From positions 32,001 to 96,000 of the forward strand of contig OZ245003.1 of NCBI GenBank assembly GCA_965223425.1: 64,000 nt of DNA. The letters are read 5' to 3'. The stretch is from Nitrosopumilus sp. (GTDB taxonomy: Archaea > Thermoproteota > Nitrososphaeria > Nitrososphaerales > Nitrosopumilaceae). A program made the position numbers and the translations under genes. The notes beneath the pieces are model-generated. The model was given only the letters and a program-made list of their open reading frames with translations, did no database searches and was not told the DNA's origin. Positions within the stretch are counted from its first letter, which is position 1. Every line of letters begins with the position of its first letter. This document shows positions 1 through 64,000 of the stretch, one piece after another.

Positions 1-1058
1 ACATTAAATGGTACAGGTGCGTCTACTTCAATTTCATCAATGAATTGAGTGTTTGATTTTATATTGGAGTTTCCACGAGGCTCAACAGATACAAAACCAA
101 ACAGGCCATCTTCATTTCCTTCATTAATTATTTCTCCAATTACCATTTGTGTTCCAGATAATTCAATTACGTTGACATTGAAAATACTAAGATCAATTAA
201 TCCTTTAATGTAAAAGTCTACAATCTTTGAAATCACATGCTGATCGCCGTGTGCATTATAATATGAGATAGACAAGGGAATTCTCAGAGTATCTCCTTTT
301 AGTGATTCAGGGACATATACTGTTGCAGTAAGTTGTCTTGCAGATTTAGGATCAATATGGCCTATATCCCAGTTTGATTCTAAAATGACAACATTTTCTA
401 CATTTGTAGTTGATGAGGACGTGGATGCAAGTTCAGTTTGGGTGTTAGTGGCAACAATATCTACGCCAGAAATTGGAGCAGTTCCATCATTGGCAATTTC
501 AATTACTACATTATTGGATTTCAAAGACGTAAGAAATGGTTCTAGTGCCCTTACATTGATAACACTATCACCTGTTACTTTGAAATCAAAGTCGGCAAAG
601 ATCGTTCTAACTCCAGATTCTCTCAATCTAGAATAGTCAACTTTTACAGTTCCCGGATATTGCTGAATTTGTATATTTTTATCCAGATTTACAAAAAATG
701 TCAAATGAAAATAGTCTCCAGCTATAGAATTAGCGTCACTATCAGCATGAATGGTGGAGCCTGGACCATCAGATGCGGAAAAACCAAATGGCAGTGACAG
801 TTGACCCCTGATTCCGGTAATGTCTTGTGTTCCGACATTTGCTAGTACAACAGTAAATGGAACATTGTTATCTCCTGCCTCAACTTCGATTTTTTGATCT
901 ATTGTACCAAAGTATGCGTCTAGGAATTTAACGTCTCCAAAGTCTCGTTCAAAGGGAGAATTGCCAAAGCCTCCGGAGATAATTTGTCCAAAGGAATTAT
1001 CAAAAAGAAAAGGAACAAGTGCAATAACAAACAATGGCAACAAAAATTTGAGATTCAT
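1..1058 (-). CDS. COG1361-like S-layer/Ig-fold secreted protein (runs off window start)
   Basis: Manual translation from ATG at 1058 gives MNLKFLLPLFVIALVPFLFDNSFG (signal-peptide-like) then VEAGDNNVPFTVVLANVGTQDITGI; start overlaps the ABC ATPase stop. Confidence 0.75.
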   Translation of the reverse strand, partial: MNLKFLLPLFVIALVPFLFDNSFGQIISGGFGNSPFERDFGDVKFLDAYFGTIDQKIEVEAGDNNVPFTVVLANVGTQDITGIRGQLSLPFGFSASDGPGSTIHADSDANSIAGDYFHLTFFVNLDKNIQIQQYPGTVKVDYSRLRESGVRTIFADFDFKVTGDSVINVRALEPFLTSLKSNNVVIEIANDGTAPISGVDIVATNTQTELASTSSSTTNVENVVILESNWDIGHIDPKSARQLTATVYVPESLKGDTLRIPLSISYYNAHGDQHVISKIVDFYIKGLIDLSIFNVNVIELSGTQMVIGEIINEGNEDGLFGFVSVEPRGNSNIKSNTQFIDEIEVDAPVPFN

Positions 1059-1762
1059 TATGCCAAAACCTCCACTTCTGATGGTTGATCGCCTTCAAAT
1101 GCTCTACCATCTTTTATTGTGATTACCCTATCTACATCACCAAAACTCTCTCTTTCGTGTGTAACTATAATGAATGTCTGATTCAGTTTTTTTGCCATGG
1201 ATTTCATCAATCGTACTATTGTTTCTGAAGTTATTGAATCAAGATTGCCGGTTGGTTCATCAGCTAAAACAATTGAAGGTTTGTTGATTAACCCTCTTGC
1301 AATTGCTACTCTTTGAGCTTGACCACCAGAAATCTTGTTTGCCCGTTTATACATCTGATCTTCTAACCCAACTGCTTTTAGCAGATCTCTGGCATCTTTT
1401 TCAGCAGCATTATCAGTTCCTTCAATTTGTCTGGGCAGCAAAACATTTTCTAAAACTGTGAGATCACTAAGTAAATTAGAAAATTGGAAGATGAATCCAA
1501 GTTTTTTATTTCTAAATGAAGAAATTTTATTGTCATCAAGTGTTGTAGTATCTATTCCATCAATGGAAATCTTTCCATTTGTTGGACGATCCAATAATCC
1601 AATCATGTTAAGTAGCGTAGATTTTCCAGAACCGGAACTTCCAACAATCAGAACAACTTCTCCTTGGTCAATTGAAAATGTAGCACTGTCAAGGGCCTTG
1701 ACTTTGTTTTCTCCTTCACCATAAATCTTAGTTAGATTATTGATTTCAAGTACCCTAGACAG
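1058..1762 (-). CDS. ABC transporter ATP-binding protein (LolD/MacB-like)
   Basis: Walker A GSSGSGKS, ISGGQAQRVAIAR, LADEPTGNLD; start adjusted to ~1762 because the ORF track extends into the permease. Confidence 0.93.
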   Translation of the reverse strand: MSRVLEINNLTKIYGEGENKVKALDSATFSIDQGEVVLIVGSSGSGKSTLLNMIGLLDRPTNGKISIDGIDTTTLDDNKISSFRNKKLGFIFQFSNLLSDLTVLENVLLPRQIEGTDNAAEKDARDLLKAVGLEDQMYKRANKISGGQAQRVAIARGLINKPSIVLADEPTGNLDSITSETIVRLMKSMAKKLNQTFIIVTHERESFGDVDRVITIKDGRAFEGDQPSEVEVLA

Positions 1763-2942
1763 TTCGCATGGCCTCCACAGGCAGTAGCTTTGTTGCCCTA
1801 TACGACGGATATAGAGAAGCAATAATTGCCAACACAAACGAAGTCAGAGCGGTTTGGGTAATTTTTTCCCAATTGTAGCTAACTTCAAGGGGGAGACTAT
1901 TATTGAATGACATTTTTGTTTCCTTTGCATAAAATGTATAGCCTAACCCTGCTGCAGTCCCCACTCCGGCCCCAATTGCACCAATAATCATCCCTTGGAA
2001 GATAAAAATTATTAGAATATCTTTTCTTTTAGCTCCTATTGCTCTCATAACACCGATTTCTCTAGTTTTTCCATTAACTAACATCATCTGAATTGTAACA
2101 ATAGCAAAAGCTGAAGACATCATTCCAAAGTAGCCAATCATATTGATCATCGCAATACCAGATCTAAAACCAGCAAGTTGTTCTTCTGCTGATTCTTCTA
2201 TAGTTTCTGCAAGAAAATCATCATTGGGAAACGATTGTAAGAAAAATTCTTTTACCTCAGATGCTTTTGAAGGATCATTTAATTTTACCATAAAGGATCC
2301 TGTATCGCCTGGTCTATTCATCATGTCACGTAAAGTATCAATGTGTATAACAGCGGTATAGTCAAATCCTTGACCACCTGGAGATTTTGCAATTCCAGAA
2401 ACAGTAAATCTTCTTATTTCATCTTGACCGTATCTATCAACGATAAGAACCTTAACACTATCACCTACTTCCGCTCCTCCAAGATCTCTTGCTACATTAG
2501 ATCCCAAGACAATAGAATTTCTTGAGAAAACATAGCTTCCTTCTGAAATGGTTTCATGAATAGTAGAGGCTTTAATGTCACGAAATGGATCAACTCCAAC
2601 TACTGGAACTCGAGTTTCTTCAATTAGCTTCCCATTTTTTGTCATATTCACTTCGGCAGTTGACGAAAGCCGCGGTGTCACAGCTTCAACAAATGGAATT
2701 CGCTCAAACCAGTTTACTAATGCCAAATCTGATTTGTCGATGTAATCTGCATCATCAGTTACAAGAAGGTCACCATTTCTATAATCACTGATGTCTCGAA
2801 CTATGGCATCAAAAAGTCCTTGAAATATTACGAAATTTACGTGAATAACTAAAATTCCAATTGTTACAGCTAAAACTGCCCCAATCAAACTACCTTTTTT
2901 GTTGAATAGCATTCTTTTTGCTAATCTTAATCTGTATTCCAC
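1755..2942 (-). CDS. ABC transporter permease (FtsX/MacB/LolE family)
   Basis: N-terminal TM segment, large extracytoplasmic loop, KTREIGVMRAIGAKRKDI motif, C-terminal YPSYRATKLLPVEAMR. Confidence 0.92.
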   Translation of the reverse strand: MEYRLRLAKRMLFNKKGSLIGAVLAVTIGILVIHVNFVIFQGLFDAIVRDISDYRNGDLLVTDDADYIDKSDLALVNWFERIPFVEAVTPRLSSTAEVNMTKNGKLIEETRVPVVGVDPFRDIKASTIHETISEGSYVFSRNSIVLGSNVARDLGGAEVGDSVKVLIVDRYGQDEIRRFTVSGIAKSPGGQGFDYTAVIHIDTLRDMMNRPGDTGSFMVKLNDPSKASEVKEFFLQSFPNDDFLAETIEESAEEQLAGFRSGIAMINMIGYFGMMSSAFAIVTIQMMLVNGKTREIGVMRAIGAKRKDILIIFIFQGMIIGAIGAGVGTAAGLGYTFYAKETKMSFNNSLPLEVSYNWEKITQTALTSFVLAIIASLYPSYRATKLLPVEAMRTV

Positions 2943-2997
2943 GAAATCGATTAAATAGTCTAATATTTAATGTATATGATATATAGTGCTAATATTC

Positions 2998-3081
2998 TAG
3001 ACAATTTTATATGATATTAGTTGTTTATTTGTTCTAAAAATAACTAATAGATGAGAAAATAGACAATTTTATATGATATTA
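2998..3081. promoter_or_regulatory. Perfect 22-bp direct repeat in a divergent promoter (putative Lrp-family operator)
   Basis: tagacaattttatatgatatta at 2998-3019 and 3060-3081, between the ABC operon and the Lrp gene. Confidence 0.55.
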
Positions 3082-3120
3082 ATAACATGTACATTCTAAG
3101 GAGAATCATCAGATCATAAA

Positions 3121-4023
3121 ATGGACAATTTAGATATGAAGATTTTAAGCAGGTTGCTGAACAACTGCAGAGAATCAGATCGACAAATAGGCATAGAATT
3201 AGGAATTTCTGGCGGAGCAGTACGAGCACGAATTCGAAAAATGGAAGAACGAGGGATAATTGAAGAGTTTTTTGTTAAAGTTGAACCACATGTGTTGGGT
3301 TACGGTATTTTGTACATTGTTGTATCAGGCCAAAACATAAACGAAATATTAGAACAGGTCAGTCTTGTAGGTGAACCATATTTTGTAGTTCCGTGTATAG
3401 GTGGAATTACAGTTTGTAGTATTGTTGTAAAAGAGAATCTAGAACAAAAGATCGAACTTGCAAGTAAATTGATGAGAGATGTTAGAGTTTTGTCCATTTT
3501 TGAAGCAAAAAATACGGGATTTAGTTCCAATCTTACAAAAACCGATTTAGAAATTCTAGGAGAATTGATTAGGGAGCCCAGACAGAAAATTGAGAAACTT
3601 GCAAGGAATACTAGCATGTCAACAAAAACAATAACAAGATGTATTGAAAAATTCCATGAAAATGATGGAATTCAATTTACGTTAATTTATAATCCTAAAA
3701 AAATTGAGGATTTTATTCCTCATGTAATACTTACTTTGATAAAAGGAGATCTAAAAAAAACATTAGAAAATCTAAACAATATATTTTCTGAATCATATCT
3801 ACAAATTCCTTTTACTGCAGAAAATCAAATTGTTTTGTTTATGTATAGTGATAGTATTTTTAAAATGGATGAGCTAACACAAAAAGTTAGAACTGTTAAA
3901 AATATAAAATCAGCTGACTTGTTTATTCCAAAAAAACTTTTATTTTATGTCAAATGGATAAAAAAAGCTATTAGCGATTCTAAAAAATCACCAAAACTAC
4001 ATCTGACATATCAAACCAATTAA
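3121..4023 (+). CDS. Lrp/AsnC family transcriptional regulator (tandem HTH domains)
   Basis: MDNLDMKILSRLLNNCRESDRQIGIELGISGGAVRARIRKM plus a second HTH LTKTDLEILGELIREPR. Confidence 0.9.
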   Translation: MDNLDMKILSRLLNNCRESDRQIGIELGISGGAVRARIRKMEERGIIEEFFVKVEPHVLGYGILYIVVSGQNINEILEQVSLVGEPYFVVPCIGGITVCSIVVKENLEQKIELASKLMRDVRVLSIFEAKNTGFSSNLTKTDLEILGELIREPRQKIEKLARNTSMSTKTITRCIEKFHENDGIQFTLIYNPKKIEDFIPHVILTLIKGDLKKTLENLNNIFSESYLQIPFTAENQIVLFMYSDSIFKMDELTQKVRTVKNIKSADLFIPKKLLFYVKWIKKAISDSKKSPKLHLTYQTN

Positions 4024-4047
4024 ATAATAATAATTTCCAGGGTTTCT

Positions 4048-4563
4048 GTGAACAAAGAGAAGATCTATGAAGGAAAAATTTTAGGTCTTAGTGTTTATGA
4101 TGGAAAAATAGAAGGAAGAAAAGTAAAGCGTGAAATAATAGAACACAGGGGTGCAGCAGCGATGCTTGCTTTTGATGAAGAAAACAAAGTGATTCTTGTT
4201 AAACAGCATAGATTTCCTCACGGATATGTATTAGAGGTTCCTGCTGGAACACTAGAGAAAAGAGAAAAACCGGTAAAATGTGCATTTAGAGAATTAGAAG
4301 AGGAGACAGGATACCGAGCAAAAAAAATGACTCCTCTGGTTACCTATTATCCATCAATTGGGTACAATACAGAAGTGATTCATTGCTTTGTGGCCTCAGG
4401 ATTAAAGAAAATTGCCGATTTAAAACTAGATGAGGACGAGATATTATCAGTAGTAAAAATGGATATCAAAAAGCTACTACAAATGATCAGATCAGGGAAG
4501 ATTCTAGATTCAAAAACAATTTGTGCAGTTTTAACATACGCCAGTAAAAAGAAATTATACTAA
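4048..4563 (+). CDS. NUDIX hydrolase (ADP-ribose pyrophosphatase-like)
   Basis: Nudix box GTLEKREKPVKCAFRELEEETGY. Confidence 0.92.
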   Translation: MNKEKIYEGKILGLSVYDGKIEGRKVKREIIEHRGAAAMLAFDEENKVILVKQHRFPHGYVLEVPAGTLEKREKPVKCAFRELEEETGYRAKKMTPLVTYYPSIGYNTEVIHCFVASGLKKIADLKLDEDEILSVVKMDIKKLLQMIRSGKILDSKTICAVLTYASKKKLY

Positions 4564-5544
4564 TTATTTGTTATAAATAGGCTTTACAAGATCTGCAACA
4601 TCAGCCCAAGATTGAGCTATTCTTTCAAACATATACACCAAATCAAGAAAGTCAATTGGAATTTGTTTTTTATTGCCTAGGGCTACTCTTAGTTTACTTA
4701 GTTTTTCTGCAAATTTTTTGTGTAGTGATATCGCTTCAATTGCTAAAAGCCTATCAGGTTTTGTAAATGCATCGATGGATTTTTCTGCAAGTTTACTAAA
4801 GTCTTTAACTACATCAAAGATTTTTTTAGAATGGTCTTTTGATAAAGATGAGTTAAATATGAAATTTGAAAGTTCTACAATAGAGTCACCTGCATTTTCA
4901 AGTATATTTGCGGCCACCCTATAATCAAGTACATCAATATTTTCTAAATTAAATACATTAGCTAGCCTTCTATCAACAAGTGTACTGCGAATTAGACGCA
5001 CAAGTAAAAAGTATTGCCTGTTTACTTCTACATCGCGATTTGATATTGTTTGCAGGTTTGATTTATCATCTAAAATTAACCCGTTGGATACATCGTCATA
5101 CATGCCAATTGCAAGTGAGCTCATTCGTTTGAGAATTTTTTCTGGATTTAATGTTGTTGCATCTAAAAGAAATTGCATGTTAATATGAGATGCATCTTCT
5201 TCAATGATTTCCATTCCAACAAGCCTTCTCATGGAATTACGAATTTTTTCTCTATCTTCTCCCGGAATAGTTGATTTAGAGTTGATTTCAATTACGTCAT
5301 ATCCTAAGAGATAAGCCCCTGTAATGTCAGCTACGATGTTTTCTTCCTTTGGTAAGGGATAAGAAATTACAAGCTCTTTTGTTGGACGTGTCTCTTTATT
5401 TGCAGATATTGAGATGCTATCATGTCCAGTTTCAAGTTCTACCTGACTACTTTTGTCCAAATTATTTGCATCCACCCACTCTTTTGGCAGAGACACTAGT
5501 ATGCTACTTCCAATTCTTTGTAGGCGTCGAATAAATTTAGTCAA
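4564..5544 (-). CDS. phoU: Phosphate uptake regulator, AbrB-PhoU fusion
   Basis: N-terminal RRLQRIGSSILVSLPKEW (AbrB) and PhoU repeats ending FERIAQSWADVAD. Confidence 0.88.
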   Translation of the reverse strand: MTKFIRRLQRIGSSILVSLPKEWVDANNLDKSSQVELETGHDSISISANKETRPTKELVISYPLPKEENIVADITGAYLLGYDVIEINSKSTIPGEDREKIRNSMRRLVGMEIIEEDASHINMQFLLDATTLNPEKILKRMSSLAIGMYDDVSNGLILDDKSNLQTISNRDVEVNRQYFLLVRLIRSTLVDRRLANVFNLENIDVLDYRVAANILENAGDSIVELSNFIFNSSLSKDHSKKIFDVVKDFSKLAEKSIDAFTKPDRLLAIEAISLHKKFAEKLSKLRVALGNKKQIPIDFLDLVYMFERIAQSWADVADLVKPIYNK

Positions 5545-5609
5545 TTTATACTAATATAATTAATTTAAGCCATATTCTTATATTTTATGTAAAATTTAAA
5601 CTCAGATCA

Positions 5610-6521
5610 ATGGAGGCAGTAGCATTTTGTCCGGCTCACATTACAGGTTTTTTCAAAGCCCATTTGGATGACAATCAAAATGCATTAGAAGATTTAGGAT
5701 CAATGGGTGCAGGATTCTCAATTAAACAAGGGGTTACAACCAGAGTAAGAGTCAGCGCAAGAGACAATCAAGAATCAAACTTTAGGATTATTACAAGGGG
5801 ATATCAATCAGATAAAACAGATGTTTCAGAATTTGTTTTAAATGAATTTTTGAAACTTGGGGAATTCTCAACAAGGTTTTTTGATATCGAACATGACATA
5901 TCAATTCCGGTTGGATACGGTTTAGGTTCTAGTGGTGCAGCTGCTTTATCATTATCATTTGCATTAGATCAAGCTCTTCAGACAAAATTAGACAAGACAA
6001 GAGTCGGACAAATAGCACATAATGCAGAAGTAAGTTGTAAAACTGGATTGGGTGATATTTTAGCATCATTTTATGGGGGTTTTGAGATTCGTGTAAAACC
6101 TGGCGCTCCAGGAATTGGCAATGTCGAAAAAATTACTACAAACAAAATCTCCATAATTATGATATGTTTTTCTCCAGTTTCTACAAATAAATTCATCAAG
6201 GAACATCTCTCAAAAATTAATGGCCTTGGTGGAAAAATGGTAAATGAGTTATTAGAATCAAAAAGTTACAGACATTTCCAAGACATGTCATTAGAATTTG
6301 CAAAATATGTTGATGTTATGACTCCAAAAATGCAAAAATTGGTAAATGAACTCTCTGAAAATAATATTAAATGTGGAATAGCACTTTTTGGTGAGACAGT
6401 TTTTTCAATGGTTCCAAAAAATGATGAAGAAAAAGTTTTAGAAATTTTAGAAAAATATCCTGGTGGAATAGTAATAAAGTCAGAATTAGACGATGTGGGT
6501 GCAAGAGTCCTTAATAATTAA
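5610..6521 (+). CDS. Pantoate kinase (GHMP kinase family)
   Basis: FCPAHITGFF, GSMGAGFS, PVGYGLGSSGAA, TGLGD; first gene of the CoA operon. Confidence 0.92.
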   Translation: MEAVAFCPAHITGFFKAHLDDNQNALEDLGSMGAGFSIKQGVTTRVRVSARDNQESNFRIITRGYQSDKTDVSEFVLNEFLKLGEFSTRFFDIEHDISIPVGYGLGSSGAAALSLSFALDQALQTKLDKTRVGQIAHNAEVSCKTGLGDILASFYGGFEIRVKPGAPGIGNVEKITTNKISIIMICFSPVSTNKFIKEHLSKINGLGGKMVNELLESKSYRHFQDMSLEFAKYVDVMTPKMQKLVNELSENNIKCGIALFGETVFSMVPKNDEEKVLEILEKYPGGIVIKSELDDVGARVLNN

Positions 6522-6531
6522 TTGAAATCAG

Positions 6532-7296
6532 ATGCCTTTAATTCCTAAATCACATCCAAGAGCCAAATCACTTTTGATCCGTGAGAAATTAGTAGAGGGA
6601 TTTGACAAGGGATTGGTTGCAAAAGAAGGACTTTTAGCTCAGGGAAGAGGAGAGGCTTTTGATTATTTACTAGGAGAAAAAACCAGAAAAGCTGCAAAAA
6701 AGGCCATCAGGGCAGCAGCAGCGCAATTACTTTTGGCAGATATGCCTGTAATTTCTGTTAATGGCAATATTGTGGCATTGTGTCCAAGACAAATTGTACG
6801 ATTATCAAAACAGATCAGGGCAAAATTAGAGGTAAACCTGTTTTATGCAGATAAAAAGAGAAAACAGGCAATAATTAAGACGTTAAAAGAGAATGGCGCA
6901 GGGAAAGTTTTAGGTACAAATCTTGCAGCATCCACAAGATTATCTGGAATGGATTCTGCTAGAAGAATCGTGGATAAGAACGGGATTTTTGTATCAGATG
7001 TTGTAGTTGTTCCTTTGGAAGATGGAGATAGAACATTGGCACTTAGAAAAGCAGGTAAGATTGTTATCACATTTGATCTAAATCCCCTTTCTAGAACTTC
7101 ACGAACAGCTAACATTACAATTGTTGATAATGTCACACGAGCAGTTGATTTGTTAACTGATGAATCTAAAAAACTATCTAAAAAGAATGAAAAAAGCCTA
7201 AAGAAGATTGTTTCTGATTTTGATAATAAAAAAAATCTTGCAGAAAATGTAATTCAGATAAAAAATAACCTAACAAGGAGGGCTAGAATTGCATAA
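6532..7296 (+). CDS. Phosphopantothenate synthetase (archaeal PPS)
   Basis: IPKSHPRAKSLLIRE, GRGEAFDYLLGE, PLEDGDRT, DLNPLSRT. Confidence 0.93.
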   Translation: MPLIPKSHPRAKSLLIREKLVEGFDKGLVAKEGLLAQGRGEAFDYLLGEKTRKAAKKAIRAAAAQLLLADMPVISVNGNIVALCPRQIVRLSKQIRAKLEVNLFYADKKRKQAIIKTLKENGAGKVLGTNLAASTRLSGMDSARRIVDKNGIFVSDVVVVPLEDGDRTLALRKAGKIVITFDLNPLSRTSRTANITIVDNVTRAVDLLTDESKKLSKKNEKSLKKIVSDFDNKKNLAENVIQIKNNLTRRARIA

Positions 7297-8131
7297 ATCA
7301 GTCCAAGATATCCTTGATATGAAAAAGGAAGAGAAGAAAATTTCAGTAATTACAAGCTATGATTATACTTTAGCTTCTCTATGTGATAAAGCAGGAATAG
7401 ATGTATTGCTAGTTGGAGACAGTGCAGGAATGGTAATGCTTGGTTATGAAAACACAGTTTCAGTTACAATGGAACAAATGCGTATGTTTACAGAAGCAGT
7501 TAGCAGGGCAAGAAAAAATTCGTTACTAGTATCAGATTTGCCATTTATGTCTTATCAAGCAAGCATTGAGGATGCAATAAGCAATTCTGGCAAACTGATC
7601 AAGGCAGGGGCAGATGCAGTAAAACTTGAAGGAGGTTCAATCATGGCCGAAACAATTGGTGCAATTGTAGATATTGGAATTCCGGTTATGGGACATATTG
7701 GATTTCAACCTCAAACAACAACACTTTCACAAGGATACAAAGTACAAGGAAAAACAAAGGATACTGCAATGAGGTTAATTGAAGATGCAAAAGAGCTTGA
7801 AGAGGCAGGCGTATTTAGCATTGCATTAGAGATGGTCAGTCATGAGGTAGCAGAGATAATCTCCGAAACTGTCAGTGTGCCAACCATTGGAATTGGTTCT
7901 GGAGTAGGCTGTGATGGACAGGTGCTGGTTGTTCATGATTTACTAGGTATGTATGATAAGATAAAGCCAAAGTTTGCAAGGAGATACATGAATTTGTCTG
8001 AAGATATTGTAAAATCCCTTGAAAATTACAAAAACGATGTAGAATCAGGCATGTTTCCAGCAGAAGAAAACTGGTTCTCAATGAATGATGATGATGAACT
8101 AGAGAAGTTACGTGAGCAGATTGGCAGCTAA
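7289..8131 (+). CDS. panB: 3-methyl-2-oxobutanoate hydroxymethyltransferase
   Basis: LVGDSAGMVMLGY, DLPFMSY, AVKLEGG, GHIGFQPQ, CDGQVLVVHDLLG. Confidence 0.97.
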   Translation: MHKSVQDILDMKKEEKKISVITSYDYTLASLCDKAGIDVLLVGDSAGMVMLGYENTVSVTMEQMRMFTEAVSRARKNSLLVSDLPFMSYQASIEDAISNSGKLIKAGADAVKLEGGSIMAETIGAIVDIGIPVMGHIGFQPQTTTLSQGYKVQGKTKDTAMRLIEDAKELEEAGVFSIALEMVSHEVAEIISETVSVPTIGIGSGVGCDGQVLVVHDLLGMYDKIKPKFARRYMNLSEDIVKSLENYKNDVESGMFPAEENWFSMNDDDELEKLREQIGS

Positions 8132-9368
8132 GAAAGTGAAAAAAAAGGATCACCCATCATTAGACATTGTCAATTCGTATGGTACAGAACTATCTGGAAA
8201 GAGAATTGTACTTTGTGTTGCAGGAAGTGTTGCAGCATACAAAGCAATTGAGCTTGCACGGTTACTAATGAGACATGGTGCCGATGTTACATGTGTAGCA
8301 AGTAATGCAGTTACTAAATTAATACAACCAGATTATTTCAAATGGGCTACAGGAAATAAAGTAATTACAAAGCTAACAGGCGAGCTTGAACATATAAGAT
8401 TAACAGATTACAATCAGTCAGATCTAGTAATTGTATATCCAGGCACTGCAAACACATTAGGAAAATTGGCAAATGGTATTGACGATACGCCAATTTCTAC
8501 AGTACTTACCGTGGGATTTGGATCAAAGATTCCAATATTGATGTGTCTTGCAATGCATGAATCAATGTATGATAACTTGGCGGTAAGAAAGAACATGGAA
8601 TTTCTAAAAAACAAAATTGAGTTTCTTTCACCTAAGATGATTGAGGGGAAGGCAAAGGCTCCAGAGCCAGAAGATGTTCTAGACTATACTTTAAGAAGGT
8701 TTGGAGCATCACGAATTTTAAAGAATAAAAAAATCCTAGTGACAGCAGGCCCAACAATAGAATATATCGATCCTGTCAGGGTAATTACAAATCTTAGTTC
8801 AGGTAAGACCGGTGTCCTTTTAGCCTCTGAATTAGTTTCAGCTGGGGCAAAAGTCACTATGGTGTATGGCCCTGCAAGTCAGAATCCACCGCAGGGGGCA
8901 AAAATAATCAATGTAACTACAAACAAAGAGATGTTTGATGCTACAAAAAATGAATTAAGGAAAAAATTTGACGTCATAATCATGGCAGCTGCCGCCTCTG
9001 ACTACACTCCTGAAAATAATGCAAAATCAAAGATCAAGAGTGATAAGAAATCACTAACCATTAGGCTCAAAAAAACGCCAAAGATAATAGATTACGTAAG
9101 AAAGTCCCAAAAAGATGCATTGCTGATTGGGTTTAAGGCAGAAACTAATCTATCAAGGAATTCACTTATCAAATCAGCTCAAAAAAAGATGAAGGAAAGC
9201 AAAGCCGACATGATAATTGCAAATGATGTTGGTACAAAGTATCAAAAAAATCCAAACTATAACGAAGTACTAATAGTAAATTCCATAAAAACAATTTCAT
9301 CAGGACGAAAGAAAAAAGAAGATATTGCAAAATTTATCAAAAAAGAAATTGAAAAGAAGCTAAAATGA
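8112..9368 (+). CDS. coaBC: Bifunctional phosphopantothenoylcysteine decarboxylase/synthetase
   Basis: GSVAAYKA, TANTLGKLANGIDD, TAGPTIEYIDPVRVITNLSSGKTG, GFKAET. Confidence 0.97.
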   Translation: MSRLAAKKVKKKDHPSLDIVNSYGTELSGKRIVLCVAGSVAAYKAIELARLLMRHGADVTCVASNAVTKLIQPDYFKWATGNKVITKLTGELEHIRLTDYNQSDLVIVYPGTANTLGKLANGIDDTPISTVLTVGFGSKIPILMCLAMHESMYDNLAVRKNMEFLKNKIEFLSPKMIEGKAKAPEPEDVLDYTLRRFGASRILKNKKILVTAGPTIEYIDPVRVITNLSSGKTGVLLASELVSAGAKVTMVYGPASQNPPQGAKIINVTTNKEMFDATKNELRKKFDVIIMAAAASDYTPENNAKSKIKSDKKSLTIRLKKTPKIIDYVRKSQKDALLIGFKAETNLSRNSLIKSAQKKMKESKADMIIANDVGTKYQKNPNYNEVLIVNSIKTISSGRKKKEDIAKFIKKEIEKKLK

Positions 9369-9462
9369 AAAATTCTGATCTCAAAAAAACTAATATCACA
9401 ATGCAAAGAAGTCAGAGAAGAGCAAAAAAAGAAACACGCAGGTAACTTTAAGCTATCCAATA

Positions 9463-11142
9463 GTAACTATTCGGATTTGTGGAGTTGTGGGGGATTTATT
9501 TTGACAGACAAATCACGCCCCGTTATATAGTGACAGTTCAAAATCGGCAAAAACGCCGCTCAGCCCCATACATGTGTGCGCGATGTTGCGGCGTTTTAGG
9601 CACAGACACACTTTACTGCCGCAGCTTTGTCCGGACAAGCCATGGGAATCCCGTCGGTTCTGCGGCCGTCAAGGCATTCCAGGATAAAACTGTACGGGTT
9701 TGCACCGCGCATCCTGCATGTGGCGTATATGCTTGCCAGCGTCTCTGTGATGTACATGCCCTTCTCGGATCTGCTGCCGTAGCTGACCTTGCGCATGGTG
9801 GCAAACATCCTCAGGGCCCTCTCGCTTTTGTTGTTGTGGTATTCCACGCCGTGCTCTAGAAACGTCAGCAGCTGATCCCCCTCCCTTTTGAGCCTTTTTG
9901 CGTACCTCCGGCAGTCCGCATCGTCGTATGACTGCCGTGCCAGCGCGTCTATCCTGTCCTGCAGCCTTTGTGTGACGTCTGCTGGAACCGCATTACTGTC
10001 GTACTTTTCCCGTGCGTCTATGGCATCCTTGAGTATGCCGTGCAGTCTCTTGAAGAATGTGGCAAACTCGTTACTGCAGCTCTCCTCCAGGGTCTTGTAC
10101 ATGTCCCTGAAATAGTGCAGCAGGCACTTTTGGTGTAGCAGGCCTACTCCACTCCATGCCAGATACGAGTCCGATATTACAATTCCGTCAAACTCACCTG
10201 CCAGTGCCTCTGCCACCTGCTTGCTGCGCGTCGATGATATGTGGTATATCACGCCGTGCGTGGAGACTAGAACCCATACCCAGTAATGCAGTCCGTTGAG
10301 AAACCATCCGGTCTCGTCCCCGTATATGGCGCGAGCCCTGTGAATCATCCCTGCAAGCAGTCCGTCGTAGACGGGCCTCATCTGGCATGCCGCCTTTTCG
10401 CACATGGAGACCAGCGTTGAACCCGGGATTTGTATCCCGTATATCATGTCAAATAGGTCAGTTATCCTTTCAAACGGTATGCCCATGCAACGCATCAGCA
10501 CTACCTGGGAGATTATCGTGATTCCATACTGAGAGCCGGACAGGGTGCCGGGTATGCGTGCGGAGTGTGACGTTTTACAGTTCCTGCAGTAGCGGCGCGC
10601 CACGCTCCATCTGATGCGGCGCGCCCTGCCGTCCTGTATGTCTGTTATGTCACGGTCGTAATCGGTACTGCTGTCTGCAAGTCTGAGACCGCATCCGGGA
10701 CAATATGAAATGTCTGCGTCCCTGTGATCTGTGACTGGGATGTCAGTCTTCTGTTCCCTGCCGCGCATCCCGGTATTTTTGTCGCTTTTTGGCCGCGGAT
10801 ATTCCTTGAATTTTCTCACATTGTAGCTTCTTGCCTTCCTGGCCGGCTTTTGGGTTGCGGATCCTGTCCTTAGCTGCCTGTTCTCTTCTTCCAGCTGCCT
10901 GATTGTGTCATTTTGCTGCTTGATTGTATCATTTTGCTGCTTGACTTTTTCTTCCAACGACTTTCTCTCTCTTCTCTCCTGATCAAACACTGATTTGAAA
11001 TGCTTAAAGAGATAGTTTGTGTCTTGGTTGTCCCAGTCTACGCGGGTAGGATCAAACTCCGCCGGCATCACATGTGTGTTCTAGCCGTGATCTTTATCTC
11101 TTTCGGCACCCCAAAATTCACTCCAGAAATCCGAATTGTTAC
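9463..11142 (-). mobile_element. IS66-family element (single-ORF, ISBst12-like)
   Basis: TIRs gtaactattcggatttgtggagt and gtaacaattcggatttctggagt (2 mismatches); 8-bp TSD atccaata at 9455-9462 and 11143-11150. Confidence 0.93.
9596..11071 (-). CDS. IS66 transposase
   Basis: Coiled coil, CPGCG/CRNC zinc finger, YGDETGW, ISDSY, QKCLLHYFR, NNKSERALR. Confidence 0.93.
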   Translation of the reverse strand: MMPAEFDPTRVDWDNQDTNYLFKHFKSVFDQERRERKSLEEKVKQQNDTIKQQNDTIRQLEEENRQLRTGSATQKPARKARSYNVRKFKEYPRPKSDKNTGMRGREQKTDIPVTDHRDADISYCPGCGLRLADSSTDYDRDITDIQDGRARRIRWSVARRYCRNCKTSHSARIPGTLSGSQYGITIISQVVLMRCMGIPFERITDLFDMIYGIQIPGSTLVSMCEKAACQMRPVYDGLLAGMIHRARAIYGDETGWFLNGLHYWVWVLVSTHGVIYHISSTRSKQVAEALAGEFDGIVISDSYLAWSGVGLLHQKCLLHYFRDMYKTLEESCSNEFATFFKRLHGILKDAIDAREKYDSNAVPADVTQRLQDRIDALARQSYDDADCRRYAKRLKREGDQLLTFLEHGVEYHNNKSERALRMFATMRKVSYGSRSEKGMYITETLASIYATCRMRGANPYSFILECLDGRRTDGIPMACPDKAAAVKCVCA

Positions 11143-11229
11143 ATCCAATATGCTAAAAGAGATCTAGCATGGATATTTTCATGAAACAGCAAGAACATTA
11201 AAATCAGATTTGAATGATTTTAAAGAAAA

Positions 11230-12069
11230 TTGAGCAAGATAAAGCCATCTGAATATAAAAGACGAAACATGGCAATTTGGAATGAGGTTGCACCGAGATA
11301 TCACAAAAGGTGGGCTTCTGCTAACAACGGACCGTTTCAGAGTACAAAAAAGTTAGTAGAATTGGTCGATATCAAAAAAGGAGACAGGGTTCTTGATGTT
11401 GCATGTGGAACAGGCGTTGTAACTAAAAAAATTAGAGAGAAGGTTGGTAATTCAGGATATGTCATAGGCGCAGATACCTCGATTACTGCAATAAGGATAG
11501 CAAAAAAATGGAATATAAAAAAATCAAATTCAGATTTTGTAAATATTGATGCAGAAAGATTTAGTTTTTCACAAAAATTTGATATTGTTACTTGTCAGTA
11601 TGCACTGTTTTTCTTTCCAAATTCTCAAAAAGCATTAATGAATATGAAAAATAGCCTCAAAAAAACAGGCAAGTTGGGAATCTCAGTTCATGGGAACAAG
11701 GTTCCATTTTTTAGCAATATTTTAGATTCAGTTACTAAGTTTATTCCAGATTACGTTCCACCTGGATCACCAAACCTTGATAGATTTGGAACAAAGTCTG
11801 CATTACGAGATGAGATCAGTAAGGCGGGATTCTCAAAAATTTCAGTAAAAGAATTTGTTTTTCAATATGGTCCCGGAAGATTTGAGGATTATTGGAGAAA
11901 TTATACCAAGTACATTGCAAAACCGCTAAAAGAGAAACTAAACGAGTTGGAATTTTCAAAAAGGAGAGAGCTAAAACGGCTAGTAAAAGAAAAAACAGTT
12001 CAATACACAAGGAAAGATGGAAAAATTCAATTCCCATGGCAAGTTTTAATTTTAACAGCAAAACACTAG
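11230..12069 (+). CDS. Class I SAM-dependent methyltransferase (UbiE-like)
   Basis: VLDVACGTG motif I, FDIVTCQYALFFF. Confidence 0.88.
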   Translation: MSKIKPSEYKRRNMAIWNEVAPRYHKRWASANNGPFQSTKKLVELVDIKKGDRVLDVACGTGVVTKKIREKVGNSGYVIGADTSITAIRIAKKWNIKKSNSDFVNIDAERFSFSQKFDIVTCQYALFFFPNSQKALMNMKNSLKKTGKLGISVHGNKVPFFSNILDSVTKFIPDYVPPGSPNLDRFGTKSALRDEISKAGFSKISVKEFVFQYGPGRFEDYWRNYTKYIAKPLKEKLNELEFSKRRELKRLVKEKTVQYTRKDGKIQFPWQVLILTAKH

Positions 12070-12088
12070 AAATTCAGACAAGATAGAA

Positions 12089-12568
12089 ATGGCCAGAGAC
12101 AAAAAGAGGAAGGAAGAAAAACCAAAAAAATCAGATTTTAAAGCATTTCTCAAAAAAAGGGCTCCGATATATCTTGGCTTGATCGCTTTGTTTGTAGTGT
12201 TTGTAGTTCCTGAATTAACAAAAGGCAATCTAGAAAGTAGTCTGCCAGAACTTTCATCTGAAGAACAACAGATAGCAGACATCTTGATGGGATATAACGG
12301 ACCAAACGAGTCTGGATTAACTGTAATGGATGCAATTGCAGATAAAATTAGTGAAGAATATCCGGATGAGAAAATATTTGATAACAAAAAAACCAAGGTA
12401 TCTCTAACTGTTTCAAATATTGATCCTGAGAGTCATCAGGTTGTTTTTAATTTTGTATCACATAAAGGAGAAATGAATTATGATTGGAATGTAGATACAT
12501 CTGGAAAAATTACAGCAAATAATGCTGAATCAAAATATATTATTGATTTGGTAGACTTTTATGATTAG
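12089..12568 (+). CDS. Hypothetical membrane-anchored protein
   Basis: Basic N-terminus, single TM (IYLGLIALFVVFVV), acidic soluble domain. Confidence 0.75.
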   Translation: MARDKKRKEEKPKKSDFKAFLKKRAPIYLGLIALFVVFVVPELTKGNLESSLPELSSEEQQIADILMGYNGPNESGLTVMDAIADKISEEYPDEKIFDNKKTKVSLTVSNIDPESHQVVFNFVSHKGEMNYDWNVDTSGKITANNAESKYIIDLVDFYD

Positions 12569-12593
12569 AAGATTTTGAGACAAAAAAACAGGC

Positions 12594-13658
12594 TCAGATT
12601 GTGACTAAATCTTTAGTAAACTTGTGCATTACAATTGGTCTTTCCTTTACAATAAGCGAATCTTCAATTCTAATTCCAAATTTATTTTCAATATAGATTC
12701 CGGGTTCTACGGTGATTGCCATGTTTTTTTTTAGTTTTGTATCACTTTGATATGAAACAGTTGGAAGTTCATGTACCTCTAGTCCTATTCCATGTCCGGT
12801 AGAATGAATAAAATATTGACCAAAATTTTTCTCTTCAATGTAGTTTCTGCATGCAGAATCTATATCCTTACAATTTACATTTGGTTTAGCCGCTTTGAGA
12901 CCTAGCTTTTGAGATTCTTTGACAATTTCATATGCTTCACTTGCTTGAGAGGAAATTTTTCCAACTGCAAATGTTCTTGTTGCATCAGAGACATATCCCT
13001 TGTATCTTAATGTAAGATCAGTTACTATAAGATCACCTTTTTTGAATTTTCTTTGAGTTACTTGAGCATGAGGTAAAGCACCATTTGGACCTCCAGCAAT
13101 GATAAGAGGGTTAAGTGTAGATTTGTATCCGGTATCAAACATTTGTTGATCCATTGCATATGTCATCAAAATTGTCTGTAATTCTGACTCTTTTTGACCT
13201 ACTTTGATCTTTTTTGAGCAAATTTCGAACATTTCATCGATTATTTTAGAGGCTCTTTTGAGAACCTGAATTTCTTTTTCATCTTTGACTATTCTAGAAT
13301 TGTAAAATGGCTCAGCAGATGATTTTATTTTCGGAATGGATTTTTTCAAAGACGTCATGACAGAGTAATTTTGACAGTCAGTACAAACTCGTTTTTTCTT
13401 AATTTTTTCAATAAGAGAAGAAATCAGACCTGTTCCACGTTCTGCAGTGATTACATTACAGTCTTCAGACTCTTCTTTTGCTCGACTTGCTTCAAGTTCT
13501 GGAGCAATAATGGTTGTTTTTCCACTTTTTTCAAGTAATCCTATTGCCTCACCCCAAAATCCAGTCATGTAAAACAAATTTTCAGGCTCAAATGTGACGA
13601 TTGTGTCACAGTCAATCTTTTGGGCATGTTTTAGAAGGTTCTTTCTTCTTTGTTTCAC
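12594..13658 (-). CDS. Xaa-Pro aminopeptidase (M24 family)
   Basis: GALPH, YVSDATRT, HSTGHGIGLEVHE, TVEPGIY, GIRIED; start adjusted to GTG at 13658. Confidence 0.93.
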   Translation of the reverse strand: MKQRRKNLLKHAQKIDCDTIVTFEPENLFYMTGFWGEAIGLLEKSGKTTIIAPELEASRAKEESEDCNVITAERGTGLISSLIEKIKKKRVCTDCQNYSVMTSLKKSIPKIKSSAEPFYNSRIVKDEKEIQVLKRASKIIDEMFEICSKKIKVGQKESELQTILMTYAMDQQMFDTGYKSTLNPLIIAGGPNGALPHAQVTQRKFKKGDLIVTDLTLRYKGYVSDATRTFAVGKISSQASEAYEIVKESQKLGLKAAKPNVNCKDIDSACRNYIEEKNFGQYFIHSTGHGIGLEVHELPTVSYQSDTKLKKNMAITVEPGIYIENKFGIRIEDSLIVKERPIVMHKFTKDLVTI

Positions 13659-13729
13659 ACAAAAACACACCTCTTTCACAATTTATGTATGATGCAAAGT
13701 TTGTATATGGAAATTTAGTGTAGATCGTT

Positions 13730-14743
13730 GTGACAGAAGAAAAAGAGAAGAAGAAAGTGGTTGCGTTGCTGTCAGGAGGTTTAGATAGTCAGCTTGCAGT
13801 AAGAATGATGCAAGAACAGGGCTTTGACGTTTCAGCTGTTGCAATAAAAACTCCTTTTTGTGATTTTGATTGTGGAAGGGGATGCGGATTTGAAATTAGA
13901 GAAAGGGCAGATGATCTTGATGTAAATTTAAAGACTGTTTATCTTGGTGATGAATACATTGAGATGTTAAAACATCCAAAACATGGAACTGGTGCAGGTT
14001 TTAACCCATGTATTGACTGTCGTGCTATGATGTTTGATGCTGCAAAGAAACACATGGAAGAAATTGGTGCAGAATTTATTATTTCAGGAGAGGTGTTAGG
14101 CCAGCGTCCAATGAGCCAGCACGGACCAGCATTAAGAACTATTGAGAAAGAATCAGATCTTGTTGGAAAAATTGTAAGACCACTGTCAGCTGCATTACTG
14201 CCAGAAACAGATCCTGAAAAAGAAGGGTTGATCAAAAGAGAGAATTTGGGAATGATCAAAGGCAGAACAAGAAGAAATCAGTTACAGATGGCAAAAGAGT
14301 ATGGAATCGAAAACCCGCCTAATGCAGGAGGAGGTTGTTTGCTAACAGAGCCACAATTTGGAATTAAGGCAAAAGATCTGTTTGAACATATTGAAACTCC
14401 AACAATTAACGATGTTGATTTGTTAAAAATTGGTAGGCATTTTAGGTTAGATGAGGAAACAAAGTTTGTTGTTGGGAGAAATAAGGATGAAAACGAAATG
14501 ATCAAAGCAATAGCGTTGCCAGGGGATATTTTACTTGAAGCTAAAGATTACGTAGGGCCAATTTCAATTCTGCGTGGCAAGAATGCACCAACACATGTAA
14601 AATTTGCATCGTCTGTAACATTAAGATATTCAGATGCACCAAAAAACCAGCTTGGAATTGTTTTAGCAAAAAATGGGAACGTAGCTGAAGAAATAAGCAT
14701 TGAAAGTGCGATGGAAGAGTCATACATTAAATTTAGAATTTAG
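13730..14743 (+). CDS. ThiI-like PP-loop tRNA thiolation protein with C-terminal DUF814-like domain
   Basis: SGGLDS PP-loop, NPCIDCR, GEVLGQRPMSQ, AGGGCLLT, GRHFRL, VGRNKDEN. Confidence 0.85.
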   Translation: MTEEKEKKKVVALLSGGLDSQLAVRMMQEQGFDVSAVAIKTPFCDFDCGRGCGFEIRERADDLDVNLKTVYLGDEYIEMLKHPKHGTGAGFNPCIDCRAMMFDAAKKHMEEIGAEFIISGEVLGQRPMSQHGPALRTIEKESDLVGKIVRPLSAALLPETDPEKEGLIKRENLGMIKGRTRRNQLQMAKEYGIENPPNAGGGCLLTEPQFGIKAKDLFEHIETPTINDVDLLKIGRHFRLDEETKFVVGRNKDENEMIKAIALPGDILLEAKDYVGPISILRGKNAPTHVKFASSVTLRYSDAPKNQLGIVLAKNGNVAEEISIESAMEESYIKFRI

Positions 14744-14816
14744 GCGTGAAATTTTTTAAAAATTAGTTAGAACTAAGGAAGAGTTTTTGAGGAAGTAGAT
14801 CACATTTTCAGCAAGG

Positions 14817-15095
14817 ATGCAAAAACAAGAAAACCCAACATATCTAAAGGCCATAACGATTAGGGACATCAGTGATGTCCATTCTATCAAAGAAGACATC
14901 AAAAAAGGAATGATTTTGATTCTAAGAGTTACACCGTTAGCACAAAAAGATGTGGAACAACTTCGTAAAGTAGTTGAAGAGTTGTATTCTATTGCAAAAA
15001 CCGCCGGTGCAGATATTGCAAGACTGGGAGAGGAAAGAATTATTGTTGCTCCATCTAGTATAAAAATCTGGAAACCAGAATATGATCTAAAATAA
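14817..15095 (+). CDS. sepF: SepF/DUF552 family protein
   Basis: IKEDIKKGMILILRVTPL...GADIARLGEERIIVAP. Confidence 0.8.
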   Translation: MQKQENPTYLKAITIRDISDVHSIKEDIKKGMILILRVTPLAQKDVEQLRKVVEELYSIAKTAGADIARLGEERIIVAPSSIKIWKPEYDLK

Positions 15096-17024
15096 TTTTA
15101 TTGCTTCCTGAATTTGAGGATAGTGAGCTGGAACCCTATACATTCGTCTGATGTTCATGGCTAGGTTTTCAGATTTTTTTCGTTCACCGTGGTTAACTAG
15201 AACCCTTCGAAGTTTTGGTCTCAGCCTTTGTACAAAGGACATCAATTGGTTGTAATCACTGTGACCACTGAATCCATCTAGTTTTTCAACGCCGCAGTTG
15301 ATAGTGACAACTTCAATTTTGCCTCCTTTTCCTAGCATAGATACTTGTTTAGAACCATCAAGAACTCTTCTTCCTAGAGTTCCATTAACCTGGTAAGAAA
15401 CAAACAATACCTTGTTCTTTTTGTCAGGAGAGATATTTTTGAAGTATTCTAAGACAGGGCCGCCTTCCAACATTCCTGATGTTGCCAAGATAATACACGG
15501 TGAGTTTTCTCTCATTGGCTCTTCCCTAGAGTCTGCATGCTCGATATTTGTAAAGTATTCAGAATCAAATGGGTTATCATCAGTTTCTAAGATTTTTTGT
15601 TTGAGTTCTCTTGCTAGATATTCTGGATAGGATTCATGAATGGCTGATGCTTCAGAAATCATCCCTTCCGTAAATACCGGTGCCTCGATCATTTGACCTG
15701 ATTTCATATAATGATCAATTACCATCATAATTTCTTGTGCACGACCAACTGCTGGAATGGGTATCAGAACTTTGCCTCCATCTGCCAAAGTATTGTTTAC
15801 TGCATTAATGAAAGCAGATTCTACCTCCTGTCTGCTTGGTTGAATGTCCTCTTTAAGACCATATGTACTTTCGATCAACAATGTCTCTACTCTTGGAAAA
15901 TTCCAACTAGCAGCTTCAAACAAGATACTTTTTCCAAATTTTATATCACCTGAATAAACAAAATTATGATTGCCATTTCCAATGTGAAAGTGACATAGCG
16001 CAGAACCTAGAATATGGCCCGCATTTGCAAGAACTAATTTTATGTCAGGAGAAACATCAGTAACAGTTCCATATGGTAAAGTAATTGCTTGTCTCATAAC
16101 TTGTTTAACATCTCGTTCTGAATAAATTGGGGTTCTGCCTTGTGCGGCAGCTACTTTGATTGCATCTAATTGAATTAGATTCATCATAGGAAGGGTTGGC
16201 TCCGTACAATAGATGGGACCCTTGTAACCATACTTGCACAGCGTAGGTAAGAATCCGGTATGATCCAAATGTGCATGTCCTATTACTACTGCATCAAGTT
16301 CATCTAACGTTAAATTTAGAGAGTCCAGTCTTGGATACGCATCCATTGGTGAGCGCGCACCGGGATTGATTCCACAGTCAATTAGGATTTTGCTTTCAGG
16401 AGTAGATAACAATAAAGAAGATCTGCCAACTTGGCCAAATCCGCCAAGTGTATAAAGAGAGACTTCGGTTCGTTCGGACAATCTTGGTCTAAAGATTTCA
16501 TCACCGACCTGTTTAAGCTGTTTACTTCGCTCAGAAGAGTATTGTTTTAGAGTTGCATTGATTGTTTGGATTGTTCGTGAAGGTATGGTTGTGGCCTTTC
16601 TAACGCGTATTTTCCATCCTATTTTCTCAGTAACTTCAGCATGATTGAATTCCTTTGCATCTCTTTGTAGCAACCAGGGTCTTTTGGCTTCAACTGAAAC
16701 CTCACCAGTAGCAGTATCAAAGATGACTCCCTGTAGATTTGCATCCTTTGGAACACAATCGGCAAGAATTCGTCTAGCCTCATCTTCAGGTTTTCTAATT
16801 GATTTATCAGTCCTTACAACAATTCTTTTTTTAATTACATTGACAAGATTTGATATTGTTTCATTATTTTCCATCAAGTAGCGAGGGGTGTTTGTATAAA
16901 GAGCAATTCGCGGCCCCTCATATTCTATTTTTGTAATGTTTGCGTCTTTGGGAATACTTTGCAGTATGGTGGCCATTACATTTTGGCTGGAAGGTATTTC
17001 TTTTTGTTGTTGTTTTCTTTGCAT
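15087..17024 (-). CDS. fttA: Beta-CASP ribonuclease aCPSF1 / transcription termination factor FttA
   Basis: KH domains (IEYEGP), LGGFGQVGRS, HAHLDH, AGHILGS, ESTYG, DGFSGHSD; adjacent to psmB; start adjusted to 17024. Confidence 0.95.
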   Translation of the reverse strand: MQRKQQQKEIPSSQNVMATILQSIPKDANITKIEYEGPRIALYTNTPRYLMENNETISNLVNVIKKRIVVRTDKSIRKPEDEARRILADCVPKDANLQGVIFDTATGEVSVEAKRPWLLQRDAKEFNHAEVTEKIGWKIRVRKATTIPSRTIQTINATLKQYSSERSKQLKQVGDEIFRPRLSERTEVSLYTLGGFGQVGRSSLLLSTPESKILIDCGINPGARSPMDAYPRLDSLNLTLDELDAVVIGHAHLDHTGFLPTLCKYGYKGPIYCTEPTLPMMNLIQLDAIKVAAAQGRTPIYSERDVKQVMRQAITLPYGTVTDVSPDIKLVLANAGHILGSALCHFHIGNGNHNFVYSGDIKFGKSILFEAASWNFPRVETLLIESTYGLKEDIQPSRQEVESAFINAVNNTLADGGKVLIPIPAVGRAQEIMMVIDHYMKSGQMIEAPVFTEGMISEASAIHESYPEYLARELKQKILETDDNPFDSEYFTNIEHADSREEPMRENSPCIILATSGMLEGGPVLEYFKNISPDKKNKVLFVSYQVNGTLGRRVLDGSKQVSMLGKGGKIEVVTINCGVEKLDGFSGHSDYNQLMSFVQRLRPKLRRVLVNHGERKKSENLAMNIRRMYRVPAHYPQIQEAIKLF

Positions 17025-17031
17025 TAAATCA

Positions 17032-17664
17032 CTAAAGTTCGATGACTGCTTTCTTTTGCTCATCGGTCAAAAGACGGAATCCGTCTTTATCCATAATTGC
17101 GACGTTTATTCCGTCGCCGGTGCCAATATTTCTAACTATTGCAGCTTTAACAGCTCGTAGAGCTATTTTTTTTGCATCTTCAACTGTAAGATCCTCTTGA
17201 TATTCCTCTTCAAGTAAACCATAAGCTACTGGTGAACCACTACCAGTTGTGACATATGATTTCTCTTCAACTGAACCAAACATATCTATGTTGAACAATG
17301 CAGGACCGTTTGCATCATAACCGCCAACCAAGATATCAGCCATGAATGGATAGCCTCTATTTTGATGGAATATCAATGAACAAAGTCGTGCAAGTGAATG
17401 AATTGAGATTGGATCTTGTTTTTCAACCCTATGAAGATTAGAGTGATAACGTAAAATATCAACAATATTTTGTGCGTCTGCCACACCGCCGGCCAATGTC
17501 AATCCGGCATGCAAGTCAATTTTTTGAATTTTCATTGTGTTGTTATTTGCAATAAAATAACCTGCGCTTGCTCTCATATCGGCACATAATACGATACCGT
17601 CTTTGGCCTTGATACCTACAGTGGTAGTCCCGTGCAGAATTTTTTCTTCAACATTGTTTGACAA
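17032..17664 (-). CDS. psmB: Proteasome beta subunit
   Basis: Propeptide then G/TTTVG catalytic Thr, ADMRAS, TGSGSPVAYG. Confidence 0.96.
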   Translation of the reverse strand: MSNNVEEKILHGTTTVGIKAKDGIVLCADMRASAGYFIANNNTMKIQKIDLHAGLTLAGGVADAQNIVDILRYHSNLHRVEKQDPISIHSLARLCSLIFHQNRGYPFMADILVGGYDANGPALFNIDMFGSVEEKSYVTTGSGSPVAYGLLEEEYQEDLTVEDAKKIALRAVKAAIVRNIGTGDGINVAIMDKDGFRLLTDEQKKAVIEL

Positions 17665-17761
17665 AAATACACCTATTAAGATAAAGTAGGTGGCATGTCA
17701 CCCTTTTAAATAACTTTTTGATCCCTTGAAATAATAAATAATGACAAAAAACCAAGATCGC

Positions 17762-18805
17762 ATGCAATCACATACGATGGAATTGCCCAGGCTCATTGAA
17801 ATTGGCGAGAAAAACATTGGAGATTTTGGAAAATTTCTAAATTCATTAAGCAAGCCAAAAAAGGTTTCTTTAATATCGGGTACAAATGTTCAAAAAGTTT
17901 TAAGGAAGAAAATTGAGAAATCACTCAAATCAAAAAAAATTCAATTTGTATGGCATACATCAAAAGATAGTCAGATAAAATCATTAAATCAAATTCAAAA
18001 AGCTGTTAAAAAAGACAATCCTGATTTGATTGCGGGCATTGGTGGAGGCCGCTCTGTAGATACGGCAAAAATGATTTCATATAATTTAGACAAACCATTT
18101 GTAAGCTTACCAACTGCAGCTTCACATGATGGAATGGCAAGTCCGTTTGTTTCTGTAAAGAGTGACAAACCACATTCAATTGTGGCATCTGCACCTATGG
18201 GTGTTTTTGTAGATATTGATGTGATCAAAAAAGCTCCCGCTAGACTATTAGCTAGTGGGTGCGGAGATCTTGTTGCAAATACCATAGCAGTAAAAGATTG
18301 GCAGCTAGGTCATCAAAAGAAAAAGGAGTACTATGGCAGATATGCAGCAGACTTGGCCTTGATGAGTGCCAAAATAGTTATGGAAAATTCTTCCAGATTT
18401 GCGAAGAATGGGCTAGATGCAAGAGTAGTTGTGGAAGGATTGATCAGTGCAGGAGTAGCATCATGTATTGCAGGAAGTAGCAGGCCGTGCTCCGGAGCTG
18501 AACATCTTTTTTCACATGCACTTGATAAAATTGCCCCAGGTGTTGGGCTTCATGGAGAAAAGTGTGGAATTGGTTCCATAATGATGGCAAAATTACAAGG
18601 ACAAGATTGGAAAAAAATTGTAAAGACGTTGAAAGATGTTAAAGCTCCAACAACTGCAAAACAAATTGGTCTTGAACCAGACGTGATAATAAAAGCTCTA
18701 ACCATTGCACAAGATCTAAGACCAAAAAGGTATACAATTCTGAAAGAAATCAAAATGACGGAAAAAAGAGCGCAAAGTCTTGCTAAGAGTACCAGAGTAA
18801 TTTGA
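17762..18805 (+). CDS. egsA: sn-glycerol-1-phosphate dehydrogenase
   Basis: GGGRSVDTAK, PTAASHDG, SRPCSGAEHLFSHALD, LHGEKCG. Confidence 0.95.
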   Translation: MQSHTMELPRLIEIGEKNIGDFGKFLNSLSKPKKVSLISGTNVQKVLRKKIEKSLKSKKIQFVWHTSKDSQIKSLNQIQKAVKKDNPDLIAGIGGGRSVDTAKMISYNLDKPFVSLPTAASHDGMASPFVSVKSDKPHSIVASAPMGVFVDIDVIKKAPARLLASGCGDLVANTIAVKDWQLGHQKKKEYYGRYAADLALMSAKIVMENSSRFAKNGLDARVVVEGLISAGVASCIAGSSRPCSGAEHLFSHALDKIAPGVGLHGEKCGIGSIMMAKLQGQDWKKIVKTLKDVKAPTTAKQIGLEPDVIIKALTIAQDLRPKRYTILKEIKMTEKRAQSLAKSTRVI

Positions 18806-18806
18806 T

Positions 18807-19553
18807 TTAAGCGGTAGTTTGTTCAGGTGCTTTTTCTTTTATTTCAGGTTTTTTTTCCCGAGTTTGTTTGTTAACGTGCGTTTCTACAAAGCTTACTTTA
18901 CTTAAAGTTGGAACAAATTTGAGAATATCTAATTGAATAAAGTATTTCATCATTTGTAAACCGTCTGAACGGAAAATTTCCTCAGGAATTGTAATGTTTA
19001 CATCTTTGTCCTTCAAGTCAAATGCAATTTTTGAGTCTTCCACAGGTATCTTATTTTTAAGAATTCCATCAATCTTGTCATTCGGGGAATCCAATGATTT
19101 TATTACATTTACATCAAACAGAATTGTTTTACCAGCATATCTGTGGTTGTAATCTATTTGGATCCTACCAGAGCCAATAAAACGAATAATTCCTATTTTG
19201 TCATCAACCTCAACTGTGTCACCCACTGAAACTTTTTCTGCATCTTCACCTAATTTCCTACTAGGAATCATTCTAACTTTTTTAGAGTCTCTTTCACCAA
19301 ATCCTTTCTCAGGCGTAACTTCAACCGTAAGTTTGTCTCCGACAGATGTTTTTGCAAGTGCTTCATCCAATCCTTTTAGAACAGGGTAAGACACTTCGCC
19401 AATCGATACTAGTTTTGGTTTATACTTTACATTTTGCTCATGAATAGAATATTTTTTTGCATCTGCTTCAAGAGTGGTATCAAACACTTCTTCACTGTCT
19501 TTTACCTTTGCAGTATAGTCTACTAGAACCAATGAACCTTTATCGAAAGTCAA
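18807..19553 (-). CDS. FKBP-type peptidyl-prolyl isomerase (long archaeal SlyD-like)
   Basis: VDYTAKV, FDTT, VTPEKGFGER, IDYNHRYAGKTILFDV. Confidence 0.92.
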   Translation of the reverse strand: MTFDKGSLVLVDYTAKVKDSEEVFDTTLEADAKKYSIHEQNVKYKPKLVSIGEVSYPVLKGLDEALAKTSVGDKLTVEVTPEKGFGERDSKKVRMIPSRKLGEDAEKVSVGDTVEVDDKIGIIRFIGSGRIQIDYNHRYAGKTILFDVNVIKSLDSPNDKIDGILKNKIPVEDSKIAFDLKDKDVNITIPEEIFRSDGLQMMKYFIQLDILKFVPTLSKVSFVETHVNKQTREKKPEIKEKAPEQTTA

Positions 19554-19959
19554 TGTGATCGGTCTCGAATTTCCTTATATTAAGTTACCATATATCATCT
19601 GAAGTTCGTAAATGAAAAACTAGTTACGATCGTTTTTTAAAAATTATTTAACCACTTTCAGATGTAACGATCATTGTAATTTATTGTTAAAGTTATGCCT
19701 ATATGAATATCATAGTAATGGTGTCATTATTTTTGAACCGAGTTTGAAGAAAAAATTGTGGAATCAGTTATACCCACATTTATCTTATGCTTGCGGGGGA
19801 GATTGTAACTGGATAATTCACAAATAGAAAATACTATCAACGAGATCCGTAAGCGTAGCGATACAGTCATGGCTTTCAATAAAGATAAAATTTCAAGTGA
19901 TTTTTACAAATCAAGAAATTTGTCAGAATTTTCAATAAGGAAAAAATTTATCGAGATTA

Positions 19960-20501
19960 GTGGAGATTATTTTGGTTAAAAAACAAAGTGACAAACAAGT
20001 TAAAAAGATCTTGAGAAAAATTAATGTTTTAATTTTAGGTTCAGGACAACCAAAAAGTGAATTAACATTTAGAAAAGAGATCAAAATGAGGCTAAAAAAA
20101 CATGGAATTAATGCGATTGTTATGGAAGAGCAAAAACAAGCTAAACGTAACATTACACATATAGATAAATTCAATGATCTTTTAGGAGAGAAAAATTTGT
20201 TGTGTATTTCAATCCATACACCAAAAGGATCTCCATTGGGAGTTACTTTTGAAATAGGTTATTTGTGCGGACGATATTGGCATAGTAAAAATGGACAAAA
20301 AAACTTAAAGACCAGCTAGGATTTTTATTTTCTAAAAAACGTCCAAGATATGAAATAATGACATCATATATACACTCGGGATTATTTGTTGATGGAACTA
20401 TAGAAATGCAAAATGAATATGGCTCGATTACAGATATTGTAAAGTACATAGAAGCATGGACAAAAAATAGAGCAGAAAAATTAGGAATGCTTAAACGATA
20501 A
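19960..20501 (+). pseudogene. Frameshifted NDT/TIR-like (nucleoside deoxyribosyltransferase-fold) protein
   Basis: ORF 19960-20319 continues in the -1 frame at an A7 run (20297-20303) to a stop at 20501; motifs VLILG...R...VMEE...SPLGVTFEIG...TSYIHSG. Confidence 0.5.
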
Positions 20502-20920
20502 AAAACCTAGTGTGCCATTTGTAGATGTTCTTGTTTGTTATGTACTGCATGTTGTACTTTATCACCAATAGGGGATAGTTTTATTCTATATATACCGTCT
20601 ATCGAAAATGTTTCAAAAATTAATCCCTTCATACTCATTTCCTTAAGATATTTTTCAAAGTTTTTCTTTGTCACTTTTGCATCCAAGCATGAATCCACAA
20701 CTTTATGTAATTCGCTGTGTATAGTCTAGAGCAAAAGTTCTTGAGATCAAATATGTTAGACAGAAATACATTTTGATCACGCCGCACCACGCATTACAAT
20801 GCCCACAGTAAAATCCGAAGACCTGAAGAAAGCGTACAGGAGGGAGAAGAATCCTCGTGTCAAGATCAGAATGGCGGCCGTAAACATGGTGTGCATGAAC
20901 AATGAAAGCATTCAACATGT

Positions 20921-22286
20921 CAGTAGTTCCCAGATGTAGATTTACCGCAACCGCAACTGGCATCGGTTCTACTTGCCTCGATCATTGACAAACAACTCGT
21001 TTCTGCTTGTAATGTACACGATAAACAACGCCATGGTGAGTTTTTTTCCCGCAGAAGACACTCTTCCGTGCCTCTTTCCCGCATCAAGGCAGAACCTGGC
21101 AATCCTCCACAGGTTGTACAGCAGCAGCGGCAGGTAAAACATCAGCAGCCTCACAGACAGGGAGTTGCTGCATGTCCTGCCCATGATCTCCTTTATGACG
21201 CGAAACCCCGTCTCGATGCCCCATCTCTTGCGGTACTGCTCCGGTATGATGCCTGTCATGGCTCTGGCGCTCCTGATGGGAATGTTTGTTGCAAACGCAA
21301 TGTATTGCTCCTCCTCCTCTTCCCCCTCCCCCTTTTTCTTCTTCTTCCTGTCTCTTTTGACAATTACAAGGTTGTAGGTCACAGTTACGCCGTCTTTGTT
21401 GGTCATTGACTGCTGCGATACCTGGCTTGCCTTTCCGTCCTTGTACATCTTGACTATCCTCTTGATCTTGGAGTTCATGATGACAGGCATAATGTAGCGG
21501 CACCCGCCCTTTCCTGCCTCTGTCATGCAGTCAACGTTGTAAAAGGCGCGGTCGTACAGGAACACAGTCTTTGAGTGTGCGCCCCCTCTGAGGATTTTCG
21601 TGCGTGTTTTGGCTATAAAATCGGCCAGTTTTTCCTTTGCCGGTAGCAGCTGCGATTCCAGGACAATCTGCGAGGAGTCCCTGCCGACTCCGTGCACTGC
21701 GACATACGAGAGAAACGTGGATGTTCCTGCCCTTGGACGCGACTTTCTTGTATGCTCCTGCAGCTGCTCCCCATGGTATGGTATGTCCGTAACGTCTATT
21801 GCAATGGCGTCGATGTCCTGCAGCATTCCTGCACGGCAGGCGTGCCGCACCGTGCGTGCCAGCGTCCTTGCACACCAGGCCTGCACGTCTGCCGGTTTGA
21901 CGCCACGGACTGCAGACATGACCAGGTCTGCATCAGGCGTACGTGCACCCGTGTCTTGAAGCCTGTTGTGCCGTACGAGGGATTCTACAAACGTGTTTCT
22001 CTCAGACGCCTTGATTAGCACGTCCAGTATGTCATTGCATCCGTATACGGCGTTGTGCCTCTCAGACATTGGCATGCCAAGCTTTTGAAACGACGAGCGC
22101 AAGATTTTAAACCGGTTTGATGTTATATTGTACTGGCGTGCGATCAGTTCGTCATGTAATTCGACTTTCATGACATATTGCACGCCGTAGCCTAATCTGG
22201 ATCTTTGCATTGCAGTTATGCGGTAACGCACCGGCATCTGGGCATAAACCTACATCTGGGCACAAATCTACATCTGGGAACTACTG
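20921..22286 (-). mobile_element. ISH3-family (IS4-like) element, copy 1
   Basis: Perfect 23-bp TIR cagtagttcccagatgtagattt; 4-bp TSD atgt at 20917-20 and 22287-90. Confidence 0.9.
20969..22237 (-). CDS. ISH3-family transposase
   Basis: IAIDVTDIPYHG, LYDRAFY, YRKRWGIETGFR; true start uncertain. Confidence 0.88.
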   Translation of the reverse strand: MPVRYRITAMQRSRLGYGVQYVMKVELHDELIARQYNITSNRFKILRSSFQKLGMPMSERHNAVYGCNDILDVLIKASERNTFVESLVRHNRLQDTGARTPDADLVMSAVRGVKPADVQAWCARTLARTVRHACRAGMLQDIDAIAIDVTDIPYHGEQLQEHTRKSRPRAGTSTFLSYVAVHGVGRDSSQIVLESQLLPAKEKLADFIAKTRTKILRGGAHSKTVFLYDRAFYNVDCMTEAGKGGCRYIMPVIMNSKIKRIVKMYKDGKASQVSQQSMTNKDGVTVTYNLVIVKRDRKKKKKGEGEEEEEQYIAFATNIPIRSARAMTGIIPEQYRKRWGIETGFRVIKEIMGRTCSNSLSVRLLMFYLPLLLYNLWRIARFCLDAGKRHGRVSSAGKKLTMALFIVYITSRNELFVNDRGK

Positions 22287-23541
22287 ATGTGGCAGACTCG
22301 CTCATGCAGTGCCCCAACTGGGTGTCCTTCTGGGTGGAACGCTTCAAGGAGGAGAAGGGCGGCATAGACGCCCTCCGGGATCTTCCAAAGACAGGCAGGC
22401 CGCCAAAGGTTCGGTTGGACAAGATTGCAAGGGTTGTATCAGATGCAAACAGCAGCGGCATTATTACGCCAAAAAGATTCAAAAGCGACATACAAAAAAG
22501 ATTCAAAGTAAAATACCACATAACCAGCATCAGAAAGATAATGCACAAGCTTGGAATGTCTGCCAAGACGGCTCAGCGCATCCACATCAGCAGGGCAGAA
22601 ATTGACAAAATCAAAAGGTGGCAACACAATGCAAAAAGGCGGATTTCACGCCTGGAATTGAAGGGTTTTACAACTGTCGTTTTTGACGAATCGATATTCA
22701 TCGACGATCCTGCAAGTGGCGCAAAGTACTGGTCACCAAAAGGGGAGCCAATCACAACGACATACAAGGGACGGCACGGCAGGGTGGTGGCATACGGCTC
22801 CATTGCGACAGACGGCAGGCAGTTCTTTAGGACATATGACAGGTTTGACAAGGAGACGGTTCTGCAATACATCAAGGAGATGACAAGTCATTTTGGCAAG
22901 GTGACAATCATCATGGACAACGCGCCGCAGCACAAGGCAAGGATTGTAAAAGAGTTTCTTGCAGGCAACCCCGATGTCAGGACAATATGGCTTCCGACTG
23001 CAACGCCTGAGCTCAGTGTAGTTGAGGAGTACTGGCATCAGGCAAAACGGGACGTGTCGGTATCTGAATATTACGCTACGGTTGTGCACATGCGCCATGC
23101 AATGTCAGAATATTTCAGGACAGCCCGTCCCAAGCTTGATGCGATGAAGTTTATCTGTAGAAGGTCGCTCACTCTCAAAAACTTTTGATTGACACTATAG
23201 GTATTGTTCTTTTTTCTTTAATTGATCTAAGGTACAAGCGATTTCATCATATTTTTTTGCAAGTTCTATTTCTTTTTCGTACATTATGTAACTACTTTTT
23301 TTACTCATAAATATCTCTCTTCAGAATTTCAACCGTGGCGGATCTCCTTATAAACCATAATCTTAACATTACAACTTTGAATTTGTGAAGGATGTATAAT
23401 AAATTGCCGATTTGTATCATGCGAAATGGACAAAAGAGAATATTCAAGCTGCTCCCCATCTGTCTTTCAATGTTTCAGGCCGTATTTATCTTTGAAAATA
23501 GTAAAAGATATCTGCTTATCATACATTGCAATATTTTTGGA

Positions 23542-24687
23542 TTAGAGAGCTTTTAGTTTTTCTTCTGCAGTCTTGAGTCCTGCTTGAGCATCTATTTCGT
23601 ATCCCATCATTGCCAATGTTGATGAGATTGCAGAGACTGTTCTCATTACATGATAAGGACTTACTTCTCCCATGCATCCAACTCTGAATACTTTGCCTTT
23701 GAGATTTCCAAATCCTCCTGCAACTAAGACTTTGAATTTGTCTGCAAGAGTGTTTCTAAATGTTTTGTCCTCAAGACCATCCAGATAGTTTAGTGCAACA
23801 ATTGAGATTGAACGATCTTCCTCTTTTGCAAATGGAGTAAGACCCATTGCACTTAATCCAGAGTACAATGCATCTGAACAGGCTTTGTGACGATTAAAGA
23901 CGTTTTGAAGGCCCTCTTCTAGTAAAATTGAAAGGGCTTCTCTGTATGCATAAAGTAAAGGCAATGCAGGTGTGAAAGGAGTGTGTTTTTCCTCATCATA
24001 ATATTTGAAATATCTTGCTAAATTGAAGTACATTGTAGCTGGTGGATTTTCAATCATGTATTTCTTGGCTCTGGCACTTACAGATATTGGTGAAATGCCC
24101 GGGGGGGCGGCAATTGCTTTTTGTGCACCAGTCATACATACATCGACATTCCATTTATCCACTGGGAGTTCGGCGCCTCCAAGCAGGGAAACAGAATCCA
24201 CGACATAGAATGCATCATTTCTAGATGTCAAGTCAGATACTTTGTCAAGGTAATTTACCATCGTTCCAGTTGAAGTTTCATTGTGAACCACATAGAATGC
24301 CTTAACGTCCTTGTTGTTGTCAAATGCTTCTTTTACTTGATCAAAAGTTGCATTTTGTCCCGGTGGAGTTTCGAGTCTAACAACATTAGCTCCCTGACCT
24401 TCAATAAGTTGTGATAACCTGTTACTAAATTCCCCATTTACAGGAATTATAATTTTATCACCTTTTTTAACTAAATTTATTACTCCTGCTTCTACTGCAC
24501 CCGTTCCAGATGCAGATAAGGCTACAATATCATTTTGTGTCTCAAATACTTGTTGAGTTTTTTCAACAACATCAGTGTATAATTCAACAAAATCATCACT
24601 TCTGTGATTAATAATGGGTGCAAGCATTGCTTTCATAACACGATTAGGTACATTTGTTGGACCAGGAAGCATTGAAAGATATTCCAT
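23542..24687 (-). CDS. Class V PLP aminotransferase (serine-pyruvate/alanine-glyoxylate type)
   Basis: PGPTNV, SGTGAVEAG, HNETSTG, VDSVS, GAQKAIAAPPG, FRVGCMG. Confidence 0.93.
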   Translation of the reverse strand: MEYLSMLPGPTNVPNRVMKAMLAPIINHRSDDFVELYTDVVEKTQQVFETQNDIVALSASGTGAVEAGVINLVKKGDKIIIPVNGEFSNRLSQLIEGQGANVVRLETPPGQNATFDQVKEAFDNNKDVKAFYVVHNETSTGTMVNYLDKVSDLTSRNDAFYVVDSVSLLGGAELPVDKWNVDVCMTGAQKAIAAPPGISPISVSARAKKYMIENPPATMYFNLARYFKYYDEEKHTPFTPALPLLYAYREALSILLEEGLQNVFNRHKACSDALYSGLSAMGLTPFAKEEDRSISIVALNYLDGLEDKTFRNTLADKFKVLVAGGFGNLKGKVFRVGCMGEVSPYHVMRTVSAISSTLAMMGYEIDAQAGLKTAEEKLKAL

Positions 24688-24727
24688 ATATTATCTAGTG
24701 TCAGTGTCATATTGGGTTTATTTATAA

Positions 24728-25222
24728 TTAGAGATTTTTCAAACGTTCTTTAGCACCAGTGTTAATCAAAAAATTTTTTGCACCTTCAGGTACAAGATCA
24801 TCCCATTTTTGATCGCTAATAATCAGATCTCTAATATTAGTGCCAGATAATTCATCTCTCCTCAAAAACGGAATAGGAACCACTTGAAAATCTCTTTTTG
24901 AATACAGATGTCTTGTCAAGTCATCATTTGAAAAAACTATATCAAATTTTGGAACAATAGTATCTATCTTCTCAATCCATTTGATGTGGTTATCCAAATC
25001 CGGGATAAAATAAATTGAGATTTTATTTTTCATTGAATCATCAATTGAAGAGGCAATCATCTCTTCTCGTTCTTTTGCAGAAAAAGGATTGTTTTTTTGT
25101 GGAGATTTGTTAGAGCTGCCCAAACCTATCCATAATTTTTCAACTTTTGATAACGCAAATTGCAATGCTTCAAGATGGCCTAAGTGAAAAGGCTGGAATC
25201 TTCCTATCAATAAACCGTTCAT
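24728..25222 (-). CDS. nadM: Nicotinamide-nucleotide adenylyltransferase
   Basis: GRFQPFHLGH, NPFSAKER, LSGTNIR; start adjusted to ATG at 25222. Confidence 0.92.
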   Translation of the reverse strand: MNGLLIGRFQPFHLGHLEALQFALSKVEKLWIGLGSSNKSPQKNNPFSAKEREEMIASSIDDSMKNKISIYFIPDLDNHIKWIEKIDTIVPKFDIVFSNDDLTRHLYSKRDFQVVPIPFLRRDELSGTNIRDLIISDQKWDDLVPEGAKNFLINTGAKERLKNL

Positions 25223-25282
25223 ACAGAAATATAGAAAATTTCTTTTTAAAAAACTATCATAAGGAGTTGTGATTTTAAACAA

Positions 25283-26311
25283 ATGGTGAATTTTTTAGAA
25301 ATTAATGGAGAATATGGCGAAGGGGGAGGACAGATAATTCGCTCTGCAATTGCGCTTTCATGTATTACAAAACAGCCAATTCACTTAGAAAATATAAGAA
25401 GGAATAGAAAGGTTCCAGGATTGCGAGCACAGCATCTGACAGCTATAAGAATTCTACAAAAAGTTGCAAATGCCAAAGTAATTGGAGCAGAATTAGGATC
25501 TACTGAATTAAAATTTATTCCAGATGACATCAAAAATTTAGAAATAGTTGAAGATGTAGGAACGGCCGGGAGTATTTCTTTGATTTTACAAGTTTTAATT
25601 CCTGTAGTATCCATTTCTCAAAAAAAACTAAAATTGACAATTAGAGGAGGAACAGACGTACCATGGAGTCCTTCAATTGATTATACTCGATATGTACTAA
25701 AAGAAGCGTATTCAAGAATGGGCATAGAGTTTTCTGTTGAATTATGTAAACGCGGTTACTATCCAAAAGGTGGTGGAGAAATTGTTTTGCAAGTATATCC
25801 ATCTAATGTAAGATCAACATCATTTTCCAAAAGAAGAACAAAATCCATTAAATTAATTTGTACATATTCAAAGCTTTCAATTAAGGAAATTGAGAATAAA
25901 ATTGAAGAGATCAAAAGAAGGTTATCTAAAGAAGGTTTTGTCGTTGAAACAGAAATTAAAAATCAGGATGCAATAGATTCGGGAGCATCTTTGTTAATTT
26001 ACAGTATTGATGAACATTCAGTAATAGGGAAGGATGCGTTATTTGATAAAAAAACACAAAGATTTGATCTGGATTTAAAAGAGTTTATTGAAAACTCACC
26101 AAGTGTAGACAAAAATTTAGCAGATATGCTTGTAGTTCCTGCAAGCTTGGGTCAGAAAAAAACAACATTTCAAGTTAAAGAGATTACAAAACATCTGGAA
26201 ACAAATTTGTTTGTAACATCAAAAATTACAGGTTGTAAGTATGGAATTGGAAAGCTATCTAATGGATTTGAAATAATTATTGAAGGGATATCAGACTCCG
26301 GCATCAAGTAG
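25283..26311 (+). CDS. rtcA: RNA 3'-terminal phosphate cyclase
   Basis: GEGGGQIIR, PGLRAQHL, GTAGS, GGTDVPWSP, RGYYPKGGG, TKHLETN. Confidence 0.95.
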   Translation: MVNFLEINGEYGEGGGQIIRSAIALSCITKQPIHLENIRRNRKVPGLRAQHLTAIRILQKVANAKVIGAELGSTELKFIPDDIKNLEIVEDVGTAGSISLILQVLIPVVSISQKKLKLTIRGGTDVPWSPSIDYTRYVLKEAYSRMGIEFSVELCKRGYYPKGGGEIVLQVYPSNVRSTSFSKRRTKSIKLICTYSKLSIKEIENKIEEIKRRLSKEGFVVETEIKNQDAIDSGASLLIYSIDEHSVIGKDALFDKKTQRFDLDLKEFIENSPSVDKNLADMLVVPASLGQKKTTFQVKEITKHLETNLFVTSKITGCKYGIGKLSNGFEIIIEGISDSGIK

Positions 26312-26788
26312 GGATGCAAAAAATAGAATAGCCACTGACAAAACTACTGTAACTTCACCAAGAATAATGATTTTTTTTCTTAATTTTTGAATTTCATTTT
26401 CGGGCATTTGATTTGACATGATTTTTTCTTCAACATCCTTACGGATTACTCTAACATGAACAGTATATGTAATGATTAGAACAATAACAAGAATAATTTT
26501 GATAATTAGAAATGTTCCATAACTTGTTGCTACAAGAAGTTCAGGTTTGCCAAGTAACACGTGTGAGCTATACAATCCGGTTGCCATTAGAATAATCAAT
26601 GACGGAACAGCTATTTTGTTAAATCGTCTTCCAACACGAATCATTATTTGCATTCTTTCTTCAAGAGAATTAGTCATTGTTTTTAGAAGTGGTGAAAATA
26701 CAACGCCAATGAAAAGCGCACCGCCAACCCATATTGCGGCAGAAACTAGATGAATCCAAGTAAGAATTGCTTGTTCTAGCGCAGTCAT
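26291..26788 (-). CDS. CopD-family copper resistance membrane protein
   Basis: WIHLVSAAIWVGG, four TM segments, TSYGTFLIIK. Confidence 0.82.
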   Translation of the reverse strand: MTALEQAILTWIHLVSAAIWVGGALFIGVVFSPLLKTMTNSLEERMQIMIRVGRRFNKIAVPSLIILMATGLYSSHVLLGKPELLVATSYGTFLIIKIILVIVLIITYTVHVRVIRKDVEEKIMSNQMPENEIQKLRKKIIILGEVTVVLSVAILFFASLLDAGV

Positions 26789-26870
26789 GAAATATGATAT
26801 TTTAAATCAAATATTATGTATTTGGATCTTAACAACATTTTTTAGTTGTACAGAATCTGATAGCATTGAA

Positions 26871-27365
26871 ATGGCACTTCAAAGTAAGATGACAGTATAT
26901 GCCGCATTAGCTGGAGTTTTGGCTTTAATGGGAGGAATTGTTTACTATGCTAGTCTAGATAATGTCGAACTTGAGCAAGTCGAAATTGAATTAACGAGTG
27001 TAGAATTAAGGGATGTCAACACAATAAATAATCAAGCAAAATTTGACGTCACATTTCTTGTAAAGAATCCAAGTGACAAGACATTTACAGTTTCATTGAT
27101 TGGATACCAACTTTACGGAGATGGAATACTGTTAGGTTCGGGGCAGTATTCTACAGCAGACATAGCATTGCCTGGAAGAGCTGTGTTTTATTCAGGTGCA
27201 GAAGTTCCTTTGAAAAGCACATTTGTTCTCAGTAAATCTGAGATTAATTCAGAGATTTACCAAGACGCCATAGAAAATAAGATCAATGGTTTTGAAGCCG
27301 AAGGAAGTATCACTACCGAGTCTTCATGGAGTACTGTTGAAAAAGAATTCAAAACTGGATTTTAA
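26871..27365 (+). CDS. LEA14/WHy-like membrane-anchored protein
   Basis: N-terminal TM segment, then FLVKNPSDKTFTVSLIGYQLY...GSG beta-sandwich pattern; start adjusted to 26871. Confidence 0.7.
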   Translation: MALQSKMTVYAALAGVLALMGGIVYYASLDNVELEQVEIELTSVELRDVNTINNQAKFDVTFLVKNPSDKTFTVSLIGYQLYGDGILLGSGQYSTADIALPGRAVFYSGAEVPLKSTFVLSKSEINSEIYQDAIENKINGFEAEGSITTESSWSTVEKEFKTGF

Positions 27366-27613
27366 TTGAAAAGTGGGCCGGGAGACACCCCTAAAACAAA
27401 TGGTTTTTTTGACAAACGCCACAACAGAAGATTTGATTGTAATCCTTTATCAACACGCTTGAATCAGAAAGGTGTAAGAGAATCCGTAATGGATGCAGGT
27501 AGTAAAAGCGATGCTGATTCATCTGTGTTAAAAAAAAGACTCGGACATCCACATAGCGAAAAATAGGAAAAAATCGCCTTAAATCAAAATCAAACATACA
27601 AAGTTGGAATAGA

Positions 27614-28989
27614 ATGGCAAAAGAACCAACAAAAAAACTGCTAAGCGATCCAGATGTGCGCAGATGGTACGAAAATATGCGCAGATCCAGCAAGCTTAAC
27701 TCTGATGTGAGGCTTAGACGACTGAATCTGTTCTGTGACCGGATAAAGATGACCCCCAAAGGAGCTTGTAGGGGTTGGTAAAGATAACCCCATGAAGGCA
27801 GAGAACATCATGCTGGATCACGTCTCATGGATGGAGGATCAAAACTATGCACCAGGATACATTGCCGGCATGATAAGGACGGTAAAGGCATGGCTTGATT
27901 ACAATCACATCGAGATAAGGCGGAAGATAAAGATCACAAACGCCGATGTGCAGGTAAGCATCAGGATGAAAGGATACCTGAAGGAAAGCAATTGCAACAG
28001 ATTCTCAATGCTGCACCTCCACGATGCAGACAATCATAAGCATGATTGCATTTGCAGGAATCAGGCCGCAGGTCATGGGACTTGCTGACGGAACTGATGG
28101 GTTGTGCCTCTCAGATCTGCAGGATCTGGTACTAGACGGTCAAAATATCAAATTTTCCAAGATGCCTGCAAGGGTGGTAGTAAGACCCAATCTGAGCAAG
28201 ACACGAAACAAGTACTTTACATTTCTGACAGAAGAAGGCTGCAAATACGTACTAGGCTACCTGCAGCAACGACTAGCAAAGGAGGAGATACTAAAACCAG
28301 AGTCGCCGTTGATAACTACGGACTTTGGATATCGCCTCAAGGGATGGCGTAAGATTGGCTCATCTAACAACAGGTTTTTGGTCACAAACGCCATAACCCA
28401 GTCCATACGTCAGATAATTCGTAGCGTGATCAAGATACGTCCGTATGCCCTTCGGTCGTACTTTGACAGCCAGCTTCTAATTGCCGAAAGCCACGGATGC
28501 ATGACACACTCGTATCGCCAGTTCTTTATGGGACATAAAGGAGACACGGAGTCTCGATATACTACCAACAAGGGAAGATTGACTGAACAGATGACCGAAG
28601 ACATGAGGCGCTCTTTTGCACAGAGTCAGATGTTCTTATCAACCAACATGGAAGATCACACTGAAGACAGCAGGAAGAACATGCTCATAGACATGTGGCG
28701 CCAGCAGGCCTCCATGTATGGGATAGATCCCAATTCCCTTTTGCAAAACGATGTGGACGAATCCTCATCACATGGTGTCAAATCCAGCAAAGATGTTGAT
28801 GTAAATGTGTCTACGGGATCGGAAGTGCCCAAAAACGGCATTACAGATGAGAAGGCAGAATCGTCACCATATGAGACTCAAATTGTTGATGGAGAGAAGA
28901 CTCTGCTCTCATATGCCGCACAGGGATGGGATCTGGTAAAGGATCTGCCTGATGCAAGATTTCTGATTAGACGCAGAATTCCAACTTAA
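27614..28989 (+). pseudogene. Tyrosine recombinase/integrase with several frameshifts
   Basis: Pieces MAKEPTKKLLSDPDVRRWYENMRR, ORF 27792-28088 and ORF 28024-28989 with AGIRP, PYALRSYF, FMGH and RY catalytic-type motifs. Confidence 0.85.
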
Positions 28990-29020
28990 ACTTGTAAAAA
29001 ACATTCGATGAAAAAGCAGC

Positions 29021-29128
29021 CTAGGACCAGTGATGCATTCTGTCTATGGCCAGCTTTCTAGAATAACCAAACTCCTTCATCAGGCGTCTGACAAATTCCT
29101 CATCCTCTTTTGAAAGCTTGCTCTTCAT
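29021..29128 (-). CDS. Putative 35-aa microprotein immediately downstream of the ART gene
   Basis: ATG 2 bp after the ART stop: MKSKLSKEDEEFVRRLMKEFGYSRKLAIDRMHHWS. Confidence 0.4.
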   Translation of the reverse strand: MKSKLSKEDEEFVRRLMKEFGYSRKLAIDRMHHWS

Positions 29129-29782
29129 GGTTATAGTTGTCCTCCGACATACTTAATCGTTATCTCCAAATTTTGCCTTTTTTCTATAATCTTGACTATT
29201 TTTTCCAGTCTTTTTTTAAATGCGGATGTTCCGTCTCTAGACACTGTCATGCTGTTGATACGTAGTCTTGCGCCCTTTTTGATCTGCACTTCGCACTCTC
29301 GCATATACCAACCGGATTGACTGCCTCCGAATCTCTCATATGGATTGTATGTGTGCCGACCTCTAGGCGTCACATATATGATGCGCCTTGTCACATATGT
29401 GACTGGGCAATAATCTGACGGATTCATTTCCAATATGTCCATTTCTACTACCAATCCACGCTTTTTTCTTTTTGTTGCAAAGAGTGTTGCTATATCAGCA
29501 TCAATTGAACACGACACAAAATCGTTTCTTGCAGCATACATTATTCTGCTCTGATATCCTACTGCACCCTTCATCTTGGCAATGCTTGCCAACTCTGAGA
29601 TTTGCATGCCCCGGTATACCGTCTTGGTTCTTTTCAGAACCGTCTTTATCATCTTGTTGATTTTGTTCATATGGCTTTCAAGACCCTGCAGTATCAGGCT
29701 CTGATTCATGGCTCTGTCAAGAATCATTCTGTATTTTTTTAGCTCAGACAGCCTGATTATTATCCCGTCTGTTCCCAGCACC

Positions 29783-30857
29783 GGGGTTGTTGCCAAATTC
29801 ACCCCCATGATCTAATTTTGTGATTTTGTACACATATTGATCAGAGAGGATGTGAGTTCTCTAATGAGTGATCATAAGAGACGTGATCAGTACTGGAAGT
29901 ACTATCACGAGGCCCACACCCAAGAACTGGATTTTCTCACGTCCCATATAGTTTCTTTGATTGTGAAAAATCCGTGTCCTGTCCGGGACAGACAGTCCGG
30001 TCCTGAACGCAACCGGGTTCACAGCAGGAACAAGCTGGCATGCATCTGCATACTCATGGTATGTCTAAACTACACATACCGGGATATGGAGAACCTTGTA
30101 TCCAAGCTTAAGCTGCCGTGGGACGAACCCGTACCTGATCACACTACTGTCTCCAAGTTCATGCAAAAGATTCCTGTTGCATGGCTTGAAGATATCATTG
30201 CCTGCACGGCAGCATCGTGCCTTGCAGGATTTGATGCCTCTGATCTCACGCTGGCATCAGACAGCAGCGGCGTTGCCACTGACAGGTATGAAAGAGTGCA
30301 AAAAAAAGGCCAGAAACAGGCACAACAGGAGGCAAAGCGTCAAAAGAAATACCTGAAATGGCACGTGGCCTCGGTACTGGGCCTGCAGGTCATACTCTCC
30401 TGCCGCATCACATCCAACAAGATGGCAGATACTACCGTCTTTGCCTCGCTGCTAAAGAAGATCAAAAAGACAGGCATTGCCTTTGCAGGCAGGTTCAATG
30501 CAGACAGGGGGTATGATTCTGATAGGAACTGCAAGCTTGTCTTTGGTGCCGGCATGACCCCGAACATAAAGCAGAGGGGCAATGCCGTGAACAGATCAAA
30601 AAAGTTCAGGAAAAAGGCCGCAGGACTGTTTGACGTGGAGATCTACAAGAAACGAGGCATGATAGAGGGAATATTTGGAGCAGAGGAGACAGAAGGTCAC
30701 CGGTTGCTGTGCAGGTTCAGAAAGACATCCACAAGAAGGCGGTTTGGACTGTGCAAGACAATAGGATGGAACCTTGAGGTGTTAAACCGTTTGGAGTGTG
30801 CAGCAAGGCAGAATATTGTGGTGGTGGCAGCTTAGATGTGAATTTGGCAACAACCCC
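29783..30857 (+). mobile_element. IS5-family element (IS903/ISH1-like)
   Basis: Perfect 20-bp TIR ggggttgttgccaaattcac; 9-bp TSD cccagcacc at 29774-82 and 30858-66. Confidence 0.92.
29837..30835 (+). CDS. IS5-family DDE transposase
   Basis: PDHTTVSKF, SDSSG, KWHV, ADRGYDS, YKKRGMIEGIFG. Confidence 0.9.
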   Translation: MIREDVSSLMSDHKRRDQYWKYYHEAHTQELDFLTSHIVSLIVKNPCPVRDRQSGPERNRVHSRNKLACICILMVCLNYTYRDMENLVSKLKLPWDEPVPDHTTVSKFMQKIPVAWLEDIIACTAASCLAGFDASDLTLASDSSGVATDRYERVQKKGQKQAQQEAKRQKKYLKWHVASVLGLQVILSCRITSNKMADTTVFASLLKKIKKTGIAFAGRFNADRGYDSDRNCKLVFGAGMTPNIKQRGNAVNRSKKFRKKAAGLFDVEIYKKRGMIEGIFGAEETEGHRLLCRFRKTSTRRRFGLCKTIGWNLEVLNRLECAARQNIVVVAA

Positions 30858-31107
30858 CCCAGCACCACATTGGAGGGCGTAGGTAAAATCCTCGCCTTGC
30901 CGTTGATTCGAGGCAGAGAAAAACGCTCAAACTCCTTGTCGATATCTCTTCCAACGTTACTCTTACTTACCGCTGTAAACACTCTAGAAAATCGTAATTG
31001 CGTGTCTTTAATGGCCCGCAGATTCGCTCTTGACAATCTGCCAACACTGCCTGATTTTTGACCCCCTTTCTTAGAATCCCTGGCTGGGCCTTTTTTTTGA
31101 TTTAGTA

Positions 31108-31266
31108 TCAAAACTGCTTCATTCTCCGAATCAACCTATAGTACAGCTGGCGCACCGTGATTCTGTACCCCATGTCTTCATAATCCTCTACAATTTCTGC
31201 CATCTTGTCCAAAAGCTTCTGGCTTGAGCTCCGAAGTGACTTTGTGGCGTATGCTATCTTTGCCAT
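31108..31266 (-). CDS. 52-aa ORF resembling the N-terminal wHTH of mobile TopoVIA/Toprim-like proteins (probably truncated)
   Basis: MAKIAYATKSL...EIVEDYEDMGYRITVRQLYYRLI; stop overlaps the ART start (TTGA). Confidence 0.45.
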   Translation of the reverse strand: MAKIAYATKSLRSSSQKLLDKMAEIVEDYEDMGYRITVRQLYYRLIRRMKQF

Positions 31267-31273
31267 TAAACAA

Positions 31274-31290
31274 TACCGTAATTTACGGTA
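31274..31290. promoter_or_regulatory. Perfect inverted repeat, putative operator
   Basis: taccgtaa-t-ttacggta, 7 bp upstream of the ATG at 31266. Confidence 0.45.
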
Positions 31291-31454
31291 CTATCCTATA
31301 TGGGTTTTGGGGCAAAAAAAGGTCGGGATGATCATGTTCGAATCCGAACTCAAACGTAATTGTTGAATTCTAACCTCAACTTACCTCTGTACATGGCAAG
31401 GCCGGATTTAGACAGCAAAAATGGAGCTAATTTTGAGCTCGATAAAGTTGAGAG

Positions 31455-31528
31455 TGGGCCGAGAGAGATTCGAACTCACGATCACCGCCGTGTCGAGGCG
31501 GTATCCTAACCAGCTAGACTACCGGCCC
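31455..31528 (-). tRNA. tRNA-Val(GAC)
   Basis: GGGCCGG acceptor; CCGCC-TCGACAC-GGCGG anticodon arm; TTCGAAT T-loop. Confidence 0.92.
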
Positions 31529-31609
31529 ATTGAAAAACAAGACTAGATGCGGGATTATTAACGTTTAACAAAAGAAAGAAAGAATAAAAAGAAAGAATGC
31601 GTGAAGTAG

Positions 31610-32320
31610 TTGACAGAAAATTTTACTGAAGAAGAAAAAAGAGGTTTCTATAAAGCAATTTACTCAAGAAGAGATGTAAGATCTCATTTTATCTCAAACC
31701 CCATAGAAGATGATATTTTGTCAAAAATTCTACATGCCGCACATCATGCCCCATCAGTGGGATTTTCTCAACCCTGGAATTTTATTTTGATAAAAGATAT
31801 CGAGACGAAGAAGAAGATCAAAAAGTCTTTTGAAGAAGAAAAAGATCGCTCATCAAAATTAGTTGAGGAACCAAGGAGATCAAAATATCTCTCATTTAAG
31901 CTGGAAGGAATACTAGAATCTCCGGTAAATATTTGTGTAACATATGATCCTACAAAATTTGGTCCTTTTGTAATTGGCAGATCTAGCATTCCTGAAGCAG
32001 GACTATACAGTGTATGTTGTGCAATTCAAAATTTGTGGCTATCGGCAAGAACAGAAGGCGTAGGCCTTGGTTGGGTAAGTATTCTATCAAATGAAATTCT
32101 AAAAGAAACTTTGTCATTACCAGAACATGTTGTTCCTATCGCATACTTGTGTTTGGGATATGTTGATAAATTTGCAGAAAAGCCAGATCTTGAAACTTCT
32201 GGTTGGTTACCAAGGCTTGATCTAAAAGATGTCGTATATTTTGAAAAGTGGAATGATAAAGATAATAAAAATTGGGATGTTATTAGAGAGATGATTGAGG
32301 ATAATCTTGATTATGCTTAA
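31610..32320 (+). CDS. bluB: 5,6-dimethylbenzimidazole synthase (nitroreductase fold)
   Basis: RRDVRSHF, AHHAPSVGFSQPWNF, KLEGI, SVCCAIQNLWLSARTEGVGLGWVS, PDLETSGW. Confidence 0.93.
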   Translation: MTENFTEEEKRGFYKAIYSRRDVRSHFISNPIEDDILSKILHAAHHAPSVGFSQPWNFILIKDIETKKKIKKSFEEEKDRSSKLVEEPRRSKYLSFKLEGILESPVNICVTYDPTKFGPFVIGRSSIPEAGLYSVCCAIQNLWLSARTEGVGLGWVSILSNEILKETLSLPEHVVPIAYLCLGYVDKFAEKPDLETSGWLPRLDLKDVVYFEKWNDKDNKNWDVIREMIEDNLDYA

Positions 32321-32447
32321 ATAATTAACAGTAGTCAAATGTATACACTTAACATTAAATTTCTTTGATAAATTCTTCTTGTGATATATCTGCTTGAATT
32401 AAAATACTTTTGAGAGATCCTATATTAATTGGATTCTGTCTTCAGTA

Positions 32448-33541
32448 TACTGTCACTCAAATGTTCTTGAGGTCTAGGGACTTCCTACAGATAAACTTCA
32501 TTGCATCAAGCCCCGGCCGCGCAGTCCTGAAATACTCCGACATTGCGTGGCGCATCTGTCCCACTGTACCGTAATACTCAGAGACCAACACGTCGCGTTT
32601 TGACTGGTGCCAGTATTCCTCTGTAACGCTGAGCTCGGGAGTTGCAGTCGGAAGCCATATGACCTTGACGTTCTTGTTTCCCTTTAGGAATTTGCTTACA
32701 ATTATTCCCTTGTGCTGCGGCGCGTTGTCCATTATTATGGCCACCTTTCCAAAATGCCTTGCCAATTCCTTCAAGTATTGCAGTACGGTCTCCTTGTCGA
32801 ATTTGTCGTACGTCCGGAAGAACTGCCTGCCGTCAATCCCGATGGAGCCATACGCCACAACCCTGCCGTGCCGTCCCTTGTACGTCGTTATGATCGGCTG
32901 GCCCTCAGGCGACCAGTACTTTGCGCCGGATGTCGGGTCGTCGATGAAGATGGCCTCGTCAAATACCACGACGGCAAAACCCAGTTTTTTCAGGCGTGAA
33001 ATCTGCCTTTTTGCGCTGCGCTGCCATTTTTTGATCTCGTCGATCTCTGCCCTGTTGATGTGGATTCGCCGTACCGTCTTGGCAGTCAGGCCGAGTTTGC
33101 GCATTATCTTTCTGACGTTTGTGATGTGGTACTTTACGCCGTACTTTTTGCAGATGTCTTCTCTTAGCTGCATGGGAGCGATGATGCTGTCAGTCTTGTA
33201 TAACATCTTTTCAATCTTTTTGAGTTTGACCTTTGGCGGCCTTCCGCTCTTGGGAAGATCCCGGAGGGCGTCTATGCCGCCCTCCCTGAAGCGTTCCACC
33301 CAGAAGGAGACCCAGTTCGGGCACTGCATGAGCGAGTCTGCTACATGTTGAATGCTTTCATTGTTCATGCACACCATGTTTACTGCGGCCATCCTCTTGA
33401 CCACCTTGGGATCCCTCTCTTTCTTGTACGCCTTCCTGAGGTCTTCCGGTTTTGCTGCTGGCATTGTAATGCGTGGTACTAGGTGATCAAAATGTATTAC
33501 CATCTAACATGTTTGACCTCAAGAACTTTTGAGTGACAGTA
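32448..33541 (-). mobile_element. IS630-family element (copy 2, intact)
   Basis: TIRs tactgtcactcaaa(t/a)gttcttgag; TA duplication at 32446-47 and 33542-43. Confidence 0.92.
32457..33503 (-). CDS. IS630 transposase
   Basis: HTH, GRPPK, FDEA, MDNAPQH, PELSVTEEYW; likely start ATG at 33464. Confidence 0.92.
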   Translation of the reverse strand: MVIHFDHLVPRITMPAAKPEDLRKAYKKERDPKVVKRMAAVNMVCMNNESIQHVADSLMQCPNWVSFWVERFREGGIDALRDLPKSGRPPKVKLKKIEKMLYKTDSIIAPMQLREDICKKYGVKYHITNVRKIMRKLGLTAKTVRRIHINRAEIDEIKKWQRSAKRQISRLKKLGFAVVVFDEAIFIDDPTSGAKYWSPEGQPIITTYKGRHGRVVAYGSIGIDGRQFFRTYDKFDKETVLQYLKELARHFGKVAIIMDNAPQHKGIIVSKFLKGNKNVKVIWLPTATPELSVTEEYWHQSKRDVLVSEYYGTVGQMRHAMSEYFRTARPGLDAMKFICRKSLDLKNI

Positions 33542-33703
33542 TAGTTGGGATTGTACCGTTCCAAAACAGCCCACAAATCACCCGATAGGCGGTGGTCACC
33601 TGGCATACACACATGCTACAAACACGCAGATTATCCTGTTTAAAACACCGGCAAGTGTCACATGATATCTTTGTCTGCCCACCGTGCGACGCAGGTCTAT
33701 CCA

Positions 33704-34864
33704 TAGTAAGTATATAAAAAAACTGAATCATTTTGACAATTATTTTTGGCCAAAAGATCCAAGATCAGCCATACCGCACGCACCTACATGTACAAACAAA
33801 AAAAGAGACAGGTTGCAAGGGGAGCAAAATTTCTGCCAAACACCGGCCGTTGCAGACCTCAAAAAGGCATACAAAAAAGAGACTGATCCCAGAAGACGTG
33901 ACAGGCTGCTTGCGTACATGCAGCGCAAGGACGGCGTGCCGCTAGACAAGATCGGAGGGATGCTAGGAAGGCCCAGGTCAACCATATCTGCATGGCTCAA
34001 CCGCGCACAAGACGAGGGAATGCGCGCAAGATTCGAGCGCAGCGGTAGGGGACGAAAGCACCTGCTAGACGGGCCGCAGGCAAAACAGCTTGCAGCAGAC
34101 CTGGATGCAGGCCCGGAGTCATGCGGCTTTGAGAGCAGCTTGTGGGATTCCAACCTAGTAAGGCTGCACATCAAGAGAAAGTTTGGCGTGCAGTACAGCA
34201 AGACAGGCGTGCTGCAGCTGATCAGGGAGACGGGCTTTTCGTGGAGCAAGGCGCGTCCAAAAAACCCAAGATCAGCCTCAAAAAAAAGAGCAAAAAAAGT
34301 TTCAGGAGCGGGCAAAAAAACCCGTTGCAGAAAAGTCGGCGCAGGGATACGCCGTACTGGCCGGCGATGCATCCTCGATTCAAAAGGCATCAAACAGGCC
34401 CGGCTACGGATGGAGAAGGCGCGGCAAGCGCGCCACATCCACCCCCCCACTCTGTTTTGTCACGCAAGAGAAGATACATCTTTGGAGTCCTGTCAGCAAG
34501 CGCATTTTACTTTATGTCTTATGAAGAGTCAAACAGCGACAGCTTTTGCAGCTTTTTGGAACGGGTTCACAAAAGATTTGGCAGGGTGGTGGTGGTGCTG
34601 TTTGTAGACAATGCGTCATATCACAAATCCAAAAGGGTAAAGGAGTTTCTGGAAAAATACAATGACGGGATAGTTCTGGAGTACCTGCTGCCGTACACGC
34701 CGGAGCTTAATCCCATTGAGACGCAGTGGATGGTGATAAAACGGGTACTGTCTGCAAAGGTGTTTGGCACGCTAGGTGGGATGGAGCAGTCAGTACGTCG
34801 TATGCTGTTTGCCAGAAAGGAGATTCTGCCTGTGAAAATGTTCAGTTATTTAATGTGCTAACTA
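33704..34864 (+). mobile_element. IS630-family element (distinct type) with frameshifted transposase
   Basis: Imperfect TIRs tagtaagtatataaaaaaactgaa and tagttagcacattaaataactgaa; HTH part in ORF 33684, LAGDASS in a third frame, DNASYH and PYTPELNPIE in ORF 34142. Confidence 0.85.
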
Positions 34865-35002
34865 TAGTTTGCAAGGAATGTTTATAAAGAATTCACATGG
34901 ATATGCATAAAGTCTACTGATGACTAGCGGACCGACTTTCCATATATTACATATTAGGAATTATAGGTAATTATTTAAATATCTCTGAGGAATAAATAAT
35001 CC

Positions 35003-35188
35003 ATGGGGAAATCAAGTGCCCCGTTTTTGACAAGAGTAGCAAAGGCCAACACTTCAGACTCGTTAAGAACTACTATACCAAAAGAAATCGTTAGAGAATT
35101 TGATCTTAATGCACATGATGTTTTGGTCTGGCAAGTGAATAAGAAAACCAATGAATTTATTATAAAAAAATGGAGTGGCAAAACATGA
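35003..35188 (+). CDS. AbrB/MazE-family small DNA-binding protein
   Basis: SLRTTIPKEIVREFDLNAHDVLVW; stop overlaps the MTase start (ATGA). Confidence 0.85.
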   Translation: MGKSSAPFLTRVAKANTSDSLRTTIPKEIVREFDLNAHDVLVWQVNKKTNEFIIKKWSGKT

Positions 35189-36294
35189 ATAGAATAATGA
35201 CCCATACACAAAAACGAAGATCTACAAGAACACCCGGAAAAAAATTAACAATCCAAACAATCCAGAATGTCTCAAATCCAACATCGATACATGGAATATA
35301 TCCATACCGTGGAAAAATATCTTCAATTGATGTAATAAATGTAATATCTCAGATGGCATCAGGTAAAAAATTATTAGATCCGTTTTGTGGGACTGGTACC
35401 ATAGTCTATGAAGCATACAAAAAAGGTCTTGATGTAGTGGGAGTAGATCCAAACCCCCTTGCTAGGATTATCACTAATGGTAAAATGAATCTTCGTTTTG
35501 TTAATAGTAAATCTATATATGTCGAAGTAGAGAAATTAATCAAAAAGACTCAAACTACTAATAAAAAAAATAAATGCCCCGCAAATATTAGATGGGCATT
35601 TCATAAAAAAACAATGCACCAGATAATGCAAATGGCTTCATTATATGATGAAATGTCTGATTACATAAAGGCGGTTTTTTGTGGAACTATTTGTTTGGCT
35701 GCACGAGGATGTAATCATTACAAGTGGACATCTACTGCTGTTGGAAAAAATATCACACCTAAAAGATATATTGATTTTTATGAAAAATTTAGAACAAAAT
35801 CAAAAAAACATTATTTGCCATTAAAAGATGATCACAGTGCAGAAATACATCAAAAAGATTCACGTATGTTGTCGAGTTTTATTAAACCAAAATCAATAGA
35901 TTATGTTTTTACTAGCCCACCATACTTTGATGCGTTAGATTACACAGCATATTATGCAAGATTTGTATTTCCAATTTTAGGAATTGATCGTGATTCAGTA
36001 AGAAAACAACTCGTACAATCTATCAAAACATACGAGGAAGATATGAAACTATGTCTCTCAGAGATAGAACAAGTTACAAAAGATGATGCCATGATAATTT
36101 TTGTTGTGGGTGACAAGAAAATTAAAAATAATATCATAAACGGTGGAGATTTTTTCTCAAAAATGTTTTCACATCGCCCAACAAAGATAATTGAACGAAG
36201 CTACAAAGGATCAGCCAGCAAAGTTTTTGATATATTAAATAAAACTAATCGAAAAGAACAGATCGTGATATGGGATAAATCAGAGTGGAGATAA
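35185..36294 (+). CDS. Amino-DNA methyltransferase (m4C/m6A), alpha-like motif order
   Basis: IHGIYPYRGK, LDPFCGTGT (motif I), later FTSPPY (motif IV). Confidence 0.9.
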   Translation: MNRIMTHTQKRRSTRTPGKKLTIQTIQNVSNPTSIHGIYPYRGKISSIDVINVISQMASGKKLLDPFCGTGTIVYEAYKKGLDVVGVDPNPLARIITNGKMNLRFVNSKSIYVEVEKLIKKTQTTNKKNKCPANIRWAFHKKTMHQIMQMASLYDEMSDYIKAVFCGTICLAARGCNHYKWTSTAVGKNITPKRYIDFYEKFRTKSKKHYLPLKDDHSAEIHQKDSRMLSSFIKPKSIDYVFTSPPYFDALDYTAYYARFVFPILGIDRDSVRKQLVQSIKTYEEDMKLCLSEIEQVTKDDAMIIFVVGDKKIKNNIINGGDFFSKMFSHRPTKIIERSYKGSASKVFDILNKTNRKEQIVIWDKSEWR

Positions 36295-37134
36295 TTGGCA
36301 GATTTTTTTATTAAAGATAGTACATTCATGGACGAAGTAAAAGATGCGTCAGTAAGCCTTATAATAACTAGTCCGCCATATTTTGATCTTAAAAACTATG
36401 ATCAAAAGAAAATGAATAAAAATCAAATCGGTTCATCTAAATCATATGATGATTATTTATCAAAACTGAACGCTGTGTGGAAAGAATGTGTTAGAGTTTT
36501 GATCCCAGATGGTAAATTATGCATAAACATCATGCCTCTTTTTTTATCAGGTCATGAAACTGAGTTTAAAAGAAGAGTTACAAAATTAATGATTACCGAT
36601 TTAGAAGACTTCATGGATTCCACAAAAAAAATGTTTACACATGCTTTATTTATTTGGGACAAGAGGAAAATCGTAAGATTTAGCTCATTTGGGAGTTATC
36701 CATACCCACCAAATATTTTTTCAACATTTCCCTTTGAATGGATCATAGTGTTTTCAAAAAAAGGAAAAAGGCCGAAAGTCACATCTAAAATAAAAAAGAA
36801 ATCAAAACTAACTACTAAAGAATGGCAGGATTGGGCAATCAATTCAGTATGGGAGATGAGCCCCGCAAAAGCAAAATCACTTGGCCATCCTGCACCATTT
36901 CCAGAGGAGTTGCCTCATAGATTAATCAAAATGTTTAGCTTTTATGGTGAAATTGTACTAGATCCATTCATGGGGACTGGGACTACTGCTCTGGCTACGG
37001 AGAAATTAGGAAGGCGTGCAATAGGATATGAAATTAATAACAAATATGTCAAAATTGCTAAAAAAAGATTACTTGAAATTTCTAATGAAGAACCTGTGAA
37101 GACGTCTTTATCTCGTTCGATAAAGGTTCTATGA
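36295..37134 (+). CDS. Amino-DNA methyltransferase (m4C/m6A), beta class
   Basis: ITSPPY, then HPAPFPEELP, VLDPFMGTGTT, IGYEIN. Confidence 0.93.
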   Translation: MADFFIKDSTFMDEVKDASVSLIITSPPYFDLKNYDQKKMNKNQIGSSKSYDDYLSKLNAVWKECVRVLIPDGKLCINIMPLFLSGHETEFKRRVTKLMITDLEDFMDSTKKMFTHALFIWDKRKIVRFSSFGSYPYPPNIFSTFPFEWIIVFSKKGKRPKVTSKIKKKSKLTTKEWQDWAINSVWEMSPAKAKSLGHPAPFPEELPHRLIKMFSFYGEIVLDPFMGTGTTALATEKLGRRAIGYEINNKYVKIAKKRLLEISNEEPVKTSLSRSIKVL

Positions 37135-38113
37135 CATATTTGCCATTATTTACTTTTACGACTCCAGCAGTTAGCAATCCAAGCACATCTGGAGAGTTAA
37201 ACACCTGAGGAAAGAATTTATCCCAACATATCTTTCTATCATTAATAATTCCGTTCATTGCAAGAATCCATATTGCATTTGCTGAAATGAATTTGATTTT
37301 ATGTTTTATGATATCCTTATAAAATTTTTCAGATTGATCTCCTATTTTTGTAGTACAATCCCTGTGTGAAGGAGGGAAGAGATGTGTTTCCTTTCCACCA
37401 ATGACTAGAAAAATATAAAAAATTAAATTAACTTTGTTGGCATCAAAATATTCACTGATCTGTCTTTCACATTCTTTAGCATATTCTGGAATCTTCTCTC
37501 TGTATCTCTCATCATCCATCATGGATAGAAAGTTTGTTTTTGTTTCAAAAATCAATACATTAGAATTGCTACGTATACACATATCTAATCTGTTAGGTCT
37601 TGAAGAATTTGGTGTGTCTATTTCTATCTCCGTTCCAATTATCGGATTATTATTTGAGCTTAAAAATTTGAGCATAGATGTAACCCACAATGCAATGTGT
37701 GTAGTTTCATCAGTGCACGTAAAACATTCTAAACTAAAAAAATTCCTTTGGAATCCGCCATATGTTGGAAGTTCAATTCTATTTCCTGTAAAGATACAAT
37801 CTATGTTTTGAATATTTCTAACTGTATCAGTTTGAGTAAATAATTGATTTAATAATTCTGTTTTTATTGGCTCATCAATAGTACGAAATGATTCTTTTGA
37901 GGTAATGCATGAAAGACAACCTATGCATTTTTTTTCATTGATAGTGATGACACCATCGTGAATTTCCAAAGCTTCTATGTCTGTACTACATGTAGGGTAT
38001 TCTCTATTTTGTTCAATATTATCAGATAAAAAATTTAAAAATTGTTTGTTGATGGGGCGGTTAGAATATCGTGGAATATTGAATCTAGATTCTAAGTAAT
38101 TACTGATGCTCAT
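37082..38113 (-). CDS. [4Fe-4S] ferredoxin-like domain fused to a PD-(D/E)xK nuclease (putative restriction subunit)
   Basis: TCSTDIEAL...INEKKCIGCLSC; GTEIEI...RLDMCIR...IFETK. Confidence 0.7.
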   Translation of the reverse strand: MSISNYLESRFNIPRYSNRPINKQFLNFLSDNIEQNREYPTCSTDIEALEIHDGVITINEKKCIGCLSCITSKESFRTIDEPIKTELLNQLFTQTDTVRNIQNIDCIFTGNRIELPTYGGFQRNFFSLECFTCTDETTHIALWVTSMLKFLSSNNNPIIGTEIEIDTPNSSRPNRLDMCIRSNSNVLIFETKTNFLSMMDDERYREKIPEYAKECERQISEYFDANKVNLIFYIFLVIGGKETHLFPPSHRDCTTKIGDQSEKFYKDIIKHKIKFISANAIWILAMNGIINDRKICWDKFFPQVFNSPDVLGLLTAGVVKVNNGKYVIEPLSNEIKTSSQVLH

Positions 38114-38114
38114 T

Positions 38115-39311
38115 TTATAACAGCTTTTCCGTTATTTCCTGCACTTTTGGTATTAATTCCGGTGGAGCACCTGTCTGAAGAACTTTCAAATTAATTTGAG
38201 TCAGAGGTTTTAAATTACCATTATTCGTTGTAAATGGAATACCTGCAATTCCTGCTATTTCTCTTTCTTTTTCCATTACTTCCAAAAATTTATTTTGATT
38301 GATTATAAAATCATTCGGATGTTCTGATAGCAAGTCGACAAATTTTCTAAAATTCATAGATTTATGTTCTTTAGCAATTTGTCCAAGACAATACACTAGA
38401 GCAAACCTTCGATTCTTAACTATACCATCATATTGCAATGACATACTTCGAGTTATTTGTTGTCCTCGTTCTCTTAATGATTTAACCGATTTTGTAAGCC
38501 CTGAATAATGTAGTGGTCGTTCAACTTTAGAAGTACCATCAAAAAGAGTTGGAGGTATTAAAATATCATAATTGTGATCAGGCCAGTTTTTTCTTTCTAC
38601 AAAGTCTCTCATTTCTACATGCCATTTTAGCATATTATTTGGTTTTTTGTAATTAGAAGGCATCACAAATCCGGCAGTCGTAGCCCAAGCAAATAATGCT
38701 GATCTTGTTCTTGTAAGGGTATCTTTCTTCGAACCGGTAGATAGTCTGACAAGTTCGCCTTCTGAAGATCTCATAGTTTCATCAGTGTTGGGAAATCCCA
38801 AACTAATTTTTGATTTTAATACTTTATTTGAACCATTTATACTCTTTTTTTGAATGCTGTGTAATAACCCAATAAACGGGCCATATTCCAAAACTGCTTT
38901 CCTAATAATCTTAAGCCACTCTTCTGAATCAAACTTACAACGTGCAAAACTTCTTCCCATATCCGTCAGTTCTAAATCATTTTCCGTCCTATTGATAAAC
39001 CCTAACCCATCTAATGCGTTAACAGCATCACTAGCTGATTTACTTTTTTGTGTATCTAGTTGAATGCTTTGTGTCAAATAACATTTTGCTTTACTTAATG
39101 GGTTGTCCAAATATGGGCATACTTCTGTTTCTAGTGAGGGTTTTTGTATTAAAAGATCACAAAAATCTGTAATGTTGGACTTCGATTCAGCATCATATTT
39201 TATATCCCTAATTGAAAATTTGCTTTGATTGAATTTCTTGTTTAATGTTTGTGTTAACGCATGAAGACAAATCAATCGCCCAGTTGGATTTCGATTTATT
39301 AAAATTGCCAT
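38115..39311 (-). CDS. Hypothetical protein, putative wHTH DNA-recognition subunit
   Basis: SASDAVNALDGLGFINRTENDLELTDMG wHTH wing and a second TRSALFAWATTAGFV segment; no clear PD-(D/E)xK motif. Confidence 0.6.
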   Translation of the reverse strand: MAILINRNPTGRLICLHALTQTLNKKFNQSKFSIRDIKYDAESKSNITDFCDLLIQKPSLETEVCPYLDNPLSKAKCYLTQSIQLDTQKSKSASDAVNALDGLGFINRTENDLELTDMGRSFARCKFDSEEWLKIIRKAVLEYGPFIGLLHSIQKKSINGSNKVLKSKISLGFPNTDETMRSSEGELVRLSTGSKKDTLTRTRSALFAWATTAGFVMPSNYKKPNNMLKWHVEMRDFVERKNWPDHNYDILIPPTLFDGTSKVERPLHYSGLTKSVKSLRERGQQITRSMSLQYDGIVKNRRFALVYCLGQIAKEHKSMNFRKFVDLLSEHPNDFIINQNKFLEVMEKEREIAGIAGIPFTTNNGNLKPLTQINLKVLQTGAPPELIPKVQEITEKLL

Positions 39312-39330
39312 CTAAAATCATATCATCATT

Positions 39331-40038
39331 TCAAGTAAAAAACATCTTTTCCAAATTAGGTTCTTTTCCATCTATCTTATCTTTTAAGACTTTCCATGCT
39401 TCTTTTATTGTTAAAATTTTGAAATTGTTTTCTTGTTTCAACATTGCTATATGTTCATTAACTAGCTCATCATTATTCTCGTGTATGGTCATTGGAACTA
39501 TGACTATTTTTGGAATTCTATAGTTATTCTTTTTTATCAATTCTACTATATCTGTTAACACATTTATTCCATGTTCGATATCATTAAATGAATTAACTAC
39601 TTTTACAATAATTGGTTTTTTATTAATTATCATTAATAATGGAATTTTTTTATAACGATATCCGCCTTTAACTTTTACTTCAAAACCACATAAATTATTT
39701 TGTGAGTTACCTGTAAATACCAATCCCAACCATGTTGTTAGAAATTTTTTATCACTCATTATGTATTTAGCAAATTTGATAAAAGAATCGGATTCTTCTT
39801 GAAAATTAATAAATTTTTTACACGAATATGCACATAATAAACAATCAACACATCTTTCTTGATTTACCCTGTGCTTATCTAATTCTAATGCATCTGTAGG
39901 ACAAGTGAGGATGTCTTCACATCGCATATTTCTTTTATTTAAGAAATTGATGTATGTTCCATCCACAAGAATATTATGTTTAGAATAATCTATCATATTA
40001 TGTATCTTTGAGGCTTTTTCTTTATCGATGTATATCAT
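39331..40038 (-). CDS. [4Fe-4S] ferredoxin-like domain fused to a degenerate PD-(D/E)xK fold
   Basis: TCPTDAL...VNQERCVDCLLCAYSC; C-terminal half aligns by eye with ORF 37082 but lacks the catalytic D/E/K. Confidence 0.65.
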   Translation of the reverse strand: MIYIDKEKASKIHNMIDYSKHNILVDGTYINFLNKRNMRCEDILTCPTDALELDKHRVNQERCVDCLLCAYSCKKFINFQEESDSFIKFAKYIMSDKKFLTTWLGLVFTGNSQNNLCGFEVKVKGGYRYKKIPLLMIINKKPIIVKVVNSFNDIEHGINVLTDIVELIKKNNYRIPKIVIVPMTIHENNDELVNEHIAMLKQENNFKILTIKEAWKVLKDKIDGKEPNLEKMFFT

Positions 40039-40090
40039 TGGTGTTTTTGAAAGCAGTAGTGTAAAAATATCTTCCTAGCCCCACCTAACT

Positions 40091-40275
40091 TTACACCCGT
40101 ATGAAAATTGTGAAAGCCCTAGCCAACTTTCCAGTGTATCTTTTTTGGCTTTATCTTCCAAGTATTCTAAGGATAGTTGAATTGCTTCTTTCATGTTTTG
40201 TTTTAATTCTTCTAGCGATCCACCTTGACTAATAGCCCTGATATTTCCAAACATTGACCACTATAACCAGTAGTT
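40091..40275 (-). pseudogene. HicB-like antitoxin remnant
   Basis: YSGQCLEISG/AISQGGSLEELKQNMKEAIQLSLEYLE with a frameshift; N-terminus lost at the IS110 remnant. Confidence 0.6.
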
Positions 40276-40284
40276 CCGATTGTG

Positions 40285-40637
40285 CTCCCGTCTACCTGCC
40301 AGAATTCTGGCATCTGCCTTATCAGTCTTCTTTTTGGATTCTGCTATCATCTTGGTGGTGTACGGGTTTGGCAGTGACGCGTCCATCCTCATCTCGTCTC
40401 TTATCTGAAAGAATGGTATCTTCCAGACCGATGAGGATTCCATCACAAGTTTGAGTCATTATGTAAATAGCTGACGTTGTCCCTGATGTCTTTGGTGGTG
40501 TTAGATATCTTTTTGTTGAGCAGTTCCTCGCCGTTTTTATCCATGACAGACATCTGGATGGTCTTCTTGTGGACATCCAGGCCGGCATGTCAGCTGTCTT
40601 TGTAGCCTTGGATCTAGGGCTGTGTGTTTGTTTGCAT
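40285..40637 (-). pseudogene. IS110-family transposase remnant (N-terminal RuvC/DEDD domain)
   Basis: GLDVHKKTIQMSVMD, VMESSSVWK, NPYTTKMI, KKKTDKADARILA; internal stops, frameshift and truncation. Confidence 0.8.
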
Positions 40638-40771
40638 TTCTAATCCTTTTAACAGTTGGATCTTTTTGAATTTGAACTATTCTTATCATCATCTAATTTC
40701 CTTGATCGGAGCGCATAAGATTACGATTTTTCTGTTATTATGTTTAAATAATTAAGAATGTTTTTTTTGCT

Positions 40772-40863
40772 GGGCTTGTGGCGCAGAGTCATTTGACGCG
40801 AAATATGGATAGCGTGGTAACCTCCTAAGTTACAGGTCGAGGGATCGAAGCCCTCCAAGCCCG
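40772..40863 (+). tRNA. tRNA-Arg(CCT) with a ~17-nt non-canonical D-loop intron
   Basis: GGGCTTG/CAAGCCC acceptor; GTAAC-CTCCTAA-GTTAC anticodon arm; insert agtcatttgacgcgaaa at ~40787-40803. Confidence 0.88.
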
Positions 40864-40903
40864 TTAAATTTTAAAAGTTATGGAAATTTAAATATAAAGA
40901 CAA

Positions 40904-41446
40904 ATGGTTGGAGATATGAAAGTTGTAGTTATTTCCGGAAGTCCAAGAAAGAATGCCCTCACACAAGTTGTAATGAAGTATGTCTATGAATATACCAAAT
41001 CAAAAAATCAAGATACAAAGTTGATCAACCTGTCAGATGGTCAAATTGAATGTTACAGAGGACCTGATGAGGAATACAATGAAGCTACAAAGAATGCAAC
41101 AAATGACATAATGGATGCTGATGTTTGGCTAATAGGATCACCAATCTATAATTCATTTTTTAGTTCTGCATTAAAAAATTTGTTCGAGTATGTCAATTAT
41201 AAAAAAACTGAAGGGAAAGTAGCAGGAATGGCGATTTTAGCCGCAGGAAATATTGGATTTATAGATGTCCAGACATTAATCACGCAGTTGCTGTCATACT
41301 TTAGAGTGGTGACAAATCCCAAGGCTGTATTTTTAACCACAGAATCCGTTTCTGACAATTCTATTGCCGATGCAGATGCTCAAAGCAGACTAGAAGAGAT
41401 GGTGGATGAAACTTTGAAAATCGCTTCTAAATTACAGCAAGACTAG
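40904..41446 (+). CDS. NADPH-dependent FMN reductase
   Basis: ISGSPRKN, GSPIYN, ALKNLFE, GKVAG. Confidence 0.9.
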   Translation: MVGDMKVVVISGSPRKNALTQVVMKYVYEYTKSKNQDTKLINLSDGQIECYRGPDEEYNEATKNATNDIMDADVWLIGSPIYNSFFSSALKNLFEYVNYKKTEGKVAGMAILAAGNIGFIDVQTLITQLLSYFRVVTNPKAVFLTTESVSDNSIADADAQSRLEEMVDETLKIASKLQQD

Positions 41447-41748
41447 AATGCAGATATCAAGCAGGATTTTAACAGCATAGAAATTTTAAAAATATTGTCA
41501 GCTTGTTTCCCAAGGTGTTCTTCAAGAATCATCATGTTCGCAACAACTATCAAGAGTTTGAATAAAATAAATTATTTTAATGGTTTTAAGAACATGGTTT
41601 TAAATTAAAATATAATATCACCGAATTACCATGTAATTCCCAGAAAAATAATGTTTCAGGTGGTACATATTCATACTTGGAATAAAGTCTGTTCAAATTT
41701 ATCATGTGCAAGCTGAAAAAGACAAATAGTAACATAATGTAAAAAATT

Positions 41749-41874
41749 ATGCTATTGAGCTTAAAGGAAGACCCAACTGAATTGTGTTCGTGTAAATGCC
41801 ATTTTGGTGGTGCTGTAAGTTGTCCTAGCTGTAAGGACAGTCATGGCATAGCATGTTCTCATTGTGAAGATTAG
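41749..41874 (+). CDS. Putative 41-aa Cys/His-rich metal-binding microprotein
   Basis: MLLSLKEDPTELCSCKCHFGGAVSCPSCKDSHGIACSHCED (7 Cys, 3 His); below the ORF-track cutoff. Confidence 0.5.
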   Translation: MLLSLKEDPTELCSCKCHFGGAVSCPSCKDSHGIACSHCED

Positions 41875-41876
41875 AG

Positions 41877-42356
41877 TTATTTACTCCTAGTTTTTCGTTC
41901 AGAAGCTAACATTTTCAGATTAGCTAGTTCGGTTTTTAACGATTCAATCTGGACAAGAGTTTGTAAATTAGAAATTTCTTGATTCAGCCGTTCAATTTCA
42001 CTATCTTTTAGTTTTACAGATTCTTTTATGTCGCTTAGTTCAGAAGACAGTTCATTTTGAATTTGTTTTATTTCTGAAATAGTATTTTGTTTACTTGTTG
42101 TGGTTACAATAGTTTGTGTATTACTCAAGCTTTTTTTTTCGTTATTGGCATGCTCTGGTGCGTGTGTGTGCATATAATCAGTACTTTTCTGAGCTAACCA
42201 ACACATCAACGTAAGAAACCATGTAATGGAGACCGCCATCAGGAATACAAAATTCAATATCGGTGCAAAATCAACAAAGTATGGCCAAAGTCCTGTTAGA
42301 ACAGCGGCAAAGATGCCGGTTGTTATTGTTGCTAAGTGATTTCTTAAATACCCCAC
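41877..42356 (-). CDS. Hypothetical membrane protein with C-terminal coiled coil
   Basis: Two TM helices followed by heptad repeats. Confidence 0.75.
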   Translation of the reverse strand: MGYLRNHLATITTGIFAAVLTGLWPYFVDFAPILNFVFLMAVSITWFLTLMCWLAQKSTDYMHTHAPEHANNEKKSLSNTQTIVTTTSKQNTISEIKQIQNELSSELSDIKESVKLKDSEIERLNQEISNLQTLVQIESLKTELANLKMLASERKTRSK

Positions 42357-42439
42357 AAATTATTTGAAAAAATCATTGTTTATAACAGTAATGCTAAAAA
42401 TCAAAAAATAATATAATTAAAAAGAAAAAAAGGCTGAAT

Positions 42440-42670
42440 TTATTCGTCTTTCTCAGAGGCAGTGGCTGCTTTAGGCATGTCAGATTGTAGAATTTGGATC
42501 TTTTGTATTAATTCAGTTCTCAAATCTCCTGCAACTCTCCTTACAGTTGGTCTTGGAACGCCAAGCTTGTCAACTACTTTGGTATAGATATCCTGTTTGT
42601 CTGTAACCCCTTTGTCAAGATAAGAATTAATCGCTTCTTTAATTACCGTGCTTTGGTTTGTACGATTCAA
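42440..42670 (-). CDS. Small HTH-like hypothetical protein
   Basis: IYTKVVDKLGVPRPTVRRVA HTH pattern. Confidence 0.65.
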   Translation of the reverse strand: MNRTNQSTVIKEAINSYLDKGVTDKQDIYTKVVDKLGVPRPTVRRVAGDLRTELIQKIQILQSDMPKAATASEKDE

Positions 42671-42912
42671 TGAATTCTAAACTTTATTTGTTCTATATAA
42701 GACTATAACTTTTTGATCTCTAAAATGTCATATAAAAAAAATTCAGATTTTTTTAATTTATACAAGACTGATTTTTCAAAGTCTTCAATTGTAAATTTAT
42801 CAACGAAAAACGTATTGATAGTTATGGATTTTTCAAAATACTTAAAGTATCTATAAAAAATTTTTACCGGGATTTTCGCAAAAGACTCTTATGATAAGAT
42901 ATCAGATTAATT

Positions 42913-43392
42913 TTGATGGGTACGATAAACATTGAAACTAATTTTGGAAAGATTTCTTTTAACCTCATACCTGAATTGGCGCCAGAAACGGTCAGAAATT
43001 TTGAAAAATTAGCAAAAGACGGATTTTATGATGGTACTCTTTTCCACAGAGTTGTTCCTGGATTTATGATTCAGGGGGGCGATCCAAATACAAAAACTGA
43101 CAACAAAGGTTCGTGGGGAATGGGAGGGCCAGGATACAGTATCAAGGCTGAATTTAGCTCAAGGTCTCATCTGCGAGGCATGGTTTCTATGGCTAGATCG
43201 CAAGATCCGGACAGCGCAGGCTCACAATTTTTCATTGTAACCTCAGATAGTACGTTTCTGGACAGACAGTATACGGTGTTTGGTGAGGTGACAGAAGGCA
43301 TGGATATTGCAGACAAAATTGTAAATCTTGAAAGAGATGATAATGACTGTCCTTTAGAAAAAGCACAAATGATTCGTGTAGCTGTGGAATAA
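42913..43392 (+). CDS. Cyclophilin-type peptidyl-prolyl isomerase
   Basis: FHRVVPGFMIQGGDP, SMAR, SAGSQFFI, YTVFG. Confidence 0.95.
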   Translation: MMGTINIETNFGKISFNLIPELAPETVRNFEKLAKDGFYDGTLFHRVVPGFMIQGGDPNTKTDNKGSWGMGGPGYSIKAEFSSRSHLRGMVSMARSQDPDSAGSQFFIVTSDSTFLDRQYTVFGEVTEGMDIADKIVNLERDDNDCPLEKAQMIRVAVE

Positions 43393-44289
43393 ATGAATGC
43401 AAAAGATTTTGGATTTTTATCAATTCTGTTGGTCGTGTCTGTTGTTCCTGTGGCTGACGCACAGATCTCAATTGGTGAGAAAGCTGAACAAAAATCCATA
43501 GATGTCATTATTAATGCAGTTGGAGATGTACATGTCAAACATGTCATCAATTCATCAATTTTACCAAAACAGGTTGAATTGATTGAAGGTCAAGTTTCAA
43601 ATCTTTCAGTAACAAACGAACAAGGAGAAGACAAACAGTTTTCAGTCATTGGAGAGAATGAAGGGGTACTAATTTTGCCTTCAGAATTAGATTCTATTAT
43701 AGAATACGATCTTAATGGCGTACTTTCTCAAAAAGACAATGTATGGACATGGAGTTTCCGATATCTTGAATCAACCACTTTTATTTTTCCTGAACAGGTT
43801 GACTTGATTTTTTCTAATGAAAGCCCTGTTTATTTGGATAACAAGAAAGGAATTGCCTGTCACGGATGTCAGATGCTGTTAGAATATTCCATCGATGAGC
43901 CAAAAATATTTGAGAATGTGAAATGGGAAGATAATGAATTTGTAGTAGAAATTAGAAGTCATTCCAATATTGATAAATTCGTTTTTGATCAACCAACAAA
44001 GAGTATTACTTTTGAGATTTCTGATAAAAGCAAGTATGTCACCGCGATAATTCCATTGGAGTTGTTAGGGCAGCCATATACTGCATTTCTTGATGATAAA
44101 AAAATATTTTATCACGAATATATCAATAATGGAACTCATGTTTGGCTTAACATGAAACCTGATACAGCAGGGAAGATCACAGTTATAGGAACTACAGTCA
44201 TTCCCGAATTTCCAATGGTTGCTCCATTGGCAATAGGATTTTTAATGATTTTTGTCATGCCATTAATAAGAAAATTTAATCTCCGCTAG
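43393..44289 (+). CDS. Secreted protein with PEF(G)-CTERM-like sorting signal
   Basis: Signal peptide; C-terminal GTTVIPEFP followed by a TM segment and basic tail. Confidence 0.8.
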   Translation: MNAKDFGFLSILLVVSVVPVADAQISIGEKAEQKSIDVIINAVGDVHVKHVINSSILPKQVELIEGQVSNLSVTNEQGEDKQFSVIGENEGVLILPSELDSIIEYDLNGVLSQKDNVWTWSFRYLESTTFIFPEQVDLIFSNESPVYLDNKKGIACHGCQMLLEYSIDEPKIFENVKWEDNEFVVEIRSHSNIDKFVFDQPTKSITFEISDKSKYVTAIIPLELLGQPYTAFLDDKKIFYHEYINNGTHVWLNMKPDTAGKITVIGTTVIPEFPMVAPLAIGFLMIFVMPLIRKFNLR

Positions 44290-44431
44290 AACCACATGAA
44301 CAAAAACCATATTCATCAATCCTCACGTTGCAAATTGGGCATTTTTCACCATAATCCACTTCCCACGGTTCCTTTCCAAAAAGTTTGAAATGATCATCAA
44401 TTTCCAGTGGGACGTCTCTTTTCTTTTCCAA
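44276..44431 (-). CDS. Putative 51-aa zinc-finger microprotein
   Basis: MEKKRDVPLEIDDHFKLFGKEPWEVDYGEKCPICNVRIDEYGFCSCGSSGD. Confidence 0.6.
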   Translation of the reverse strand: MEKKRDVPLEIDDHFKLFGKEPWEVDYGEKCPICNVRIDEYGFCSCGSSGD

Positions 44432-44479
44432 TGATTTGTATGGGCATTACAACTATACATACATTATCGGAGAAAAATT

Positions 44480-44671
44480 ATGAAGATTGAATGCGGTTGT
44501 CATTGTATAAAATGTAAGAGTATAGATCTTGAATCAAATAGAATTGGAGATGTTGAGAGAGACGGATATTTCAGCATGCACCACACCTGTAATCAATGTA
44601 ATACGCATTTTGATCATTTGGATGGGGAGACATTTTCTAATTGTGAAAAATGTAATTATTTTTCTAGTTAG
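44480..44671 (+). CDS. Small Cys-rich zinc-binding protein
   Basis: CGCHCIKC...CNQC...CEKC. Confidence 0.7.
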   Translation: MKIECGCHCIKCKSIDLESNRIGDVERDGYFSMHHTCNQCNTHFDHLDGETFSNCEKCNYFSS

Positions 44672-45149
44672 CTGCTAATGGTTCTTCGACAAAATAGCGA
44701 GTTCTATTTTCATCGGAATTTTTCATAATTTCTTTGTTTGATGCCATTTTTGCCAAAGCCTTTGATACGTCTAATGGACCTGCGGCCCAACCATATTCTC
44801 TGAGTTGTTGAACAGTTTCGGTAACTGTTCTTGGTGAATCAAAGAATCTACTTGTTTCTAAAATTCTTAATTTTGATTTAATTTCATGGGAGGCAATGTA
44901 TTTTGGTTCATTAAATTCTGGTTCATATGCTTCAGCGTCGTCTAGGTATTCCAAGCCATGTTGGGCCAAGTCTTCAGAATTAGTTGATTTTGTAGGAGAT
45001 TCGGCCTCGTAGACAATTTTAGCATGGCTTTCTGGTAGATGGTGTGAGATATTTTCTATAATTTCACCAATTGTCTGATTATCAACATAGAAATCTCTAG
45101 AGTCAACTTCAATCTCATTTTCTCCAAGTTTGAGCTTAATTCTAGCCAA
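44664..45149 (-). CDS. Hypothetical protein with C-terminal wHTH
   Basis: FFDSPRTVTETVQQLREYGW...VSKALAKM. Confidence 0.7.
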   Translation of the reverse strand: MARIKLKLGENEIEVDSRDFYVDNQTIGEIIENISHHLPESHAKIVYEAESPTKSTNSEDLAQHGLEYLDDAEAYEPEFNEPKYIASHEIKSKLRILETSRFFDSPRTVTETVQQLREYGWAAGPLDVSKALAKMASNKEIMKNSDENRTRYFVEEPLAAN

Positions 45150-45274
45150 TGAGCAATAATCACCTGATTTTGATTTATTTTGTTAGCTCTAAGGAGGTTT
45201 AAGATTAGATCAAAACTTTTACACAACTTATTTGGATTTTTTTCCTTTTGAGTTAAAATATAGTTTTACAAGTA

Positions 45275-45727
45275 TTGACCATGAATTCATCCAAAAAAAG
45301 AGGCTTGATCGTACTCTTTGTGCTAGGCATGAGTATTTTTGGATATTCACAATATGCATCAGCATCACAAATTGGGGTGAGTGTCACTCAAAGTGAATTA
45401 TTGCACGAAAATGAAAGAGGTTCAGATTATAACATAGAATTACAATTTCAAAATCCTTCATTGCTGATACTAACTGCCGGTGAAACCAAATTCTTTGTCA
45501 TTAATAATGATAAAATGGTAGGAGAAGGCCAGTTAGAACCATTCACGTTGCGCCCGTTAGATAACAGCTACGTTAAGGGTACTTTCCATACAGATTCTAA
45601 CATGGATGAAGAATCTCAATCTGTAAAAATTACAGGAACAACAAAGTATGATGTATTCTTTACATCTTTGGATGTTCCATTTGTTTACTATCCAACTGAA
45701 GAACAGGCAAGAGAATTTATACATTAA
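45275..45727 (+). CDS. LEA-like secreted hypothetical protein
   Basis: N-terminal TM segment, LQFQNPS beta-sandwich pattern. Confidence 0.7.
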   Translation: MTMNSSKKRGLIVLFVLGMSIFGYSQYASASQIGVSVTQSELLHENERGSDYNIELQFQNPSLLILTAGETKFFVINNDKMVGEGQLEPFTLRPLDNSYVKGTFHTDSNMDEESQSVKITGTTKYDVFFTSLDVPFVYYPTEEQAREFIH

Positions 45728-45744
45728 AATTAGTTTCTTTTTAA

Positions 45745-46638
45745 ATGCTTACTGTTTTTGGCTCTGTCGCATTAGATACAATTAGAACCCCAAAAAAAAC
45801 ATTAAGGAATGTTCTCGGAGGAGCGGCAACTTTTGCAGCAATTTCCGCAAGTAATTTTGTAAATACTGGATTGCTAGCAGTTGTTGGAAAAGATTTTCCA
45901 AAACAACATCATAAAGTTTTATCCAGATACTTGGATTTGGAGGGATTGACCATCAAAGATGGTAAGACATTTCGCTATGATGGAAAATATGACAATACAC
46001 TTAGCACAAGATCTACTTTGAAGACTGAGCTAAATGTACTTGCGGATTTTAAAGCAACTGTTCCTGAAGCTTATAGAAAATCACAGTTTGTGTATCTTGC
46101 AAACAATGATCCTGAACAAAATATTTCAGTAATTAAAGAATTTGACAGGGTAAAGTTTTCTATGTGTGATACCATAGACTTTTGGATATCTACAAAACGG
46201 GAGACGGTAATTAAGATGATAAAATCTGTTGATGCAGTCGTAATAAATGATGAAGAGGCCAAACTTCTAACAAAAGAGTTCAACTTGATTAAATGTGCAA
46301 AAAAAATGATGCAGTGGGGGGCAAAATATGTGATTATCAAGAAGGGAGAGCACGGTTCCCTGATGTTTTATGACGATGTAATTTTTCCAACCGTAGGATT
46401 TTCGTTGGAAGATGTGGTAGATCCTACCGGCGCAGGTGATTCTTTTGCAGGAGCAATGATTGGATATCTGGCAGACAAAAAATCAACTAGCCAATCTGAG
46501 ATTAAGAAGGCAGTCGTTTATGGAAATGTTCTAGGATCCTTTGCAGTTGAAAGATATGGTTTGGGGGGATTACTGAAAACCAAAAAGAGCGATATTGCAA
46601 AAAGAGTCAAGATGTATGAAAAAATGATCAGGTTCTAA
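45745..46638 (+). CDS. PfkB-family carbohydrate/nucleoside kinase
   Basis: GSVALD, LGGAATF, INDEEA, KKGEHG, DPTGAGDSFAG. Confidence 0.93.
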   Translation: MLTVFGSVALDTIRTPKKTLRNVLGGAATFAAISASNFVNTGLLAVVGKDFPKQHHKVLSRYLDLEGLTIKDGKTFRYDGKYDNTLSTRSTLKTELNVLADFKATVPEAYRKSQFVYLANNDPEQNISVIKEFDRVKFSMCDTIDFWISTKRETVIKMIKSVDAVVINDEEAKLLTKEFNLIKCAKKMMQWGAKYVIIKKGEHGSLMFYDDVIFPTVGFSLEDVVDPTGAGDSFAGAMIGYLADKKSTSQSEIKKAVVYGNVLGSFAVERYGLGGLLKTKKSDIAKRVKMYEKMIRF

Positions 46639-46670
46639 AAAGATTTAAATCAATTATTTCTAAAATTAAT

Positions 46671-47024
46671 TTGTCATTGTCACAAGAAATTACTGAAGAC
46701 CGATTAGTCGCTATATTCAAACTTCAAAAAGGTCTATCAGAAATGATGAAGCTTGATAGATATCCTAAAGACTCTGAAGGCAGGGTTTCTGCCTTGTCTA
46801 CTGCAATTATGCATGAAGCAGTAGAACTTCAAAGAACTACAAATTGGAAATGGTGGAAGACGCCAACTGAGTTTAATGAGGCTGAAGCAAGAGAGGAATT
46901 AATTGATATATGGCATTTTGTCGTTCAGGCATCACTTGAGCTTAATCTTACGCCAGATGACATTGTAGATGAATACAAAAAGAAGAATGAGATTAATCGA
47001 GAAAGGCAGAGAAATGGATACTAG
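46671..47024 (+). CDS. All-alpha dimeric dUTPase (dUTPase_2 family)
   Basis: EAVEL, WKWWK, EELIDIWHF, YKKKNEINRERQ. Confidence 0.85.
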   Translation: MSLSQEITEDRLVAIFKLQKGLSEMMKLDRYPKDSEGRVSALSTAIMHEAVELQRTTNWKWWKTPTEFNEAEAREELIDIWHFVVQASLELNLTPDDIVDEYKKKNEINRERQRNGY

Positions 47025-47497
47025 TAGAATCGAATTTTTTTCACTATTGTTTCAAAATTAGATTCATTGATTAGATTTACAAGAGCAACTTTATTTTGAA
47101 AATATTGTATCTGGGGTTTAGAAACGGTAAGATATGGATCCGGACTGGTTGAATTAATTATTTTGTTGTTTTTATCAACTCCATTTTTGTGTAACTCAAA
47201 CAATGAATGGCCAGATTTGTGTCCCCAGACATCTTTTCCACAGACGATGAGGGTGTTTATTTTTTGATTTTTATTTACATGTTTAATAATTGAATCAATG
47301 CCTTTGTTCTCAGAAAGCAGCCTGCCCACTATTGAAATATGATTCAGGACTTTGGAATTTGCAAATTTTTTGAGTAAATCCATACTTGAAAGTGTACACA
47401 CTGCCATTGATGAATTAGGATTTCCAGAATATGATTCCTCAGGAATGGGCAAAACAGCCTTGCATAATTCCCCAACTGCCTCACCTATAGCATTCAC
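47021..47497 (-). CDS. MtrA-like (DUF4346) protein
   Basis: GNPNSSMAVCTLSS, SENKGID, LIVCGKDVWGHKSG, LHKNGVD. Confidence 0.8.
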   Translation of the reverse strand: MNAIGEAVGELCKAVLPIPEESYSGNPNSSMAVCTLSSMDLLKKFANSKVLNHISIVGRLLSENKGIDSIIKHVNKNQKINTLIVCGKDVWGHKSGHSLFELHKNGVDKNNKIINSTSPDPYLTVSKPQIQYFQNKVALVNLINESNFETIVKKIRFY

Positions 47498-48576
47498 AAT
47501 ATATCACGCATGGTTTTGGCAATAAATTCAATATTTTTTTGAGTTACTTTTGGATGAATTGGCAAAGAAACAACATGAGATGCGGCCCAATCAGTAACAG
47601 GAAGTTTGGTTTTTAATTTGTAAAATGGGGTTTTATGAACTGGTGTAGGATAGTAAGATGCGGCACCAATTCCTTTTTTGCTAAATTCCTTTAAGAGTTT
47701 ACCACGTTTTTCAGTGGCAATGGTGTAAAGATACCAATTAATATTTTCATTTTTTCTTTGATGAGGAAGTTTTATTTTAAGATCAGAAATTAGCTGTGAC
47801 AAAAGTTTTGCGTTGTTTTTTCTGGACTTTAGAAATTTTGGAAGTTTTTTCATTTGGATGTCTGCAATTGCAGCGTTAATTTCAGGCAATCGCAAATTTA
47901 GGCCAAATGTTTGAGAATCATGTCCATATACCATTCCATGATTTCTAATCATCAGTAATTTGTCTCGGAGTTTTTTGTTGTCAGTAACAATAAAACCACC
48001 TTCTCCAGATGTCATAACTTTTGCAGGATACATACTATAGCACCCCATTTCAAAGAAAGTACCAGTGTGTCTTCCTTTGTAGGTGGAACCTAAAGATTGT
48101 GCTGAATCTTCGATGATTGGCATATTGTGTTTTTTAGAAATTTCAGACAATCTCTCCACATATGCTACGTTTCCATAAAGATGAACTGGAATAATAGCAC
48201 GGGTTTTTTTTGTTATCTTCTTTTCTAAATGATTTGGGTTTATAGTATAATTGTCTTTTAGAATATCAACAAAAACGGGTTTTGCTCCTGTTGAAACAAT
48301 AGCATTTGCAGTAGCAACAAAGGTAAAAGACGGAACTAGAACTTCATCGCCTTTTTTGATATCTAATGCATAAAGAGCAGCCTGTAAGGCAGCAGTGCCA
48401 GAATTGACAGCAATAGCGTATTTTGATTTTACAAAAGAAGTTACAGATTTTTCAAAAGCTTGGACATGTTTGCCTCCTTGATTAGCAGATGAGGTTAAAG
48501 CACCATCTCTAAGAATAGAGGTGACTGCGGAGATCTCTTCTTTGCCTACAATAGGAACGTTAATCGCGATTTTCAA
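47494..48576 (-). CDS. DegT/DnrJ/EryC1/StrS sugar aminotransferase
   Basis: NSGTAAL, PSFTFVATAN, PVHLYG, EDSAQ, SMYPAKVMTSGEGG. Confidence 0.93.
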   Translation of the reverse strand: MKIAINVPIVGKEEISAVTSILRDGALTSSANQGGKHVQAFEKSVTSFVKSKYAIAVNSGTAALQAALYALDIKKGDEVLVPSFTFVATANAIVSTGAKPVFVDILKDNYTINPNHLEKKITKKTRAIIPVHLYGNVAYVERLSEISKKHNMPIIEDSAQSLGSTYKGRHTGTFFEMGCYSMYPAKVMTSGEGGFIVTDNKKLRDKLLMIRNHGMVYGHDSQTFGLNLRLPEINAAIADIQMKKLPKFLKSRKNNAKLLSQLISDLKIKLPHQRKNENINWYLYTIATEKRGKLLKEFSKKGIGAASYYPTPVHKTPFYKLKTKLPVTDWAASHVVSLPIHPKVTQKNIEFIAKTMRDIL

Positions 48577-48643
48577 TAGTAATTCTGTTTATAACTAGTC
48601 TATAAATCCCGTTGAGGATACATGAATTTTTATATTTCAAAAT

Positions 48644-49231
48644 TTGGCAAACGGCATAATGAAACCACGTCATCTTGAAAAAACAGATACAGGCTACAAA
48701 GTTTATCTGTATATTTTCTATGTTTGTGCTTTCATAATGTTGGCATCATTTGCTTTTGGTGTTTATGTAACAATGATAGAATGGATGGAAAACGGAATTT
48801 ATGTAATGGGTGAAGCAATCCATAACACAGCTATTCCTTTTGAAAATTTTGCAAGAATATCAACTTGGATATTTTTTTCTACCATAATTGGATGGTATTG
48901 TGTTTCTAGAATCGGTTGGAGAAGAACAGCTGGAAACAAGATTGTTGGAACAAAGATGGCATTACTTCAGCTAATGTTACTAGGATTTTCAATTATTGCG
49001 CTCTATGAGGTGTTATACAATTTTACAGTATTGAATGCACAGATAGCTGCTGGAACTGTTAATGGAGTAGTTCCAGATATTGACAGGCTATCAGTTGCAT
49101 ATCCAGATTCTGATAGGCCATGGAATTTGGTTTTTGCAACCAAAGTATTCCTAGCATCTTTTATCATTAGTACTCATGCATTTTATCTAAGTATAAAACC
49201 TAGAAAAAGCTTAGATGAGCCAGAAATATAA
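48644..49231 (+). CDS. Hypothetical multi-pass membrane protein
   Basis: About four hydrophobic segments; RPWNLVFATK. Confidence 0.75.
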   Translation: MANGIMKPRHLEKTDTGYKVYLYIFYVCAFIMLASFAFGVYVTMIEWMENGIYVMGEAIHNTAIPFENFARISTWIFFSTIIGWYCVSRIGWRRTAGNKIVGTKMALLQLMLLGFSIIALYEVLYNFTVLNAQIAAGTVNGVVPDIDRLSVAYPDSDRPWNLVFATKVFLASFIISTHAFYLSIKPRKSLDEPEI

Positions 49232-49297
49232 CCGATCAGAAATTTTTAGTGGTTTTATCTAAAAACTATTTTTTCTAGTATGTGATATACTTTCATT

Positions 49298-49486
49298 ATG
49301 GGATTATTTGGAACCAGTAAAAATGAATTAAAATGTAAAAAATGTGGTACGGTTTTACCAGATTCTGATAGACTGAAGAGACATCAGGAGAAAGCACATA
49401 ATAGGAAAAAAGAGAAATGTCGAGTTTGTGGAACTGAGTTTAATACTCAAGATGATTTAAGAAAGCATAAGAAAAATTGCAAGTAA
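49298..49486 (+). CDS. C2H2 zinc-finger small protein
   Basis: CKKC...LKRHQEKAH and CRVC...LRKHKKNC. Confidence 0.8.
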   Translation: MGLFGTSKNELKCKKCGTVLPDSDRLKRHQEKAHNRKKEKCRVCGTEFNTQDDLRKHKKNCK

Positions 49487-49533
49487 ATGTTTAGAATAAC
49501 TTTATAGGCTTAGATCTTAAAAGTTGTTTTGAT

Positions 49534-50580
49534 TTGGATATTACAGAAAAGGTAAAGTTGGTCGAGAGGCCGCCAACTGAGGAAGCAGTAACACATGATG
49601 AATTAACTGAATTATTCAAGATAAATTCTTCACCAAAACATTACATTGGTTTAGAAATTTCTGGATTTTTACATCTTGGCAGTTTAATTAACACTGGTTT
49701 CAAAATTAATGATTTCGTAAAGGCGGGCATCAAATGCACAATTTTTCTTGCAGATTGGCATACTCTGATTAATGATAAACTAGGTGGAGATTGGGAGACC
49801 ATCTCAAAAGTTTCAAAATATTACCAAGATGCGTTCAAAATTGTTTGTCCGCATGCAGAAATTGTTTTAGGATCAAAATTGTATGAAGAAAAAACTGAAT
49901 ACTGGTCTGAGCTTGTTAGATTTACAAAACACATGTCTCTAGCTAGAACAATGAGAACTCTCACAATTATGGGACGTTCTGAAAACGAAGAAAAAATTGA
50001 TGTAGCAAAATTACTTTATCCTGCAATGCAAGCAGTGGATATTCATTCATTGGATGTAGATATTGCACATGCAGGAATGGATCAAAGAAAAATCCACATG
50101 TTAGTAAGAGAAGTTTTTCCCAAAATGAAATGGAAAGTTCCTGTTGCTGTTCATCACAAACTATTACCAGGACTTTCAAAACCTGCAGATTCCAGCGATT
50201 CTAAGATTGTAGGAAAAATGAGCAAGTCAGATCCAAATTCAGGTATTTTTATTCACAATACAGATGAGGAGATAAAGAAAAAGATTAGCAGAGCATGGTG
50301 TGAAGAAGCAAATACACAGAATAACCCATTATTAGAGATGGCAAGAACTGTGATTTTTCATGAATTTGATGAGATGAGTGTTGAGAGACCAGAGAAATTT
50401 GGTGGGAATGTATCGTATGCTAACTATAATCAGCTAGAAACAGATTTTGCTGAAAAGAAACTACATCCTGGAGATTTGAAACAAACTGTTGGAGATTATT
50501 TAGTAAAGATAGTTTCTCCGATTAGAGATAAGCTGAATCTTAGTGAAGAATTACATGAAACAATAAAGAAGAGCTTTTAG
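49534..50580 (+). CDS. tyrS: Tyrosine--tRNA ligase
   Basis: YIGLEISGFLHLG, LADWH, YPAMQAVD, GMDQRK, KMSKS, LHPGDLK. Confidence 0.96.
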   Translation: MDITEKVKLVERPPTEEAVTHDELTELFKINSSPKHYIGLEISGFLHLGSLINTGFKINDFVKAGIKCTIFLADWHTLINDKLGGDWETISKVSKYYQDAFKIVCPHAEIVLGSKLYEEKTEYWSELVRFTKHMSLARTMRTLTIMGRSENEEKIDVAKLLYPAMQAVDIHSLDVDIAHAGMDQRKIHMLVREVFPKMKWKVPVAVHHKLLPGLSKPADSSDSKIVGKMSKSDPNSGIFIHNTDEEIKKKISRAWCEEANTQNNPLLEMARTVIFHEFDEMSVERPEKFGGNVSYANYNQLETDFAEKKLHPGDLKQTVGDYLVKIVSPIRDKLNLSEELHETIKKSF

Positions 50581-51371
50581 ACCTTAAGATCTGGGTTAGT
50601 TTGTTCTTCTAAATTATATTTTGATTTATAGCCCCTTGGGTTTATCATCAAATCTTTGTAAGTATATGTGGATGAATTTCCAATAATTACGGTGCTAATC
50701 ATGCCTAATTTGTCTGAATGGTTAGGCAAATTTTCTAAATCTGTCATAACGATAGTTTCAGATTCTCTAAATGCCCCTTTGATAATTGCAACAGGTGTTG
50801 TGGGCTTTCTGTATTTTAAAAGGAGCGTTCTAGTATCTTGTAATTGATGGATTCTTTTTTTGCTTGCAGGATTGTAAATGACAATTACAAAATCACCTTG
50901 TGCTGCAGCTTCAACTCTTTGTTCAATAATTTCCCATGGTACCAGCAAATCACTCATACTAACAACTGCAAAATCAGTCATTAGGGGTGAGCCAACTATT
51001 GATGCGCAGGAATTTAGTGCAGATACGCCTGGAATAATTTCGACTTGAAGATCATCTTTAGGATTCCAGCCACTTTCAGCAAGCGTCTCATAGATTAATC
51101 CAGCCATTCCGTAAATTCCAGGATCCCCACTAGATACAAGTGAAACAATTTTTCCTGATTTTGCAAGATCAATACATTGATGAGCTCTTTCAACTTCTTG
51201 TGTCATTGCATAACGATAAACTGTTTTGCCTTCAATTAGATCTTGAACTAGGTTAACATAAGTTTCGTATCCAACAATTGTATCACTTTCAGCAATTACC
51301 TCTTTTGCCCGAAATGTCATATGGTCATGATGTCCAGGACCAACACCCACGATGTAGAGTTTACCAGTCAA
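50577..51371 (-). CDS. cobJ: Precorrin-3B C17-methyltransferase
   Basis: VGVGPG, SSGDPGIYGMAG, PLMTDF, SDLLVPW, YNPAS, NPRGY. Confidence 0.93.
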   Translation of the reverse strand: MTGKLYIVGVGPGHHDHMTFRAKEVIAESDTIVGYETYVNLVQDLIEGKTVYRYAMTQEVERAHQCIDLAKSGKIVSLVSSGDPGIYGMAGLIYETLAESGWNPKDDLQVEIIPGVSALNSCASIVGSPLMTDFAVVSMSDLLVPWEIIEQRVEAAAQGDFVIVIYNPASKKRIHQLQDTRTLLLKYRKPTTPVAIIKGAFRESETIVMTDLENLPNHSDKLGMISTVIIGNSSTYTYKDLMINPRGYKSKYNLEEQTNPDLKV

Positions 51372-51420
51372 TTTTAAAACAAATCTTTTGTCAAGTAATT
51401 TATCCGTTTAGTGAGGAGGC

Positions 51421-52881
51421 CTATTGGAACGGATCTATAAATGGGCAGTTAACTATGTGATCACTGTTAATTGGTCGTGCAATGCTTACAGATAACAAGT
51501 CATCTGCACGAAATGAATCAATATCAGATTTCGTTTCTAGAATTTTTGCTGAATTTTTATCATTCCACTCTACTAGATAAATTCTCCACATAGGACTGTA
51601 GTTGACATCGCCCAAAGCAGCGCTGGCGATTCCCGCTTGGAATCCTAATGGACCTGATCCTTTAATTCCGTTTTTGAATTGGAAAAGATCAACTGCTCCA
51701 GAATTAGAAACTAGGCTAGAAATAGAAGGGGATGAAACAACTCCCATTGCTTCTGCAGGTCCTGAAGGAGTAGCATCAGTAACAATATAGTATATTGTTC
51801 TACCATCAGGCCCCCAACCTCGATGAGCAACAAAGGTTACAGTCATTTCTTTTTCATTAATTTCAGTTATTTGACCTCCACCATACGACATTTCATCTGT
51901 AATTTCTTTATCAGAACGCACTACCATTTGCCCACTAGGCCAAACAATTTGCGGGGTGTTAAGGACAATTCCTGTTTCATTAAATTCAACTCTTCCACCC
52001 GCTTCTGCAGCTATAACATCAGCTGCAGATTCAAAAACTATTTCTTTTTGACCTATTTTCCACGTAACCTCGATTATAGAACTTAGTGCGCTATATTCTG
52101 ATTCTTGTGATGGAATACTTGAAAATACTTCATCTTGAAATCCATAAATTCCATCTCCCTTAATTCCATTTTTAAAGATGAAAACTTTTTGAAGCGCTTC
52201 GCCGGGTACGTCTGCAATTGGTTTGGCAAGTTCAACATTCCATCCTTGTTTTTCTGAAAGGGTCTTTGCATACTCTTCGTCGCTACTGTCAGTTATGATG
52301 TAAAGAATTTGGTTTCCCTCATAGATTCCCTTATGCATTGGGATTGTAGCAGGTACATTAGTTCTTGAAAGTAACTGTGACTGCTCTTTTTCTAATTCAA
52401 TTTTTTGCATAATTATTTCAGTTGGCTGTCCTCGTATCCAACCATCGACACTTACAGTTGTGGTGAATTCTTTTGAATTAGGTGAATGTAACGCAAGAGC
52501 AGCTCCTGTGAACTCAAAAGAGCCTGATTTTTCTTCTAGGGGGATCAGAGACAGGCCATAAACAGTTTTTCCGTCTACAGTCCAGGTAGGCTGACCTTTT
52601 ACCTCTTGGGAATGAATTTCATGTAAAACAACTATCTGAACAGGCTCACTGGCAGTAAATGTCATAGAACCATCATAAATCGTTCCTTTATTTGGCGATA
52701 GAACAAGGGCTAATTGCTCATTTTGATGACCTTGTCCTGGATCTTGAGAAGATGTAATGGTTTGGGTAAAGTGAACTTTTTTTCTAGAACCTGCATCTGC
52801 AAATTGATCAGTTATTGAAGAGATAGAAATTATACCAGCTACAAAAATTCCAATAATGAAAACAGCAATTAATTTATTCAA
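51421..52881 (-). CDS. Secreted protein with two repeated YIxTD-type domains
   Basis: Signal peptide; duplicated YI(I/V)TD...F.NGIKG.G..GFQ...YS modules; ends VNCPF. Confidence 0.75.
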   Translation of the reverse strand: MNKLIAVFIIGIFVAGIISISSITDQFADAGSRKKVHFTQTITSSQDPGQGHQNEQLALVLSPNKGTIYDGSMTFTASEPVQIVVLHEIHSQEVKGQPTWTVDGKTVYGLSLIPLEEKSGSFEFTGAALALHSPNSKEFTTTVSVDGWIRGQPTEIIMQKIELEKEQSQLLSRTNVPATIPMHKGIYEGNQILYIITDSSDEEYAKTLSEKQGWNVELAKPIADVPGEALQKVFIFKNGIKGDGIYGFQDEVFSSIPSQESEYSALSSIIEVTWKIGQKEIVFESAADVIAAEAGGRVEFNETGIVLNTPQIVWPSGQMVVRSDKEITDEMSYGGGQITEINEKEMTVTFVAHRGWGPDGRTIYYIVTDATPSGPAEAMGVVSSPSISSLVSNSGAVDLFQFKNGIKGSGPLGFQAGIASAALGDVNYSPMWRIYLVEWNDKNSAKILETKSDIDSFRADDLLSVSIARPINSDHIVNCPFIDPFQ

Positions 52882-52919
52882 TAAATTTAACTAGGTGTAT
52901 TCCCTTAAATGATTTTGTT

Positions 52920-54323
52920 TTAATTTATTTTATCAAGTGCGAATGCATTATGTATAGCTCGTACTGCAGCATTTGTGTCGGAATTTTTTACAACTAATGC
53001 AAGATTGAGTTCAGATGAGCCTTGAGTAATCATTGATATGTTAATCTTATTTTTCTCAATTGCTCCAAAAACTTTTGAGGCGACTCCAACGGTTCCTCTC
53101 ATACCTGAACCGATTAGTGCAATGATAGCTACATTTGTAGTGACTTCTAATTTTTTGATAATTTTTCCTAACAATTCCATTTCTAATGTGCTAACTGCTT
53201 TGTCAAGATCGGCATTCTTGACTACAATTGTAATACTTGATTCAGATGGATTTTGTGAGATCATCATTACATTGATTCCAGCTTTTGCCAATGTTGCAAA
53301 TATTTTTGCTGCAGTTCCTGGCGTTCCAACCATACTACCGCCTCGAATGTCAATTAATCCGTTATTATGGATATTACTCACACATTTTACTGTGTTTTTA
53401 ACAGACAAGGAAGTAGATGCAGTTACTAGGGTTCCCTCATTTTTTACATTGAGGGAATTTCTTATCTTCATGGGGATTTTCTTTGTTAGTAGAGGCTCAA
53501 ATGTACGTGGATGTATTTGTTTTGCCCCAAACAGGGCCATTTCAATTGCCTCGACGTAAGATACTTCTTTGAGTAGTTTTGCATTTTTGACAATCTTTGG
53601 ATCTGCTGTCATTAGTCCATCTACATCGCTCATTAGCCAAATTTCATCTGCCTTGATACAGGAACCGATAGTTGTTGCAGAATAATCCGAACCGCCTCTT
53701 CCAAATGTAGTTACATGTCCATGTTGATCTGCACCGGCAAACCCCCCCACAACAGGAATTGTTTTCTTTGAAAATAAAGCATTCACCGTTTTTGATACTC
53801 TGAGTCTAGTTGTATCCATAAGCGGTTTGGATTCACCAAAGTTAGAATCAGTTACAATTCCAACTTCTTTGCCAGTAAGAGAAACTGATTTTTTACCTGA
53901 ATCATTAATTGCTGCTGAAACTAATTTTATTGATAATCTTTCGCCAAATGAGACTAGGTAATCCATCGATCTGGGGGTAATTTCTCCCAGTAAGATCATC
54001 CCATCAATTAATGCAACAAGTTCTGAAAAATCCTGATCTAATTTTGTTGATAATTTTTTCCGTACATCTGATTTTTTGATTGTTTGTTTCGCTAATTGTT
54101 TATGTCTGTTTGTAATTTTTGATACAAGTTGTTGAGCTTTAGATTTATTTTCTTTTTTTATAGACTCAGATATTCCTATAAGATCATCAGTAGTTTCACT
54201 TGTTGCAGAACAGACAACAATAATTTGATGTTTATTTGATAATGAGTTAACATGTTTAGCTACAGCTTGAATGTCTTTTGCAGTAGAAATTGATGTTCCA
54301 CCATATTTTATCACTAATCTCAT
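52920..54323 (-). CDS. lysC: Aspartate kinase
   Basis: KYGGTS, SFGERLS, TFGRGGSDYSA, DVDG, ADP, two ACT domains. Confidence 0.95.
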   Translation of the reverse strand: MRLVIKYGGTSISTAKDIQAVAKHVNSLSNKHQIIVVCSATSETTDDLIGISESIKKENKSKAQQLVSKITNRHKQLAKQTIKKSDVRKKLSTKLDQDFSELVALIDGMILLGEITPRSMDYLVSFGERLSIKLVSAAINDSGKKSVSLTGKEVGIVTDSNFGESKPLMDTTRLRVSKTVNALFSKKTIPVVGGFAGADQHGHVTTFGRGGSDYSATTIGSCIKADEIWLMSDVDGLMTADPKIVKNAKLLKEVSYVEAIEMALFGAKQIHPRTFEPLLTKKIPMKIRNSLNVKNEGTLVTASTSLSVKNTVKCVSNIHNNGLIDIRGGSMVGTPGTAAKIFATLAKAGINVMMISQNPSESSITIVVKNADLDKAVSTLEMELLGKIIKKLEVTTNVAIIALIGSGMRGTVGVASKVFGAIEKNKINISMITQGSSELNLALVVKNSDTNAAVRAIHNAFALDKIN

Positions 54324-54358
54324 TTCAAAATACCTGAATTAGTTAATCTTTAAATGCT

Positions 54359-55105
54359 TTAACTTTCCACGCGTGGAGCCAAGTAAAAGTGAATTCTGCC
54401 AATATTTGCCACTTTGAATTCAATTCTAAGTGGTTTTGCGCTTGAAAATTCACATGTAACCAGGCCTGCAGTAGTTCCAACAGCTTTTATCACTGGATTA
54501 AGATATTCAAGGCTGTAAGTACCAGTACTGTCTTCTTTTGAAGAGACTTCCTCAATATCCTCATCGTCCTTATCAAGATCAATTACAACTTCGCCAGAGT
54601 CACCTTTACCTGAAAAATCTGCTTTTGAATCAGATGTCTGAATTGTTAGATAGTCAGATATAACCTGTACATCTCCTAAAATCTTGTCAAATTTTGAAGA
54701 AGACAAAATAATTTTTGAATCATATGGAATTTTTGGCAGGGGAGTATCAGTAGCAGAGCTTTCAATTAAGCGCATTTTGTATTTTTTATTTTTACCAACT
54801 GTTACAAGCAACATATTTTGATCAGAGATACTGATTTCTATACTGTCTTTTTTGTCTGCTCTTTTGATAAGTTTTGAAAATTCATCTATTCTTACTCCAA
54901 ATTTTATGTCACTGTCACATTCATATTTTTCAAATGCAGAGTTGGGCCAGGATATGTCAATTAAAGCAACATGCGACGGATCCATTCCTCTAAAAGTGAT
55001 TCCTTCTGCCGTTGCGACAAAAGTGGCTTCTTCGACAAGTGTTGATATTGCAGAGATGATTGCTTTTAGATCGTCAGAACCGCTTGTTTTTGCGCCAAAG
55101 GTCAA
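54359..55105 (-). CDS. pcn: PCNA sliding clamp
   Basis: MDPSHVALI, FYLAPRVE. Confidence 0.96.
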   Translation of the reverse strand: MTFGAKTSGSDDLKAIISAISTLVEEATFVATAEGITFRGMDPSHVALIDISWPNSAFEKYECDSDIKFGVRIDEFSKLIKRADKKDSIEISISDQNMLLVTVGKNKKYKMRLIESSATDTPLPKIPYDSKIILSSSKFDKILGDVQVISDYLTIQTSDSKADFSGKGDSGEVVIDLDKDDEDIEEVSSKEDSTGTYSLEYLNPVIKAVGTTAGLVTCEFSSAKPLRIEFKVANIGRIHFYLAPRVES

Positions 55106-55139
55106 ATCAATTTTCTTGACTTTATGCTCCTGTTAAACG

Positions 55140-55460
55140 TTATGCGTAATTTCGCCAGGTATGCTTGCATTTAATACAACGATAGAACTGTGTTGTAGGT
55201 TCATCAGCGCTTCTTGTTTGAAGCATCCACCAAACTGCCTCATCATTTCCACATTTTTCACATTCAATTTTGATTGTTGGCAGAGTTTCTTCTCCTTCAT
55301 TGCCTTCAAAAGCAAGAATAGATTCGTCGGGTGTTTGCTCCTCTTCAATAATTTTTTTTGTTTGTTTTACCTCCTGGCCTTCTGTATATCCACATTTTGA
55401 ACACTGGAGACCAGAATCACTCTTTCTTAGCTTGACCTCACATTTGGGGCAAAATTTCAA
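55140..55460 (-). CDS. tfs: Transcription factor S
   Basis: FCPKC, CEKC, QTRSADEPTTQFYRCIKC. Confidence 0.95.
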   Translation of the reverse strand: MKFCPKCEVKLRKSDSGLQCSKCGYTEGQEVKQTKKIIEEEQTPDESILAFEGNEGEETLPTIKIECEKCGNDEAVWWMLQTRSADEPTTQFYRCIKCKHTWRNYA

Positions 55461-55461
55461 T

Positions 55462-55740
55462 CTAATTTACCTTAATTTTAGAATTAAATAATTGTTTTAA
55501 CTCTTCTGCAGTTTTTATTGCTGAATCCGTGGATCTTTTGATTGTCCCTAACGGTTTTGTGCTAGAACTGATTCTCATCCAACATTCATTGGTAAGGGGA
55601 TGTTTTATGATAACGCCTGCAAAATTGATATTTGATTCCTTTAGAAGCTCGTGTTGAATAACGTATAGAATTCCTATATCAGTCTCTGTGATTGAAAGGT
55701 TGATTTCCTTAGGTTTTGAACTGATCACTTGAGCGTTCAT
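55462..55740 (-). CDS. rpoL: RNA polymerase subunit L (Rpo11)
   Basis: NFAGVIIKHPL; rpoL-tfs-pcn gene order. Confidence 0.85.
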   Translation of the reverse strand: MNAQVISSKPKEINLSITETDIGILYVIQHELLKESNINFAGVIIKHPLTNECWMRISSSTKPLGTIKRSTDSAIKTAEELKQLFNSKIKVN

Positions 55741-55791
55741 GTATTCGGAAAAAGCACTTATTGTGGATATAAATCATTATGAACGATTAAG

Positions 55792-56328
55792 GTGGGAGAA
55801 AGCAGAATTTCAGATATTCAGTTAGTGAAGTCCAAGGATGAGTACTCATCTGACGAAAATGTTGAGATTAATGTCCAGTTTTTAGTTGAGGGGGATCTTA
55901 GAGACACCTTCAATGAGGCAAATTGGACCAAAGCATACAACAACAATGATGTATCTTTCAAATTGAAACATGGTACAAAATTGACGTCAGGGGGATTCAG
56001 AAAAAAGGAATTAGGTAGAACTGTTGACACCTACAGAAAGGCATCAATTTTTTGGACAAGAAATCCAAAATTGGTCAATCCTATGAAAGATAAGAGAATT
56101 TGGGTCCAGGTTGCCAAAAATTTTGAGCCTTTTATCAGGCTTTCAGAAGAAGAAGTAAGAGAGGAATTATTTGACTTTGATGAGAAATTTGTATTCAAAG
56201 CATCAGACTTGGGAAAAGGCAATCACAAGATTAGTGCTGAAGCATTTGCATCATGGCAGAAACATGACTATACAGAACCAGGAAGTATCAAGAATAGTTC
56301 TAGTGAAATTGAGATCACAATCAATTAG
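55792..56328 (+). CDS. Conserved hypothetical protein
   Basis: Uninterrupted 178-aa ORF with host-like composition, divergent from rpoL. Confidence 0.75.
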   Translation: MGESRISDIQLVKSKDEYSSDENVEINVQFLVEGDLRDTFNEANWTKAYNNNDVSFKLKHGTKLTSGGFRKKELGRTVDTYRKASIFWTRNPKLVNPMKDKRIWVQVAKNFEPFIRLSEEEVREELFDFDEKFVFKASDLGKGNHKISAEAFASWQKHDYTEPGSIKNSSSEIEITIN

Positions 56329-56583
56329 GGTTAGGTTCAAGACTTGCTAAAAATGACGACCGGGGGTTTTTAACAGTAATTGATCTACGTGTCTTGATGG
56401 CAGATCGAGTCAATTACAACAATGCAGAACAGACTTTGCAAGCGTTTCTTGATTCAGGCTATGCATTATCACACAGTATTAATGCCTGATTCATCAAGCA
56501 ATTTTTCCATGCGATCAAGGGAGATAGTCTAATTAGACTCAGCTGCCATTTTGGGATAAAAATGGACGCAAGAAAAGAGTATG

Positions 56584-57276
56584 TTATTTTGTCACACGGT
56601 CTTTCAATTTCTTAACGATTTTTCTTACTTCTTTATCAGATAGTGCATCATTTCGGTTTTCAAGAAATTTGTTTATGTTGTTGATATTAGCTACGAAAAC
56701 CATTTTGTATTTCGGATCATATTTTATATTTCCTTTAATTGATAATACCACGCTAGAAACTCTCGGAGTCTTTCTCCATGATTTTAAGACATGCCACAAT
56801 AGCCTACCAGCCCTTCCTGCTTGTTCATGAGGACTAAAGTAATTTTTTTGTTCAACATATTTATCACTCCAGTTTTTAACTTCAATTGCGTATACGCCTT
56901 TTTTAGAAGCAACCACAAAATCAATCTGAGCAGATTTTAGATTCTTTTTTCCATTGTATGAGATAAAGTATGGCAATCCAATTCGTACTCCACATAAGAC
57001 ATGATATTCATCATCAAGTTGGGATAATTTGTCAAGGACTTTGTTCTCTCCTTTTGCACCTGCATGAAATGGATCATTCCAATTTTTTTCAAATTTTGTG
57101 TATTGTCTCTTTAATCTCCATCTTTGAAACTTTGCAACAAGCCCTTTGGCTTCGGCCTTGAGCTCTTCTTGCATTTCCGCCTCAACTTTAGTAATATCAC
57201 CAATTTCTTGGACTCGTTTTGGATACAAATCTAGAAGCTGTTTTTCACTATCTGCTCGACCATAAATGATAGCCAT
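56584..57276 (-). CDS. NERD-domain nuclease
   Basis: GAKGENKV, QIDFVV, GVYAIEVKNW, SPHEQA; start adjusted to 57276. Confidence 0.88.
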   Translation of the reverse strand: MAIIYGRADSEKQLLDLYPKRVQEIGDITKVEAEMQEELKAEAKGLVAKFQRWRLKRQYTKFEKNWNDPFHAGAKGENKVLDKLSQLDDEYHVLCGVRIGLPYFISYNGKKNLKSAQIDFVVASKKGVYAIEVKNWSDKYVEQKNYFSPHEQAGRAGRLLWHVLKSWRKTPRVSSVVLSIKGNIKYDPKYKMVFVANINNINKFLENRNDALSDKEVRKIVKKLKDRVTK

Positions 57277-57366
57277 GATTAGGGTTGTTTTGGATAAAAT
57301 TAAGAATTTATGATGAATCCTCCAAGAATAGTAATCCTCTTTAGATAAAAAAACCAAGTCTAATCC

Positions 57367-59047
57367 TTGAGTCTTTTAGATAACTTTCCGTCCAATCTAC
57401 AGGTAAGGGGCATTCAAAAAGAAATTCTTGACGGAATACAACAAAAGCTAAAGTCAGGATACAGGAAGATTATACTTTCAGCTCCTACAGGAATAGGCAA
57501 ATCTGCAATTGCTATGACGTTGGCAAAAAGCTATAAAAAATCTTTTGTTGTTACTTCCTCAAAAAATCTTCAAGATCAATATATTGATGATTTTGATATA
57601 TTAGTCCCAGTTAAAGGCAAATCTAATTTTTCATGTTTTAAGGCTATGGAACAGAAAGATATTGATCTGCAAGAATGCGAGGTAGCCATACGTCAAGGTC
57701 TTACTTGTGATAAAGGTGAATGTGAAGAAAAAACTGAAAATGGGAAAAGGCAAAACTGTAAATTTAAACCACGCATACAAGACTTTGAAGCTAAAACATT
57801 TCAAGAGATTATTTGTCCTTACTATGAACAAAAATACTCAGCATTGCTTTCAGATCACTCGGTATGGAATTATCATTCTTATTTCCAGATTGTTAAATAC
57901 AATCTAAGCGTTTATGGGGATTATCTAAATAGAAATATCTCTATTTTTGATGAAGCTCATTCAATAGAACAACAAATTATTCAATTCGTTGGAATTGAAA
58001 TTATTAAAAAACACGTTGATGAATGCGGAATTAGAATCAAGTCATATGATCTGTCTGATATAGAAATGATTACTCAGTTATTACATAATCTGGCGGAATT
58101 TTATGCACGTGAAGTTAAAGAAATTCGAGAAAGCAGAGCTTATCAAGAAAATCCCGATTATAATCGAATTAGGATATTTAGATTATAATTATGAAAGATT
58201 TGCAAGGGCTAGAATTGAGATTGTTTCTGATCCAGAAAATTTCATCATCAATAAGCCAAATTATGAGAAGGGAAAATTCAAATCAATTACGATAAAACCC
58301 CTTGATATTTCGAAATATGTTAAATCGTTTTTTATAACTCCATTTCAAATTTTCATGTCAGCAACGATCGATAAGGACGCTTTTTGCCAAAATATGGGAT
58401 TTTCACCTGATGAAATAGCCATGGTGGATACTCCATGCTCCCCATTTCCTTTAGAAAATCGCAAAGTAGAGTTTCTAAATACCGCCAGACTGTCATATAC
58501 GAGTCCTTTAGTAATTGAGAATAGGCTATGGTTAAAGATTGATGAAATCTTATCCAAGCACAAAAACCAAAGAGGGATAATCCTTACCTCTTCTATCTAC
58601 AGATGTAAAAATATTGTAAAAAATCTCTCTTCAAAAAATAAGAACAGGGTTAGAATTTGTCATGCTAGAAATCCAAACGGAAAAACACAAGACGACATTA
58701 TAAAAGAACACTCTGACTCAGAAGATGGTGTTTTAGTTTCTTCATCACTTTGGCAAGGAGTAGACTTGAAGAATGATCTGTCAAGATTTCAAATTATTGC
58801 AAAGGCCCCGTATCCAAATTATACTGAGAAATGGATTGAATCTAAAATGGAAAGGTATCCGCTTTGGTACACATCACAAACAATCACCAAGATATTGCAA
58901 GGGTTTGGCCGTTCCATAAGAAATAAACAAGATTGGGCCATAACTTATGTTTTAGATTCGGCTGTTGAGCCCTTGCTTAATAATTCAAAGAATTTAGTTC
59001 CTAAATCATATTACGATGTTCTTGGATGGGATGTGTTATCGGAATAA
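57367..59047 (+). pseudogene. DinG/XPD-family Fe-S helicase, frameshifted near 58160
   Basis: APTGIGKS, four Cys, FDEAH in ORF 57367; MSAT, WQGVDL, QGFGRSIR in ORF 58103 (+1 frame). Confidence 0.85.
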
Positions 59048-59326
59048 AATTGGAATCATATCATGTCTTCAAAAATATCTTACCTTCAGTTTATGAAGAA
59101 ATTAAAAATTTATCAAATTAGGATATAAGATCCAAATTTTGACAAAAAATTCCTTGGGGCTTGAAGAGTATTTTGATATTTTGTCTGAATCTATCAAAGT
59201 ACACTACTATACAAATGGAAAATTACTTTTTCAATCAAGCCCAACAAATAAAACATATGTAAAATTGGTTTTTGATATAGATCGAAAATTTTCATTGAAT
59301 TCGCTTGATAAAATAGAATAAAAACC

Positions 59327-59816
59327 AACTATGATTTCATCAGACGTAAAAAATTTTTGTAGATTGTGATGAGACAGGTGCAAGAGCACTGCCCTGCCTG
59401 TGTCTATTGGGATGTTGATGTCCTGTCTGGGCTTCCACAGATCACGCTCAAGATTCAGCTCCACGTCTTTCTGCTTCAGCTCCTTGCCCTTCTGCTCCAG
59501 AGTCTTCTTTAGTTTTTTGTTCTCCTGTTGCAGCCTGCGTATGGTCTGATCAGAGGAATTTGGCGTTTGGTGTGTGGCGTGATCATGTCTGATCTAAACT
59601 TATTGGTGTGGGTTCGGATGGATCATGCATAATCTCTTATGTGTATTTTTTTAAAACTATTTGATCACTCAGATCTAGCGATCATCGTATATCATTATCA
59701 AAGTTATATCAATATGAATGTCATAATGTGGCATGCAACACTTGCCTCTGCACATCAGGCATGAAAAATATGCCAAACCCGAAGAATCGTGATTTATTGA
59801 CGATTAGGTCATAGTT
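59327..59816. mobile_element. Degenerate non-autonomous IS/MITE-like remnant
   Basis: Imperfect inverted ends aactatga..t.atc.....taaa; GC-richer interior with coiled-coil fragment TIRRLQQENKKLK resembling the IS66 transposase N-terminus. Confidence 0.45.
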
Positions 59817-59874
59817 AGTACAAGTCCTCATGAAAGTTTTAAAAATACCAGATCGTCGTAACATATGAGAGGAA

Positions 59875-60567
59875 ATGGCAGAGGAAGTAGAATATCAATC
59901 CATTGACTTGAAAAATTTGCTAGGTAGTACGTTAAATGACATTGAAGAAAAATATGCTCCAGAAACAATTTACTACAAAGGATCAATAGAAATTCCGTTA
60001 CCATGTGCTAGAGTTTCGGTTATTGGTACAAGGGAACCAACAGAAGATGGACTTGAAGCTGCTGAACAAGTTTCAAAGATTCTCATAGAAAACAATGTTG
60101 TTATTGTAAGTGGACTTGCAAAGGGAATTGATACAGTAGGACACAAAACTGCCATGAAGAATGGCGGTAAAACCATTGCAGTTATTGGAACGCCCCTAAA
60201 CAAGACATATCCAACAGAAAATACCGAACTGCAAGAAGAGCTTATGAAGAATCATCTAGTTATTTCTCAATTCCCAGTAGGTCACATTACAACAAAGAAA
60301 GACTTTGTATTCCGAAATCGTACAATGGCATTAATCTCTGATGCTTCCGTAATTGTAGAAGCTGGAGAAGGTAGTGGGACATTATATCAAGGATGGGAAA
60401 CCTTACGATTGGGAAGACCGTTGTTTATTTGCAAATCAGTAGTTCATAATCCAAAATTAGAATGGCCAAAAAAGATGATGAAATATGGTGCAACAGAACT
60501 TGATGATCCTGCAGACATTTTAGAAATTCTTCCATCAAATATTAAAATGCCAGAATTGTTTCAGTGA
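59875..60567 (+). CDS. dprA: DprA/Smf-like (SLOG) protein
   Basis: VSVIGTR, VSGLAKGIDTVGH, FRNRTMA, VEAGEGSGT; lacks SAM and C-terminal wHTH domains. Confidence 0.88.
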   Translation: MAEEVEYQSIDLKNLLGSTLNDIEEKYAPETIYYKGSIEIPLPCARVSVIGTREPTEDGLEAAEQVSKILIENNVVIVSGLAKGIDTVGHKTAMKNGGKTIAVIGTPLNKTYPTENTELQEELMKNHLVISQFPVGHITTKKDFVFRNRTMALISDASVIVEAGEGSGTLYQGWETLRLGRPLFICKSVVHNPKLEWPKKMMKYGATELDDPADILEILPSNIKMPELFQ

Positions 60568-61223
60568 TATTCACAATGGACATATCTGAAATAGAATTTG
60601 GTTCTCTATTGAGTTATTCGGTGCGTGGTACATCGAAAAAAGCTGAAGAATCTAAATCAGCTATGAGAAATCTTAAACAGGATAATGTTTTGAGTTCAGA
60701 AATTTTAACGTCAGAATATGTTGCACAGGCATTGAGAAAAAAGATCAAAGAATATCCATTTGCAGATTTTTTCAATTCTGATACAATTCTTGTACCCATA
60801 CCAAGAAGTTCATTACCAATACTAGGAATGCTTTGGGTATCAGAACGTATTACAACAGCACTAATCAACAACGGGCTAGGCAGATCATCTGAACCATGTT
60901 TAGAACGGGTTAGTGCTGTAGCAAGATCATCTGGCCAAAGAATTGGATTCAGAAGAGCAAGTCCATCAGAACATTATGAATCAATGAGAGTTAGAGAATT
61001 GTTGTTTGAACCTAAAGAAATCGTTGCAGTTGATGATGTTGTTACTAGAGGGTCAACATTTCTAGGAGGAGTAAATAGACTTGCAGAAGCATTTCCCAAT
61101 GCAAAGATCCGTGCATTTGCGGTTATGAGATCAATTTATGATGCAGGTGATTTTTCAGATGTTGTTGATCCTTGTATAGGTAAGATTACTATGTTTAATG
61201 ATATACCACAAAGAAGACCATAG
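60564..61223 (+). CDS. Phosphoribosyltransferase (ComF-like)
   Basis: LVPIPRS and PRPP loop VAVDDVVTRGST; overlaps the DprA stop (GTGA). Confidence 0.85.
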   Translation: MIFTMDISEIEFGSLLSYSVRGTSKKAEESKSAMRNLKQDNVLSSEILTSEYVAQALRKKIKEYPFADFFNSDTILVPIPRSSLPILGMLWVSERITTALINNGLGRSSEPCLERVSAVARSSGQRIGFRRASPSEHYESMRVRELLFEPKEIVAVDDVVTRGSTFLGGVNRLAEAFPNAKIRAFAVMRSIYDAGDFSDVVDPCIGKITMFNDIPQRRP

Positions 61224-61582
61224 ACTTTTCTTGAAGACAGATTTACAGATCCAAATTACAATTCATACAATACCAATTGTCCTTTGGGGGTTTTATCTCT
61301 TATTCTTTTGGGATGTTTGCATTCTCAAACAAGCTCCTTTCTCAAAGAATCCAAAATCAGAACATTTTGATCCAAGTTCCGCAAGTGTTTGAACAAAACT
61401 GAAATTGATCATTGTCAGTTCCACGTCTTTGAAGGATCTACCATTTCGTCTCTTAGCTTAGTGTTCCTTTCAACATAAATCTACCAAAAAACTGCTTTTT
61501 TTGTAACCATCAGGCTCAAAAAACTAAAATAGAAAAAAACAGAACTGGTCAACAAATGCAGTCCTGTAATAGACTGACATGT

Positions 61583-62935
61583 CAGTAGTTCCCAGATGTA
61601 GACTTGTGCCCAGATGCAGGTTTGTGCCCAGATGCCGGTGCGTTACCGCATAACTGCAATGCAAAGATCCAGATTAGGCTATGGTGTGCAAGATGTCATG
61701 AGCAATCAAACACACGACGATCTGATCGCACACCAGTACAACATAACGTCAAACCGGTTTAAAATCCTGCGCTCGTCGTTTCAAAAGCTTGGCATGCCAA
61801 TGTCTGAGAGGCACAACGCCGTATACGGATGCAACGACATACTGGACGTGCCAATCAGGGCGTCTGAGAGAAACACGTTTGTAGAATCCCTCGTACGGCG
61901 CAGCAGGCTTCAAGACACGGGTGCACGTACGCCTGGCGCAGACCTGGTCATGTCTGCAGTCCGTGGCGTCGAACCGGCAGACGTGCAGGCCTGGTGTGCA
62001 AGGACGCTGGCACGCACGGTGCGGCACGCCCGCCATACAGGAATGCTGCAGGACATCGACGCCATTGCAATAGACGTTACGGACATACCATACCATGGGG
62101 AGCAGCTGCAGGAGCATACAAGAAAGTCGCGTCCAAGGGCAGGAACATCCACGTTTCTCTCGTATGTCGCAGTGCACGGAGTCGGCAGGGACTCCTCGCA
62201 GGTTGTCCTGGAATCGAAGCTGCTGCCGGCAAAGGAAAAACTGGCCGATTTTATAGCCAAAACACGCACGAAAATCCTCAGAGGGGGGGCGCACACTCAA
62301 AGACTGTGTTCCTGTACGACCGCGCCTTTTACAGCGTTGACTGCATGACAGAGGCAGGAAAGGGCGGGTGCCGCTACATCATGCCTGTCATCATGAACTC
62401 CAAGATCAAGAGGATAGTCAAGATGTACGAGAATGGAAAGGCAAGCCAGGTATCGCAGCAGTCAATGACCAACAAAGACGGCGTAACTGTGACCTACAAC
62501 CTTGTAATTGTCAAAAGAGACAGGAAGGAGAAGGAGGAGGAGGAGCAATACATTGCGTTTGCAACAAACATTCCCATCAGGAGCGCCAGAGCCATGACAG
62601 ACATCATACCGGAGCAGTACCGCAAGAGATGGGGCATCGAGACGGGGTTTCGCGTCATAAAGGAAATCATGGGCAGGACATGCAGCAACTCCCTGTCTGT
62701 GAGGCTGCTGATGTTTTACCTGCCGCTGCTGTTGCTGTACAACCTGTGGAGGATTGCCAGGTTCTGCCTTGATGCAGGAAAGAGGCACGGAAGAGCGTCT
62801 TCTGCGGGAAAAAAACTCACCATGGCGTTGTTTATCGTGTACATTACAAGCAGAAACGAGTTGTTTGTCAATGATCGAGGCAAGTAGAACCGATGCCAGT
62901 TGCGGTTGCGGTAAATCTACATCTGGGAACTACTG
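61583..62935 (+). mobile_element. ISH3-family element, copy 2 (frameshifted transposase)
   Basis: TIR cagtagttcccagatgtaga at both ends; closely similar to 20921-22286; G7 run at 62283-89 (G5 in copy 1) splits the ORF. Confidence 0.9.
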
Positions 62936-63619
62936 ACATGGAGCCTGCCATAAAATCTGCGCTGTCACTGCCTGACAAAAAGCTTGCAGAGACCAGACAG
63001 ATATCAGACATTCGGGAGCTGGCATGCGCCTTTCCTGGGCTGCACGCAATCATTGACGCATCAGAGCAGCAGATTCAAAGGCCCAAGAACAAGTCCATGA
63101 GAAAAACACACTATTCGGGCAAAAAGAAGACGCATACGGTCAAGACACAGTACGTTGTAAACGCAGACGGCATGATTATGCACAGGACGCCGCACTCGCC
63201 TGGAAGCAGGCATGACTATTCTGTCTTCAAGTCAAAGTGCCCAAAACTTTCAAGAGATCTGAAAATCCTTGTGGATCTTGGATATCAGGGGATACGGAAG
63301 GACTATCCGGAGCTTGACGTGTTGATCCCGTACAAGAAGCCAAGGGGCGGCAAGCTTGATGATGCGCAGAAGGAATTCAACCGGGAGCTGTCCAGAGCAA
63401 GGGTACTGGTGGAGCATGTCATCTCAAGGATCAAGAAATTCGGCATAATGAGGGACAAGTTTAGGAACAGACTGTGCAGGTATGACTGCATCAATGCCAT
63501 AATCTGCGGCCTGATCAACTACAAGCTGAAGACGCGCGATTTTGTTGTGATACCATGACGTAACAAGGAATCAGTTTGGTGAAACGTCAGGTTTTGTTAG
63601 TAATTACAGATCAGGTCTA
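62936..63619 (+). mobile_element. Truncated IS5-family (ISL2-like, DDE_Tnp_4) element; N-terminus removed at the ISH3 junction
   Basis: IDASEQQIQRP, YSGKKKTHTVK, GSRHD, VDLGYQG, RVLVEHVISRIK; CDS ends at 63558; right end estimated near caggtcta. Confidence 0.82.
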
Positions 63620-63657
63620 CTATTAGTACCAGCAAAATGGAAAAATCGTTTCTTTAT

Positions 63658-63921
63658 TCAATTTTGATCTGATGGATGAATATCATTTGTTGGTAAATTA
63701 ATGTAAACTGATTTAAAGAAAACAAATCTTAATTTTATGGGTTTAAAAATAGTTTTTAAAACATCTTCTAAAAAGCCATTATTTGTTTTAGGTATCCATA
63801 CTTCTTCTTTTGTTAACGTATGTTTACAAAATATAGTAGATCCGCCATCAGGATCACGTACATTAAATCCCAAAATTTTTAATGCTCGTGATGTGTCCTT
63901 CGCATTGTATCTTTGATCCAA
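63658..63921 (-). CDS. HicA-like small protein (conserved His apparently absent)
   Basis: ALKILGFNVRDPDGGSTI...VWIP...VLKTIF pattern. Confidence 0.5.
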   Translation of the reverse strand: MDQRYNAKDTSRALKILGFNVRDPDGGSTIFCKHTLTKEEVWIPKTNNGFLEDVLKTIFKPIKLRFVFFKSVYINLPTNDIHPSDQN

Positions 63922-63927
63922 GTTTTA

Positions 63928-64000
63928 TCACTTCAATTGCATTTCTTTCATTGGTGTGTTAAAAATCTCATCACGTTTTTCTGGATAAATTTCTAAATAT
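63928..64000 (-). CDS. C-terminus of upstream ORF, possibly HicB-like (partial)
   Basis: YLEIYPEKRDEIFNTPMKEMQLK-stop, 6 bp before the HicA-like start. Confidence 0.35.
   Translation of the reverse strand, partial: YLEIYPEKRDEIFNTPMKEMQLK

Follow-up and report, generated by a model that had tools for sequence, protein, structure and literature searches.

The window analysed here is a stretch of DNA of 64,000 nucleotides. Within it, an operon of three genes encoding a short, a middle and a long protein (40038-37082, minus strand) lies convergent with a pair of DNA methyltransferase genes (35170-37134, plus strand). The first-pass annotation had described a unit of two Cys-rich proteins; both minus-strand open reading frames, 37082-38113 (343 aa) and 39331-40038 (235 aa), are real and have the ends given there, but the 398 aa open reading frame between them (38115-39311) had been overlooked. 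The short and long genes flank this 398 aa gene and face two methyltransferases carrying SPPY motifs. The features are listed below, with the codons of all motif residues checked.

39331..40038, minus strand: short subunit, 235 aa, with a half-ferredoxin Cys domain at the N-terminus and a degenerate FokI-like nuclease domain
39820..39903, minus strand: Cys motif of the short subunit (C46-P, C63xxC66xxC69, C73)
39595..39642, minus strand: positions P133, K146 and V148 of the short subunit, where the catalytic site is degenerate
38115..39311, minus strand: middle subunit, 398 aa, with a 4-Cys site and a putative role in sequence recognition
39081..39269, minus strand: conserved cysteines of the middle subunit (C15, C51, C65, C77)
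37082..38113, minus strand: long subunit, 343 aa, with a half-ferredoxin Cys domain at the N-terminus and an intact FokI-like PD-(D/E)xK nuclease domain
37907..37990, minus strand: Cys motif of the long subunit (C42, C63xxC66xxC69)
37538..37708, minus strand: catalytic residues of the long subunit (E136, E162, D177, E190, K192)
36295..37134, plus strand: DNA methyltransferase, 279 aa, N6_N4_Mtase with SPPY motif (Pfam PF01555, E 7.6e-47)
35170..36294, plus strand: second DNA methyltransferase, 374 aa, SPPY, motif order I then IV (PF01555, E 8.4e-10)

The genes of the 279 aa methyltransferase and the long nuclease overlap by 53 bp at their 3′ ends. Both methyltransferases matched PADLOC MTase_II (E 1.7e-70 for the 279 aa and E 3.7e-18 for the 374 aa protein), and they share 67-71% and 48-53% identity, respectively, with their copies in loci L003-L007. 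An AbrB/MazE-like gene upstream of the first methyltransferase was considered as a further member of the module and rejected, as 0 adjacent homologs were found in the other loci.

Conservation of the five genes in related loci

All five genes were present in 66 of 86 related loci, in two gene orders, and in 18 of the remaining 20 the absent genes would fall past the contig end. Short-gene open reading frames numbered 79 in the 86 loci, with one clear absence (L086). Carriers of the module belong to Clostridia and Omnitrophota or come from many metagenomes, Clostridium tyrobutyricum showing the same gene order. One viral contig also carries the module. Neither Pfam nor NCBIfam nor PADLOC provided a model for the three nuclease-operon proteins, PADLOC having no family for any of them, and searches of PDB sequences with the long and short proteins yielded nothing meaningful. 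Linkage of nuclease genes to methyltransferase genes, as in Type II restriction-modification, was found in 66/86 loci, and the module seems to represent a widespread five-gene restriction system that is apparently undescribed.

An alternative is that the operon encodes a nuclease complex for repair, recombination or element mobility, next to which the methyltransferases are unrelated neighbours. IS630-type transposase genes do adjoin the locus, which would fit element mobility, but they stand outside the conserved gene set. Moreover, the association of both methyltransferases with the three genes is maintained in two gene orders and in Clostridia, Omnitrophota and many metagenomes, and the sporadic distribution (1/101 related genomes and 2/401 Bacillota genomes) is that of restriction systems. 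A function other than restriction therefore appears highly improbable.

Paralogy and catalytic sites of the long and short proteins

The proposal that the long and short proteins are paralogs was supported by profile-profile comparison. With 62 versus 62 sequences, hhalign aligned residues 11-284 of the long protein with 14-217 of the short one, which is nearly the whole short protein, at 96.3% and E 1.7e-9 over 193 columns. Smaller profiles (13 versus 5 sequences) still gave 91.6%, the nuclease domains alone 83.9% (E 7.7e-6 over 116 columns), and the long-family profile matched the short gene in the window's own genome (E 2.1e-5). The N-terminal Cys regions were similar as single sequences (BLASTP E 8e-7), their local score of 81 comparing with 27.5 ± 5.0 in shuffles, none of which (0/2000) scored as high. 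The single-sequence nuclease domains scored 32, which is not above chance (30.4 ± 5.0; 718/2000 shuffles as high), and their best local alignment has the register proposed earlier. At the sequence level, similarity of the nuclease domains is significant only with family profiles.

All strings on which the earlier alignment by eye was based were recovered, namely C42, C63/C66/C69, IALW (140-143), RPNRLD..FETKTNF (172-195) and IKFISANAIW (273-282) in the long protein, and C46, C63/C66/C69, LTTW (100-103), RYKKIP..IVKVVNSF (128-151) and FKILTIKEAW (206-215) in the short one, which has an additional C73. A shared C[S/P]TD..AL is present in both, but its spacer differs (CSTDIEAL in the long and CPTDAL in the short protein).

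The long protein retains an intact PD-(D/E)xK site, as had been suggested: E136, E162, D177, E190 and K192, among them the acid of β2 (D177) and the (D/E)-x-K of β3 (E190, K192), are each kept in 75/75 homologs. Its AF2 model (pLDDT 85.3) shows a helix (136-150), strands 158-165, 174-182 and 185-192, a helix and a strand (231-238), corresponding to the α-β-β-β-α-β core of this fold. Nearly all of the top 20 structural matches of the model are nucleases of the PD-(D/E)xK fold, and both the long and the short model matched the cleavage domains of FokI and BspD6I first, pointing to a FokI-type cleavage domain. In a Foldseek search of the PDB, the long model had no match at E≤0.001; the weak matches below this level were nucleases of the same fold. 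At the sequence level, Pfam FokI families were not among the matches at E≤1 for either protein, and hhalign of the long family with one FokI-like protein (L089, genome G481) gave 0.2%.

The replacement of the catalytic D, E and K by P, K and V in the short protein was likewise confirmed, D177/E190/K192 aligning gap-free with P133/K146/V148. The two hhalign alignments that reach the ExK stretch (96.3% and 83.9%) place a gap across it, and the alignment of 13 versus 5 sequences ends just before it; pairing of E190 with K146 and of K192 with V148 is thus based on the ungapped register together with the β2/β3 hairpins of the two models, which show an equal offset of 44. In the short family, [DE]xK was found at the expected place in 0/80 members, K146 is kept in 79/80, position 148 is never K, and the window's copy reads K146-V-V148 in β3. 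Since the fold is common to both proteins and the motif is gone, the short subunit can be regarded as a degenerate member of the PD-(D/E)xK fold family. The designation as a catalytically dead paralog fits the window's copy with P133/K146/V148, whereas position 133 is still acidic in 50/80 family members (D 40, P 30, E 10).

The short protein might instead cut DNA itself, as a second nuclease whose site (E120, D/E133, K146) is non-canonical, making the complex a BspD6I-like two-site double-strand cutter; the P133 copies would then be a subgroup that lost activity or works via K146. Conservation of R128 (80/80), K146, E120 (54/80) and the acid at 133 suggests a functional surface in the short homologs, and in the closest structural analog, R.BspD6I, the small subunit has its own complex-dependent catalytic site (PMC3017599). 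A non-canonical role of acid 133 and K146 could thus exist. For catalysis, however, the acid-x-Lys pair is missing throughout the family, the ungapped register puts Lys at the place of the metal-binding acid and a hydrophobic or small residue at that of the catalytic Lys, and Pro occupies position 133 in 30/80 members, the window's copy included. We consider a second nuclease very unlikely. The short subunit, being without the catalytic motif, also sets the complex apart from Type IIS heterodimers with two active subunits (BspD6I, BtsI, BsrDI).

Complex model, middle protein and cysteine motifs

Modelling of the short, middle and long chains together placed the short protein against both others with an ipSAE of 0.70, compared to 0.00 for the best of 3 controls. 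The ipSAE mark was reached by 58/80 solved complexes and 2/110 mismatched pairs, counts that are only rough here because custom alignments and three chains were used. The runs agreed in at least 80% of contacts, with a partner pLDDT of at least 82. In the model, residues 125-127, 149-163 and 190-196 of the short protein touch 168-171, 202-206 and 258-263 of the long one, so that the two nuclease domains pack via two equivalent helices after β3 and β4. Residues 15-20, 41-54 and 59 of the short protein touch 57-61 and 70-73 of the middle protein, the Cys domain of the short protein docking beside C65/C77. When an unrelated protein took the place of the middle one, no placement of the short protein was obtained (score 0.00), which argues for a trimer rather than a bare long-short heterodimer. 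The heterodimer postulated earlier is therefore not supported as a dimer by itself.

The predicted interface also bears on the possibility that the short protein is an inhibitor, which occupies the dimerisation helices of the long protein and stops it from joining another active copy before a signal arrives; site binding, the redox state of a cluster or loss of methylation would be candidate signals. The interface indeed uses the helices after β3 and β4 of both proteins, which we take to be the surface of FokI cleavage-domain dimerisation. FokI itself is kept in check by a sequestered cleavage domain (PMC4081073). Nevertheless, the short gene opens the operon and is missing from hardly any locus that extends to it, as would be expected of a stoichiometric core subunit no less than of a brake. 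We regard inhibition as quite unlikely; activation and inhibition, like nicking and double-strand cutting, cannot be told apart from the sequence.

The middle protein (102 homologs of about 395 aa) probably reads the DNA sequence. It matched PF09821 at the family cut-off, and its language-model features were nearest the FokI recognition-domain cluster (0.92, 188/256). FokI_dom_2 was matched by 1/39 of its homologs (E 0.088), and hhalign of the middle family with the same single FokI-like protein gave 6.4%, which does not support the recognition-domain lead. No FokI family profile could be built because a FokI_D1 gene occurs in only 2/401 Bacillota genomes. The middle-protein profile found 0 matches at E≤10 among PDB sequences, and tblastn against plasmids and phages found no match.

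Ligands for about one [4Fe-4S] cluster had been assigned to each of the two Cys-rich proteins. Both indeed carry CxxCxxC plus a distal Cys (often Cys-Pro in such sites), C46-P47/C63/C66/C69 in the short and C42/C63/C66/C69 in the long protein, amounting to only half of a two-cluster ferredoxin domain. The Pfam Fer4 scores (PF00037; long 15.8 bits, short 18.7 bits), however, stay under the 21.1-bit gathering cut-off, and C42 of the long protein is Cys in 14/75 homologs overall, being nearly invariant among the 13 closest relatives. In the long family CxxCxxC is present in 67/75 members; in the short family C46 was found in 86/93, C63/C66/C69 in 89/93 and C73 in 60/93. Cysteine sites are not restricted to this pair, since the middle protein has a further 4-Cys site that the first-pass annotation does not mention. 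Its CCCC occurs in 53/54 systems with CxxCxxC partners, the 54th being cut at the N-terminus. Both partners lack CxxCxxC in 8/62 systems, and in 7 of these 8 the middle protein has S[FY]DF. In a quick tree, the loss of the cysteines in all three proteins is confined to one clade, and so to a single event, plus one long-branch case. Given this clade, the motifs are accessory.

It is most likely, judged by the motifs, that all three subunits bind [4Fe-4S]-type clusters. Structural knuckles that bind zinc or nothing, with no iron-sulfur chemistry, would agree with the subthreshold Fer4 scores, the poor conservation of C42 and the existence of a whole clade that works without any of the cysteines. 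Yet a CxxCxxC accompanied by a distal Cys-Pro is the pattern of [4Fe-4S] ferredoxins, ferredoxin-type models are the sole family matches of the Cys region (those in NCBIfam weak and far below the cut-offs), the related protein P0206 reaches the Fer4 cut-off with 23.3 bits, and some clades have 8 to 12 cysteines arranged as in two-cluster ferredoxins. Zinc or empty knuckles are therefore possible but rather unlikely. P0206 belongs to a side family of Fer4 proteins of about 315 aa with the short-type motif (also P0214 and P0226), for which no viral locus was found.

Proposed mechanism and comparison with known systems

We propose, with a probability of roughly 0.6, that the locus encodes a Type IIS restriction enzyme resembling a split FokI, in which each trimer has a single catalytic site and the Fe-S clusters are accessory. 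The presence of two methyltransferases and of a putative recognition subunit encoded separately fits the modular layout of Type IIS systems. The methyltransferases would protect the host DNA, probably acting on one strand each of an asymmetric site, and the three-subunit endonuclease would be a FokI-like enzyme split into pieces, in which the middle protein recognizes the site and the long protein, with the sole intact PD-(D/E)xK site, cuts. Because in the model it packs on the long and docks on the middle protein, the short protein would replace the second cleavage domain which a FokI-type domain needs for activity, and would tether the nuclease pair to the recognition subunit. From these assignments we infer one active site per trimer, which would either nick one strand or, by way of two trimers or two successive events, break both. 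The clusters would hold the subunits together or gate assembly. Sequences and models establish the paralogy, the lost motif, the linkage of the genes and the concerted presence or absence of the cysteines, while the tasks of the subunits, their stoichiometry, the metal and the choice between nick and double-strand cut are inferences.

A more far-reaching version, which we judge unlikely, is a redox-wired complex in which a cluster of the middle subunit (C15/C51/C65/C77) and those of the nuclease and pseudo-nuclease form an electron-transfer chain of at least three clusters. Cutting would be turned on or off by the oxidation state, by oxygen or iron supply, or by charge travelling along the DNA to which the complex is bound. 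Such a link between restriction and cellular redox state is, to our knowledge, undescribed for any restriction enzyme.

If the split Type IIS reading is right, the module represents a natural FokI-like cleavage module with a built-in dead partner and thus a natural design for a strand-specific nickase, with recognition, cleavage and pseudo-cleavage on three separate proteins. It would also provide a test case for Fe-S clusters in DNA enzymes, the cluster-free sister clade being a natural control. In practice, the module would supply a new specificity and perhaps a new nicking enzyme, and in Clostridium tyrobutyricum it may act as a transformation barrier.

Restriction enzymes are among the best-studied proteins. 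Nevertheless, no restriction enzyme with an iron-sulfur domain was found in the literature exclusive of REBASE and paper supplements, and the word iron is absent from a 2014 survey of Type II enzymes. AddB, Dna2 and Exo5 are PD-(D/E)xK nucleases with a cysteine-ligated iron-sulfur cluster, and in these as in Cas4 four cysteines flanking the nuclease core staple the nuclease domain itself. For Cas4, the literature describes the same combination of nuclease and cluster as proposed for the long subunit. In contrast to these enzymes, the cysteines here form a separate N-terminal ferredoxin-like half-domain, and partner subunits add further sites.

R.BspD6I (Nt.BspD6I large subunit plus small subunit) is a heterodimeric Type IIS enzyme with the recognition domain fused to one cleavage domain; it showed no sequence-level match to the nuclease-operon proteins in the Pfam and PDB sequence searches. 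Its small subunit represents a second copy of the large one's catalytic domain (PMC3017599). Both of its subunits are catalytic, whereas here the second cleavage-like subunit is without the ExK pair, recognition appears to reside on a third protein, and Cys-cluster domains are present. FokI, also Type IIS, consists of one chain without cysteine clusters, and its homodimer, which is transient, brings two active domains together. Its cleavage domain has no activity by itself and needs to dimerise (PMC4081073), and nicks arise when wild-type FokI is combined with a catalytic mutant (PMC3017599); in mixed dimers with one dead subunit, one defined strand is nicked (Sanders et al. 2009, as cited in PMC3017599 and PMC4081073). 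This is the behaviour that would be expected of the long-short pair. Those mixed dimers are laboratory mutants, whereas here the inactive partner would be a natural, separate and conserved gene.

Gene layout and distribution of the module

The first-pass annotation had placed the genes of two Fe-S proteins at 37082-40038. Both genes are present there, but the span holds three tightly packed genes rather than two. The middle gene starts 19 nt past the end of the short gene, and the start codon of the long gene lies one base past the stop of the middle gene. Two DNA methyltransferase genes, both convergent with this operon, complete the module.

35170-36294, plus strand: methyltransferase, 374 aa (Pfam N6_N4_Mtase; PADLOC Type II methyltransferase model)
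36295-37134, plus strand: methyltransferase, 279 aa (Pfam N6_N4_Mtase; PADLOC Type II methyltransferase model)
37082-38113, minus strand: long gene, open reading frame of 343 aa
38115-39311, minus strand: middle gene, open reading frame of 398 aa
39331-40038, minus strand: short gene, open reading frame of 235 aa

An SPPY motif can be read from the sequence of both methyltransferases. The 3′ ends of the 279-aa methyltransferase gene and the long gene overlap by 53 bp (37082-37134), leaving no space for a terminator, so that the transcripts may collide or pair. Other convergent loci, L008 and L010 among them, show similar 3′-end overlaps. No Pfam, NCBIfam or PADLOC family was detected for the three operon proteins beyond sub-threshold ferredoxin matches and PF09821, which the middle protein matched with a score exactly at the cut-off.

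The 374-aa methyltransferase gene is overlapped at its start by a 61-aa AbrB/MazE-like (SpoVT-type) gene at 35003-35188 (Pfam E 6.4e-5, just under the cut-off), whose product could act as a local controller. No homolog of it adjoins the module in other loci. The module is also adjoined by a mobile-element patch (29837-34861) of IS630-type transposase genes and a tRNA gene, with a GC content of 44-45% compared to 30-32% in the module.

29837-30835: DDE_Tnp_1 transposase gene
31455-31528, minus strand: tRNA gene
32457-33503, minus strand: intact IS630-type DDE_3 transposase gene
33684-34607 and 34142-34861: second copy of the IS630-type DDE_3 transposase, split in two frames

Word-based searches brought up 13 sequences related to the long protein and 5 related to the short one. 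A profile search with nine short-family sequences against 1.84 billion representatives gave 199 proteins with E ≤ 0.001 and 88 with E ≤ 1e-10, the weaker matches being generic ferredoxin-motif matches. A metagenome scan with the middle protein as query brought 80 more loci, and one came from a viral-contig scan. The same genes in the same order were found in Clostridium tyrobutyricum, Haloimpatiens, a Clostridia MAG, an uncultured bacterium and an Omnitrophota MAG (the last cut by a contig end). All five genes are present in 66 of the 86 related loci; in 18 of the other 20 the absent genes would fall past the contig end, the exceptions being L028 and L086. Two layouts were observed, with convergent methylases as in the window (38 loci) or with the order methylase-methylase-short-middle-long on one strand (28 loci).

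The module is sporadic: in a set of 101 related genomes it occurs in the window's genome and in no other, and among Bacillota in two of the 401 genomes sampled. The plasmid and phage collections gave no match. All five genes, convergently arranged, lie on one contig of a viral collection (L088), and the module can thus travel on a virus or provirus. The Bacillota genome G481 possesses a classical FokI-like system (L089, a 593-aa enzyme plus methylase) as well as a copy of the middle gene on a different contig. Identity to the related loci L003-L007 amounts to 67-71% for the 279-aa methylase, 48-53% for the 374-aa methylase, 34-38% for the middle, 33-42% for the long and 22-26%, where detectable at all, for the short protein. 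The components of the module evolve at very unequal rates.

The long protein and its altered paralog

The first-pass annotation had described the 343-aa protein as an active Fe-S nuclease and the 235-aa protein as its catalytically dead paralog, and all strings that it quoted were found where it had placed them. The N-terminal Cys regions of the two proteins are related well above chance (BLASTP E 8e-7; the observed local score was matched by none of 2000 shuffles). For the nuclease domains, taken as two single sequences, the similarity is not above chance, as 718 of 2000 shuffles scored equally high. Family profiles aligned by hhalign gave 91.6% (13 and 5 sequences) and, with 62 sequences per family, 96.3% (E 1.7e-9, 193 columns; residues 11-284 of the long and 14-217 of the short protein). 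With the Cys domains removed, 83.9% was still obtained (E 7.7e-6, 116 columns). Paralogy of the nuclease parts is therefore significant by family profiles, not by the two single sequences, and the proposed register was kept (IALW/LTTW, TEIEI/FEVKV, RLD/KIP, FISANAIW/ILTIKEAW). Searched against the genome of the window, the long-family profile also retrieves the short gene (E 2.1e-5). In an ungapped alignment, D177, E190 and K192 of the long protein face P133, K146 and V148 of the short protein. Since the ExK stretch is gapped in both hhalign runs that extend to it (96.3% and 83.9%), its pairing is based on the ungapped register together with an equal 44-residue offset between the β2-β3 hairpins of the two models.

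The 86 loci gave 74 long and 79 short homologs; including the window copy, residues were counted in 75 and 80 proteins, respectively. All 75 long proteins share E136, W143, E162, R172, R175, L176, D177, E190 and K192. Together these give a complete PD-(D/E)xK site and two more invariant glutamates. The confident AlphaFold2 model of the long protein (pLDDT 85.3, pTM 0.89) was compared exhaustively with known structures. The cleavage domains of FokI and BspD6I ranked first, and the lower ranks hold many other restriction-fold nucleases; Foldseek returned the same proteins, but with E 0.005 or weaker.

In the short family, R128 (80/80) and K146 (79/80) are conserved, position 133 varies between D (40 of the 80 proteins), P (30) and E (10), lysine occurs at position 148 in none, and [DE]xK at 146-148 is found in 0 of 80. 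The view of the 235-aa protein as a dead copy holds in that all three motif residues are lost here and ExK is absent family-wide; it does not extend to the β2 acid, which is kept in many members. K146, a near-invariant lysine where the metal-binding glutamate would sit, is probably functional in some way. Activity of the short subunit via a non-canonical site, which the retained β2 acid and K146 might allow, is considered very unlikely, ExK being absent in every member. Three proteins of ~315 aa (P0206, P0214, P0226) carry a Fer4 motif reaching the Pfam cut-off (23.3 bits) and a nuclease-like domain with long-type C-terminal features (SSNALW, GE.E) and a short-type centre (RLE ... CKF). They may represent an intermediate family of Fer4-nuclease fusions.

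The three-protein assembly and its cysteine sites

The middle protein has 102 full-length homologs of ~395 aa with many invariant basic and polar residues, and no fused or split forms were found within the length range searched. A protein-language-model search ranked the FokI recognition-domain cluster second (0.92, 188/256 features), with the AlwI and BpuJI recognition-domain clusters further down. This lead was not confirmed by sequence: FokI_dom_2 matched 1 of 39 middle homologs (E 0.088), a PDB profile search gave no match, and in an hhalign comparison one FokI-like protein reached 6.4%, along a single winged-helix-like stretch. From its position, size and conservation and from the language-model lead, we infer that the middle protein is the sequence-reading subunit.

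The long, middle and short proteins were folded together, using alignments of 62 rows each in identical locus order and the short protein as scored partner. The model reached an ipSAE of 0.70 (runs 0.71, 0.64 and 0.70), compared to 0.00 for the best of three controls. In the calibration of this score, 58 of 80 solved complexes came up to the mark, as did 2 of 110 mismatched pairs; for our own alignments and three chains this calibration is rough. Contact agreement between the runs was at least 80% and partner pLDDT at least 82. In the model, residues 125-127, 149-163 and 190-196 of the short nuclease-like domain contact residues 168-171, 202-206 and 258-263 of the long protein. These surfaces are the helices after β3 and β4 in both proteins, so the predicted interface would be pseudo-symmetric. 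FokI cleavage domains dimerise via the corresponding helices. The short Cys domain (15-20, 41-54, 59) contacts middle residues 57-61 and 70-73, a patch which includes the near-invariant N70-P71-L72 and flanks C65 and C77. Replacing the middle protein by an unrelated one lowered the score to 0.00; the model thus supports a short-middle-long assembly and not a free long-short dimer. That the short subunit is an inhibitor, which the predicted contacts between these helices would also fit, seems rather improbable.

C46-P47, C63, C66 and C69 of the short protein are kept in 86 to 89 of 93 members and C73 in 60 of 93. In the long family CxxCxxC is found in 67 of 75 proteins; C42 is nearly invariant in the 13 closest relatives and Cys in only 14 of 75, other clades having N-terminal cysteines at different positions. 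In 7Fe ferredoxins, the cysteines around the [4Fe-4S] cluster show this arrangement, with a distal Cys-Pro and then CxxCxxC(xxxC). Such ferredoxins were among the weak PDB matches, and ferredoxin-type models were the sole family matches of both Cys regions, all under the cut-offs. That the cysteines bind zinc rather than Fe-S, with which sub-threshold matches would be compatible, appears unlikely in view of this arrangement.

The Cys domain of the long and short proteins is modular. CxxCxxC occurs in both proteins in 28 of 62 systems, only in the long protein in 26 and in neither in 8. Apart from L011, which is truncated at a contig end, every long-only system has a long protein with 8 to 10 cysteines, and in these systems the short protein usually consists of a 145-156-aa nuclease-like domain. 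Four cysteines are conserved in the middle protein as well, which the first-pass annotation had not noticed.

39267-39269, minus strand: codon of C15
39159-39161, minus strand: codon of C51
39117-39119, minus strand: codon of C65
39081-39083, minus strand: codon of C77

All four (CCCC) are present in 53 of 54 systems with CxxCxxC partners, the 54th being cut at the N-terminus, and are replaced by S[FY]DF in seven of the eight systems in which both partners lack CxxCxxC (the eighth has CSCC). These findings suggest a third metal site in the complex. In a quick maximum-likelihood tree of middle proteins, the seven S[FY]DF systems (L025, L027, L029, L030, L032, L037, L041) form one well-supported clade, sister to the window's own small clade, which indicates a single joint loss and not repeated co-variation. 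Loss of every Cys site at once from three proteins speaks for sites that act jointly and that the core reaction does not require. With long proteins of 276-293 aa and short proteins of 181-195 aa, and with the Fe-S-position cysteines absent in all three operon proteins, this clade represents a natural control without clusters.

Comparison with known restriction systems

As described in passages of two reviews (PMC3017599, PMC4081073), the FokI cleavage domain, with its single site, shows no activity by itself and needs a second cleavage domain, and mixtures with one catalytically dead partner nick one strand. According to the same passages, R.BspD6I pairs a large subunit that nicks with a small one duplicating the large subunit's cleavage domain, and Type IIS systems with asymmetric sites have two methylase activities. 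A function of the module other than restriction is hardly to be expected, given that both methyltransferases accompany the three operon genes in 66 of the 86 loci. Among the texts covered by a full-text literature search, with REBASE and paper supplements outside its scope, no restriction enzyme with an iron-sulfur domain was found, and the word 'iron' is absent from a 2014 survey of Type II enzymes. A database-only annotation of the module may exist.

Going by the literature covered, the module follows the usual logic of restriction-modification but has an undescribed architecture of subunits, namely an active nuclease, its dead paralog and a separate reader, and its set of cysteine clusters is likewise undescribed. 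Compared to these systems, it most likely represents a FokI-like enzyme divided among three proteins: the middle protein would bind the DNA site, the long protein would do the cutting, and the short protein would serve as an inert yet obligatory pairing partner and tether. The product would be either a nick or, with two trimers acting, a double-strand break, and Fe-S clusters, if the cysteines bind such, would play a structural or regulatory role.
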